The notes beneath the pieces are model-generated. The model saw only the letters and a list, made by a program, of their open reading frames with translations. It ran no database searches and was not told the DNA's origin. A stretch of DNA of 39,499 bases from Folioceros fuciformis (lineage: Eukaryota). Position 1 is the stretch's first letter, and each line of letters starts with the position of its first letter. Shown in pieces: positions 1 to 39,499 of the stretch. A program made the translations under genes and the position numbers. Location: positions 374,975 through 414,473 of the forward strand of contig JBNGIO010006272.1 in the NCBI GenBank assembly GCA_049999805.1. Direction: 5' to 3'.

Positions 1-220
1 GAGCAGGAAAGCGGGAAGCCGCGATGGCGAGACGCCGCGCTTAAATCCCAGAAGCCAGGCAAGCGTGGTGCCTGCAGGGAAGACAGACAAGCAAGACAGG
101 ACACGCCAATGAACAGGAGACGGAGGCGACAATGGTGCCCAGCGCCAGCTCTATACTCGCCCCCAAAACCTCCAAACCAGCGCTTCAAATTTTGAATTCG
201 CTCACCTGCCCGAAAATCAT
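1..220 (-). CDS. Possible 5' end of a neighbouring gene running off the window (micro-exon MIFGQ, intron 205-72, next exon from 71)
   Basis: On the minus strand, ATG at 220 is followed by a CAG|GTGAGC donor and a pyrimidine-rich ...tcttccctgcag acceptor at 72. The downstream frame is open to the window edge. No homology recognised, and this could be 5' UTR. Confidence 0.25.
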
Positions 221-329
221 GTGACCGTTATCACTGTAAAACGAGTGTACCACACGCAATTTTGAAAACAATGTTTGTGTCTATTCATAACTTACACGTC
301 TACGAACTTCCACAACTCACCCCCGTAAA

Positions 330-524
330 GCAGGAGCTATTGGTAAACACGAAGTAATGAGACACATAACTCGAGGCCGGCGCAAATGGTTTTGCCTTCG
401 GCATCTCATATGTCATGAGGCCATGCCCACTCGCACCCACTGCGCATGTCCACACCATCCCGCACACGTTACCGTTGGACGGCAACAGCGTGTCTGCCAA
501 ACTCCGTCCCTAAGTTGTGCCAGG
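330..524 (+). repeat. Left TIR of the MULE
   Basis: gcaggagctattggtaaacacgaag...taagttgtgccagg is the near-exact reverse complement of 5070-5326, apart from an internal block present only in the right copy. Confidence 0.9.
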
Positions 525-879
525 TATATTTATGCTAGGGGATTAGTTTTGTTTCAGTGTTCGGGTGTCACTTGCGCCCGCCTCCAGCCGACGAATTCAA
601 GGGCTCAGGAGTGAGACAGAAAGTAGGTTTCGTGCACAATGGCAGTGTGATCCAGTATGGCAGTGTGATCCAGTGTGATGCAGCGCTTGCACAATTGTAG
701 TGTATGGTTGTGCATTCACGCAGCCTTTCCATGTTTTCACCCAGCCTTAACCCTTTGGGGAGAAAGCTTGCTTCCGTCAAATTCTTGGCTATGTTTGGTG
801 TCTAGCTCATTTGAAGGCAAATCTTTCAGGGTTTGTCTCGCTGGAAATGGCCATCAAACTCCCCAACAATGGGTGGAAA

Positions 880-1990
880 ACGGATGCATAACAACAAAAT
901 TGCAGCACAACATTTCTTCCAGATCGCTTCATGCACTATTTGCAAAATGACCTGGCCAATATCTTGAATCGAAGCCCTCTGCATGGGCTACAGAATGATA
1001 TGTCTGTACTTTGGTTTGGCATCCAAATGCTTGTGGTATATTGAAAAACGGATGCATAACAACAAGATGCAGCATAATGTTTTTACCAGATCACTTCATG
1101 CACTATTTGTAGAATGCCCTAGTCAATATTTTGAATCGAAGCCCTTTGCACGGGCTACATAATGATATGTCTATACTTTGGTTTGNNNNNNNNNNGATAT
1201 GTCTATACTTTGGTTTGGCATGCACTATTTGTAGAATGCCCTGGTCAATATTTTGAATCAAAGCCCTTTGCACGGGCTACATAATGATATGTCTATGCTT
1301 TGGTTTGGCATCCAAATGCTTGCGATATCATCGAAAATCGAATGCATAAGAACGAGAATGCAGCAGAACTTTTTTACCAGATCGCTTCATGCACTATTTG
1401 CCGAATGCCTTGGTCAATATTTTGAATCAAAGCCCTTTGCACGGGCTACAGAATGATATGTCTATACTTTGGTTTGGCATCCAAATGCGTGCGATATCAT
1501 CGAAAATCGAATGCATAAGAACGAGAATGCAGCAGAACTTTTTTACCAGATCGCTTCATGCACTATTTGCCGAATGCCTTGGTCAATATATTGAATCAAA
1601 GCGTTTTGCACGGGCTACAGAATGATATGTCTACACTTTGGTTTGGCATCCAAATGCTTGCGATATCATCGAAAATCGAATGCATAAGAACGAGAATGCA
1701 ACAGAACTTTTTTACCAGATCGCTTCATGCACTATTTGCCGAATGCCTTGGTCAATATATTGAATCAAAGCGCTTTGCACGGGCTACAGAATGATATGTT
1801 TATATTTTGGTTTGGCATCCAAATGCTTGCAGTATCATCGAAAAACGGATGCACAAGAATGAGAATGCAGCAAGAGGTTTTTGCTGATTTTTGCATGCAC
1901 AATTCATGTATTTCTGTGCCCAGTGTCTTGAATTGAAGGTCTATGTAGCGATCACAGAATGATATGTCTGTATTGTGTTTTGGACCCCAA
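880..1990. repeat. 169-bp tandem repeat (about 6-7 copies) inside the MULE
   Basis: The unit cttcatgcactatttgccgaatgccttggtcaatat... recurs with 169-bp spacing (ORF starts at 1389, 1558, 1727). Outer copies are more diverged. A 10-N gap lies at 1186-1195. Confidence 0.9.
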
Positions 1991-2109
1991 ACAACGGAGT
2001 TTTGGTTGTAAGATGGATTTCGACAATCACATTTGCAAGTGACTGAGCAAAGACAAAAAACGTGGCCAGCCTTTGCAGAGTTGGCAAGGATTGGCATTTC
2101 TACTTAATT

Positions 2110-4690
2110 GATTCACTACATGCAGCCTTCCCTACAGCTTGTTCAGCAAATGTAGGGCGCTTTGCCTTCGGAGGCAGTTTCCATGATAGACGATTTTCCT
2201 AAAACGGTTTCTTCCTCTTCAAGCTATTGTCAGACGCTTTACCTATTGGCAAGAGGTATGGAATCTGCATTAGACTATTCTCCTCAGCCTCTGCAGCCAC
2301 ACCCTCTAACTACCGAAACACACCTTGTATAAGTGCAACTGCATGGGCCTCAATGCTAGGTTTCCTCTGCACTAAACTTGATACGTTTTCCCAAACAGTT
2401 GCAAAGTTCATTTGGCGGGGGACAGGAGCTCTCGTAATCACGTTTGTTCCAACATCCATAGCTTGTGACAAAGGACGATGTACAATTGTTAGCTCGTTTC
2501 GAACACTACCACAAAGTTCAGCCTCCCTAATAGATAATAGAGGTGCTTGTTTGTACGATTCTTGTGAAGTAGCCACTGATGCATAAATACCCACAAGGGT
2601 TTCTGTGGGCACTACTTCCTGCAAGAACATCATGATCTTCACTTGATGCTTACAAAGAAACCCTGTAGATAAAATCTTGCATGTGCAGCTGCCCCAAGGA
2701 GAGATGGCATTAAACACATGATAAGCCTTGTTCTTCTTTGCATTTTCACTCCTCACGATAACATATGGTTGCCCAGTACAAGGTAGGGATACATCGGACT
2801 ATGGGATTTCCAATGCTTTCTTTAGTGCACTTTGGACAACCAGTTCTTGCTTCTTATTCCTAATGATGCCACTCCTCTTACATTGTCTTTGGTACAAAAA
2901 ATGTTTGTTCACTTCGTTCTTCAGGATATGTAAAAGCTAGTCGAGTCGTCTGCTATGAAGATTCTTCTTTGTGAGGAGACAACGATACTTAAGGTGATGA
3001 TGATAAGCTTCGATCGAAGAGTTGAAGTCTTGACCTGCGTGAGGTATAGTCCTTACTACCTTTATCGACATGTCCATGACATTTCCCTACTGCTGCTAAA
3101 AATTATGCACAAAACTGGCTTCCGAGGCACCATACACCTCGTAAAACTTCTGAAGCTTCATCTGGGCTGATGCTAGATCATTCCTTGAGTCCATGTCCAT
3201 GTACATAACATTTCCCAAGGCCTTCATCATGGCTGCCATGTTACTTGCGGACTTGACTTTCATCAATAGCTGCTGCAACCATGCCCACCGTACATGCCAT
3301 AGACAGAGAAACACAAGAGTTGTGCTGCCAAACACTTGCTGGATTGCTTTTATCTCTACTGCACAGTCATCGACAAGGAAAGCCGTAGGATGCCAATCTA
3401 ACCGTACTGACTGCAATTTCCTTTGCAAAGCCTTTAACCACATGGCCATGTGTTCTGCAATAGATTGATTAGTAATTACCTAGGCCACCAGTATGCCATT
3501 GCGGTGATCATCGAACACCGGCAAAGTGAATAATTAAAACTGAAATAAAGAGACAGTGAGTTAGGAAGCTAGCATCCCACAATCTTGTGTTTGAAATGCA
3601 AAGAATCTAACCTTCCACTTGTATGTGCTGAACGTGGCATCCATTGAAATGATGGATTGATGCCCCCATTAAAGCATGCATTCCTCCTGGAAGCTTGTTT
3701 GAAACCCTAAGGTAAAATGTGTACTCTCCATTGAAGCACCAGGTGGTGGGAAGAAAACAATATCCCTGTGGATGTCAATCCACAGCTTGACACTAACTTC
3801 ATCAATGGTATGGAGTCTCCAACTCCTTGCATCCAACTCAGCCTGCAAGTTGCGTATGTCCTTAGGCAAGAGAAAATCATCTTCATGTAAGACAGCGTTA
3901 GGATCCCGTTGCATCCTAACATAGACATCGTTCTCGTGATCACATAAAATTTGGTAGGGAGTGCTTTTGCACAAAAGTTTGTGCTTCACCCATTCTCTCT
4001 TGCTTGTTGATAAAGAAGGAGCAAGAGCACGTGAGGGAGCTGCATCTGCTACTAACAATTCATGGCAAAAGTCACCAGAGGCATTCACGTGATGCCATTG
4101 ATCGAAACGGATTTGAGCAATATCTTGAAACAACTCCAATTGAGTAATGACAACCACAAACTGACAACCTACTTTCCTGCTCTCCCCACAAGCCACTTTG
4201 CTCCTTCGACTTCTAGGTCCAGACTTTGGCCTGTTAGTCATGTCCACCAAGGGTGCATCACTTTGGAGACAGTTGTCAGATCTAGAACCATAAGCACAAC
4301 AATATCGTATGTATTGTTTTGGTGTGGTTGGTGGCAGGATATTATACTTACGTGCTTTTGCCCTGGATAACGTGCAGCGTTTCACAAGCCTGGTTGGAAA
4401 AATTGGATTTTGCTCCTCACTGTTAAGAAGTCTGAAACCCTTTCCCATAGAATGTAAGCAGTCTTCACCTCCATTACAATTTTACGAACTACATGTATGG
4501 GTGTCCAACCATTCCTAGCCAGTTCTGTTGAAAATATCTGGCAGTGGAGTCTGGATCTCACATGAAAACCTTGCCATCTAAAGAGGTAGCAAAGTGTCCA
4601 ACCATTCCAAGCCAGTTCTATTGAAAATGCCTGGCACCGGAGTCTAGATCTCATACGGAAACCTTGCCATCTAGAAAGGTAGCAAAACAC
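2110..4690 (-). pseudogene. MULE transposase with C-terminal SWIM zinc finger, disrupted
   Basis: Motifs AYILWERVSDF, YCCAYG, SRKVGC, ISMDATF, WHPTAFLVDDC..EIKAIQQVF..VFLCLWHV and SWIM CTCKILSTGFLCKH. In-frame stops (e.g. 3669, 3481) and frameshifts. Probable intron around 3541-3612. Confidence 0.85.
4501..4686. repeat. 93-bp tandem duplication (31 codons) in the transposase 5' region
   Basis: gtgtccaaccattcc...gaggtagcaaa at 4501-4593 is repeated with substitutions at 4594-4686. Confidence 0.85.
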
Positions 4691-5069
4691 CTGACGTTAA
4701 AAGGCTTAACCGGTCCCAAGATTAGGCTAATTAAATGATGTATGTGAAGCAATCACAACTCTTGTGAATCAACTGGAGGAACTGAAAACTTACACTTTAC
4801 GGACGAGATGAACTACAAGCCCCCCACACCTAATCAATCCATCGCAGCACTTCCCGTCAATCCATCGCAGGACTTCCCGTACGCACACGCCTCCCGCACC
4901 TACAAGGACCATCATACCACTTCCCATAGCGTGATCAGCAACGCACATTGCTAGCTTGGTGTGACACACTCGACTAATTGAGCGGGGAAGGTCCGGAGAC
5001 TTTCATTACATGTGTTTTGAAACCAAAGCGTTTTGCCCGCCCGTTTTCGTTCCCCTGACATGAGTTTAC

Positions 5070-5326
5070 CCTGGCACAACTTAGGGACGGAGTTTGGCAG
5101 AGCGGGTGTCTAAACGGGCGCGACAAGCTGTTGCCGTCCAACGGGTGTCTAAACGGGCGCGACAAGCTGTTGCCGTCCAACGGTAACGTGTGCGGGATGG
5201 TGTGGACCTGCGCAGTGGGTGCGAGTGGGCATGGCCTCATGACATATGAGATGCCGGAAGGCAAAACCATTTGCGCCGGCCTCGAGTTATGTGCCTCATT
5301 GCTTCGTGTGTACCAATAGCTCCTGC
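5070..5326 (-). repeat. Right TIR of the MULE, with an internal 39-bp duplication
   Basis: Reverse complement of 330-524. cgggtgtctaaacgggcgcgacaagctgttgccgtccaa occurs twice in tandem (5103-5180). Confidence 0.9.
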
Positions 5327-5384
5327 GCCCCCGGAAGGGGAAGAACAGAATCGTCTTGGGAGCCGCTCCTTTTGCATTATAGCC

Positions 5385-8300
5385 CTAGGCGTCTGGGACA
5401 TTCTGACGCCGCAGCTTGGCTAAGTAGGCTAAGGGGTACGGGGAGGTGGATTTCCCGAACGAGGTACAGTGAGGGAGCTTGCTCTCGATCCTGGACACAT
5501 GCTCAGTGACGAGGTTCACATCTGTTCTGAGCTTCAGGAGATCCTCCTCCAGCTCCTGATCCGAGGCAGGGTTTGGAGACTTCGGCCACCAGAAGAGAGT
5601 GAGGCGGAATTTGTGAGGTCCGAGTTGGTCGGTTGTGTATTGAATCTGATGCCATCCCTTAACGCCGATGATTTCTTCGAGAGGGACTGACATGGTCCAG
5701 GTCTCTGATGAGGAGCAACCGAAAAGCAAGGGCTCCCGTTAGGAAACACGGGTCAATTATTGAGTACGGCTTGCGATAGATGTGCACTGACCTTGATTAG
5801 GGTTTGCGCTTTCGATGCTCAGTTTCTGGATTTCGTTCGTATTGATGGCAAGTTGCCACCGGTGGGAGAATGCCGTGTTGATGACCACTGTAGTGGCTCT
5901 CACATCGTCCTCCACTTTGTGACTGGTTACCAGGAGTGATGGTCGTTCTTGCCATAGATTGCTGTCGAGGTTGACGGGTTTCGTGCAGCCGTATTTTACC
6001 ACGTAGCTCGCAAAGTCTGGACCACCTTTGTGGCAAGTGAAACCCTCATCTGCCAGAAAGTCGAGTTCGTAGTCCAGGTTGCCAGGGGTGCTGGATGCAA
6101 GAGAGATGTAAGCTATTCCTGGTGTTCCATCACTGCCTGTTTCAATAACGTGGACAACCTGTTGAACAGCGGAACCGTGTCAGGTTACAGTGTGAGTCTC
6201 GTCAGAACCACTTCAGAATCCCGGCTTCGAAATCATGCTGTGCAGGGTGATGAGGAATGGGGAAGCTGCTCTCACATTGACTGTCCTTCCTACTTCGGGA
6301 GTGAAAGCTGGAAAAGTTTGGCAGAAAACCAGCAGAAGGGCTCCTGAAGCCACTAAGGCGCAGCCGGGAATGACCCCTCGCACACCCCCTGAGGAACGAA
6401 GTAACTTGGTAAACAGGGGCAGGCTCATCCAGCCACTCGCTGAAGCTCGAGCATCTGGGCAAAGGAATGTCAGCTTAGCTTACCCCATCGGTGAACAAAC
6501 GGCCAGAAGTACGTGAACCACAAGCAGATGATAACAGAGATCAGCCCAGCTACGAGAATGTTCCCGACCCAATCGGGAGTACCGCCAGGAAACCTGCACA
6601 GTGGATAGTTGTGTCAGTTGCATCAGCTGAAAAAATCTGAAGTCCCCAGAGCCTCAAGCTGTAGACGCAAGGAATAAAAAGACACCTGTCAAATCGCACC
6701 ATATTGCCAATCACGAACTGGGGTAAAAGGAAGATGGGATCTGCACTCAAGATCGTGGGGGGGATTACACCAACCCAGAAGGACACCAAGCTCAAAGGGC
6801 TCCTGGATTGTCTTCCACGGGCGTGATAGTTCAGGAGAATATCTGCACACCGGCAGGAACCTAGGTTAGCCACAACAAACAAACGCCAGTGCATTCAGGG
6901 AATTTGCGAATTGAGCACTCCATTCCCGGCAAACTTACAGGAGGCGGCAGGAAAAAGCAACCAGGACAGTGCCAGATACGATGACCCTGCATTCACTGAC
7001 GTGCCAAGTGCAAGGACTCCCATCCACTGTACAAGACCTGCCTTGTACGACCACCTTTCTGCATCCACTTCCACGAGGTAGTGATCCACTCCACCTTCAG
7101 ATGAATGGACTTTGCGCAGGTGGTACTCCAAAACCGTCCTCCCAAGCCAGTTGCCAATAAGAGCACCAAGCAAGGCAGGTGCCCCAAAAAGACCAATGCA
7201 TAACCAGGGATTGGCAATAAACGCTATTGCATGAGAGCCCAAACGCGGCACGATAAACGAGATGATTACAGCGAACAAGATGGATGATCCCCAAGTGAGA
7301 AGAAGAGTCAAGAGAGCAAGAACCAAAGATATTGCAGCTGGCAAACCATACGGCAGGACTGACGCAACAAAAAGGAGCAGTGACTGTAATAGCACAGATC
7401 TGTGAAGCACGTTCGCGAACTCCTTCGTGTATGTGACGGCATACTTGCCCTGCACTAAGACAAGACCATGGTTGAAAGGAAGGGCCTAAACCACGACAAT
7501 GTGATATCAACAAGCAGCTACTTCAGCACTTACCAAAATGTCAAGGTAGACCATGTCCATCTTGTTTTCTAGTGCATGAAGTTGAGTGGCATTCCCTCTA
7601 GGTACGGCTGCCAGTTCTGGAGATGATGAAACTTCCCTAAGAAAGGCCAACACATTGTCTCCAGACTGCTGCAAGGACCCACTGCTTAGGAACTCTATCT
7701 TGTCGTTCTGGAGGCAACAAACAAAACAGAAAGTCAGGGCCAATGCTGACGACATAAAAACTTTGCCACCGCACTCACCTATAACGTTGAAACCTCAAAA
7801 TGACCATCATAAGCCAACACAAATCTATAGCTTCACACCTTGGTATGGTAGACGGCGAAATTCCCCATGAACGCAAAGTCAAGACCAGAGAGTCCTGCAA
7901 CCTCCCTGTACACCTGGAAATCGGTCGCAGACTTTATTTGTCCCGATTGAAATACATCCTGCATTACAAGCACCACCCACCGTTTGAATTCCTCAGGGTC
8001 GCGATGACCCGACAGCCACGTATTGCAAGGCTTGCAGTTGTCAGGGAGGATGTTTCTCAACACACCAATAGACATTCCCAGGACCAATCCACGGAGTACA
8101 CTTGGGCACTGAAACGCAAGAAAACAGTGGGGCTGTACATGTCCAGTTAAACGATGGACCTTGCTGCAGCATGAAAGAGACTGGAAAACACAAGGCAGGC
8201 TTATAATACCTGGCACATTATTTGAAGTGCCGGAGAAGGAGCGACTTTAGCAAAAGCCTCAAGTAACCACTGATCAGGAGCCTGCAATAAAGGCACTACA

Positions 8301-9524
8301 AAGCCTGAACATAAAATCGAAAATAAAAGGCGAAAACGGCTCCTACCATAAAATCGAAAAATGCGAAGAGAGTCAGGGCATGAGGTGAACAAAGTACCTG
8401 AAAGAGAGTGAACCTCCCACCCACGCCATTAGATTCGAGGTCCATGAAGGCTTTGATAGAATTTCTCCAAGGATGCTGGAAATGAAACAGATGTGTGATA
8501 CAACAGAAAGTCTTAACCAGTTGATGACACGGCACACATCTCCAGTTGTGCCTCGACAGCCTTCTCCCAATTCCCTCAAGCTACAGAGTGCTCAGGTTCT
8601 GGATGAGCTGAAACCCACCTGAGTGATAAAAGAATGAGCACCATTCAGCCCTTCCTCCTCCCCCGTGTTAAATAAAAACACTACCGAGTTCTCAAATGTG
8701 CGGCCTGACTGAGTAAGCGTACGAAGAAGCTCCAACATAACGGCTACACATGAGCTGCAGTCTCCAGCGCCTGCCCTGAAGAGACCAACAGAGTATGCAA
8801 TTCATCACACGCAAAAGCCAACATTACTCCGAAGCAGATGCACCATCTTCAAACTCACGTTGTCACAACAGAGTCAATGTGTGAAGAGACCAGAAAAGCA
8901 TTCTGGTGTGATGAGTCTTTCTTAGAACCAACTCGGACGACCACTGACTTCAGATTAGAATACGCCAAAGTCTTCCCAAGAAACAGTCCTCCCTGAAGCC
9001 GATTGTACCCGGATGCAACAAACTCACTGATTTCTACATCCAAACCAGGGTCAGCTCGCAGTTGCACCAACCTGACTTGAGATACGACATACTGCAACCA
9101 ACACCAAGACAAATCTCATAAGCACGGCAGTCCACAGCATCCACAATTCAACCCATCTGCAAGTACGCAAGCCTAAATATCCTACCTTCACAGCCTGTTC
9201 CAGGGCATCGGACCCCACTGGATGGGGACCAACAGCAATCAAGGCCTTCACATGCGCCAAAGCCCTCTCCTCCGAAAATTCAGCCAGCCCGGCAGCACGG
9301 GCGGACTTTGCTTCTGGCAGCCTGTTCTGATACTGATGCACAAAATAGGCTCCGTAGACCAACACCACCAGCATGGTAGTCCAATCCAGAGCACCCCTCC
9401 AAGCTTTTCTAAATTCCCGTGTGGGCCGCTGCAAGCCATGAGAACCGGGCTCCTCCTTAACAGAATCGTCTCCTTCCGTTGCGCTCTGCTGGGCCCGCTT
9501 AGAGCGATTCCGAACCGCAGCCAT
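5385..9524 (-). CDS. ERMP1: Endoplasmic reticulum metallopeptidase 1-like (peptidase M28, multi-pass membrane); multi-exon envelope
   Basis: Exon 1 9524-9186 (MAAVRNRSK...FSEERA..HV..L..VGPHPVGS). Exon 2 9091-8859 (VSSHIDSV). Exon 3 8775-8619 (AGAGDCSSCVAVMLE...FNTGEEEGLNGAHSF). Later exons give DLESNGVGG, SATDFQVY, YHTKND, a hydrophobic TM block and the C-terminal LLKLRTDVN...FGKSTSPYPLAYL. Introns checked are GT-AG; stop at 5385. Confidence 0.92.
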
Positions 9525-12347
9525 CTCCTCTACCAATAATTCTACCACCCAACCCGGAACTAGGGAGAGGAAGAACAAAAATCGAAGCGGAAGCTCCTCA
9601 GTCCACACATGAAAATCGAACTTGTTGATTCACAAGAGCTTGACAAGACTGGTCTCGTGGTCGGGTACTCATGTCGTGTTCCACACAGGAGATGCTCAGT
9701 GAAAGCCGCAGGTGTACTCGTTTGGCGTTTTCCTTTCTCGGTGGGGAAGAAGAAACAATTTCTCCACAATCAAGCTGTTTACACATTCACGGTGGAGACC
9801 GTCGTGATCTGCAGGGGACCTTCGTACGAGCGGGAAATCTCATGCGGAACCCAACAAACGTGCCACTCCTACGCTGGAGAGAAGCTCAGCTTTCGGATTT
9901 CTCGTGGCGGCCATAGCAGTATCCCCGCCGGCATCTCAGCTTACGGCTCCCGCCTCTGAACCGAAGGGTGGAGAGGATGATTAAGGAATATCATTAAATC
10001 GACTGGCTCCCACATGAGGCTAATGAAGCGACTAATTTCATTTTCAGTCAAGGCTGTTCATAAAATATAACATCTGGAGCATATACGATACATGCCGCCG
10101 GTGGCAGATAATTCTGTGAGCTTCTAACTTATTGAAATTGCGAAGTCCTTATACTAAGAGAGTGAGAAATGTCTCACGCCTGGAATTGCCGATCCATCCT
10201 CTAAGTCCTTTGCATATGCTTTGTCCCAAGCGACCTTCAAGTGCATGCATAAACCGTATAAGGGTTCTAGGTAATCATTCTCACGCATGCAATCAACACC
10301 ATGCGAAGACAAGGGTTCACTACAAAGTGTAAGGGCAGAACACCACAGCAAGTTGCATGCCAAAATAGAACCATGGCCTTCTAAAACTTCAACCTGCAAG
10401 CTACAACACAACCACAAAAGTGTGTGCCCAGACTATAACCATAGTCTACACCCTAAACTTATAGACATAATCACCACCCATAATCTACACCCACAATTGT
10501 TAACCATAAGCTGCAAGTGCATCCTGCAAGTAAACTCAGCAACCACAAATTGCAGCTAAAATCTGAAAATACAATATACAAGTACTCTCTATGATAACAC
10601 TATACAAGGCCAGGTGTAGATCCAATTTGCAGCCACAATTTGCAACTAAAACTAGCAACTGTAATTAACAACAAAAATCAAGTACAACCTGAAAACACAC
10701 TATGGAACCATGCATCCCATAAGGATATGTGTAGATTGAACTTACCAGCCTATAGTGCATGCACAAACCACATAAGAGGTTTGGAAAATCATTCTGAGCA
10801 CTTGCAATCAGCATTGCAAACTACATGCCCAATTTATAACCATAGTCTTCAACCACAAGCTCTAACCACAATCACCCCTCACAATTCTCAACCATAATGT
10901 GCAACAAAAACTTGCAACTTCACTCAACAACCACAATATGAAAATACAATGTGCAACTACACTTTGCAACTATACTCTGGTTTCAATTTGCAACTAAAAT
11001 AGGTGACTGAAGTCAACATCTACATTATGCAAGTTCACTATGGAGCCACAACATGTAGCTGCAATGTACAACGGTGATCTACAAGGCCATGTGTAGCAAC
11101 AATCTCCAACTCCAAGATGGAAGGAAAGAGCCAAGGCACAAAGAAATTCACATCAAACAAGGCCTCTAGCTCATGCATCTCCTCCTCCAAGGGTGTCCAA
11201 GTTAGTGCTAACGATTGCAATGTGGAAGACAACGAGGAAACCTAGGAAAACGTTTATGGGTTTCCTTCACCCTTTATACGTGCTCAAAAGAAGGGCCCTT
11301 GTAGGTTGTAAGGAGGAAGGGAGCACGCATCAACTATTCCACATTGGCAAAGTGTAGAGCAGTTCATGTGTGAAAGCCTCCTCCTAGCATGTGTCTCACA
11401 ACTATGCATGTGTTTATGAGGTTTTCTTGTATGTGTTTGTTTTTCGTGGAAGAAAATTCAAATTATAAAGGTTTGTGGTAAGAACAAGGGGACAAAGATA
11501 GGTCTAGGATCTCCCCTAAGGCTCTCCCTACCTCACTCTAGCTAAGCAGAAGGTCCTTAGATTGTATACTGTTGAGAGAGCAAATGGTAATTGTTCCCCA
11601 ACAAAAAGCAAAAACGTTCGGGAGCACCCACTCACTCCATGGACACGAATGGTTCCAAGCTCCCCTATCTTATCGGATCGAGGAGGTGAACATGTTGCCA
11701 CTCTTTGCTTTTGAACTTTCATGATGTGTCTACTCTCACACCTTCACCAGCAATCAAAATATGTTTCTAGATTCTCTACAACATAGATTTAGCTATCAAT
11801 GGCTCTTTGCCCCCATACACCATTGCCGTCAAATTGAGCCAAAGTCCAGAGAGACATGAGCTCCACACCAAGCCTCACCATTGATGTTGGAAGAGTGGTT
11901 TCACTACTAGACACCAATGGGTTACATTACGCATGTTTGTAATAAAGTGGGAAGCGTTCATAATATTTTATAGCTTTTTATTACGGGACACTCAGCATTT
12001 GCTGAGCTTGCGGAATGTGACACAACCCATGACTCATAGACCATGACACTGATAACAATATGTAGAACCGAGGAGAGGTTCGGCATGTTTGGTGAGGACC
12101 CACCCATGTGCCAACCATCCTCCATGATATGATGGCTCGTAGATGCTGTGACCATGTCACATGTCTCATAAATGAGCCTATTTCATATACCATAATTTGG
12201 CCGATAGTAAGTACGGAAGCTCCTGTAGATCTTTTTTAGAAGCGCCAATCGCGACCACCATCCACTATTTTCAATGTGCACTACAGCCTTCTGTAATGAA
12301 ACGTTCTCAATACGACATGAGACCTGTTGTTAGGATGTGCTAAGCTG

Positions 12348-12511
12348 TGCTGGTTGTTAGCTTAGTAGTTCATTAAGCTAGGTTGGTTGTTAGCTTAGTA
12401 GTTCGTAAAGCTAAGCTGGTTGTTAGCTTAGTAGTTCGTAAAGCTAAGCTGGTTGTTAGCTTAGTAGTTTGTTAAGCTATGCTAGTTGTTAGCTTAGTAG
12501 TTCGTTAAGCT
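12348..12511. repeat. 33-bp minisatellite, about 5 copies
   Basis: Unit gctggttgttagcttagtagttcgtaaagctaa repeated in tandem. Confidence 0.9.
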
Positions 12512-14981
12512 GGATGTAGTTCGTTAAGCAGGGTTAGCTGACAAACATGCTTAAGCCAATATATACTGTACTAGCAAGCAACTGCAAGGTGGCCTTCACG
12601 CTTGAGCAGCGAGGTGGAGGAGTGGTCGGACCAGCCTGAACACGTGAAGACACATTAAAGCATGGACGAGCCGCTGAGGAGGAGTGCAACACTGGTGTGA
12701 AGCGCATGGCTGGCGGGGAGGACATCATCAAGGCGAGTGGCAATGTAGCAGCTAAGTGCAAAGCTATCGAGGAGAAACCTCAGTTGTGAGAAGTCTTTTC
12801 CTGTTGAGCAGACTGGCAAGCTAGCGCCGTAGGGGTTCTCATGATGGGGCTGATAGGAACTTGTATGCAAGCATTCGGTGTCATGACCCGCTATGCTCTT
12901 AGGAGCTGAACAATTAATGTCAGCACGAACCAAGTTTATGGAAGTTCTGTGTTGGGGTCACGCTCTGAGAATCAGTGCACGAATGTGCTTGAGTCCGCTG
13001 GAGGGGTTGCTTGCAGGGGTGATCAAAAGGGAGATGACTTACTTCAGCTCATGTTCATGAGCTGAAGTAAGTCTGAGTACCCAATCGCTGAGTGCGCGTA
13101 TCGGGTAGTCTGGGGATTGGCCATTGGTGTTCGTCGTGACTACTGTGGTGGACACTAGGGCCACAACTTGGGGTGACTTGCATGATGTGTGTGTTGTGTG
13201 CCATTTGCGAGACCCTTCCAACCTTCATTCAATTTACTTCTCACAACTAAGCTCAAAACTCCTCCTGCCTAAAATGATTGGGAAATACATTACTCGTAGT
13301 CTCGTGGTGCATATTTTACTGTGTGTTTGCTCATGATGATGCTTTACATTTCGGTTTGCTCATGCCTCTACGATTCGATATCTTGGCTTCCATTTTGGCC
13401 TCCCATTGGAGGCATGGCTACGCCTTTGGTGTGCATTAGTTTTTCTGTGCAACTCACCATGTCTTCAGCTCGATTTGGACTTTGCATGAGCAAATGCGAA
13501 GTGACATATACAGGGTTCTAGGTTGTGGTTGCTCTACGGCCTTTCCTCTTAATCGATGGGCATACCCACTCTCCAATTCGAGTAGTACAAGAATGTTCTT
13601 GGGGAAAATGCATCTTCCCTTGAGTTTTTTCCCATAGTTGCGGATTCCTCTTTGAAAGCGGGTTGGGCACTCGTGACTGTACCCTCTTTCTCCGACCTTG
13701 CAACCAGCATCTTGAACATTCTGCACACCTGTCGTTGTCAATTGGCTGAAGCTTCATCAACAAAATCGTCTGAGTCCGAGTTTGCTTTCTCCTCTGTCCC
13801 CATTGCATTACCCATGTGTTCAAATGTTGCAGCTAATGATGCCGCCTCATACTTTGCCCATCCCCACACCAATTTGGGCCCTAGGATTGGGCTCACTGTA
13901 TGCCACCTTGTAACAAGCATCGTCGGCAACTACGGGGTCCACAATGGGGCTAGAGACTCTCCAACCCGCTTCGGCTTGGTCATGCAGGACAACATCAATG
14001 TTAGAGCACATGCTCACAATTATCTCAATACTATCATTGGGAAATGGGGCTAACTATTCTACTAGCTTCTTGAGGCGCATCAAATTGCTGGCTGTGCGCA
14101 AACAACTCAAAAAAAGTCTTCACACACTATCCCTTCTTCTTCACATCTCACAACTCAACCATCTTGGATAGGGACTTAAGGCAACCGAACTCACATTCTT
14201 CAAACATTAGCTTTCTACTATACTGTGATGCAAAGTTGTGGACCCAGTCAGCCCTTCCGCATTGGCTCCAAGGATTGGGGCCCTCCCCATTCTTCCTTTC
14301 CAAACATGCTTATGTAGCTAGAGATGCTTGGGAAGGGAGAAAGTTCCCATGTTGCCGCAATTCCACCTTGGCCCATATGAGAATCTCATTCTACACAGTG
14401 TCGTCGACTGCTGGAGGCAACCCATGACATTGTGTGGAACCCTAAACCTTGCCAATTTGCATAGGTTCTAGAGCTACTCCTAAATCTAGGGGATCCTTTG
14501 TTTGTGTCAGAGTGTCTGCAAAATGGATTTGTTGTTCATCCCTTCAACAACAAACTTTGGACCGTTTATGTAGCAACAAATGGTGCCCAGCAAGTGGCCC
14601 CCCTATTGCCGCATAATTTTTTCTTGACACATCATGCTTCCATTGGAATACATTTCCCTGCTAGCGGTTGCAAGGTAAGTTTCTCCCTATCCCAAACCGT
14701 AGGACCATCCTTAAATGATTATGGCAAGAGATGAGCCTAGAACAATCGTTCCTACATAATTGCACACACAAGAGTGAATTAAAAAATGATTACAGCATTT
14801 CCTACTAAGGGTGTGATTATACTCGAAGGGTATTTTGCCAATAGTAGATGCGGAAGGGTTTAGAACATTGGGCATGAATTTGATAGTTTAGAGGTTTTCC
14901 AAAAAATAAAGGGATAAAACAATGGTGTCCGTGAGCAAAATGTGAGTCACTCGTGCCCATGGTGGTCAACACCGTAGTGAA

Positions 14982-15112
14982 CAAGGTCTAACCCAGACGG
15001 GCGGATTCCACCATTTCGAGCTTTGCGACACTCAAAATTCGTGTCAGATATCTGCATTTTCATGCGTTTTTGTCAAGAGATGGATAAATGTGGCCTAAAA
15101 GAGTGTTGCGTA
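14982..15112 (+). mobile_element. Orphan left terminus of the same transposon family as 32413-38687
   Basis: caaggtctaacccagacgggcggattcc...aaatgtggcctaaaagagtgttgcgta aligns by eye over about 130 bp with 32413-32550 (cacggtctaacccagacaggcgtattcc...aaatgtggcctaaacgagtgttgagta). Confidence 0.8.
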
Positions 15113-15666
15113 CGACCGTAAACATCAATTTTTTCAAAAGTACAATGGGCCATCCACATCCACAATCCTGAGATTTTGTAGCTTGTCATTCACTTGTAAA
15201 TGACATTGTGATAAGTAGGGATCGTTGGGCGCCTTTCACCAACAACGTGAGTAGGAATGGAAGAGTTTTTGACCTCGTTAAGAAGTGGGCAATACAAGGT
15301 GATGGTAGCTGCCCTAAATCAAATGGGTGCCACTGATAAGGAAGGGGATTTAGAAAGCTTGGCCAAAGATCTAGAGAAGATATTCTCAGCAGCACAAGTG
15401 ACTAACTACATGTTAAAAGATGGTTTCCAAGCTAGTTCGAATCTAGAAGAAGTTTTTGCAATCCCGTTGACTGAATTTTCTCCCAAACCGTCACCTTCAC
15501 AGGGCTTGGACACAGATGTGGTGATTAGTACCAGCAGCAGGGCTTCTCGAACCACCATGGCTTCTACTATAGCTATGGATGAGGAGGAAGTTAATGCTTT
15601 GCTTCTCGAAGTGGTAAGTCTCACGACACATCCTGACTCGAGGCGTAGTTATCTTTTGAGGTGAAG

Positions 15667-16060
15667 CCATACCAATCACATCAAATTACAAGTTCGTATT
15701 AGTGATGGATACGGTTTGAAGCTCCCTCGCACCATACCAATCACATCTCCCGTTTGTTACAAGTTTGTGTTAGTGATGCATACAGTTTGAGGCCATACCA
15801 ATCACATCTCCCGTTTGTTACAAGTTCGTGTTAGTGATGCATACAATTTGAGGCCATACCAATCACATCTCCCGTGTTGTTACAAGTTCGTGTTAGTGAT
15901 GCATACGGTTTGAGGTTCCCTCGCGCCATACCAATCACATCTCCCGTGTTGTTATAAGTTCGTGTTAGTGATGCATACGGTTTGAGGTTCCCTCACACCA
16001 TACCAATCACATCTCCCGTGTTGTTACAAGTTCGTGTTAGTGATGCATACGATTTGAAGT
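15667..16060. repeat. 61-72-bp minisatellite, 6 copies
   Basis: ccataccaatcacatc...acaagttcgtgttagtgatgcatac starts at 15667, 15732, 15793, 15854, 15926 and 15998. Confidence 0.9.
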
Positions 16061-16129
16061 TCTCTGACGAATTTGGGCTTCTGTTGAAGTAGCTTATGTA
16101 TTTGGACTGGTACACTCAGCTTCTTGCAC

Positions 16130-19100
16130 TTGAGCGAGATTGGCAAACCCTGTGGTAACCCAGAACTAATGGGAGCAAGAGTGTCATATTGACCATCCAG
16201 GCAAAGTGACGTCGCCCGCTGAGACCGAAAGTGGAAGACTCAATGCATCAGCGGAGTTGGAAGGCCTTTCCTGCACAAGACAGATAAGAGAATCTCATGG
16301 TTAACTGAGTCATATGCACCTTTGATATCCATGAGGAGCAGGGAGAGAGCATGTCGTTGACCCCAAGCCCTACGAATATCCTAAACAAGGAGAGCTGCTG
16401 CATCGCTTGTACTCCGACTCGGCTGACCCCCCAAATGACCAAAGGGAAGGAGACTATGATTATTCTCAACCAAGAAGGAGAGACGTGAAGCCATAAAACC
16501 CTCCAGGGCCTTGCCTAAGCAATTAAGAAGAGCAATAGGGCGATATGAACGGGGTAACGAATAATTAGCCCTATTGAGTTTGCGGGGAATGATGGTGAGC
16601 GAGTGACGCCACGTCAAAGGATGATAACCCAAAGTGGAGCAGGCCTGGAAGATATATAAGTAAAATTGTTTGAGGAGGTCCCAACCCCTCTGAAGAAAAC
16701 CTGTAGCCCCTCTGAAGAAAACCTATAGCAATAGTGTCCGGGCCTACTGCTTTCCAGGCTTTCACACCAAAGAGAGCCTGCTGCACCTCGTGCAAAGCAG
16801 GGGTGGGCCATGGGAAATGGGAAGCAGCGGACAGGGGAAGAGGAGGGGTGTCTGAAGAAGAGGGGTAGCAGAACAGAGGACTGCACACTTGGCAGCATGA
16901 GAGTAAGCAAGTGACCTGTCTCCAAAGAAGTGAAGACGAGGAAGCGGGCTTAGTGGAGCGATAAATCTTCCAAATATCCGAGTCGCTAGCCTCCATCAGA
17001 AATTTCTTCCAATGGTCCTTCTTGGCAACTTTCACACTCCGAAAGTACTCATTTCTAACAGACCGAAGCTGCAATATCCCCTGGAGTGTAGGAATGCGCA
17101 TGACCCGACAAGCCCGAGCAAGCCCCTTGTGAAGAGAGGAGAGGGTAAGAGACCACCAAGGTTTAGCACGGAAGTGAGGGTGTACTATGGGGGTAGATGT
17201 GGAGATGGCCTTCTGTAGAGATATTGTGACTTGAGCCACAAGATGATCAATCTGAGCAATAGTTTGAGGAAGCCCAAGTCCCACCAAGTTAGTCGAAACC
17301 TTATAAGCTAAAGTGGAAGAAAATTTGTCCCAGTCAGTAGCTTTGACATTAAGGCGGGAAGAAAGAGGAGGCGGAGGAGGGGAATCTGAACAGGAAGGAA
17401 TAGTAAGGAACAAACCAATAGCTTGGTGGTCAGACCCCACATCTAGATCGGGGAGAATATCACAGAAATCAACCAAGTTGCGAACATCCGTAGAAGAAAG
17501 CGTGAGATCCAAAGTGAAAGTGTTATTTGTAGAAGACACGAAGGTGGGGCAATCTGAGGGGGTGAGAAGAAAGAGGGGAGTAGTGTTAATGAAGAGAGCA
17601 AACTCATCGGCCACCGAGGAAATCACTTCATTAGATGCAGTAGATTCTCACAAGGGGTGATGAAGATTGAAATCTCCAAGAGTAAAATAGTGTTGAGAGA
17701 GGAAGTGGGCATGTGGAGTGAGAATGCGAATGGTGCTATCGGACCCAGGCGGATTGAAAAGGTTAACAAAGTTAATGACTTGGCCTAGACAAGAGACCTG
17801 GACACATTGGATATCAAGATGGTTAAAAAGATCCTAGCGGGGAGAAATACTACTAGAGCAAAGGCTTTTGTTAACATAGGTGAGGACCCGAGGACGGGAG
17901 GGGAGACTAGGAGAGGGAAGGATAGGAGTCCATTGCAGGTGAGAGAGTGTAATGGAAGGGTTAATGACATAAGGCTCTTGAAGGAAAAGAATGTCAAAGG
18001 ACGACAGAAGCATATTCAGAAGAGTAGAGATGACCACACAAGATCGGTGACAGTTAAGTTGAAAGATCTTGAAGGGACTCATGAGGGGCCTGGTCGAGAG
18101 AAAAACTTGGAGTTAGCTTCGAGGCGAGTAGGGCATGAAGATTTAGTGGCCCGATGAGATCCATGGCGGATGCAGGATAGAGAGGTTGCCACCTTACAGT
18201 CCGAAGCTGGATGAGGCCCACCTCAATTCAAGCATCGCTCCGTGCTCCTGTAGAAGGTCTGAGTGTGTCCAAAACATTGACATCGGAAGCATGGAATAGG
18301 GTGGGCATTGGGTACAAAAGGTGTCACCCGTAGCATGCGCCCTTGCAAAGCAAGGCCACATCGAAGAATTGCAAATGCAGAATCATCGTTGGGAAGGGAT
18401 ACCAAAACTAAAGAATGCCGCTTGGTAGAAAGATCCCGGAGGAGCCACCGAGGCTCATCCTCGAAGGTGATGTAATTGTCTTCGAGAACTTCTTCCTAGA
18501 ATTCCTCCATTGATAAGCTGACAGGGACATCATGAACCAGAATTTGGTGACGAATACATGGAGTTGAGACGTCGGAGAAGGATGAAAAAGCCATTGGGCC
18601 CCAAACAGGAGGTGTTGCAATAACTGTAATACCTCTCCACGATAATACCAAGCGACATGCAAAACTTTTGAACTGCTTGAATTTTATGCAAAACTTTTGA
18701 ACTGCTTGAATTTTAACTGGCCCAGCATCTGCTGCCAGGAGAGCCCCGTTAATTTTACCCTTCAAGTCCATGTGATAAATCCTAAGGATAGACCCCATCC
18801 TTAAATCTGACAAACATGCACTCCTCCATAGTTGGGATCGGTCTTGGGGGGAGGACTGCTGCAGTCACTCCTCCATGGTCTTGGGGGGAGGACTGCTGCA
18901 GTCACTCCTCCATAGTTGGGATTGGCCTTGGGGGGAGGATTGCCACCGTGAGAGTTGGGATCGGCCTTGGGGGGAGGACTACCACCGTGAGAGTTGGGAT
19001 CGGCCTTGGGGGGAGGACTGCCACCGTGAGAGTCGACCGCAGCAGCATAAGAGGAAGGGCGAGATACCTTGAACTCAGATTTGACTTCATTAGAAGAGGA

Positions 19101-19130
19101 CCAAATAACTCGCACCAAGGCCCGCACCCG
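16130..19130 (-). mobile_element. Non-LTR retrotransposon (LINE), Tad1/I-group-like; ORF1 + APE + partial RT; decayed and 3'-truncated
   Basis: ORF1 has gag knuckles (CFRCQCFGH...). ORF2 starts at 18082 with MSPFKIFQLNC...ILFLQEPY, then GDFNLHHPLW, TLDLTL, GSDH, KPWWS, KAVGPD, YSLPRSYRPIALLNCLGKALE, MDIKGAYDSV and SGLPQG. It breaks off before the YxDD motif. Many frameshifts and stops. Confidence 0.85.
18815..19035 (-). repeat. 39-bp coding tandem repeat in LINE ORF1 (HGGSPPPKADPNS-like)
   Basis: gagttgggatcggccttggggggaggactgccaccgtga-type unit repeated about 4-5 times. Confidence 0.8.
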
Positions 19131-19131
19131 G

Positions 19132-19282
19132 GAGAGGAGAGGAGAAGAGAGGAGAAGAGAGGAGAAGAGAGGAGAAGAGAGGAGAAGAGAGGAGAAGAGA
19201 GGAGAAGAGAGGAGAAGAGAGGAGAAGAGAGGAGAAGAGAGGAGAAGAGAGGAGAAGAGAGGAGAAGAGAGGAGAAGAGAGG
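19132..19282. repeat. (GAGGAGAAGA)n purine microsatellite running into an assembly gap
   Basis: About 15 copies of the 10-mer directly before the N-run. Confidence 0.95.
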
Positions 19283-19682
19283 NNNNNNNNNNNNNNNNNN
19301 NNNNNNNNNNNNNNNNNNNNNNNNNNNNNNNNNNNNNNNNNNNNNNNNNNNNNNNNNNNNNNNNNNNNNNNNNNNNNNNNNNNNNNNNNNNNNNNNNNNN
19401 NNNNNNNNNNNNNNNNNNNNNNNNNNNNNNNNNNNNNNNNNNNNNNNNNNNNNNNNNNNNNNNNNNNNNNNNNNNNNNNNNNNNNNNNNNNNNNNNNNNN
19501 NNNNNNNNNNNNNNNNNNNNNNNNNNNNNNNNNNNNNNNNNNNNNNNNNNNNNNNNNNNNNNNNNNNNNNNNNNNNNNNNNNNNNNNNNNNNNNNNNNNN
19601 NNNNNNNNNNNNNNNNNNNNNNNNNNNNNNNNNNNNNNNNNNNNNNNNNNNNNNNNNNNNNNNNNNNNNNNNNNNNNNNNNN
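19283..19682. other. Assembly gap (400 N)
   Basis: Run of N. Confidence 1.
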
Positions 19683-20291
19683 TATAAAGTTCGCCAAGTT
19701 CGCCAGGGGGTGCGTTTGGGTGATGAGGTGTCTCAATTTGCACACTTCTAGCTGTATAAAGTTCGCCACCATTTTTCCGTCGTCCGGTTCTTCGAGGTAA
19801 GGATTGCAGGCAGTCGAGGCGTAGCTGTAATGACGAGTGTGTTCGACGAAGTTTTGCAGATTTGCTTGTGGTGTGCTTGTTTTCTTGTGGACGTCGTGAC
19901 CATTCTGTTTCCCTGGTGTAAGGCGGTGTTGGTAGCGGCTTGGGAGGTGGCAATTTTTGTCACATACCTCTACGACTGGTACGTTCGTTGGAAGAATCAG
20001 GTGAAGCAGACAGTTTTGTCTTGTTTGCCCTACGGGAAGGAACTTGAATTTCTCTCGCGGTGGCTCTAGGCCCACTAGTCATGTCGGTGGTGTTCAATTT
20101 CCTGTTTGTTCGTGAATAGACTGCGCTGGCAAATGGATCGCATGTGTATTCCTGTATCCTTCCCATCCTGCTTATTCGTCGTGTCTTAGGTTGTAGATCG
20201 GTGATGAGGTAGGGAGTAAGAGTAAGGATCCATCGTGTTTAGAACCCGTTGTCTGTGATCTTCAACCGTCTGTTCTTCCCATTCCGTGCAG

Positions 20292-20835
20292 GCTGAGGAG
20301 GCAGAGAAGATCTGCGGTACGCAGAGCATACAACGAGGGCAAAGGAGGTGTTACAGAGTATGGTTACGACCTGTACGAGCTTCTAGGTCTGGACAGCAGT
20401 GCGTCACAGAACGAGATTCGAAGTGGCTGCAAAAGCGTTGTCATCCGGATGTGGTTGGTGAAGCTGGTCATGAGATGTCAATTCTACTCAACGAGACTTA
20501 CGCCTTGCTCTCAGACCCAGATCAGCGGGCTGTCTGCTTGATGAGAAAAAATTAAAAAAAATGCTTGTGAAGCATAACTGTGAAGCGGAGGCAAGATTTC
20601 TCTGATATTGGTTCTGCTGTTGGTGGTCAGATGCGCCGGGATGCTGTCGACTGTCATGACTTCACAGGGGAGCCCCTCTATTCAGTTTGGGCTGGGCCTA
20701 TAGACGAACAACGTGCTTTCTTCGTTGACGAGTCTCGTTGCATCGGTTGCCTCAAATGCGCTCTAATTGCTCCTGACATTTTTTCAATTGAGAATCGGCT
20801 TGGGCGTGCTCGAGCTGTCACGCAATGGGGGAATA
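20292..20835 (+). pseudogene. Chloroplast DnaJ-ferredoxin chaperone (DJC76/CDJ-type) gene fragment
   Basis: J-domain YDLYELLGLDSSASQNEIR, then a frameshift at about 20420 into WLQKRCHPDVVGEAGHEMSILLNETYALLSDP (HPD at 20442-20450). After an intron: FTGEPLYSVWAGPIDEQRAFFVDESRCIGCLKCALIAPDIFSIENRLGRARAVTQWG. The distal CPVxCI half of the 4Fe-4S domain is missing. Confidence 0.8.
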
Positions 20836-21321
20836 CGAGCTCTCCCGAAGAGCAGAAAGCCAGCCTCCTTATGGGCACTTCAATTTCTTAGTGTTCTTGG
20901 CTGATGTGATTCTTACAGTATGTGTGTCCAAATTAACACACATGCTGTTAGAACGTCATAGTTAAGCGCTCTACACTACAATCGGGAGCCGGATGGGGTA
21001 CCTAGAGAGGAATGCCTCTGGTGCTAGTAGCCTAAGTTTACTACATGGAGCAAGTTGCCCGGAGGCGGGAGCGAGAGGGAGAGCAGGAAGTGCGGCAGCT
21101 CGAGGAACTGCGGGTGGAAGTGCTGGAGGCCGCGCAGCACAATTGAGAGCTCCAGAAGGAGGAAGCATGAAAATGCTGGAACGCGCACAAAAGGAGCGCC
21201 CGGAGGTCGGAGGAGAGAGGAGGCAATCAGGCCTGCACCTCCTCCTCGCGCAGAGTCGAGCACATGAGGAGAGCGCGAACTTGAAGGCGGGGAGAGAGGA
21301 GAGCAGTGCAGACAACACAAC

Positions 21322-21400
21322 AGAGCAGCGCAGAGCAGAGCAGAGCAGAGCAGCGAAGGGCAGCGCAGCGCAGCTCAGAGCAGAGCAGCGCGCGGAGCAG
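21322..21400. repeat. Degenerate (GCAGA)n low-complexity tract
   Basis: agagcagcgcagagcagagcagagcagagcag... pentamer repeats. Confidence 0.75.
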
Positions 21401-21687
21401 ACCCATTTTTGGACTTTCTGTCGACCGGGACTTCCGGTATCTCCCGGTCATCATCCCTCTCTCCAATCACGACTTGTAAATTAAACCCCCAACCCCAGCT
21501 CAGCGCCGCGCGCTTCCCTTGCCGCTCCTCACGTCCTGTCTGTACCGAGTCCCATGGCGGCATGTCCGTCCTCAGTGGACTTCAAATGAATTGTTGTTGT
21601 TGATTGCAAGATTGGGATTAGAGTACAAGATTGGGGCTAAGTGTAAAATTGAAAATAATTTTTTTAACACTTCTGAAAGCTACGTCT

Positions 21688-21760
21688 GGTCCCATGGTGT
21701 AGTGGTTATCACGTCTGCTTTACACGCAGAAGGTCGCGAGTTCGATCCTCGCTGGGGCCA
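21688..21760 (+). tRNA. trnV-UAC: tRNA-Val (anticodon UAC)
   Basis: 73 nt. Acceptor stem GGTCCCA/TGGGGCC, D-arm GTGTAGTGGTTATCAC, anticodon stem TCTGC-TT TAC AC-GCAGA, T-loop GTTCGATCC. Followed by TGTTTT. Confidence 0.96.
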
Positions 21761-21942
21761 TGTTTTCGCTGCCCCCTATATGTATTTTGCTAAGGTTCCC
21801 TATGTGTATTTTCCACCTTAGCAAGGTGTGGAGCAGATGCTGACGGAGCTGCTACAACTCCACAGATGCTGACAGAGCTGCTACAAAGTTGTGAGCTTTG
21901 TAAGCTGCCTTCGACCAGATTGCTGTCATACATGGTAAAACG

Positions 21943-22605
21943 ATGGCCCGGTCCACGTTCTTGGGAAACGCGAGATCGTTCGTGAGCAACGCTCTCGGTG
22001 GAGTGAAAGGGCCTACCAACTTCGCGGCATGGGCCTTTGCAGGTGTCGCTGCCTACTTCCTCTGGGTGAAGCCTCAGAGGGAGGAAAGGCAGCAGCAAGA
22101 GGTCAGTCATTGTGCTCTCAGCTGCAGCTGCTGGTTGCTGCTGCTCGCTTTTGTGTGCTAATTCAGGTTTTGCACGGGTTGGCCAGGATGAATATTTAGT
22201 CAAATTAGGTCTTGCAGGAAGGTGTGCACCTACTGGCGGATTGTATGTTAGCTTTCGTGTCGTGCTGTGCCCGCCCTTTGAAGCCTGTGGCAATGGTAGA
22301 GAGGCGATTTGCACAACCGCGGTTCGTGTTCAAGACATTCAATACCTCATGGTGATGCCCGCTTAGCTGATTTCCATGTCTGTTATTTGTTTATTGCATA
22401 TGCAGGAGAGGGCTGCTCGTGCAAGAGAGCAGGATCGCTTTCGTTATGCTGAGCGGACAAAGCCTACTCCTGATCCTCAGGTACAGTTACTGCTTTGCCC
22501 GCATTTTTATTGCCAGAGATTACACGTTGATGTGACCCTCTGTTGCTGACTGATCCTGGGCAGGAGACGGGGCTCATCCGGGGTAAAGGGAAGGATTTGA
22601 ATTAG
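21943..22605 (+). CDS. Small (91 aa) single-TM protein of unknown function, resembling a conserved plant family; 3 exons
   Basis: Exons 21943-22101, 22406-22480 and 22564-22605 with phase-0 GT-AG introns give MARSTFLGNARSFVSNALGGVKGPTNFAAWAFAGVAAYFLWVKPQREERQQQEERAARAREQDRFRYAERTKPTPDPQETGLIRGKGKDLN*. The AYFLWVKP...KPxPDPQETGLI pattern is recalled from uncharacterised plant proteins. Confidence 0.8.
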
Positions 22606-23357
22606 GACTGGTCTCAGCTGAGATGTATTGATTTTGCCTGCAAGTTGGGGAAGGCTGGGAAAGGCCAGTGTAGGATCTCTAAATCTTATTTGTTAGAACG
22701 GGCTCATTCCCTGTCCAGTTCCCGAGCGGACGCAAAGAGCCAAGTAGTGTGACAAAGGACATGTAACAAAGCGTCATGTGGAAGGCGCATGGTCTGGATG
22801 AAGGTTATGCACAATTCATCTGACTCCAGTATCGAAGTTGTAAACGTGGAAGACGTGGCCACGGATTTTGTTTTGTACCGAGGAGCAAAAACGATCGCGC
22901 CTGAACGATGGAAATATGTGGCATTAGAATTGACACAGGAGGTTGGATACCATAAAAATATGCACTACGGATAATACGAATTTTTCAGGTCGGGGAATCT
23001 GTGTCAGGTGCCACAGTCTATATTCACACAACTGGCGCCGTACTACATCTGTTACTTTCGTTAGTGGTGTATGTGCAAGCAGCTTCCAAACGCAGCTTGC
23101 AAATGAATGTTGGTTTTGGTTTCTACTTACATCAGACTAGACATCGTGAACTTTTCTGCTAGTGCACAGGTCAGCCAATCTGCAAAACGTGCAGCGTCCA
23201 GAGTAGCGGCCACCCTACCATATATATATATTCCCCGTGGTCCGCGAAAGTGGCTCCTCCAGTCGCATCCATTCCTATCTAGAATTGACTAGCTCCATTC
23301 GCCTGGCTGACTTCGATTTCCAATCACCTGTATAAGTACAGTCCGCTGTCTACGCAG

Positions 23358-26300
23358 TCAACTCGTACCGCCCCCATTTCCGTTTCTTGGAGTGACCAGC
23401 TCCCTAGGTTCTGTTGAAGGAGATTTATCATCGCCCAGAGGAAGTGTTCTCTTGGGACCATCCAAGGCAACGCCAAGAATCAACATATCATCCACGGATT
23501 GAGACCTTGGGATTGAAGAAACCACTGATGTCTGAATCCTCTGATCACTTGTTGAAGGCAACTCATCATCCAGCGGCAAAGTTCGTTTTGGCCCATCTAT
23601 GGCTACTCCAAGTAGGACATTTTCTTCCAAGGACTGGGGCATTTGCAGAGGAGGAACTCTCTCATCTGCAGCACTACCACTAGGAGCTCTGTGATTCGGG
23701 TGCATATATTCCTGCTTCTCTGGGACGCCTGAGGAAGGACCTTGCGGCCTCCATACATCATCACTTGCAGCATTTTCCAATCCGGCTAGTGAGTCTGTCT
23801 TTCCCTTCAATGATATCGGATCACTTGGTACTGGCGATAACGTATCAGCCCCCGCTTCTTTCATATGTAGCTCAGCATCACTCAACTTCACCTCTGTCGC
23901 CAGCACTTCATTCCCCGGTTTAGGTAGAGTCTTATCTCCGGGAGGCCTCTTCACATTCTGCGTCGTCTGCTCCTGGATAGTCTCAGCTCCTTTACCTGTA
24001 GTAATCTCCGTCCTCGTGACAGACTGTTCACTGGAATTCTTAGTCCCACCCTTCTCAATTCCATTCTTCACTCTCAACTTTTCATTGGAAGCTTTAACTG
24101 TGACCTTGTCCCCTGATGAAATATCACCATACGAGCCTGAGTCAAGAGGCCCCTCAGGAATCTTAGCTGGAGGCTTCTCAAATGCAGCTCCAAGAAGAGT
24201 AATATCTCCAGCATTGAGACCCATAGAGTCTAGACCCTCCAGCTGCGCCTTTGGAGCTGATGACTGGAGAGGCGCCTCGACAGCCGCTGCGACAGCTGCA
24301 GGCGTGGAAATACCTTTCGTGTCTGAAACCACTGTGACTCTCTCTTTTACCTCTGGCCCCTTCACATCAACACTAGCAACTACTTTGTCTTTCAGATCCA
24401 CTTTAGAACTGGAATCCGCCTCTTCTACTCCCAAGGAAACCTTCTTAGGTGAGTTGGATCTGTCGACCCCATTTTCAACAGACTCAGCTTTCACTTTCAC
24501 AAGCTCCTTATCGTCATCAGCACTAGTGGCAGCCGCTTCAACTAGGAGAAAGGGCCGGTTAGTCTCACTCCGAGCTGTAACATCGCGGAAGGGAGAGTGT
24601 CGAGACTCATTCTCATCCATAAGTCGCTGCACAGATCGGATTGGAGTAGCAAGACGTGCATGATGGTGACTGATAACCTTCAGAAGATCCAATAGTATCA
24701 CCTCCTGCAAAATTTCATGTCTGATGAGGTAAAAAACTGCAATAATCTGAAAGACAAGCCAAAATCTCTCACCACAAGCAGATTTGGGGAAGGCTTTCAT
24801 TGAGTGATCACCTTCACCCGAAGATACTCCTCAAAATGGGGGGTCTTCACAAAGCAGGACACCAAAATCTGTCATTGCAAATGACGCTCAGGATCAGGAC
24901 CTGTCACAGCTTCCAGGGCAAAAGGTTGGGAAAAAAAGGGAGCACTAAGAGGAAAGTATATAGATTCAAACACCACCAACCAAGAGTGCTTGATTTTCAG
25001 GATCAATGTTGTCAAAAAATACTCTCCGATGCAACCTGTGTTGCTCAACACTGGGGTGTTTTGCTAAGACTTTGCGCATGTCAGCTACAATGTGCTGCGC
25101 CCAACAGGAACGAGACACGCATCATAAGAGGCCATAGCAATTCCTCACGAATAGGTCCCTTGCTCTAACAAATTCCTCACGACATAGAGCTGCAAGATTC
25201 AAGACACCACTGACCTTTATTTTGTTGACGTCCAGGTGGCTGATGCCAAAATGAGTTTTAATTCGCCAATGGCTTTTTTGAGTCAAATTACGAACAACAC
25301 TGACAGTGAACTTGTGATTCGGTATGTGCACCGCCTCCCGATCATCACCCCTGATAACTGTAGGAGACCACCATCCAACATGCTGCACGACATAGGCAAG
25401 TCAACCCACGTGCATCTGCCTCCCCACCCCGATAAAGTGAAGCAATTGCGTTCAGAGCCCCAGAGCCGAGCCGAAAAACAATTTTGGCACACAAAATAAT
25501 CATTAACACAACCGCTACAGACATGGTGCACACCTCTACGGTCCCAGAAACTTCTTGACCTTCTATTTTCGTCTGGATCCATTCACTCTCCACAAATGGT
25601 CGTGTGGCATGTATCATCACACTGGAAAGAAAATTTGTAAAAATCTGAACCGTACAACACCAGAAGTTAAAACGGCATACAATCTCTGCTTACCGCACTC
25701 ATCCCTGCCACTGCAAATCAATTACAGCAAAATTATCCTTTAAGACGGGGAAATGAAACCGACAATTAGCTTGCAGGGTTCAAGAGAGAAAAATACCTCT
25801 CGACCAGCAAGTGTCAAGAGGACGGTTCCAAAACCACCGGCAGTGATCCACTTCTGGGTGGAAAATCCAAGCAGCTCCATGAACAAGCAAACAGCTGCCA
25901 CCCAAACTGATGTATAAACAGTATTCCCTATGAATTGCACTCCAACCTGAAAAAGAAATTCAGAGGATCAAGTATGTCAAGCTTAAAACGTGAAATCGAG
26001 CCCCCAAATTCCAAGAACAAGAAACATAAAATGGCCAGAGGAATGAGGCGGCATGCACGTACATTCCTAGCTTCTTGAGAATCTTGACGCTCCATCATAA
26101 TCTTCTGAATCTGCTGTGTAAGGCTGCAGCGGACAAGAAAACCTAAACCTGTTACTACAGATGTGATCGAGAAGTAGAGATAGAGGAGGAGTCCTACTGT
26201 CTACTTCAAGCCATCCACATAACCCATCTGATATGAGGCATCTCGACAAGTACGTGCATGCAATCCTAAGTTAGGAAACAAGATTACCTTGCCGTACACA

Positions 26301-27527
26301 CTGCAAAAGCCAGAACAGTTGACAGCGATCTCACAAAATTTACAAAACGTTGCTTGATGGCATTACTGGCTTCGGTTGACAACACCAGGGGGTCAACGGC
26401 TCTGCCACACATCGAATTGTTAGAAATTGTGAACCCAGTCAAGGAATACATCTCATATGCTAGAAGGTCACAGGACAGCTCTCAAGCACAATACCTGCAG
26501 ATAACGATCACTCCGACCCACAGAAGGATGGGTCTGATGTAGGAGGCCATGAGGTACTGAGTAAGGCTGTTCTCCCAGCTTTTCTCGTTTTTCTGCAAAG
26601 CCAACAGACAAGACCGGCGTACAACCGTGAGCACGGGCTTCGACAAAGGCCTTCACACGTATAAGCGGAACATTGAACGGCTGCATGAGGACCAACCTGG
26701 AAAAACGTTTTGCGGAGCTGTCTCACAAAAGGTCCAAGCCCCCATACCGAGAAGGCGATCAAACCAACTGCTGGGACAGTTTGCACCACCGTGGGGTGTG
26801 CCTTCAGAATCAAAACAGTCCTGTCCACCAATAGCCAGAAAAGTGAGTATTCCAGGAACTTCACAACCACAGAAGAGGATGGAAGGGTCAGCTTCGTCCA
26901 GACTAGCATCCCCCTAAAATACAAAGCCCTCCTTACCTAGCCAGCACCACACTCAACGCCTTCCCCGCTACCAGAGACGCCTGCTTGGTGTGTTCCTTAA
27001 CTACCGGAAGGTCGAACCCCAACGACGCGGACGCACACGGAACAGGCGCCACATGGCATCCCGCAGCTGCTGGCTTCATTTCCAATCGCCGCCAGAGCTG
27101 GGTGCACCACGGGTCTTGAAGCAATGCCGGCGTCCGTACCTGCGTCATCACACCACATGGTAACGCCAAGCATCGCGAATTCAATTCAGAAACAACAACA
27201 ACAACATTCCACAACCCCAGAAAATCCCGCACAGAAGCGCGAGCAAAACAGCTTATACTCACCCGCCCTCCACAACCCAACGGGGCCGAGCCCGGCAGCT
27301 GCAACCCCAAACTCTGCCATTTTCTCCTCTGCACTCAACGGCACAAACTTCACTACTCAGGCACAAGATCAGCCAAGAACGCAGCATGAACAAAATCTGA
27401 CCCTCTTCCACACACGCACACATCAAACGGCGACTCTGCAACGTACACTAATCCCTGCGAACCGCTCCTGCTGCAGACTCCCCAGACCCCGCACCTGCCC
27501 TAGCTGCATAGAACCGAGTGCCGCCAT
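23358..27527 (-). CDS. MSL2: Plastid MscS-like mechanosensitive ion channel (MSL2/MSL3 clade); multi-exon envelope
   Basis: Start [11 protein letters not shown] at 27527 (first exons uncertain). Motifs [104 protein letters not shown] and C-terminal [19 protein letters not shown]. Stop at 23358. Confidence 0.92.
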
Positions 27528-28849
27528 GACAGACCACTAACCATACATCCCACCACTGTTCCGCCCAGTCACCCGCACTCGCCAATTGCCCCCTGCCCTC
27601 CGCGTCCAGCTGACCCCGCAGAAACCCACCAGCGCACTGCCTGCAAGCCGCGGGAAGAAAAAGCCCTAGATCCGACGCCCAATTCCCCAATTCCTCAACC
27701 CACGACGCTTGGCCACTATCCAGGGAGGCCGCGCGTGCATCCAGGCCATCACACTCGGGGAGGGAGAGTCCGAGCCCCAAGCCTCAGAGCCACCAAACCC
27801 CAGCCCCAGCCCCTGCACCTGCCGTTGCCCCTGCCCCAGCCCCAGCCCGGCACGCAGAATACGTCTATCACTTCAGCGGGCGCGTCGGGCAGAGGGCATC
27901 GGGGCGCACATGAAGCCCCTCCCTGTACAGCGCGCTTTATATCGCAAGCCTGGTTTATCCGACCGGAAGAGGAGGAGAAGAGCAGATGTCGAGTGGGCAG
28001 AGGGTGGTATATGCGTTCCACAACAGCTCGTCCGTCTTGCAATACAGCCAGAGTGTTAAGAGCAAGCCGCTAGCGGTTGCGGGTACGAAAGCCGAGGCGG
28101 ACTGGACGCGGCTACCACTGCACGTTCAGCGCAGTCCGTGTCGCCCAATAGGAAGCTCAACTGCAGCTACTGGACACCAGCCGGGCCACCCTTGTTTCCC
28201 TTCCCGGTGTGCCAATAATGGGCCTCTCACAGCCCTTCCCCACTTCCTTCCTTGCCTACAGACAAACACACGCCCCGGCTGTCCGATGCGCTTAACAACG
28301 GATACGCGTGTCCATCATGCCTCCTCCAATTGGAAATTTCTTGAATAAAATTCTTCTCTAAATCGGACCTCCCATCTACTACTCCCTTTACTTTACATCA
28401 CATATATAGAAGTATTTTGCATATTTACATAAACAAACCCTAGCTGAAGATAGCCTGATCCTGCCGCGGGGCCCGCCACCTCCATGGCATGGTGAGCCAT
28501 GCCCCTCCCCCTTCATCTCTCCTTTCTCCTATACCTACACAGTCCTCCCTTGAATACATACGGCCAGTCGTGTATCGACTTCGTCTCGCGAAACCGGGTT
28601 TGAGTTTTGCGCTAACACAGCGGTTTTGAGTTTTGAGCCTGCCTCAGCGGAAATGTTCGAGACGGACGATGAGCGGGAAGATGAGGATCAGGACGAGGTT
28701 GACGAGGATTCCTACTCTCCCAAGAGGCGAGGGCGGGGGAACAACGATTGTCGTGCCAGGTATGGTTGCTGTAATTTCTGGAGTCCGCGTGGGAGGATGT
28801 TTGGGAAATTGGGGAGAACACGTTCTCTTTCACAGACCTCTTGCATGGA

Positions 28850-29330
28850 GCGATGGTACCAAGTCTGAAGATCCATAAGCACACCCTAACTTGTAGACGA
28901 ACACACATTGTGAGACACAAGGCATCAGCTGGAGTGCCTCACCAAGATNNNNNNNNNNCACACATTGTGAGACACAAGGCATCAGCTGGAGTGCCTCACC
29001 AAGATTGAGTGAATCACACCTCGTGAGTTTGCAAGCTGTATCGTGCTTGGGAAATAGAGGTCCCTGAACAACAATTGCGTGCGTTCTTCTTACCGCTCAC
29101 CACAGAATAGCTTGTGGGAGCTTGAGATAGCTCTCCCATCCCCGTAATGAAATCTGGTACACGCATCTAAGGGATGAAAGCTGTCCGCATTTCCTTCTCC
29201 ACACTTGGCGTAGAGCTGTGTTTGTATTTGCTACATTTCCAATCCAGAGCAGTGACATCAAACAAACCAGGCGGCACACCCTGCACCACGAACGGGCAAT
29301 GTCTAACAATGTAACACATGTTTCTCGAAC
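28850..29330 (-). mobile_element. N-terminal fragment of a second MULE/SWIM-type transposase
   Basis: Minus-strand frame ...FDVTALDWK...TAFIP*MRVPDFITG... and later AYGSSD. These parallel AYILWERVSDF and CAYGSRSD in the element at 329-5327. Confidence 0.5.
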
Positions 29331-32300
29331 ACATGTTTCTCGTTAAGAATCAATCTTCTTGACTATGTATTTCAGTTTTGAAGACTATATATTAGGGTTT
29401 TGATTTAGGCTTCAGGGGTTAGCCCCTAGTGTCCTATCATGGTTTATTTCCGTGTCTAGCGATAAATTAGGCTTTTCATTTTGTTTTTCTAAAAATAAAA
29501 ATGGTTCAATGAATTTGTCATGGTATAAATCTTCTTAACCTATAATGTAGTAGAGCAAAAGTGTAATAGATTAGCGATGTTGATACAACTAATTTATAGT
29601 GTAATAATAAATTAATTGAGTATATTTGTAGACTCTTTTGATCTCTCGTAAAATGATTTAGCTCTTTAATATTAGTATTGTATATTTATTTAGTAAAATA
29701 ATCTTATCTCAAGTAACTTGAATTTATTTAGTGATAATGTGTGCAATTAATATTAATCATATGTCTATCCTTATTTGTTATGAAATAATTTAGCCCTTAT
29801 GGCTTCCATGTCTATTCCTTTTTGGTTAGGTCTTTCTAGCTTTCACATACTTATCTTGTTCTATGGTCATTTTTTTACATTAATAAAGATAAGTAATTTT
29901 TTATCATGATAAAAAAAATTTATCCTCCTTTTTTTATGTTTATTATATAGTAATAAAAAATTCCAATTTCTAATTAGCATTTTAGAAAACGTTTGAAAAT
30001 ACAATTTTCTAACTACTTGACAAGTAGTATGGAATATCGATACAGTCACATGTTTCTGTCATGGAAAGTTTTTTCCAGCCAAATGATGTCTTCATTTTCT
30101 TGACCTTACAAACTTGCCCGCATCGATAGTAGGCCGCCATGTAGGCTTCCCGATGGGGAGAAATATGCAACTCTCATATGATTTTGTTTCTGACACTTTA
30201 ATCAATCATAACTTTATCCTTTTTTATTGGGTTTAGGGTTGCACAAGATGAATATACCAAGTAGCATGATGAGCATGCGGACAAAGTATTTAGGGTTCCC
30301 AGTAAACCTTGCTGCATTTATTTCTCGGCACTCACATATGTGCCTATGAGCCTCGTGTCTTACAAACCAAAGCACATTATACTTAAGGGTAATCGGCTTC
30401 CTCTACATACGATTTATGTCATGAGAATAAAGTTGCCTTCAAAAGTATCTTTGGTAGAAGCCATAAGTATTCGGCTATAAGTCAAGACACATACATTGAA
30501 TCCACATTAGTGCGACATAGCTTATGTAAGAGGCTAGGACATGTGGGAGATTGTCAACTTTGTTGCTGAATATTGTACTAGTCATTATCATGAGCCTTTG
30601 TGCATGTAGTGTAAGAAGTCATAATGGAGAGGTGGCAGAATTTGTCGAGGCACACCAGAGGGGTACTAGAGCTCTATAAGTAAGGTTGCTACGGATATGC
30701 TCTCTTATTGATTGAGAAGTTCAATGTACAATAGTTGGAAGAAGCTATTCTGTGCAAGCCATATCAGGCACGTGAACAATGTCAACTACAACCATGATTA
30801 CTATGATATCCCCTCGAGGGCAATGACATTTAGTTTTGTCCGTTATTGGGCAAGGAGCATTGCGTTTACAAAGCTTTGAATCAATAGGTCCCAAGTTGTC
30901 TTAGGATATTACTAAACACCTCTTCAACTATGAGGGGCACACAGTGGTATCCATTTTTTGATATAGTGAGCAGACAATTAAACAACTCTTGTGCTTAGGG
31001 AAAAAAAGTATGCCCACAAATAGAACCTCTAGTACACCATGGAGTTCTCAGGAACCTTGCGACATATTGTGCATGCAATATTACAATGGTCTTTCCTCCA
31101 CAGGAAATGGAAACATCCAACTATAGTGACCTCAAAAGCTTGCACTCCTCCATACATATTGATCTACTGTTAATGGGTTGAAAGAGGTGATGAAAACAAA
31201 TGCCCCAAGTCCCTAGGGGTTGGTGACTAAACTGCAGCCCAACCCTTTGTTCTTTAGGGTTTGTAACACCATCTTTAAAGTTAGGACTTAGACACATACA
31301 GGAAAATCTAGCAAACACATGCATCAGGGAGTATTGTCCAGGAGGAGGAGGCACATGCATGGCGGGGGGATTGTCAGGGAGGAGGAGGCACATGCATCGC
31401 GGGAAGGTAGCGAGGGAGGAGGAGGAGGAGGCGTTCACGCATAAACCACTCTACGCCGGCAAGGTGTGGAGCAATTTATGCATGCCACACTCCTCCTCCT
31501 TCTCTCTAGTATGCGACCTCTAAAGATGTGGATGCGTAGGAGTTGATTTGGCGACATAAACTAGATGTTACAGGTTTCTCAAAATAGTGTTGCGTGCTAG
31601 GGGTCCTATGTTAAGAGGTATTTTCTTCCCTTTGAGCAAGAGTTGTGTGGATGTGGTGCTCAATATGTTGAACGACTGGATGCTTCTAAGAAGCCCTCAT
31701 GTCATTGTCACAAGTCTCATTCCCATCCTCCTCTACTCCCAAACTCTATTGCCAACCTTCTCGAAGCGTTGTGCACAAATGATGGAAATGATGGCTGGTA
31801 AAGTCTTGACATTTACCCTCTTTAGCAAAAAGGGGTTTGGCATTTCAACCTTCGTGTATGGAAGCTCGTGCAAGTTGAGAGACAATGAACAAGAAGGCAA
31901 AAGAAAGACAATGAACAAGAGGGCAAAAGACAGCTTCACAATTGAACACCAAATAAGCCACAACAACAACTAGGGTGCACTTACAGGTTCATAACAAATT
32001 GGACATAACTGCAGCTGCAACAATTAGGCAACAAGCACAATCTTCAACAAAACCATTAGAGACAAAAATCTTTGGTGCCATAAGGGTAGGCTTAGGCTCT
32101 ATAGCCAACCTTTTCAAAGAGTTGTGTGCAAATGACAGAAATAATGGCAAGCAAAGTCCAGACATTGACCGTCTTCATCAGAAAGGGGTTATGCATTCCA
32201 ACCTCCGTGTCTGACAACTACTGCAAGCCAAGAGACAGTGTAGCAAGAGGGTACAAGACAAGTTTACAAGTAAACACCGAACAAGCCACAACAGTAGCTA

Positions 32301-32938
32301 GGATTACACTTACAAGTTCACAACAAAATCAACGTTATTGAAGCTACAATGATTAGGCAACAAGGCAACCTATACCATCTTCCACAAAACCTCTAGAGAC
32401 TAGCATCTCTAACACGGTCTAACCCAGACAGGCGTATTCCGCCATTTTGGGCTTCGTGAGGTTTTGGTGCTGAAAACTCGTGTCGTATATTTGCATTTTT
32501 TGTGTTCTTGCCAGGAGAACCCGAAATGTGGCCTAAACGAGTGTTGAGTATAAACTTAATTATGAATTGTTTCCAAAGTACTAGCAAATTTGCGGGTGTC
32601 ATTGCAATCAAATACATGACAAAACCTTGTAATCTGGCGGGTATCACGTAATTCACGTGTTATCGGATTCCATGCAAAGTCATAGGTGCCTGAGCGATAC
32701 CTCATATCAGTTGACCCTATTCCTCAAAATTATTACCTATCAATATCTATTTGCATTTTTCAGAAATGGTGGCAAAACAGAACACCATTGACCCGGCGCG
32801 GAACAAGCGAGAGTGCACCAATAGACCGGCACACTCCCGCTTGGGGCACATGTATGTTAAGTCGAAAACGACCCTTGACTTGCGCTAAATACAATAATTA
32901 TCATACCACTTTGTACTTACCACTTTTATCTAAACGTC

Positions 32939-34147
32939 TTACAAGTTTTCATTATTTTCAGGTGGCAGTGTATCCTGGTCGCGATTGAGGACGTAGAGGT
33001 TTTTGCGAATTAGAATCCTCGTTCGGGAGGGTAGCTGTTTTTGGCATGTCAAGTCAAATCCATATGCTAGAATAAAAGTGTCTTCAATGAATAATGTATC
33101 TTTGTGCTTCCAAAGTCTTCTGCTTGATCTGCGTCTACGATCGCCATGTAACCCTCTTGGCGAAGCTTCATGTGGTAAAATCATCTCTTCTTGGTAACAA
33201 CCCTCAAAGGCATCTGAATATTTGGTAACCCACCAGTGCACTTTGACATATGGTTTCTCACATGTAATATCTGCCTCTAAGACTTTGGCAATCCAAAACG
33301 GCCTATTGTCTTCGTGGGCCTCGCAAGGGACTGCAATCATATGCCCTTTTTCTATTTCGGTTATATCCTCGTTCAAACTGTCACGGTCGTCATTGAGGTC
33401 CGTCTCCCTACAGTATGCCCCCACATACATGTTTCTTCTGGGAATCTCGCGGATGCATGGATTGTGAACAACCATTTCATCTGGTACAGTAACGGGTGTG
33501 TTCAATATTTCTATTGCCTCCTGATTATACCACCGCCCTTTCGAATCAAGTTCTCTATCTACAGCGGAGTTTATAGAATGCACGATAGCCTCTTGCTCTG
33601 CCCAAATCCCATCCCACCATAAGTTCTCGCCTAGTCCTAAGTGTTGTCGTAATCGCACCTTCAGTTTTGATCTGATTTGTGCCAAATGATATTCAACGAC
33701 ATTCTCCGGAAATGTCCTTCGTTTTTTGCTCCTGGATTGTAGATGTAAAAATGGAGCAGCTTTGATATCTGTGTTCGGAATATGCTTCAGAAACTCGATA
33801 CCCTCATCTGGCAACCAAAAATTGTCTGTACAATATTGCTTCCCGCGCATCACTATTATAAAGCCCTGTTCACCACAGCTCTCGCTTGTGATCTTGAACT
33901 AGTGTTGGAACAAAATATTGTGCAGTGGGTGAATAGCAGATACATTCTTATAACCGGCTTTTCCGTAAGGTACAGGCCACACAAATCGCCGAAAGTCTGG
34001 CACCTTCTTCACTTCATGCACAGCTGGCGTAGGTGTATAAGAACTCTGCATAACAGCGATGAGTGCAAGTAAAGTCAATGCTTCTTTCCTTCCCAGAGCC
34101 GTCGAAAACCGAGAGAACATCTGGTCCACCTAGTCATGCGTGTACCC
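32939..34147 (-). pseudogene. C-terminal half of a DUF7869-like putative DDE transposase, with a possible SH3-barrel (Tudor/PWWP/BAH-like) tail
   Basis: One frame with two TAG stops: GYTHD*VDQMFSRFS (cf. GHTHEDIDQxFS), TLLALIAVMQSSY, VPDFRRFV, then GHMIAVPCEAHEDNRPFWIAKV...VKVHWW. The 5' part is missing beyond 34147. Confidence 0.7.
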
Positions 34148-34165
34148 TAAACCCTAAACCCTAAA
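34145..34165 (+). repeat. Interstitial telomeric repeat (CCCTAAA)3
   Basis: Three exact Arabidopsis-type telomere units. Confidence 0.95.
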
Positions 34166-34313
34166 CTTTGGTCACAACCCCAACAGGGATGGACAACAAC
34201 CTGCACCACCCGCTGGTGAAGAGGCTACTCCCATTGCCTAGACTGCCGGAGGAAGAAAGGATAACTCAGGTGGGAACGAGAGAGCGTCCAATTCAAAAGC
34301 AAGCGAAGGAGCT

Positions 34314-34775
34314 ATGAACCACATTCCGATGACTGTGAATCACAGAGGCAGTACAGGAGGTAGTAAGAATTACAACATTTCGAATGCCTACAACTTTGTA
34401 GAGCGATTGAAACTGAAGAAGTTAGAAGGCACTCTGGCCAAAAGATTCAACACTGACAAGGAATGGTTTTCGATAGCTGAAGATGAGCCTGATGACTTGA
34501 ACTTGTCGTGGATTCCTCTTATTGCTCTGTGGGTGAATGGGTTTCAAGGCTTGGCCGAGGACGAAGCAGGAAGGGCAGGATGGATTCTTTGTGCGTTTCT
34601 GGACGGGGAAGATGACGAAACTCACTTGAATTTCATCCTCACCCGACACCCACCAAGCCACATTACGGATGACTACGACAATCACAGTTTAGTGGTTGTG
34701 AATGTTGCGAAAGCCATACCTCGTCGATGTGAACCACTGTGGATGAAAAACGCGCTAAGAGATTGTCTTTTTTGA
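34314..34775 (+). CDS. Transposon-internal ORF of unknown function (153 aa; probably 5'-truncated)
   Basis: Open frame with globular-looking composition. The same frame extends upstream through one TAG to about 34178, next to the telomeric junction. No family recognised. Confidence 0.45.
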   Translation: MNHIPMTVNHRGSTGGSKNYNISNAYNFVERLKLKKLEGTLAKRFNTDKEWFSIAEDEPDDLNLSWIPLIALWVNGFQGLAEDEAGRAGWILCAFLDGEDDETHLNFILTRHPPSHITDDYDNHSLVVVNVAKAIPRRCEPLWMKNALRDCLF

Positions 34776-35039
34776 AGGATGTAAGTGGTCTTATTAACCC
34801 TAAGTTAAAAATGTCATAACCGAGAATTATCCTAAACCCTAGCTTTTGTGGTTGGTTTTTCGCTAACTAGGGTGGAGAACAGTTTTGTCGACAGTATTGC
34901 AATGTGTAGGCGACGCGGTGCTGAACAATAGGGCTCTTGTCGCGCGGCTTGCGGGGGGGAGCGGCAGCGGAAGTCGGTGCAAGTAGAATTCGGAGTCCTT
35001 CATACTCGTGCAGTGGGATTCGTGGAAGACAAGCAGGAG

Positions 35040-38000
35040 ATGCCTCATATGCAACCAGAGATTTCGGAAGAAGAGGCACCCTACATTCCAGAACACAGCG
35101 AAGAGGAGGAAGTCGAGGAAGTGGGGGAGATGGCTCAATACTCCTCAGCGGAAGACAGTCTAAATGAAGCTCTGGAGACGCCCCGCAATTCCTACGAGGG
35201 TGTTGCATCAGAGGAGTCTCCTGTGGAGATCACTTTACCGCGGAAGAGAGTGACCCAGGGGCGCCGGTCCACCAGCGCACCAGGGCAGCGGAAAAGGAAA
35301 GCATTAGCATCTCTTGCGAAACAGCGGAAGATGACATCTGGTGAGGATGTTGTGAGCAAGCTTGTAATTTTGCTTTGGATTTGTTGCTGGCTTCCTGGAT
35401 TACGTTGATGAAACACTGACCGCTGACCCCGATGATACTCCTCCTATATGTCTCCACAGCCACATCTCCGCAGCCGAAACGGCGAAAAGCTGCAGGCACT
35501 GCAAGAAGAGGGCAGGCAGCAAAGTAGAAAAGACGGAAGGGCGGTGCAGTGTAGCAGGTGCAACCAGAGCCAACCCGAGCAGTGGAAACAGACATAGAGA
35601 GGTTGGAGAGGTTAGCGCAAGATGAGGACTACCTGAATGGGATCAGGAAGAAGGCTCATGCCAAGAGGATAAGGTCCACAACATTTGATCTACATGTGGA
35701 TATTTTGCATCCTGCCTCCTTTATCACCTCTGACGCATAGAAAAGGCAGGTAGACAAAGCTTGGATGAAAAGCTTAGTGAGGTAGATGCAAGCTGGCTCT
35801 GTTAAGGAAGGGATCTTGCCCCTCCTGTGTATGATTGATCCTAAACAAGCAGCGAGCAAGGAAGAGGTTTCCTTGGACAGGATCACGGCGCAGCAGTACC
35901 ACATGGGAGTGTTAGGGGGCAACCATTGTTTTGCAGCCATGCAGAAACTACATCAGATGTTCCCTGCAGAAGATAAATATAAATGGATGGAAGGGCATGT
36001 GTATGCTGGGTTGATAGAGGAAGAGATGAGGATTCTCGTTGTCGACCACAATGTCTATGCAGACAAGCGGAAAAGGATGGGGTTTATTGAGCAGGTCAGA
36101 TACATCCATGACGAGCTTGACATTTTCTTTAGGCATCATTCAGGAGAAGAGAAGCCACCAGTCAAGTGGACGTTCGACCTGTACAGGTTGCTAGGGATGA
36201 CTGACGAAGGTGGAGATCCCCATGACACAGAATGGGTGCAGAAGATGGTGGACAGGCAGACTTTGCCATATCGGGTAGCCAGATGCACAAGTGTTCTGTG
36301 GGACAATGTGGATAGGATCTTTAGAATGTGGGAACAGGGTGAGCTCCCAGAGCAAAAGAGCATGGTAACAGGCGGGACAACGAAGAGGGCAAAGGCGAAA
36401 AGGAAGACAGGAGATTTTGCCCTGCAAAGTTCTGTTACCCAGGTGACCAAAGACAGTAGCAGGAGGCCAGGAGCTATGCAGAGAAAGCCATGAAGAGCAT
36501 TTCAAGGCGTCCCAACAGGTGTAAAGGGAGAGGAGATGCTCATAGCGGTGACGCAGAAGGTCATCTAGGGGAAGCTTCATTTACGAGACATGGACACTGA
36601 AGTGGGGAAGAAGAAGAAGATACACCTCATCCAACATGCCTTCCGACTGGCAATGAAGTGCGACACATTTGAGGAGGCCAAAGAGATGTACCCGAAGCAC
36701 ACAGAAGACGGTCATCTCCTGAAATTCCAAATTGCCTTTGCCAAAGTGGTAAGTTTTTCCGTTCTTTTCTCTTGTTACTAATCCGGTTCATTAAGCTAGA
36801 GTGCGTCGGTAGATTGGCGCACTCGAGATGGGTGAGGCTCCTGTGCACTGGTCTGCCGGCAGACTTTGGCTCGAGCCTTTGGGCCCAAGTCCACCGGTAG
36901 ACCGGCGCACTAGGGTCGGCTCGGGTCTCGAGTGTGCCGGTCTACCCGCGCACAGGGCCTGCACTGAGTCGAGTGCGCCGGTCTACCGGCGCACTAGGCA
37001 TGCACTGAGTCCAGTGTGCTGGTCTATCTGTGCACTGGGCTGCAGTTAGTCCAGTGCGCTGGTCTACCTACGCACTGGAGCTCCAGCGGTCTTGAGTGCG
37101 CTGGTCTACCAGCGCACTTATGTATGTTCATGCTACAGTAGGGTTTATCGCTAGCCAGACTAACGTGCACCATTCTGGTTGCAGAAACCCTCAGAGATAG
37201 CGGACTTGGAGTCCCTCCCGAAGCCTTTCCAGGATTTTTCTATTCGGCGAAAAACTGGAAAAGGATGGAAGAGGAGAAATAGAAGTTGGCGGCAGCGGAT
37301 ATGGATGCAGGGCTGTCGGATTTCCAAGTTCCAGCGAGTAACTCGAAGGTCAAATACCAGGTGATTCGAAGGAATGTTTTGGAAATGAAGGCATTCCTTG
37401 TCAAATGACCCTACACGCTGGTATTTGCAGATCTGCCTCGAGGCTTACAACGACATGAATATGACAGGCAGATGACTGTGGTAGATTTGGATGAAATGCT
37501 CCGAGGGTTTAGTGAATGCACCTCGAGCAATATTTATAGGGTTATTCTAATGCACAGAGTGGACATGATTTCGGAAGCAAGGGAGGCTCTGCGGCCATGG
37601 TGCAAGAAGGGGGGCTTCCATACACTAGTATGGGAGAAGACGAACATACCCTCAAACGCAGGAGCAGTGGAAACAGTGGAGTATGTCACTATTGAAACTG
37701 CAGCTCACACAGAGGCCCAAGAATCGAAGGCTGCACTGTTTGCGAATCATGGATTTCTGCTCCCAAGGGTTATAAGGCATGGAGCGGTGGTGAAGAAGCA
37801 CCTGTTTCATTCAGTAGATGGGCATGTCGTCTCGCCTCACCAAAAACCATTGCTGATAAACATGTTTTCGTGTGAGGGGGACTGAGTGGTTGATGCATGC
37901 GCAGGCTCCAGGTCTCTTCTCCAAAGTGCAGTGAAGGGTGGAAGGCACGCGGTTGCGATTGATGTCGATGTGAGGTGCACATCATATATCATGTAGCGGA

Positions 38001-38374
38001 TTATCGGGCTAGGGTCTTTGCCTAACGCAGATGAGGAGATAACTACAGAGTCCTTTATGCGAGGCCCATCAAAGTTTTGGGCGAAGGAAGTGTGCGGTGA
38101 TGGGAGTGTGGATCGCAAGCTGATGGTGTTCAGTATGTTGGGAAGGAAAGGAGAGGTCATACATGAGATTGATGATAGGCCTGCGGAAGACCTTTACGCC
38201 ATCACTGTCTAGGATGAGAATTGCACTCTACCGCCTCAAACTACAAAGGACCCCAACTTCTCGGTGCTTCGGGTGGGTGCCGACGACTTTGCTGATACTG
38301 ATGCACAACGCTTGAATGATTTAGATGTGGTTGTGGATTCCGAATCCAACCAGGACGACCCTGTTTTTGTTTAG
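35040..38374 (+). pseudogene. ParB/Srx-like domain + beta-class N6A/N4C DNA methyltransferase fusion gene, 2 introns, disrupted
   Basis: Acidic/basic N-terminus, then intron 35341-35459. ParB-like block RQVDKAWMKSL...G..PLL...GVLGGNHCFAA (GGNH at 35915-35926). Intron 36749-37184 (GTAAG...GACTAAC...GCAG). MTase motif IV region TLVFADLPRG (DLPR at 37430-37441), LVWEK, SPHQKP (HQKP 37838-37849) and motif I region FSCEGD*VVDACAGSRSLLQSAVKGGRHAVAIDVD. About 11 internal stops and a frameshift near 37250. Confidence 0.8.
36799..37118. repeat. Array of eight 24-bp palindromes (consensus AGTGCGCCGG-TCTA-CCGGCGCACT) in intron 2 of the cargo gene
   Basis: Copies start at about 36800, 36842, 36888, 36931, 36972, 37013, 37053 and 37095. 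Period is 40-46 bp. Confidence 0.88.
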
Positions 38375-39499
38375 GGTTAAAACTTGACTTAATTTGAAAT
38401 TAGTTTGAATGTAAACTTTAAGTACTTTTAAACATTTGTGCACCGGTTGACCGACGCACTATATGTTTAGGAATGCAAAAAATCAAGTTTTGCAAAGAAG
38501 ACTCAAACTGTTTTCTTCAGTAATTTTGGTTTTAGTGACCTTTGCAGCAACAAACATATTCGAATACATGTCAGTGGCGTCATTGTTTGTGAAATCAGAT
38601 GATTAGTAGATAAGGAGCGCGGATCAGGACAAATGTGAAATGCGCAAAACGGGCTTCGTGGAATACACCCGTTTGAGTTAGACCATGATCTCTACTGCTA
38701 CAAGTACAGTCTCCCAACACCATCTTCAACAAAACCACCATAGTTGAATATCTTTGATGCTGAAAGGGCGGTGCCTTTGACCTTCCTACACAAACACACC
38801 AGTATGGCACATGCATCCCTAAACCAGGCGATCCCTAGTACGAGAGGTAGCCTCGAATTCTGTTGCACACTCACCTATATTTGCCCTTAGCTTTTGCAGA
38901 CTGCCTTCCAACGTCTCCACCAAGCTTAGACTATTGTGCATAGCATGCACCGCGTTTACTAGCCTATCCATGACGTTGCCTTCGCTGGTGCCTCCTTGTG
39001 CTGCACGTCGGCCTTATGTACATCAGGATGCACCTCACTATGGATGCGTAGGCGTTTCATCCTCCTGCTCTCCAGACAAGCAAAGCTCAGAGTAAATTAG
39101 TTCCTGACGCCGCTTGCACACCCTTGACGGTGGCGGCATGTTGGACCCTAAACTGCAATATGCACCACTGCCTCGATGTGTAACCTACCCAGCACCATTG
39201 CTTGGAGTGCCCAAGTGTGAACGAAAAAAACTTTCGGAACCCCCATTTTGAGCGACGGAATGAGCAGGTTGTGATTTTTTTTGTGAAGGGACAGGCGAAT
39301 CAGTTTAGTAGGTAAATAAGACCAGGGTGTTTATGCCCAAAGTCCCTCTTGGGCTTCGGGTTTGGGGTGTACTGGAGACCGGGACAAGGTGGTGGAATGA
39401 GCGAGTGCCTCCTTGGCCCTCGGGTTGCCTGTAGGTAGGTGAGTGGGGTATGTCCTTGGCCTTTGGTGGTCCGAGGCCCCTTAGGTCTCTATATATGCT

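Follow-up and report, generated by a model that had tools for sequence, protein, structure and literature searches.

A dead member of a multi-copy TIR transposon family with a DUF7869-type putative transposase and a ParB-methyltransferase accessory gene proposed to mark its own DNA

The window analyzed here, a stretch of DNA comprising 39,499 nucleotides, contains a single transposon insertion at positions 32413-38687, which is delimited by terminal inverted repeats (TIRs) and a target-site duplication (TSD) and matched by an empty paralogous site. The copy is dead, being internally deleted, riddled with mutations and non-autonomous, so that any biology rests with other copies of the family. 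We consider it probable that it is the remains of a TIR transposon equipped with a DUF7869 transposase and a ParB-methyltransferase accessory protein, and that this protein may have served to mark the element's own DNA.

Results

The original prediction described the element as enclosed by matched 28-bp TIRs and an 8-bp TSD. These are real insertion ends, but the term "matched" was too strong: the 5' TIR agrees with the reverse complement of the 3' TIR (38660-38687) at 23 of 28 positions, and the two TSD octamers, ATCTCTAA and ATCTCTAC, are identical at seven of eight (Table 1). When the TIR 28-mer was searched for with up to three mismatches, two sites were retrieved from the window (32413 and 14982), as against none in 100 shuffles. 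The site at 14982, with three mismatches, is a second family end, whose common sequence with the element is limited to 170 bp (73.5% identity between the element's first 170 bp and 14982-15143) and includes none of its genes. The element has inserted into a tandem repeat of ~330 bp, of which a paralogous unit contains a single octamer (ATCTTTGG), and the left flank, one octamer and the right flank are colinear with this empty unit across the junction. Moreover, a junction leading from 32411 directly to 38707, with the element skipped, was seen in one contig each of two DNA runs.

Table 1. Coordinates of the element's features within the window.
Feature	Positions	Strand	Remarks
Left TSD copy, 8 bp	32405-32412		reads ATCTCTAA
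5' TIR, 28 bp	32413-32440	+	reads CACGGTCTAACCCAGACAGGCGTATTCC; second family end at 14982
Single palindrome	32812-32835		4 mismatches to AGTGCGCCGGTCTACCGGCGCACT; 400 bp inside the 5' end
Putative transposase remnant (P0003)	32939-34129	-	397 codons, one internal stop, N-terminal part absent
Plant-type telomere-like repeat, (CCCTAAA)x3	34145-34165		at the internal deletion junction; adjoins loose end 34143
ORF	34242-34775	+	candidate first coding exon of the ParB-methyltransferase gene
Exon 1	35040-35340	+	acidic and basic low-complexity N-terminus; donor CTG/GTGAGG; in frame with exon 2
Exon 2	35460-36748	+	ParB/Srx-like domain at ~35675-36076, helical middle region; 6 premature stops
Intron 2	36749-37184	+	holds the palindrome array
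Palindrome array, 8 copies	36800-37118		period ~41 bp, within intron 2; candidate binding sites
Exon 3	37185-38374	+	beta-class amino-methyltransferase; 5 premature stops, one frameshift near 37235
Single palindrome	38437-38460		4 mismatches; ~250 bp inside the 3' end
3' TIR, 28 bp	38660-38687	-	reverse complement pairs with the 5' TIR; depth drop beyond
Right TSD copy	38688-38695		reads ATCTCTAC

Public DNA contigs from the same organism, each a few hundred bases long and taken from two runs (X1 and X2), support the classification of the element as a class II TIR DNA transposon of a multi-copy family. Summed contig depth, a rough measure that gives no copy number, was ~15-40 times higher over the element than over its flanks. 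In X1, it amounted to 12-38 in the left flank and to ~15 at 38900-39199, compared with 196-554 over most of the element, the exceptions being the intron array described below and the last bin (144). The steps in depth are located in the bins containing the two TIRs, the 5' step in bin 32300-32599, and the profile of X2 across the element and its flanks resembles that of X1. With its ends, its empty site and a repeated depth that steps at the TIRs, the predicted TIR- and TSD-bounded DNA-transposon family is thus confirmed.

The minus strand of the element carries the transposase remnant P0003, in which the anticipated DUF7869 domain was detected by Pfam (E 3.7e-9; 36.9 bits at a cut-off of 26). 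Residues 1-53 cover only positions 107-159 of the 192-position profile, so that the remnant is 5'-truncated. Queried with the stop-free C-terminal 319 aa, the ESM Atlas returned eukaryotic clusters, one of which has DUF7869 in 12% of its members. A PDB sequence search with the remnant gave no match, a word-based search for P0003 homologues among longer proteins found none, and no literature mentioning DUF7869, PF25273 or IPR057191 was found. Past the loose end at 34143, eight X1 contigs diverge in sequence. Three superfamilies were considered and set aside: hAT, suggested by hAT-like termini and the 8-bp TSD, had no matching Pfam domain; Sola, suggested by a precedent from Ectocarpus, reportedly generates a TSD of 4 bp, as opposed to the 8 bp found here; and KDZ/Zisupton elements do have a TSD of 8 bp, but a KDZ Pfam match is absent in the remnant.

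The opposite, plus strand carries a gene of three, possibly four, exons with canonical splice signals, whose predicted product comprises ~926 aa, or ~1120 aa if the upstream ORF is counted as an exon. As judged from the sequence, this ORF is possibly the first coding exon. It has no Pfam match, and an extra T after 34767, present in nine X1 contigs (depth 155 of 264), would extend its frame to a GTAAGT at 34781. The ESM Atlas weakly linked it to Myosin_head fragments (0.92, with only 155-158 shared features), an identity that we rejected because the shared features are too few to be trusted. In a further run, X4, which we guess to be RNA, two contigs match, one of them unspliced over 34691-34945.

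In the window copy, the gene has accumulated 11 premature stops in addition to its frameshift. At three of the stops, 91-100% of the contig depth reads sense codons elsewhere: T>C at 37406 (TGA to CGA) in nine of nine X1 contigs (depth 163.8/163.8), A>G at 37885, where TGA becomes TGG and codes for the tryptophan of the GDW motif shared by the family (X1 depth 405.6/424.1), and A>G at 38211 (TAG to TGG; X1 depth 559.7/559.7). The stops examined are thereby shown to be private to the window copy. The anticipated spliced gene, coding for a ParB-like domain and a beta-class amino-methyltransferase, has held up.

Over its full length, the N-terminal half of the product shows homology to the corresponding halves of proteins from Chara and Ginkgo, which likewise carry this methyltransferase at their C-terminal end; in BLASTP searches, the exon 2 product matched Chara braunii GBG86584.1 (E 1e-25) and Ginkgo Gb_37443 (E 2e-17). 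When an AF2 model of the N-terminal domain (pLDDT 70-82 in the core, mean 59.6) was submitted to Foldseek, ranks 1-10 were all occupied by ParB, Noc or PadC (best E 4.2e-3, probability 0.97-0.99). Similarly, VIA aligned it with 7bm8_A at a Z of 8.8 (rmsd 2.6 A over 98 residues) and yielded 13 chains at Z>=8, of which the listed ones were all ParB, Noc or pNOB8 ParB, as compared with 5-5.9 for Srx and at most 3.9 for unrelated chains. Pfam returned no ParBc match for the window protein (E<=1) or ten homologues (E<=0.1), the sole match on the ParB side of the homologues being DUF6551 in Ginkgo (E 0.019), and the family profile retrieved no ParB chain from the PDB sequences at E<=10. At the site of the Gly-rich/Arg motif, which reads GxxR in ParB and GG.HR in Srx, three of four aligned homologues have GGGH.REA or GGGH.GEA and Ginkgo P0010 has GGCNSVEA; the window copy, with GGNHCFAA, has lost the Arg. 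Going by the modelled fold only, the N-terminal domain probably belongs to the ParB/sulfiredoxin group.

The C-terminal half contains the motifs of an amino-methyltransferase. In P0001, DLPRG (motif IV) occupies residues 8-12, QKP residues 145-147 and D.C.GS residues 162-167, which correspond to exon 3 positions ~37430 for DLPRG and ~37840-37910 for QKP and motif I (DACAGS). This permuted order, with motif IV preceding motif I, is the beta-class arrangement. The original prediction had made its case dependent on methyltransferase or ParB profile hits of the restored protein. The methyltransferase part of the window protein, a decayed copy, scored 16 bits against PF01555 (N6_N4_Mtase), below the cut-off of 26.7, and the ParBc profile stayed silent; the methyltransferase assignment stands through its homologues, since all ten that were tested passed the PF01555 cut-off, with 27.3-65.7 bits. 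An exhaustive HMMER search of 1.84 billion representatives identified 26 relatives at E<=1e-3 (best E 3.4e-22), while word-based searches with P0001 (among longer proteins) and P0002 (near its length) found no homologue. Among PDB sequences, a family profile including the window copy matched DpnA (1.8e-12) as well as MboIIA, CcrM and RsrI, with N6A methyltransferases at 1.8e-12 to 1.9e-9 and N4C methyltransferases at 2.8e-8. The homology of the window gene to clear PF01555 proteins is firm.

A further feature of the element is a 24-nt palindrome, AGTGCGCCGGTCTACCGGCGCACT. All 11 of its matches in the window (up to seven mismatches) lie inside the element, whereas shuffles gave 0-1; eight of them form the array in intron 2, one lies near each end and a weaker one is located in exon 1. 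Contig joints reveal that the copy number of the array differs between genomic copies. Its depth in X1 is 84, compared with ~380, so much lower than in the rest of the element that many copies may lack the array or that it may represent a nested insertion. Three of 12 other ParB-methyltransferase loci (L021, L014 and L002) have palindrome arrays of their own, at most ~1.5 kb upstream of the gene; a repeated palindrome was not seen in the other nine, which are metagenome loci on short contigs and thus uninformative.

Relatives were found in Chara braunii, in Ginkgo, in the fern Adiantum and on eukaryote-like contigs. The Chara proteins fall into at least three clusters that share less than 50% identity; one is a tandem double unit (1825 aa) containing extended low-complexity stretches, as would be typical of gene models built over repeats. 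Of 68 metagenome loci that contain a relative of the methyltransferase, again on short contigs, 11 gave a tblastn match to the ParB-like half. Out of 70 pattern matches in viral contigs, five were confirmed, all covering only the C-terminal methyltransferase (query residues 606-760), and no viral relative with the ParB-methyltransferase architecture was seen among these matches. A Marchantia protein is absent among the named relatives (10 of the 26 have a source name, five of them with species).

Discussion

We propose that members of the transposon family carry the gene of a DUF7869-type putative transposase on one strand and that of an accessory protein on the other, the latter combining an N-terminal domain of predicted ParB/sulfiredoxin fold with a helical linker and, at the C-terminus, a beta-class methyltransferase of the N6-adenine/N4-cytosine type. 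The ParB-like domain would recognize the family-specific palindrome and thereby tether the methyltransferase to the element's own DNA, leading to self-marking. The mark may then affect silencing by the host or tie transposition to replication, a role that Dam methylation plays for IS10 and Tn5. With copies in an intron and at both ends, the palindrome provides a concrete candidate binding site, so that the idea of a protein that binds and marks its own DNA is directly testable.

The nature of this mark depends on the catalytic motif. In solved enzymes of this class, the (D/S)PP(Y/F/W) motif contributes an aromatic side chain that stacks against the flipped base. This canonical motif is absent from the window copy and its three closest relatives (P0004-P0006), in all of which it is replaced by DLPR, followed by G, and methyltransferase activity is therefore doubtful in this clade. 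Across 13 aligned sequences, motif IV reads D[IF]PYG in seven, DIPHG in one and DIPST in one. Judging by the D of motif IV and by how the solved relatives rank, adenine-N6 is a more likely target than cytosine-N4, whereas the DLPR clade may have lost canonical catalysis and retained only DNA and SAM binding. The earlier proposal of a transposon with its own 6mA/4mC writer is weakened by these considerations, because the window copy is dead and the activity of its closest clade putative. It is conceivable, albeit somewhat unlikely in our estimation, that the accessory protein is a dead pseudo-methyltransferase, acting as a DNA-binding, bridging or spreading factor or as an anti-silencing decoy and writing no 6mA or 4mC. 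Such a protein would be a variant of our proposal and compatible with its structural part. It would account for the missing aromatic residue and have a parallel in the methyltransferase domains of DIRS1, which PMC4738411 describes as likewise thought to be inactive. However, motif I (D.C.GSG) and QKP are conserved within the DLPR clade, as expected if SAM binding is kept, and DLPR itself has been maintained across proteins that are only 29-35% identical, so that it must be under selection and might support a different chemistry.

The proposed self-marking also requires that the gene belong to the element. That it is incidental, acquired by Pack-type capture or by nesting in one sub-lineage, strikes us as improbable. 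This notion could draw on the relative at 14982, which has the terminal 170 bp only, on the result that tblastn of the transposase remnant matched none of the 68 (short) methyltransferase-relative metagenome loci, and on the lack of a second copy with both genes between one TIR pair among the few-hundred-base contigs. Yet the gene region equals the transposase region both in X1 depth (372-554 for the transposase, 367-434 for the ParB and 352-402 for the methyltransferase part) and in contig variants (9-24 distinct contigs per site over all three parts), and an 837-nt contig from another copy (~85% alike) spans the upstream ORF and exon 1 and continues into exon 2. In addition, the palindrome of the intron recurs in the two subterminal regions and is found nowhere outside the element in the 39.5 kb, which argues that the gene is part of the element, and the same arrangement has been published for an algal transposon (PMC12477816). 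The prediction that the cargo belongs to the element is thus supported. Least probable of all, the Chara, Ginkgo and fern proteins could be host genes and the window a fragment pseudogenized via transduplication, as the annotation of named relatives as hypothetical or "DNA methylase N-4/N-6 domain-containing" might suggest, but the window gene has introns and full length and exists in many diverged copies, and the divergent Chara clusters, with their double unit and repeat-like gene model, probably reflect repeats as well.

Returning to the transposon-borne, self-marking accessory protein, a bolder and, as a whole, rather unlikely extension would be that streptophyte transposons, from charophytes through ferns to Ginkgo, bring along a "parS-ParB-methyltransferase" module, in which a ParB-fold domain would load onto element-specific palindrome arrays and the fused amino-methyltransferase would write 6mA or 4mC on the element, with the DLPR clade as a derived branch whose chemistry is altered or lost. 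If true, transposons would be both the writers and the only sites of part of the disputed non-5mC DNA methylation of plants. To date, ParB-methyltransferase genes on transposons have received only brief mention, in brown, green and red algae, and among the literature matches listed, none on this architecture in streptophytes was found. A multi-copy element in a streptophyte-like genome, together with the Chara, fern and Ginkgo relatives, extends the module towards land plants. It also calls for caution, as plant 6mA/4mC signals and gene models labelled "DNA methylase N-4/N-6" may stem from transposons.

Several known systems share individual features with the element. Basidiomycete KDZ/Plavaka transposons are said to carry TET/JBP genes and would thus likewise be cut-and-paste transposons with a DNA-modification enzyme as cargo; their enzyme is an oxygenase acting on 5mC, without ParB and in a fungal host, as opposed to the ParB-methyltransferase combination found here. 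Marchantia DN4MT1a/b and bdelloid N4CMT are, similarly, beta-class amino-methyltransferases of prokaryotic type in eukaryotes. However, DN4MT1, a host gene expressed in sperm, has a TSPPY motif, and the available text of 10.1101/2021.02.12.428880 mentions no ParB domain, in contrast to the D-x-P-[Y/H/R] motif, the ParB-like N-terminus and the transposon context of the present family. A link to this plant enzyme is therefore unlikely. Two groups of eukaryotic amino-methyltransferases likewise have a prokaryotic or phage origin and are ParB-associated, namely the "chlorophyte-type Dam" family of chlorophytes and chytrids, which bears a ParB-type HTH at its N-terminus, and haptophyte clade 6, which stems from phage ParB-terminase loci (PMC4738411). 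These proteins are M.EcoKI/TaqI-like Dam enzymes or FHA fusions, whereas ours is a beta-class PF01555 protein, and it is transposon-borne, which the accessible portion of the same source does not state for them (PMC4738411).

Further parallels come from algal transposons. The giant Plavaka/Zisupton elements of red algae encode PAG2, an N6-adenine methylase with SET, and PAG3, a ParB with a 2OG oxygenase, and have tandem arrays of inverted repeats adjoining the ParB-fused accessory gene (bioRxiv 10.1101/2025.02.11.637652). They thus share with our family a ParB-fused DNA-modifying accessory protein and a repeat array beside the gene, as in L021, L014 and L002, but they combine ParB with the oxygenase and the methylase separately with SET, whereas ParB and methylase form one polypeptide here. 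In Ectocarpus, Sola1-1_Ec32 contains an accessory gene for a ParB-like protein with a DNA methyltransferase opposite the transposase, and "similar proteins" are reported for transposons of green and red algae (PMC12477816). As in the window, both domains reside in one protein inside a DNA transposon, and the published idea, binding and modification of the element's own DNA, is identical. The Ectocarpus protein comprises ~1100 aa, compared with the ~926 aa (or ~1120 aa with the upstream ORF) predicted here. On the other hand, the Ectocarpus element measures 21.5 kb in a brown alga, as opposed to 6.3 kb, after deletion, in a streptophyte-like host. Our element further differs in its 8-bp TSD, in a transposase defined by DUF7869 only and in the DLPR sequence of motif IV, with the proteins being compared by their published description. 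The suggestion that this architecture might not have been described is weakened by the Ectocarpus precedent (PMC12477816) and the Plavaka/Zisupton accessory genes of the Bostrychia preprint. These algal precedents weaken the novelty of the window element, which represents a further case of a known cargo type.

Insertion site and element family

The element carrying the ParB-like/methyltransferase gene (32413-38687) had been predicted to be an insertion bordered by terminal inverted repeats and an 8-bp target site duplication, and our results confirm this reading. Its 5' end (32413-32440) agrees at 23 of 28 positions with the reverse complement of 38660-38687, and the octamers ATCTCTAA and ATCTCTAC flank the two ends. 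The host site is a low-copy tandem repeat with a unit of ~330 bp (repeat families D2, D6 and D7). When the empty site was reconstructed from the left flank with one octamer and the right flank without its octamer, it aligned colinearly through the junction to the adjacent repeat unit, in which the octamer, ATCTTTGG, is present once; the limits of the insertion are therefore known at single-base precision, and the duplication is 8 bp long. Moreover, each of two public DNA runs of this organism contains one contig that joins 32411 to 38707; at ~84% likeness, it stems from an empty paralogous unit and not from an allele. The terminal 28-mer, at up to 3 mismatches, has two occurrences in the window (32413 and 14982), whereas 100 shuffles gave none; the element's initial 170 bp align to 14982-15143 at 73.5%. 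Collectively, this recurrence, the 170-bp alignment, the empty repeat unit and the contig joint argue against ends that match by chance.

The segment at 14982-15143 (plus strand; 3 mismatches in the terminal repeat) is itself another 5' end from this transposon family, for which neither a partner 3' end nor element genes were found in the window; it is followed by a LINE-like open reading frame (16571-17647, minus strand) and an N-gap (19283-19682). Elsewhere, the ORF list places long frames of 162 and 270 aa at 2310-4481 (minus strand), one of which shows the Cys/His spacing C..C...CKH, recalling the SWIM finger of MULE transposases.

Contigs at least 80% alike the window were collected from two DNA runs of one sample (X1 and X2), and since their summed depth is, as the tool warns, not a copy number, it was compared only against the flanks (see table). 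X2 gave a profile like that of X1. The transposase, ParB and methyltransferase parts are covered by 9 to 24 different contigs at single sites. Linkage of the transposase gene with the ParB-methyltransferase gene in other family copies is indirectly supported. The commonest differences among copies in X1 are C>T (238 places) and G>A (251), compared with 171-173 for the other transitions, as deamination of methylated cytosines would produce.

Over 30500-39499, C>T (543) and G>A (353) are in large excess in X3, a third run of the same sample, whose loose ends are T-rich. A library made by bisulfite or enzymatic conversion would look like this, so that the organism may already have 5mC data. At 39200-39499, the summed depth reaches 1100-1600, far above that of the element, so that another very abundant repeat begins there.

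Features of the element and its surroundings (window coordinates unless a metagenome locus is named)
Feature	Location	Strand	Details	Summed depth, X1
Left flank	30500-32299			12-38
Most of element	32300-38599			196-554
Element's last bin	38600-38899			144
Right flank	38900-39199			15
Transposase part				372-554
ParB part				367-434
Methyltransferase part				352-402
Intron palindrome array	36800-37099			84
Low-copy ~330-bp tandem repeat around insertion	31744-32412 and 38696-38900		neighbouring unit, empty-site control	
Putative transposase remnant	32939-34129	minus	397 codons, one stop	
Plant-type telomere-like repeat, (CCCTAAA)x3	34145-34165		exactly at the transposase break relative to other copies	
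Shorter CCTAAACCCTAG	34831-34848		further on from (CCCTAAA)x3	
Exon 1	35040-35340	plus	donor CTG/GTGAGG	
Exon 2	35460-36748	plus	acceptor CACAG/CC	
Intron 2	36749-37184	plus	GTAAGT...TTGCAG	
Exon 3	37185-38374	plus	frame switch from about 37235	
Stop	37406		T>C in other contigs, TGA to CGA; X1 depth 163.8/163.8	
Stop	37885		A>G in other contigs, TGA to TGG (W of the family's GDW motif); X1 depth 405.6/424.1	
Stop	38211		A>G in other contigs, TAG to TGG; X1 depth 559.7/559.7	
Palindrome array	intron 2		8 copies, period about 41 bp	
Single palindrome	400 bp from 5' end			
Single palindrome	about 250 bp from 3' end			
Weaker palindrome match	exon 1			
Tandem units with own long palindrome	L021:1-400		115 bp; just upstream of ParB-methyltransferase gene	
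Tandem units with own long palindrome	L014:1-320		106 bp; just upstream of ParB-methyltransferase gene	
Tandem units with own long palindrome	L002:300-390		42 bp; just upstream of ParB-methyltransferase gene	

Genes and palindromes

The minus-strand frame proposed to be a transposase remnant begins with 53 residues that match Pfam DUF7869 (E 3.7e-9; 36.9 bits, cut-off 26; profile positions 107-159 of 192), and because the match starts only at position 107, the gene lacks its upstream part. Beyond 34143, eight X1 contigs depart from the window, and on the minus strand their frame continues, with a GHTHD motif ahead of the VDQMFS of the window. From this divergence and the telomere-like repeat at the break, we infer that the window copy is internally deleted and that longer family copies exist; the repeat may be filler at the deletion junction. 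The remaining 319 residues are related only to eukaryotic protein clusters without names, one of which has DUF7869 on 12% of its members. The remnant yielded no PDB sequence match, no homologue by word search and no match at any of 68 metagenome loci with a methyltransferase relative, and a literature search for DUF7869 found no mention. Its putative identity as a transposase is drawn from position, multiplicity and motif.

On the plus strand, the predicted spliced gene is upheld by three exons with splice signals and an in-frame junction of exons 1 and 2. The window copy is damaged by one frameshift and 11 premature stops, three of which (37406, 37885 and 38211) are private to it among the X1 contigs. 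Other copies carry one extra base near 37235, with which exon 3 reads LPKPFQDF.YSAKNWK, matching a stretch conserved in homologues (e.g., LPSTFQEHITKAKAWK in P0004, one of the three closest relatives). Further upstream, an additional T follows 34767 in nine X1 contigs and would extend an open reading frame to GTAAGT at 34781, and an AG of compatible phase precedes 34932; the frame at 34242-34775 may thus be an upstream exon of the same gene. A 329-nt contig from X4, a run guessed to be RNA, is unspliced over 34691-34945 (~91% likeness), spanning the end of this frame and the putative intron, and then becomes unlike the window.

Within the 39.5 kb, the 24-nt palindrome AGTGCGCCGGTCTACCGGCGCACT has 11 occurrences when 7 mismatches or fewer are allowed, all inside the element (shuffles, 0-1). 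Being common to the intron array and the subterminal regions, it ties the gene to the ends of the element, and it is a candidate for binding by the ParB-like domain. The copy number of the array differs between genomic copies, and its depth, which lies below that of the rest of the element, suggests that it may be absent from many of them. Arrays of other palindromes precede the same gene at three of 12 metagenome loci (L021, L014 and L002); the other nine have none and are on short contigs, so that this absence says little.

The encoded protein

The N-terminal half is homologous along its length to that of a Chara protein (E 1e-25; second Chara unit, 5e-14) and of a Ginkgo protein (E 2e-17). 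Its predicted ParB-like nature is supported at the level of fold, but not by profile: Pfam ParBc matched neither the window protein nor ten homologues, the nearest Pfam match was DUF6551 (0.019, Ginkgo only), and the family sequence profile found no ParB chain in the PDB at E<=10. A six-row alignment gave an AF2 model that, albeit mediocre (mean pLDDT 59.6, core 70-82), retrieved ParB, Noc or PadC at Foldseek ranks 1-10 (best E 4.2e-3, probability 0.97-0.99). In a VIA comparison, it matched Caulobacter ParB with Z 8.8 (rmsd 2.6 Å over 98 residues); 13 chains reached a Z of at least 8, those listed all being of the ParB/Noc kind, compared with Z 5-5.9 for sulfiredoxins and at most 3.9 for unrelated chains. 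We accept a modelled ParB/Srx fold and claim no Pfam membership.

For the C-terminal half, the expected PF01555 assignment held for all 10 relatives tested, whereas the window copy alone scored 16 bits, below the cut-off. When 1.84 billion representatives were searched exhaustively with HMMER, 26 relatives emerged at E<=1e-3 (best E 3.4e-22). Those with species names are three Chara braunii proteins (GBG86584.1, GBG66685.1 and GBG75370.1), Ginkgo Gb_37443 and Adiantum nelumboides MCO5611298.1; the others bear either no name or only a generic label ('hypothetical protein', 'DNA modification methylase'). Viral contigs gave generic methyltransferase matches only. Against the PDB, the family profile matched solved beta-class enzymes (DpnA, 1.8e-12; MboIIA, CcrM and RsrI; N4C methyltransferases, 2.8e-8; PvuII, 6.6e-3), with 12 of 13 matches being methyltransferases and one a spurious Fab chain. 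The motif order (motif IV, QKP, motif I) is that of the beta class. At motif IV, the alignment of 13 sequences shows D[IF]PYG in seven and DIPST in one; Ginkgo has DIPHG there, and the window copy shares DLPRG with the three relatives closest to it. An Asp in motif IV usually favours adenine-N6, and by this rule the sequence would point to adenine-N6 activity; canonical catalysis by the DLPRG proteins appears doubtful, because Arg replaces the aromatic residue.

One relative, P0014 (Chara braunii GBG86584.1, 1825 aa), comprises two full ParB-like/methyltransferase units one after the other, with long stretches rich in Ala/Pro and in Glu between them, and looks like two neighbouring element copies merged by annotation.

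Discussion

Our results identify the element as real, though decayed, and as belonging to a DNA transposon family that exists in multiple copies and has an accessory gene for a ParB-fold/beta-class amino-methyltransferase protein. The telomere-type repeat and the relatives with species names would fit a plant host. The suggestion that this architecture had not been described is weakened, since transposons with ParB-methyltransferase accessory genes are already noted in algae: the 21.5-kb Ectocarpus element Sola1-1_Ec32 is reported to carry a 1104-aa ParB-like/DNA methyltransferase gene opposite the transposase strand, and such proteins are suggested to bind the transposon that carries them and to modify it (PMC12477816). 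For streptophytes, no published report was found among the matches listed. In Plavaka and Zisupton elements, the Bostrychia preprint describes PAG2, an N6-adenine methylase with a SET domain, and PAG3, a ParB/2OG oxygenase protein adjoined by inverted-repeat arrays (bioRxiv 10.1101/2025.02.11.637652). ParB-associated adenine methylase clades are recorded from chlorophytes, chytrids and haptophytes, and the DIRS1 methylase domain is given as inactive (PMC4738411). DN4MT1 carries TSPPY at motif IV, in contrast to the DLPRG of the window copy, and the consulted extract mentions no ParB domain for it (10.1101/2021.02.12.428880). The features that are this element's own are the 8-bp target site duplication, the DUF7869 putative transposase, the common palindrome and DLPR at motif IV.

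Follow-up and report, generated by a model that had tools for sequence, protein, structure and literature searches.

Among the closest known relatives of the sequence analysed here are the bacterial beta-class N6-adenine methyltransferases CcrM, M.BceJIV, M.RsrI, M.MboIIA and M1.HpyAVI, which read D-P-P-Y at motif IV. ParB-methylase fusions are known from bacteria and phages, as in Bce_0392 of Bacillus cereus, where a ParB-type domain lies ahead of an amino-methyltransferase (PMC5512222). In red algae, PAG2 joins PF01555 to a SET domain and PAG3 joins a ParB-like domain to a 2OG oxygenase; both are carried by transposons of the Plavaka, Zisupton and Mutator types, and tandem inverted-repeat arrays lie next to PAG3 (bioRxiv 10.1101/2025.02.11.637652). 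Among eukaryotic PF01555-type enzymes of bacterial origin are N4CMT of bdelloid rotifers and MpDN4MT1 of Marchantia. N4CMT has an SPPY-type motif, in which changing Ser and Tyr to Ala abolishes activity, and the account of this enzyme in PMC8885841 gives it no eukaryotic homologues. Land plants show few N6A-methyltransferases according to the survey in PMC4738411. Whether plants and animals carry amino-methylated DNA (6mA and 4mC) is disputed, and credible writer enzymes are few.

The window, a stretch of 39,499 nucleotides from the genome of Folioceros fuciformis, holds a decayed two-exon gene at about 35555-38374. Very probably it is one dead member of a repeat family in a streptophyte genome, encoding a ParB-like/beta-methyltransferase fusion with an inherited DLPR motif. 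A preliminary description of the same DNA had drawn attention to a methyltransferase domain at 37340-37975; this region belongs to the second exon, and homology is wider, covering about 37185-38374, with tblastn matches of relatives spanning 37163-38194. The features discussed below are as follows.

32813..32836, no strand: degenerate tenth palindrome (inverted-repeat pair I6, alignment A7)
32942..34129, minus strand: neighbouring ORFs with a DUF7869 match (PF25273, 38.7 to 45.7 bits against a cut-off of 26)
35259..35280, no strand: isolated palindrome with 2 mismatches, upstream of the ParB-like exon
35555..36748, plus strand: exon 1, decayed, predicted ParB-like N-terminal half (ParB/Srx-type plus helical DNA-binding domain)
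35738, 35783, 36491 and 36566, plus strand: in-frame stops of exon 1
35897..35941, plus strand: the VLGGNHCFAAMQKL stretch, most conserved motif of the ParB-like half (consensus GGNHS..AR)
36749..37184, plus strand: putative spliceosomal intron of 436 nt (GTAAGT ... TTGCAG)
36801..37117, no strand: intronic array of palindromes 24 bp long (AGTGCGCYGGT-CT-ACCRGCGCACT), repeating every 41 bp
37185..38374, plus strand: methyltransferase exon (linker, beta-class domain, C-terminal tail), decayed, from translation and tblastn of relatives
37235..37239, plus strand: T run, one base short in the window copy, where frame 0 (LPKPFQDF) gives way to frame 2 (FYSAKNWKRMEEEK)
37406, 37883, 37994 and 38210, plus strand: in-frame stops of the methyltransferase exon, which also carries one frame shift
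37406-37408, plus strand: in-frame TGA; relatives have Arg or Lys at the aligned position
37430-37447, plus strand: motif IV, DLPRGL (codons GAT CTG CCT CGA GGC TTA)
37832..37852, plus strand: SPHQKPL (family SPYQKP), followed by a 5-residue gap against all relatives (alignment A1)
37883-37885, plus strand: in-frame TGA, aligned with the conserved Trp of the family (GDW)
37886..37915, plus strand: motif I, VVDACAGSRS (family V.D.CSGSGS/T, alignment A1)
38438..38459, no strand: isolated palindrome with 3 mismatches, just beyond the end of the coding region

The intact gene encodes a single protein of about 670-790 residues in three parts, which would run from a ParB-like module through a linker split by a conserved intron to a C-terminal beta-class methyltransferase (PF01555-type, CcrM/RsrI-like). 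When 78 relatives were compared with the window by tblastn, all matches fell within 35606-38194 and in one frame. Exon 1 was matched by 57 of them at 35606-36766, always in frame +2, with P0004 (E 4e-47) and P0009 (E 1e-27) giving the best scores. The spliced gene model P0005 bridges the intron, its residues 138-477 matching 35777-36748 and its residues 480-760 matching 37202-38002 (tblastn), and relatives called as plain ORFs begin or end at the intron position. Both halves are joined in annotated proteins of Chara, Ginkgo, Adiantum and Riccia.

The window copy itself is dead, without function. The peptide strings quoted in the preliminary description, namely KYQVIRRNVLEM, TLVFADLPRG, LVWEK, GRHAVAIDVD and, across a stop, SPHQKPLLINMFSCEGD followed by VVDACAGSRS, are all present in frame 2 of the plus strand. 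That description had read through stops, correctly: exactly two in-frame stops, both TGA, lie within 37340-37975. The few residues that it thought deleted after HQKP are indeed missing: 5 alignment columns (A1) are empty in the window row but occupied in each of the 14 other rows that reach across them. The full read-through frame (35552-37990, 813 codons) is interrupted by 15 stops, of which 6 fall in intron sequence, and exon 2 beyond this frame adds those at 37994 and 38210. Across the shortened T run, the joined reading of LPKPFQDF and FYSAKNWKRMEEEK fits LPSTFQEHITKAKAW of P0007, and toward the C terminus the stretches LP..DEE and VVVDSES resemble P0007, P0006, P0020 and P0081. The SAM loop of the window reads AGSRS, its second Gly replaced by Arg, where intact clade members have SGSGS/T or AGAGS. 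The degraded state of the domain is confirmed.

Many other copies exist in the source organism. Contigs matching 35200-38500 at 80-100% likeness numbered 773, 851 and 517 in three DNA runs, all from one sample that is maybe the window's own source; in run X1, 105 contigs were at 99% or more, 134 at 95-99%, 272 at 90-95% and 262 under 90%. By depth, which for these contigs is not copy number, the other copies read C at 37406 (195.5 of 216 in X1, 14 contigs; 163.8 of 163.8 in X2) and G at 37885 (229.3 of 244.5 in X1, 16 contigs; 405.6 of 424.1 in X2), and most of their depth has one extra base at 37234-37238. As there are hundreds of diverged contigs, mostly without the window's two stops, the gene in the window is a dead member of a repeat family, and that family is probably transposon-borne.

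Searching 1.84 billion proteins with the read-through (phmmer) returned 77 relatives at E <= 1e-3 and 25 at <= 1e-10, and tblastn of relatives to the window reached E 4e-32 (P0007), 2e-30 (P0008) and 2e-26 (P0020) over 255-313 residues. The window piece P0001 lies below the PF01555 cut-off (17.0 against 26.7 bits, E 0.0062) and matches at the motif I end only, this stretch being the source of the window's PF01555 and 2zie matches; a word-based homology search with the piece gave no match. Nine of the 14 relatives scanned pass PF01555, including P0006 at 65.7 bits and three members of the clade that shares the DLPR motif (P0008 at 50.1, P0020 at 47.3 and P0007 at 30.0 bits). The beta permutation proposed from the window holds: in P0001, DLPRG comes first (residue 44), then QKP (181) and the G-x-G loop (about 202). 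The family profile aligns to CcrM and RsrI in the order IV, QKP (X), I. This profile matches CcrM, RsrI, M1.HpyAVI and MboIIA at E 1e-12 to 1e-10 (CcrM 1.8e-12, RsrI 6.6e-12).

Structure prediction and a Foldseek search, both suggested in the preliminary description, were run on P0020, a clade member (pLDDT 80.7, pTM 0.83), and found CcrM at E 1e-13. The P0020 model superimposes on CcrM and M.BceJIV with Z 20.9 over 219-223 residues (VIA), and on CcrM, RsrI, M1.HpyAVI and MboIIA with Z 18-21. Together, the profile matches and the clade-member fold uphold the assignment to the beta-class amino-methyltransferases, and the family is predicted to have a Rossmann-like SAM-dependent beta-class fold, as modelled for P0020 and not for the broken window copy. 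N6A and N4C enzymes score within 3 Z units of one another against this model. N4CMT reaches Z 18.6 by structure and E 1.5e-6 by profile, the latter against 1.8e-12 for CcrM. The window family shares motif order, fold and leading Asp with CcrM, M.BceJIV, M.RsrI, M.MboIIA and M1.HpyAVI, but identity to these bacterial enzymes is 13-22%, D-L-P-R in the window clade stands against their D-P-P-Y, and the window family is distinguished by its ParB-like fusion, its spliceosomal intron and its eukaryotic hosts.

Exon 1 is predicted to form a ParB-like fold followed by a helical DNA-binding domain. No Pfam ParB family matches any member at E <= 0.1, and the N-terminal profile (alignment A2) found nothing in the PDB by sequence, so the ParB assignment rests on the predicted model of one relative, P0012 (pLDDT 86.8), which is 24% identical to window exon 1. 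The P0012 model resembles ParB, Noc, KorB and pNOB8 ParB, with Foldseek placing ParB and Noc at 4e-5. Structural comparison gave Z 11.3 and rmsd 2.3 over 99 residues for ParB 7bm8 (VIA), Z 10.1 over 200 residues for KorB, Z 9.6 over 202 for pNOB8 ParB and Z 5.6 for the Noc DNA-binding domain. Within the GGNHS..AR consensus, G, H and A are nearly invariant in alignments A2 and A3. DUF6551 matches 3 members weakly (best E 0.019); DUF3723, an Atlas lead for this exon, had no Pfam support. The two-part architecture is common to the window family and to bacterial and phage ParB-methylase fusions such as Bce_0392, and phage methyltransferases are about 25% identical to the family's methyltransferase half (tblastn, P0006). 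The ParB-type motif of the window family differs from such fusions in reading GGNH and in having no Pfam ParB match.

Palindromes surround and interrupt this gene. Tandem Repeats Finder (TRF) reports 4.7 copies at 36928-37118, and a pattern search finds palindromes at 9 places, 6 of them in the intron array, against 0 expected from 100 shuffles. All 9 lie within 35259-38459; with the degenerate copy there are ten at 32813-38459, and that tenth palindrome is a possible left limit of the element. Beside the palindrome at 38438, the depth of related contigs falls to 23-57 (38419-38500). Joints in contigs show that array length varies among other repeat copies. The palindrome-gene association is seen at one locus plus matching contigs, and scans of metagenome contigs gave no confirmed locus of a relative. 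In intact members, the ParB-like half would direct the protein to the 24-bp palindromes within the gene and beside it, and the methyltransferase half would bind SAM and modify DNA of the element at an exocyclic amino group (N6-A or N4-C). We propose this targeting to palindromes tentatively. The DUF7869 ORFs upstream, where the match is partial and covers 33902-34129 of the minus strand, may be a transposase-like gene of the same element; no mention of DUF7869 was found in the literature, and Atlas and homology searches with a minus-strand ORF of 319 residues gave nothing firm.

The DLPR motif sets the window and its nearest relatives apart. DLPRG is present in 5 database relatives besides the window, and the tree places its 5 full-length DLPRG rows, one of them from the window, in a single clade (support 99/96). 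This tree left out 14 short rows, among them P0049, which carries DLPRG, as well as P0029 and P0081, which are clade relatives by alignment and start after motif IV. Across the six DLPR rows, which are 28-55% identical in pairs, 17 of the 98 columns they share are invariant, and no invariant run other than DLPRGL exceeds one residue. Members of the DLPR clade have motif I (GSGS/T) and YQKP in intact form, and SAM binding appears likely to have been kept in this subfamily. A search with the DLPR-clade alignment brought two further proteins, P0081 and a bacterial-type enzyme. Short contigs are the source of every DLPR-clade protein, and none of these proteins includes the ParB half, since calling plain ORFs breaks the gene at its intron; within the clade, the fusion of both halves is seen in the window only. 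P0007 and P0008 have an additional D-W-P-x-G upstream of their DLPRG. S-P-P-Y at motif IV is absent from all 80 proteins scanned, and most other family members read D-x-P-Y-G.

The window's D-L-P-R departs from the (D/N/S)-P-P-(Y/F/W) form, keeping the Asp and the second Pro and losing the first Pro and the aromatic residue. The preliminary description saw in this a decay product, in which an ancestral DPPR would have become DLPR in the window lineage by CpG deamination of CCG to CTG. That change is a valid CpG transition, and the window copy does carry others like it, such as TGA in place of the CGA of other copies at 37406; C>T and G>A changes are in excess. Yet Leu stands unchanged in all five of the other DLPRG proteins, 28-55% identical and in the one well-supported clade, which contradicts a mutated Pro. 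Of about 32 readable members, all have a hydrophobic residue (F, I, A, V or L) at position 2 except P0035, which has Pro, and the sister groups read DIPHG, DAPYG and similar, which speaks against DPPR as the ancestor. Among the best 40 of 919 variant rows from other copies, 37430-37447 shows no majority difference, minority variants being possible. Deamination in the window lineage is therefore very unlikely; judged by sequence comparison, DLPR is inherited and conserved in a monophyletic subfamily, in place of the usual D-(hydrophobic)-P-Y-G-F. Given the sister groups and the rarity of Pro at position 2, the change defining the clade is Tyr to Arg at position 4 rather than Pro to Leu. Chance resemblance to a methyltransferase in a non-coding repeat could be suspected from the window's own sub-threshold Pfam score and the empty word-based search, but the probability is negligible when independent proteins match over more than 250 residues at E down to 4e-32 and align across every conserved block of the family.

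Catalysis with Arg replacing the stacking Tyr is uncertain in intact DLPR proteins, the chances being about balanced. These proteins could be catalytically dead SAM- or DNA-binding readers, targeting subunits or partners of active paralogues, as METTL14 is for METTL3, a possibility that we take seriously without preferring it. The aromatic residue of motif IV has become Arg in 6 of 6 clade rows, alanine in place of Ser and Tyr of SPPY abolishes N4CMT activity (PMC8885841), inactive methyltransferase domains are described for METTL14 and DIRS1 retrotransposons (PMC4738411), and D-x-P-Y-G members within the family could supply the activity. The pattern of conservation speaks against loss of catalysis: at identities of 28-55%, clade members still have the Asp and Pro of motif IV and the SAM loop (GSGS/T, with the acidic residue of AVDVD), no block is better conserved than DLPRGL, and this resembles a working active site. 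The Thermococcus kodakarensis m4,2C synthase, an exocyclic-amino methyltransferase that has Arg at motif position 4 as the DLPR clade does, is active with DPPR and keeps activity as R208A, so without needing the Arg (PMC11551388); it is an rRNA-modifying enzyme of another family that retains both prolines, and the comparison is an analogy only. The carrier of the family might also be an integrated virus-like element, or the family a set of host genes, instead of a cut-and-paste transposon. A ParB beside a methyltransferase is typical of phages and plasmids (PMC4738411, PMC5512222), the distribution over Chara, liverwort, fern, Ginkgo and sea cucumber is patchy, and the surroundings of the window gene showed no terminal inverted repeats, no target-site duplication and no recognised transposase. 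Nevertheless, distant members share a conserved spliceosomal intron within the gene, hundreds of diverged contigs from one organism match it, a viral-contig scan with the methyltransferase alignment retrieved only an unrelated phage enzyme beside a DNA polymerase and without the ParB half, the ParB-like half had no phage match by tblastn, and the published systems most like this one are carried by Plavaka, Zisupton and Mutator transposons (bioRxiv 10.1101/2025.02.11.637652). We consider a viral or host-gene origin improbable and favour a dead copy of a transposon-borne family.

By published description, PAG2 and PAG3 are like the window family in placing a PF01555 methylase and a ParB-like protein on high-copy DNA transposons. 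They are, however, two genes, whereas the window family is one direct fusion with its array in the intron and no SET or 2OG domain found. N4CMT and MpDN4MT1 resemble the family as eukaryotic PF01555-type enzymes of bacterial origin, but they have (T)SPPY in place of the family's D-x-P-Y/R, are without a ParB-like half and are host genes, not repeats; N4CMT also has a chromodomain.

The dead window copy points to a family of PF01555-type/ParB-like fusions that is multi-copy in its source genome and has members in Chara, liverwort, fern, Ginkgo and sea cucumber. No description of a ParB-like/methyltransferase family was found by full-text literature search, though supplementary tables may list such proteins. 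The family offers natural candidates for assay and a natural experiment on the catalytic loop, in which D-x-P-Y can be compared with a conserved D-L-P-R. More speculatively, and doubtful as it stands, these proteins may represent an undescribed class of self-marking mobile element in land plants, charophytes and at least one echinoderm, in which the fusion would load onto its own parS-like arrays and write 6mA or 4mC, and the Tyr-to-Arg change of the DLPR clade might alter substrate or chemistry. If true, transposons would carry an amino-methylation system of their own in a lineage thought poor in such enzymes.

By its sequence, the region at 37340-37975 is one exon of a dead, repeat-borne gene copy that joins a ParB-like half to a beta-class methyltransferase half. 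Translation of the + strand in frame 2 (37220-38380) recovered all the peptide strings quoted in the preliminary description, with exactly two in-frame stops within 37340-37975 (TGA at 37406-37408 and TGA at 37883-37885). Taken alone, the piece from the window is weak evidence for a methyltransferase: it scored 17.0 bits against Pfam PF01555 (cut-off 26.7) over its last 40 residues only, it matched one methylase among solved structures at E 0.11, and a word-based homology search gave no match. Reading the frame through 35552-37990, with X at each stop, and searching 1.84 billion representative proteins with phmmer returned 77 relatives at E <= 1e-3, 25 at <= 1e-10, and 2 at <= 1e-30. Some covered the first 400 query residues only and others the last 270 only, and several proteins of 670-790 residues (e.g., relatives P0005, P0013, and P0006) covered both halves. 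When 78 stored proteins were compared with the window by tblastn, every match fell within 35606-38194 in one frame and none elsewhere in the 39.5 kb; the best were those of P0004 in the first half (E 4e-47) and P0007 and P0008 in the second (4e-32 and 2e-30).

Features of the locus
32942-34129, - strand: ORFs with a partial DUF7869 match (38.7-45.7 bits, cut-off 26), upstream of the gene
36749-37184, + strand: putative intron of 436 nt, GTAAGT...TTGCAG, from splice-site-like ends and relatives' gene structure
Within the intron: tandem array, 41-bp period, each unit with the 24-bp palindrome AGTGCGCYGGT-CT-ACCRGCGCACT
37430-37447, + strand: motif IV, DLPRGL, from the frame-2 translation

In tblastn, residues 138-477 of the P0005 gene model align to sequence ending at 36748, and residues 480-760 to sequence starting at 37202; plain-ORF proteins from short contigs either stop just beyond 36748 or start just ahead of the second half; and both halves are fused in proteins annotated in Chara braunii, Ginkgo biloba, Adiantum nelumboides, and Riccia sorocarpa. 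On these grounds we take 36749-37184 to be a conserved intron. The C terminus of P0004 (...FQLQFNGVVSS) includes VVS, the translation expected of GTG GTA AGT. With this putative intron removed, exon 2 starts in frame 0 (...LPKPFQDF) and must shift to frame 2 (FYSAKNWKRMEEEK); the switch falls at the T run 37235-37239, and the reading joined across it matches LPSTFQEHITKAKAW of P0007 position for position. Among the relatives, P0003 of Chara braunii (1,825 aa) contains the complete ParB-like/methyltransferase unit twice in succession, once with DFPYG and once with DLPYG, probably two neighboring copies fused by gene prediction. Another member, P0083 (in the cluster of P0034), comes from the annotation of the sea cucumber Holothuria leucospilota, so the family extends beyond streptophytes, with a patchy distribution.

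PF01555 was passed by 9 of 14 scanned relatives. A profile of 20 methyltransferase-half sequences matched CcrM (1.8e-12), M.RsrI (6.6e-12), M1.HpyAVI (1.8e-11), M.MboIIA (2e-10), and M.BceJIV (6.7e-10), and more weakly the 4mC enzymes N4CMT (1.5e-6) and M.PvuII (1.2e-4); the DPPY of CcrM aligned with the family's D-I-P-Y-G. The AlphaFold model of P0020, a relative with DLPRG at motif IV (pLDDT 80.7, pTM 0.83), matched CcrM at a Foldseek E of 1e-13 and, in VIA-align, CcrM and M.BceJIV at Z 20.9 over 219-223 residues. Beta-class enzymes, N6A and N4C alike, scored Z 17-21, and METTL3 scored about 12.9. The modeled structure thus bears out the fold proposed at the outset and settles the second half as a beta-class amino-methyltransferase fold to which N6A and N4C enzymes are similarly near.

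The first half is ParB-like as judged from a structural model. Pfam ParB models found no match among family members at E <= 0.1, nor did a profile of the N-terminal half in the PDB, but a model of relative P0012 (pLDDT 86.8) matched ParB, Noc, Spo0J, and KorB in Foldseek (best E 4e-5). VIA-align gave Z 11.3 to Caulobacter ParB (rmsd 2.3, 99 residues), 10.1 to KorB (200 residues), and 9.6 to pNOB8 ParB (202 residues), with sulfiredoxins next in rank at Z 7-8; the helical part scored Z 5.6 to the Noc DNA-binding domain. The most conserved motif of this half, GGNH(S)..A(R), lies at what we take to be the position of ParB's arginine-rich box.

Motif IV in the approximately 32 stored proteins where it is readable
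DLPRG: 5 proteins (P0007, P0008, P0020, P0022, P0049)
D-(F/I/A/V/L/P)-P-Y-G: 20 proteins (DPPY in P0035 only)
DIPHG: 1 protein (Ginkgo, P0006)
DFPCG: 2 proteins
DIPFG, DIPST, YIPYG, DALYG: 1 protein each

The loop had been tentatively explained as an ancestral DPPx altered by CpG deamination. This is wrong: DLPRG recurs in the five relatives tabulated, and in a maximum-likelihood tree built from 28 rows of the methyltransferase domain, the DLPRG rows, five in all counting the window's, form a single clade (support 99/96). Its sister holds the Ginkgo DIPHG row and fern DAPYG rows (82/82). The tree excluded 14 short rows, including P0049 and also two relatives of the clade, P0029 and P0081, whose sequences start after motif IV. 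The six DLPR rows share 28-55% pairwise identity and 17 invariant columns of the 98 filled in all six; DLPRGL alone forms an invariant stretch of more than one residue. This makes the motif an old one, inherited and conserved. The loop of the window copy marks a conserved subfamily, and the clade-defining change is Tyr to Arg, not Pro to Leu, possibly via His as in the Ginkgo row.

The copy in the window is itself dead, judging from its reading frame. Its 813 read-through codons hold 15 stops: 4 in exon 1, 6 in the intron, 2 in exon 2, and 3 others, namely one at 35552, where the read-through starts, and two early in exon 2, where that frame is noncoding. Further exon 2 stops lie at 37994 and 38210, and the copy is also frameshifted at the T run. 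The deletion suspected after HQKP is real, as five residues following HQKPL are missing that all 14 other rows covering the stretch retain, and the SAM loop reads GSRS versus GSGS/T in the family.

Logan contigs from three DNA runs of one sample were aligned to 35200-38500 at >= 80% likeness, placing 773, 851, and 517 contigs of >99% to <90% likeness, most commonly with C>T and G>A changes. What these contigs demonstrate is a repeat family in the sampled genome; they do not independently confirm the window, whose assembly may derive from the same sample. Most contig depth has C at 37406 (195.5/216 in run X1), G at 37885 (229.3/244.5 in X1), and one extra base at 37234-37238, so both stops and the frameshift are private to the window copy or a few copies. 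At 37430-37447, no majority difference occurred among the best-supported 40 of 919 rows. Run X3 differs from X1 and X2: C>T far outnumbers every other kind of change and also occurs in adjacent runs, and the run looks like a converted (bisulfite-type) library.

Allowing three mismatches, the palindrome occurs at 9 places in the window versus 0 expected (100 shuffles), all between 35259 and 38459 and 6 of them intronic; a degenerate tenth copy lies at 32813. Joints in placed contigs show that array length varies among copies, and related contig depth drops at 38419-38500, just beyond the last palindrome. The ORFs at 32942-34129, head to head with the ParB-methyltransferase gene, contain a GYTHD.VDQMFS stretch and may be the element's transposase-like gene. 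Further homology searches with them gave no match beyond DUF7869, for which no mention was found in the literature, and a search of the window for terminal inverted repeats found none. Elsewhere, plant MSL2/3-type exons (MSL2_3 mechanosensitive channel domain, PF25237, 92 bits; 25125-25967, - strand), a host-type exon with a 4Fe-4S ferredoxin-like piece (PF13370, 39.6 bits; 20571-20888, + strand), and a LINE fragment with an endonuclease-reverse transcriptase domain (PF14529, 28.5 bits; 16574-17647, - strand) are consistent with a streptophyte genome. The window also holds a satellite at 877-1872 (period about 169 bp, about 4-6 copies, a short N run near 1186), a perfect 10-bp microsatellite GGAGAAGAGA (15 copies, 19131-19282) in a low-complexity stretch open in several frames, and an inverted-repeat pair at 330-494 and 5161-5326 (about 165 nt, 94-96% complementary, 4.7 kb between) that is probably another DNA transposon.

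No description of the ParB-like/methyltransferase fusion family was found in searches of main article texts. Bacteria have a fusion of ParB with an adenine methylase in Bce_0392 (PMC5512222), and the text of PMC4738411 counts few N6A methyltransferases in land plants. The closest analogue in the sources cited here is the pair of transposon accessory genes PAG2 (PF01555 plus SET) and PAG3 (ParB-like plus 2OG oxygenase, next to tandem inverted-repeat arrays) of a red alga, carried by Plavaka, Zisupton, and Mutator elements (bioRxiv 10.1101/2025.02.11.637652). MpDN4MT1 and N4CMT carry (T)SPPY as their catalytic motif (N4CMT: PMC8885841), and an archaeal m4,2C synthase is described as active with DPPR, its Arg being dispensable (PMC11551388). 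For the DLPR subfamily, we consider catalysis and its loss about evenly matched. In the interpretation we favor, intact members would be brought to the palindromes of the element by their ParB-like half and would then amino-methylate the element's DNA through their methyltransferase half.
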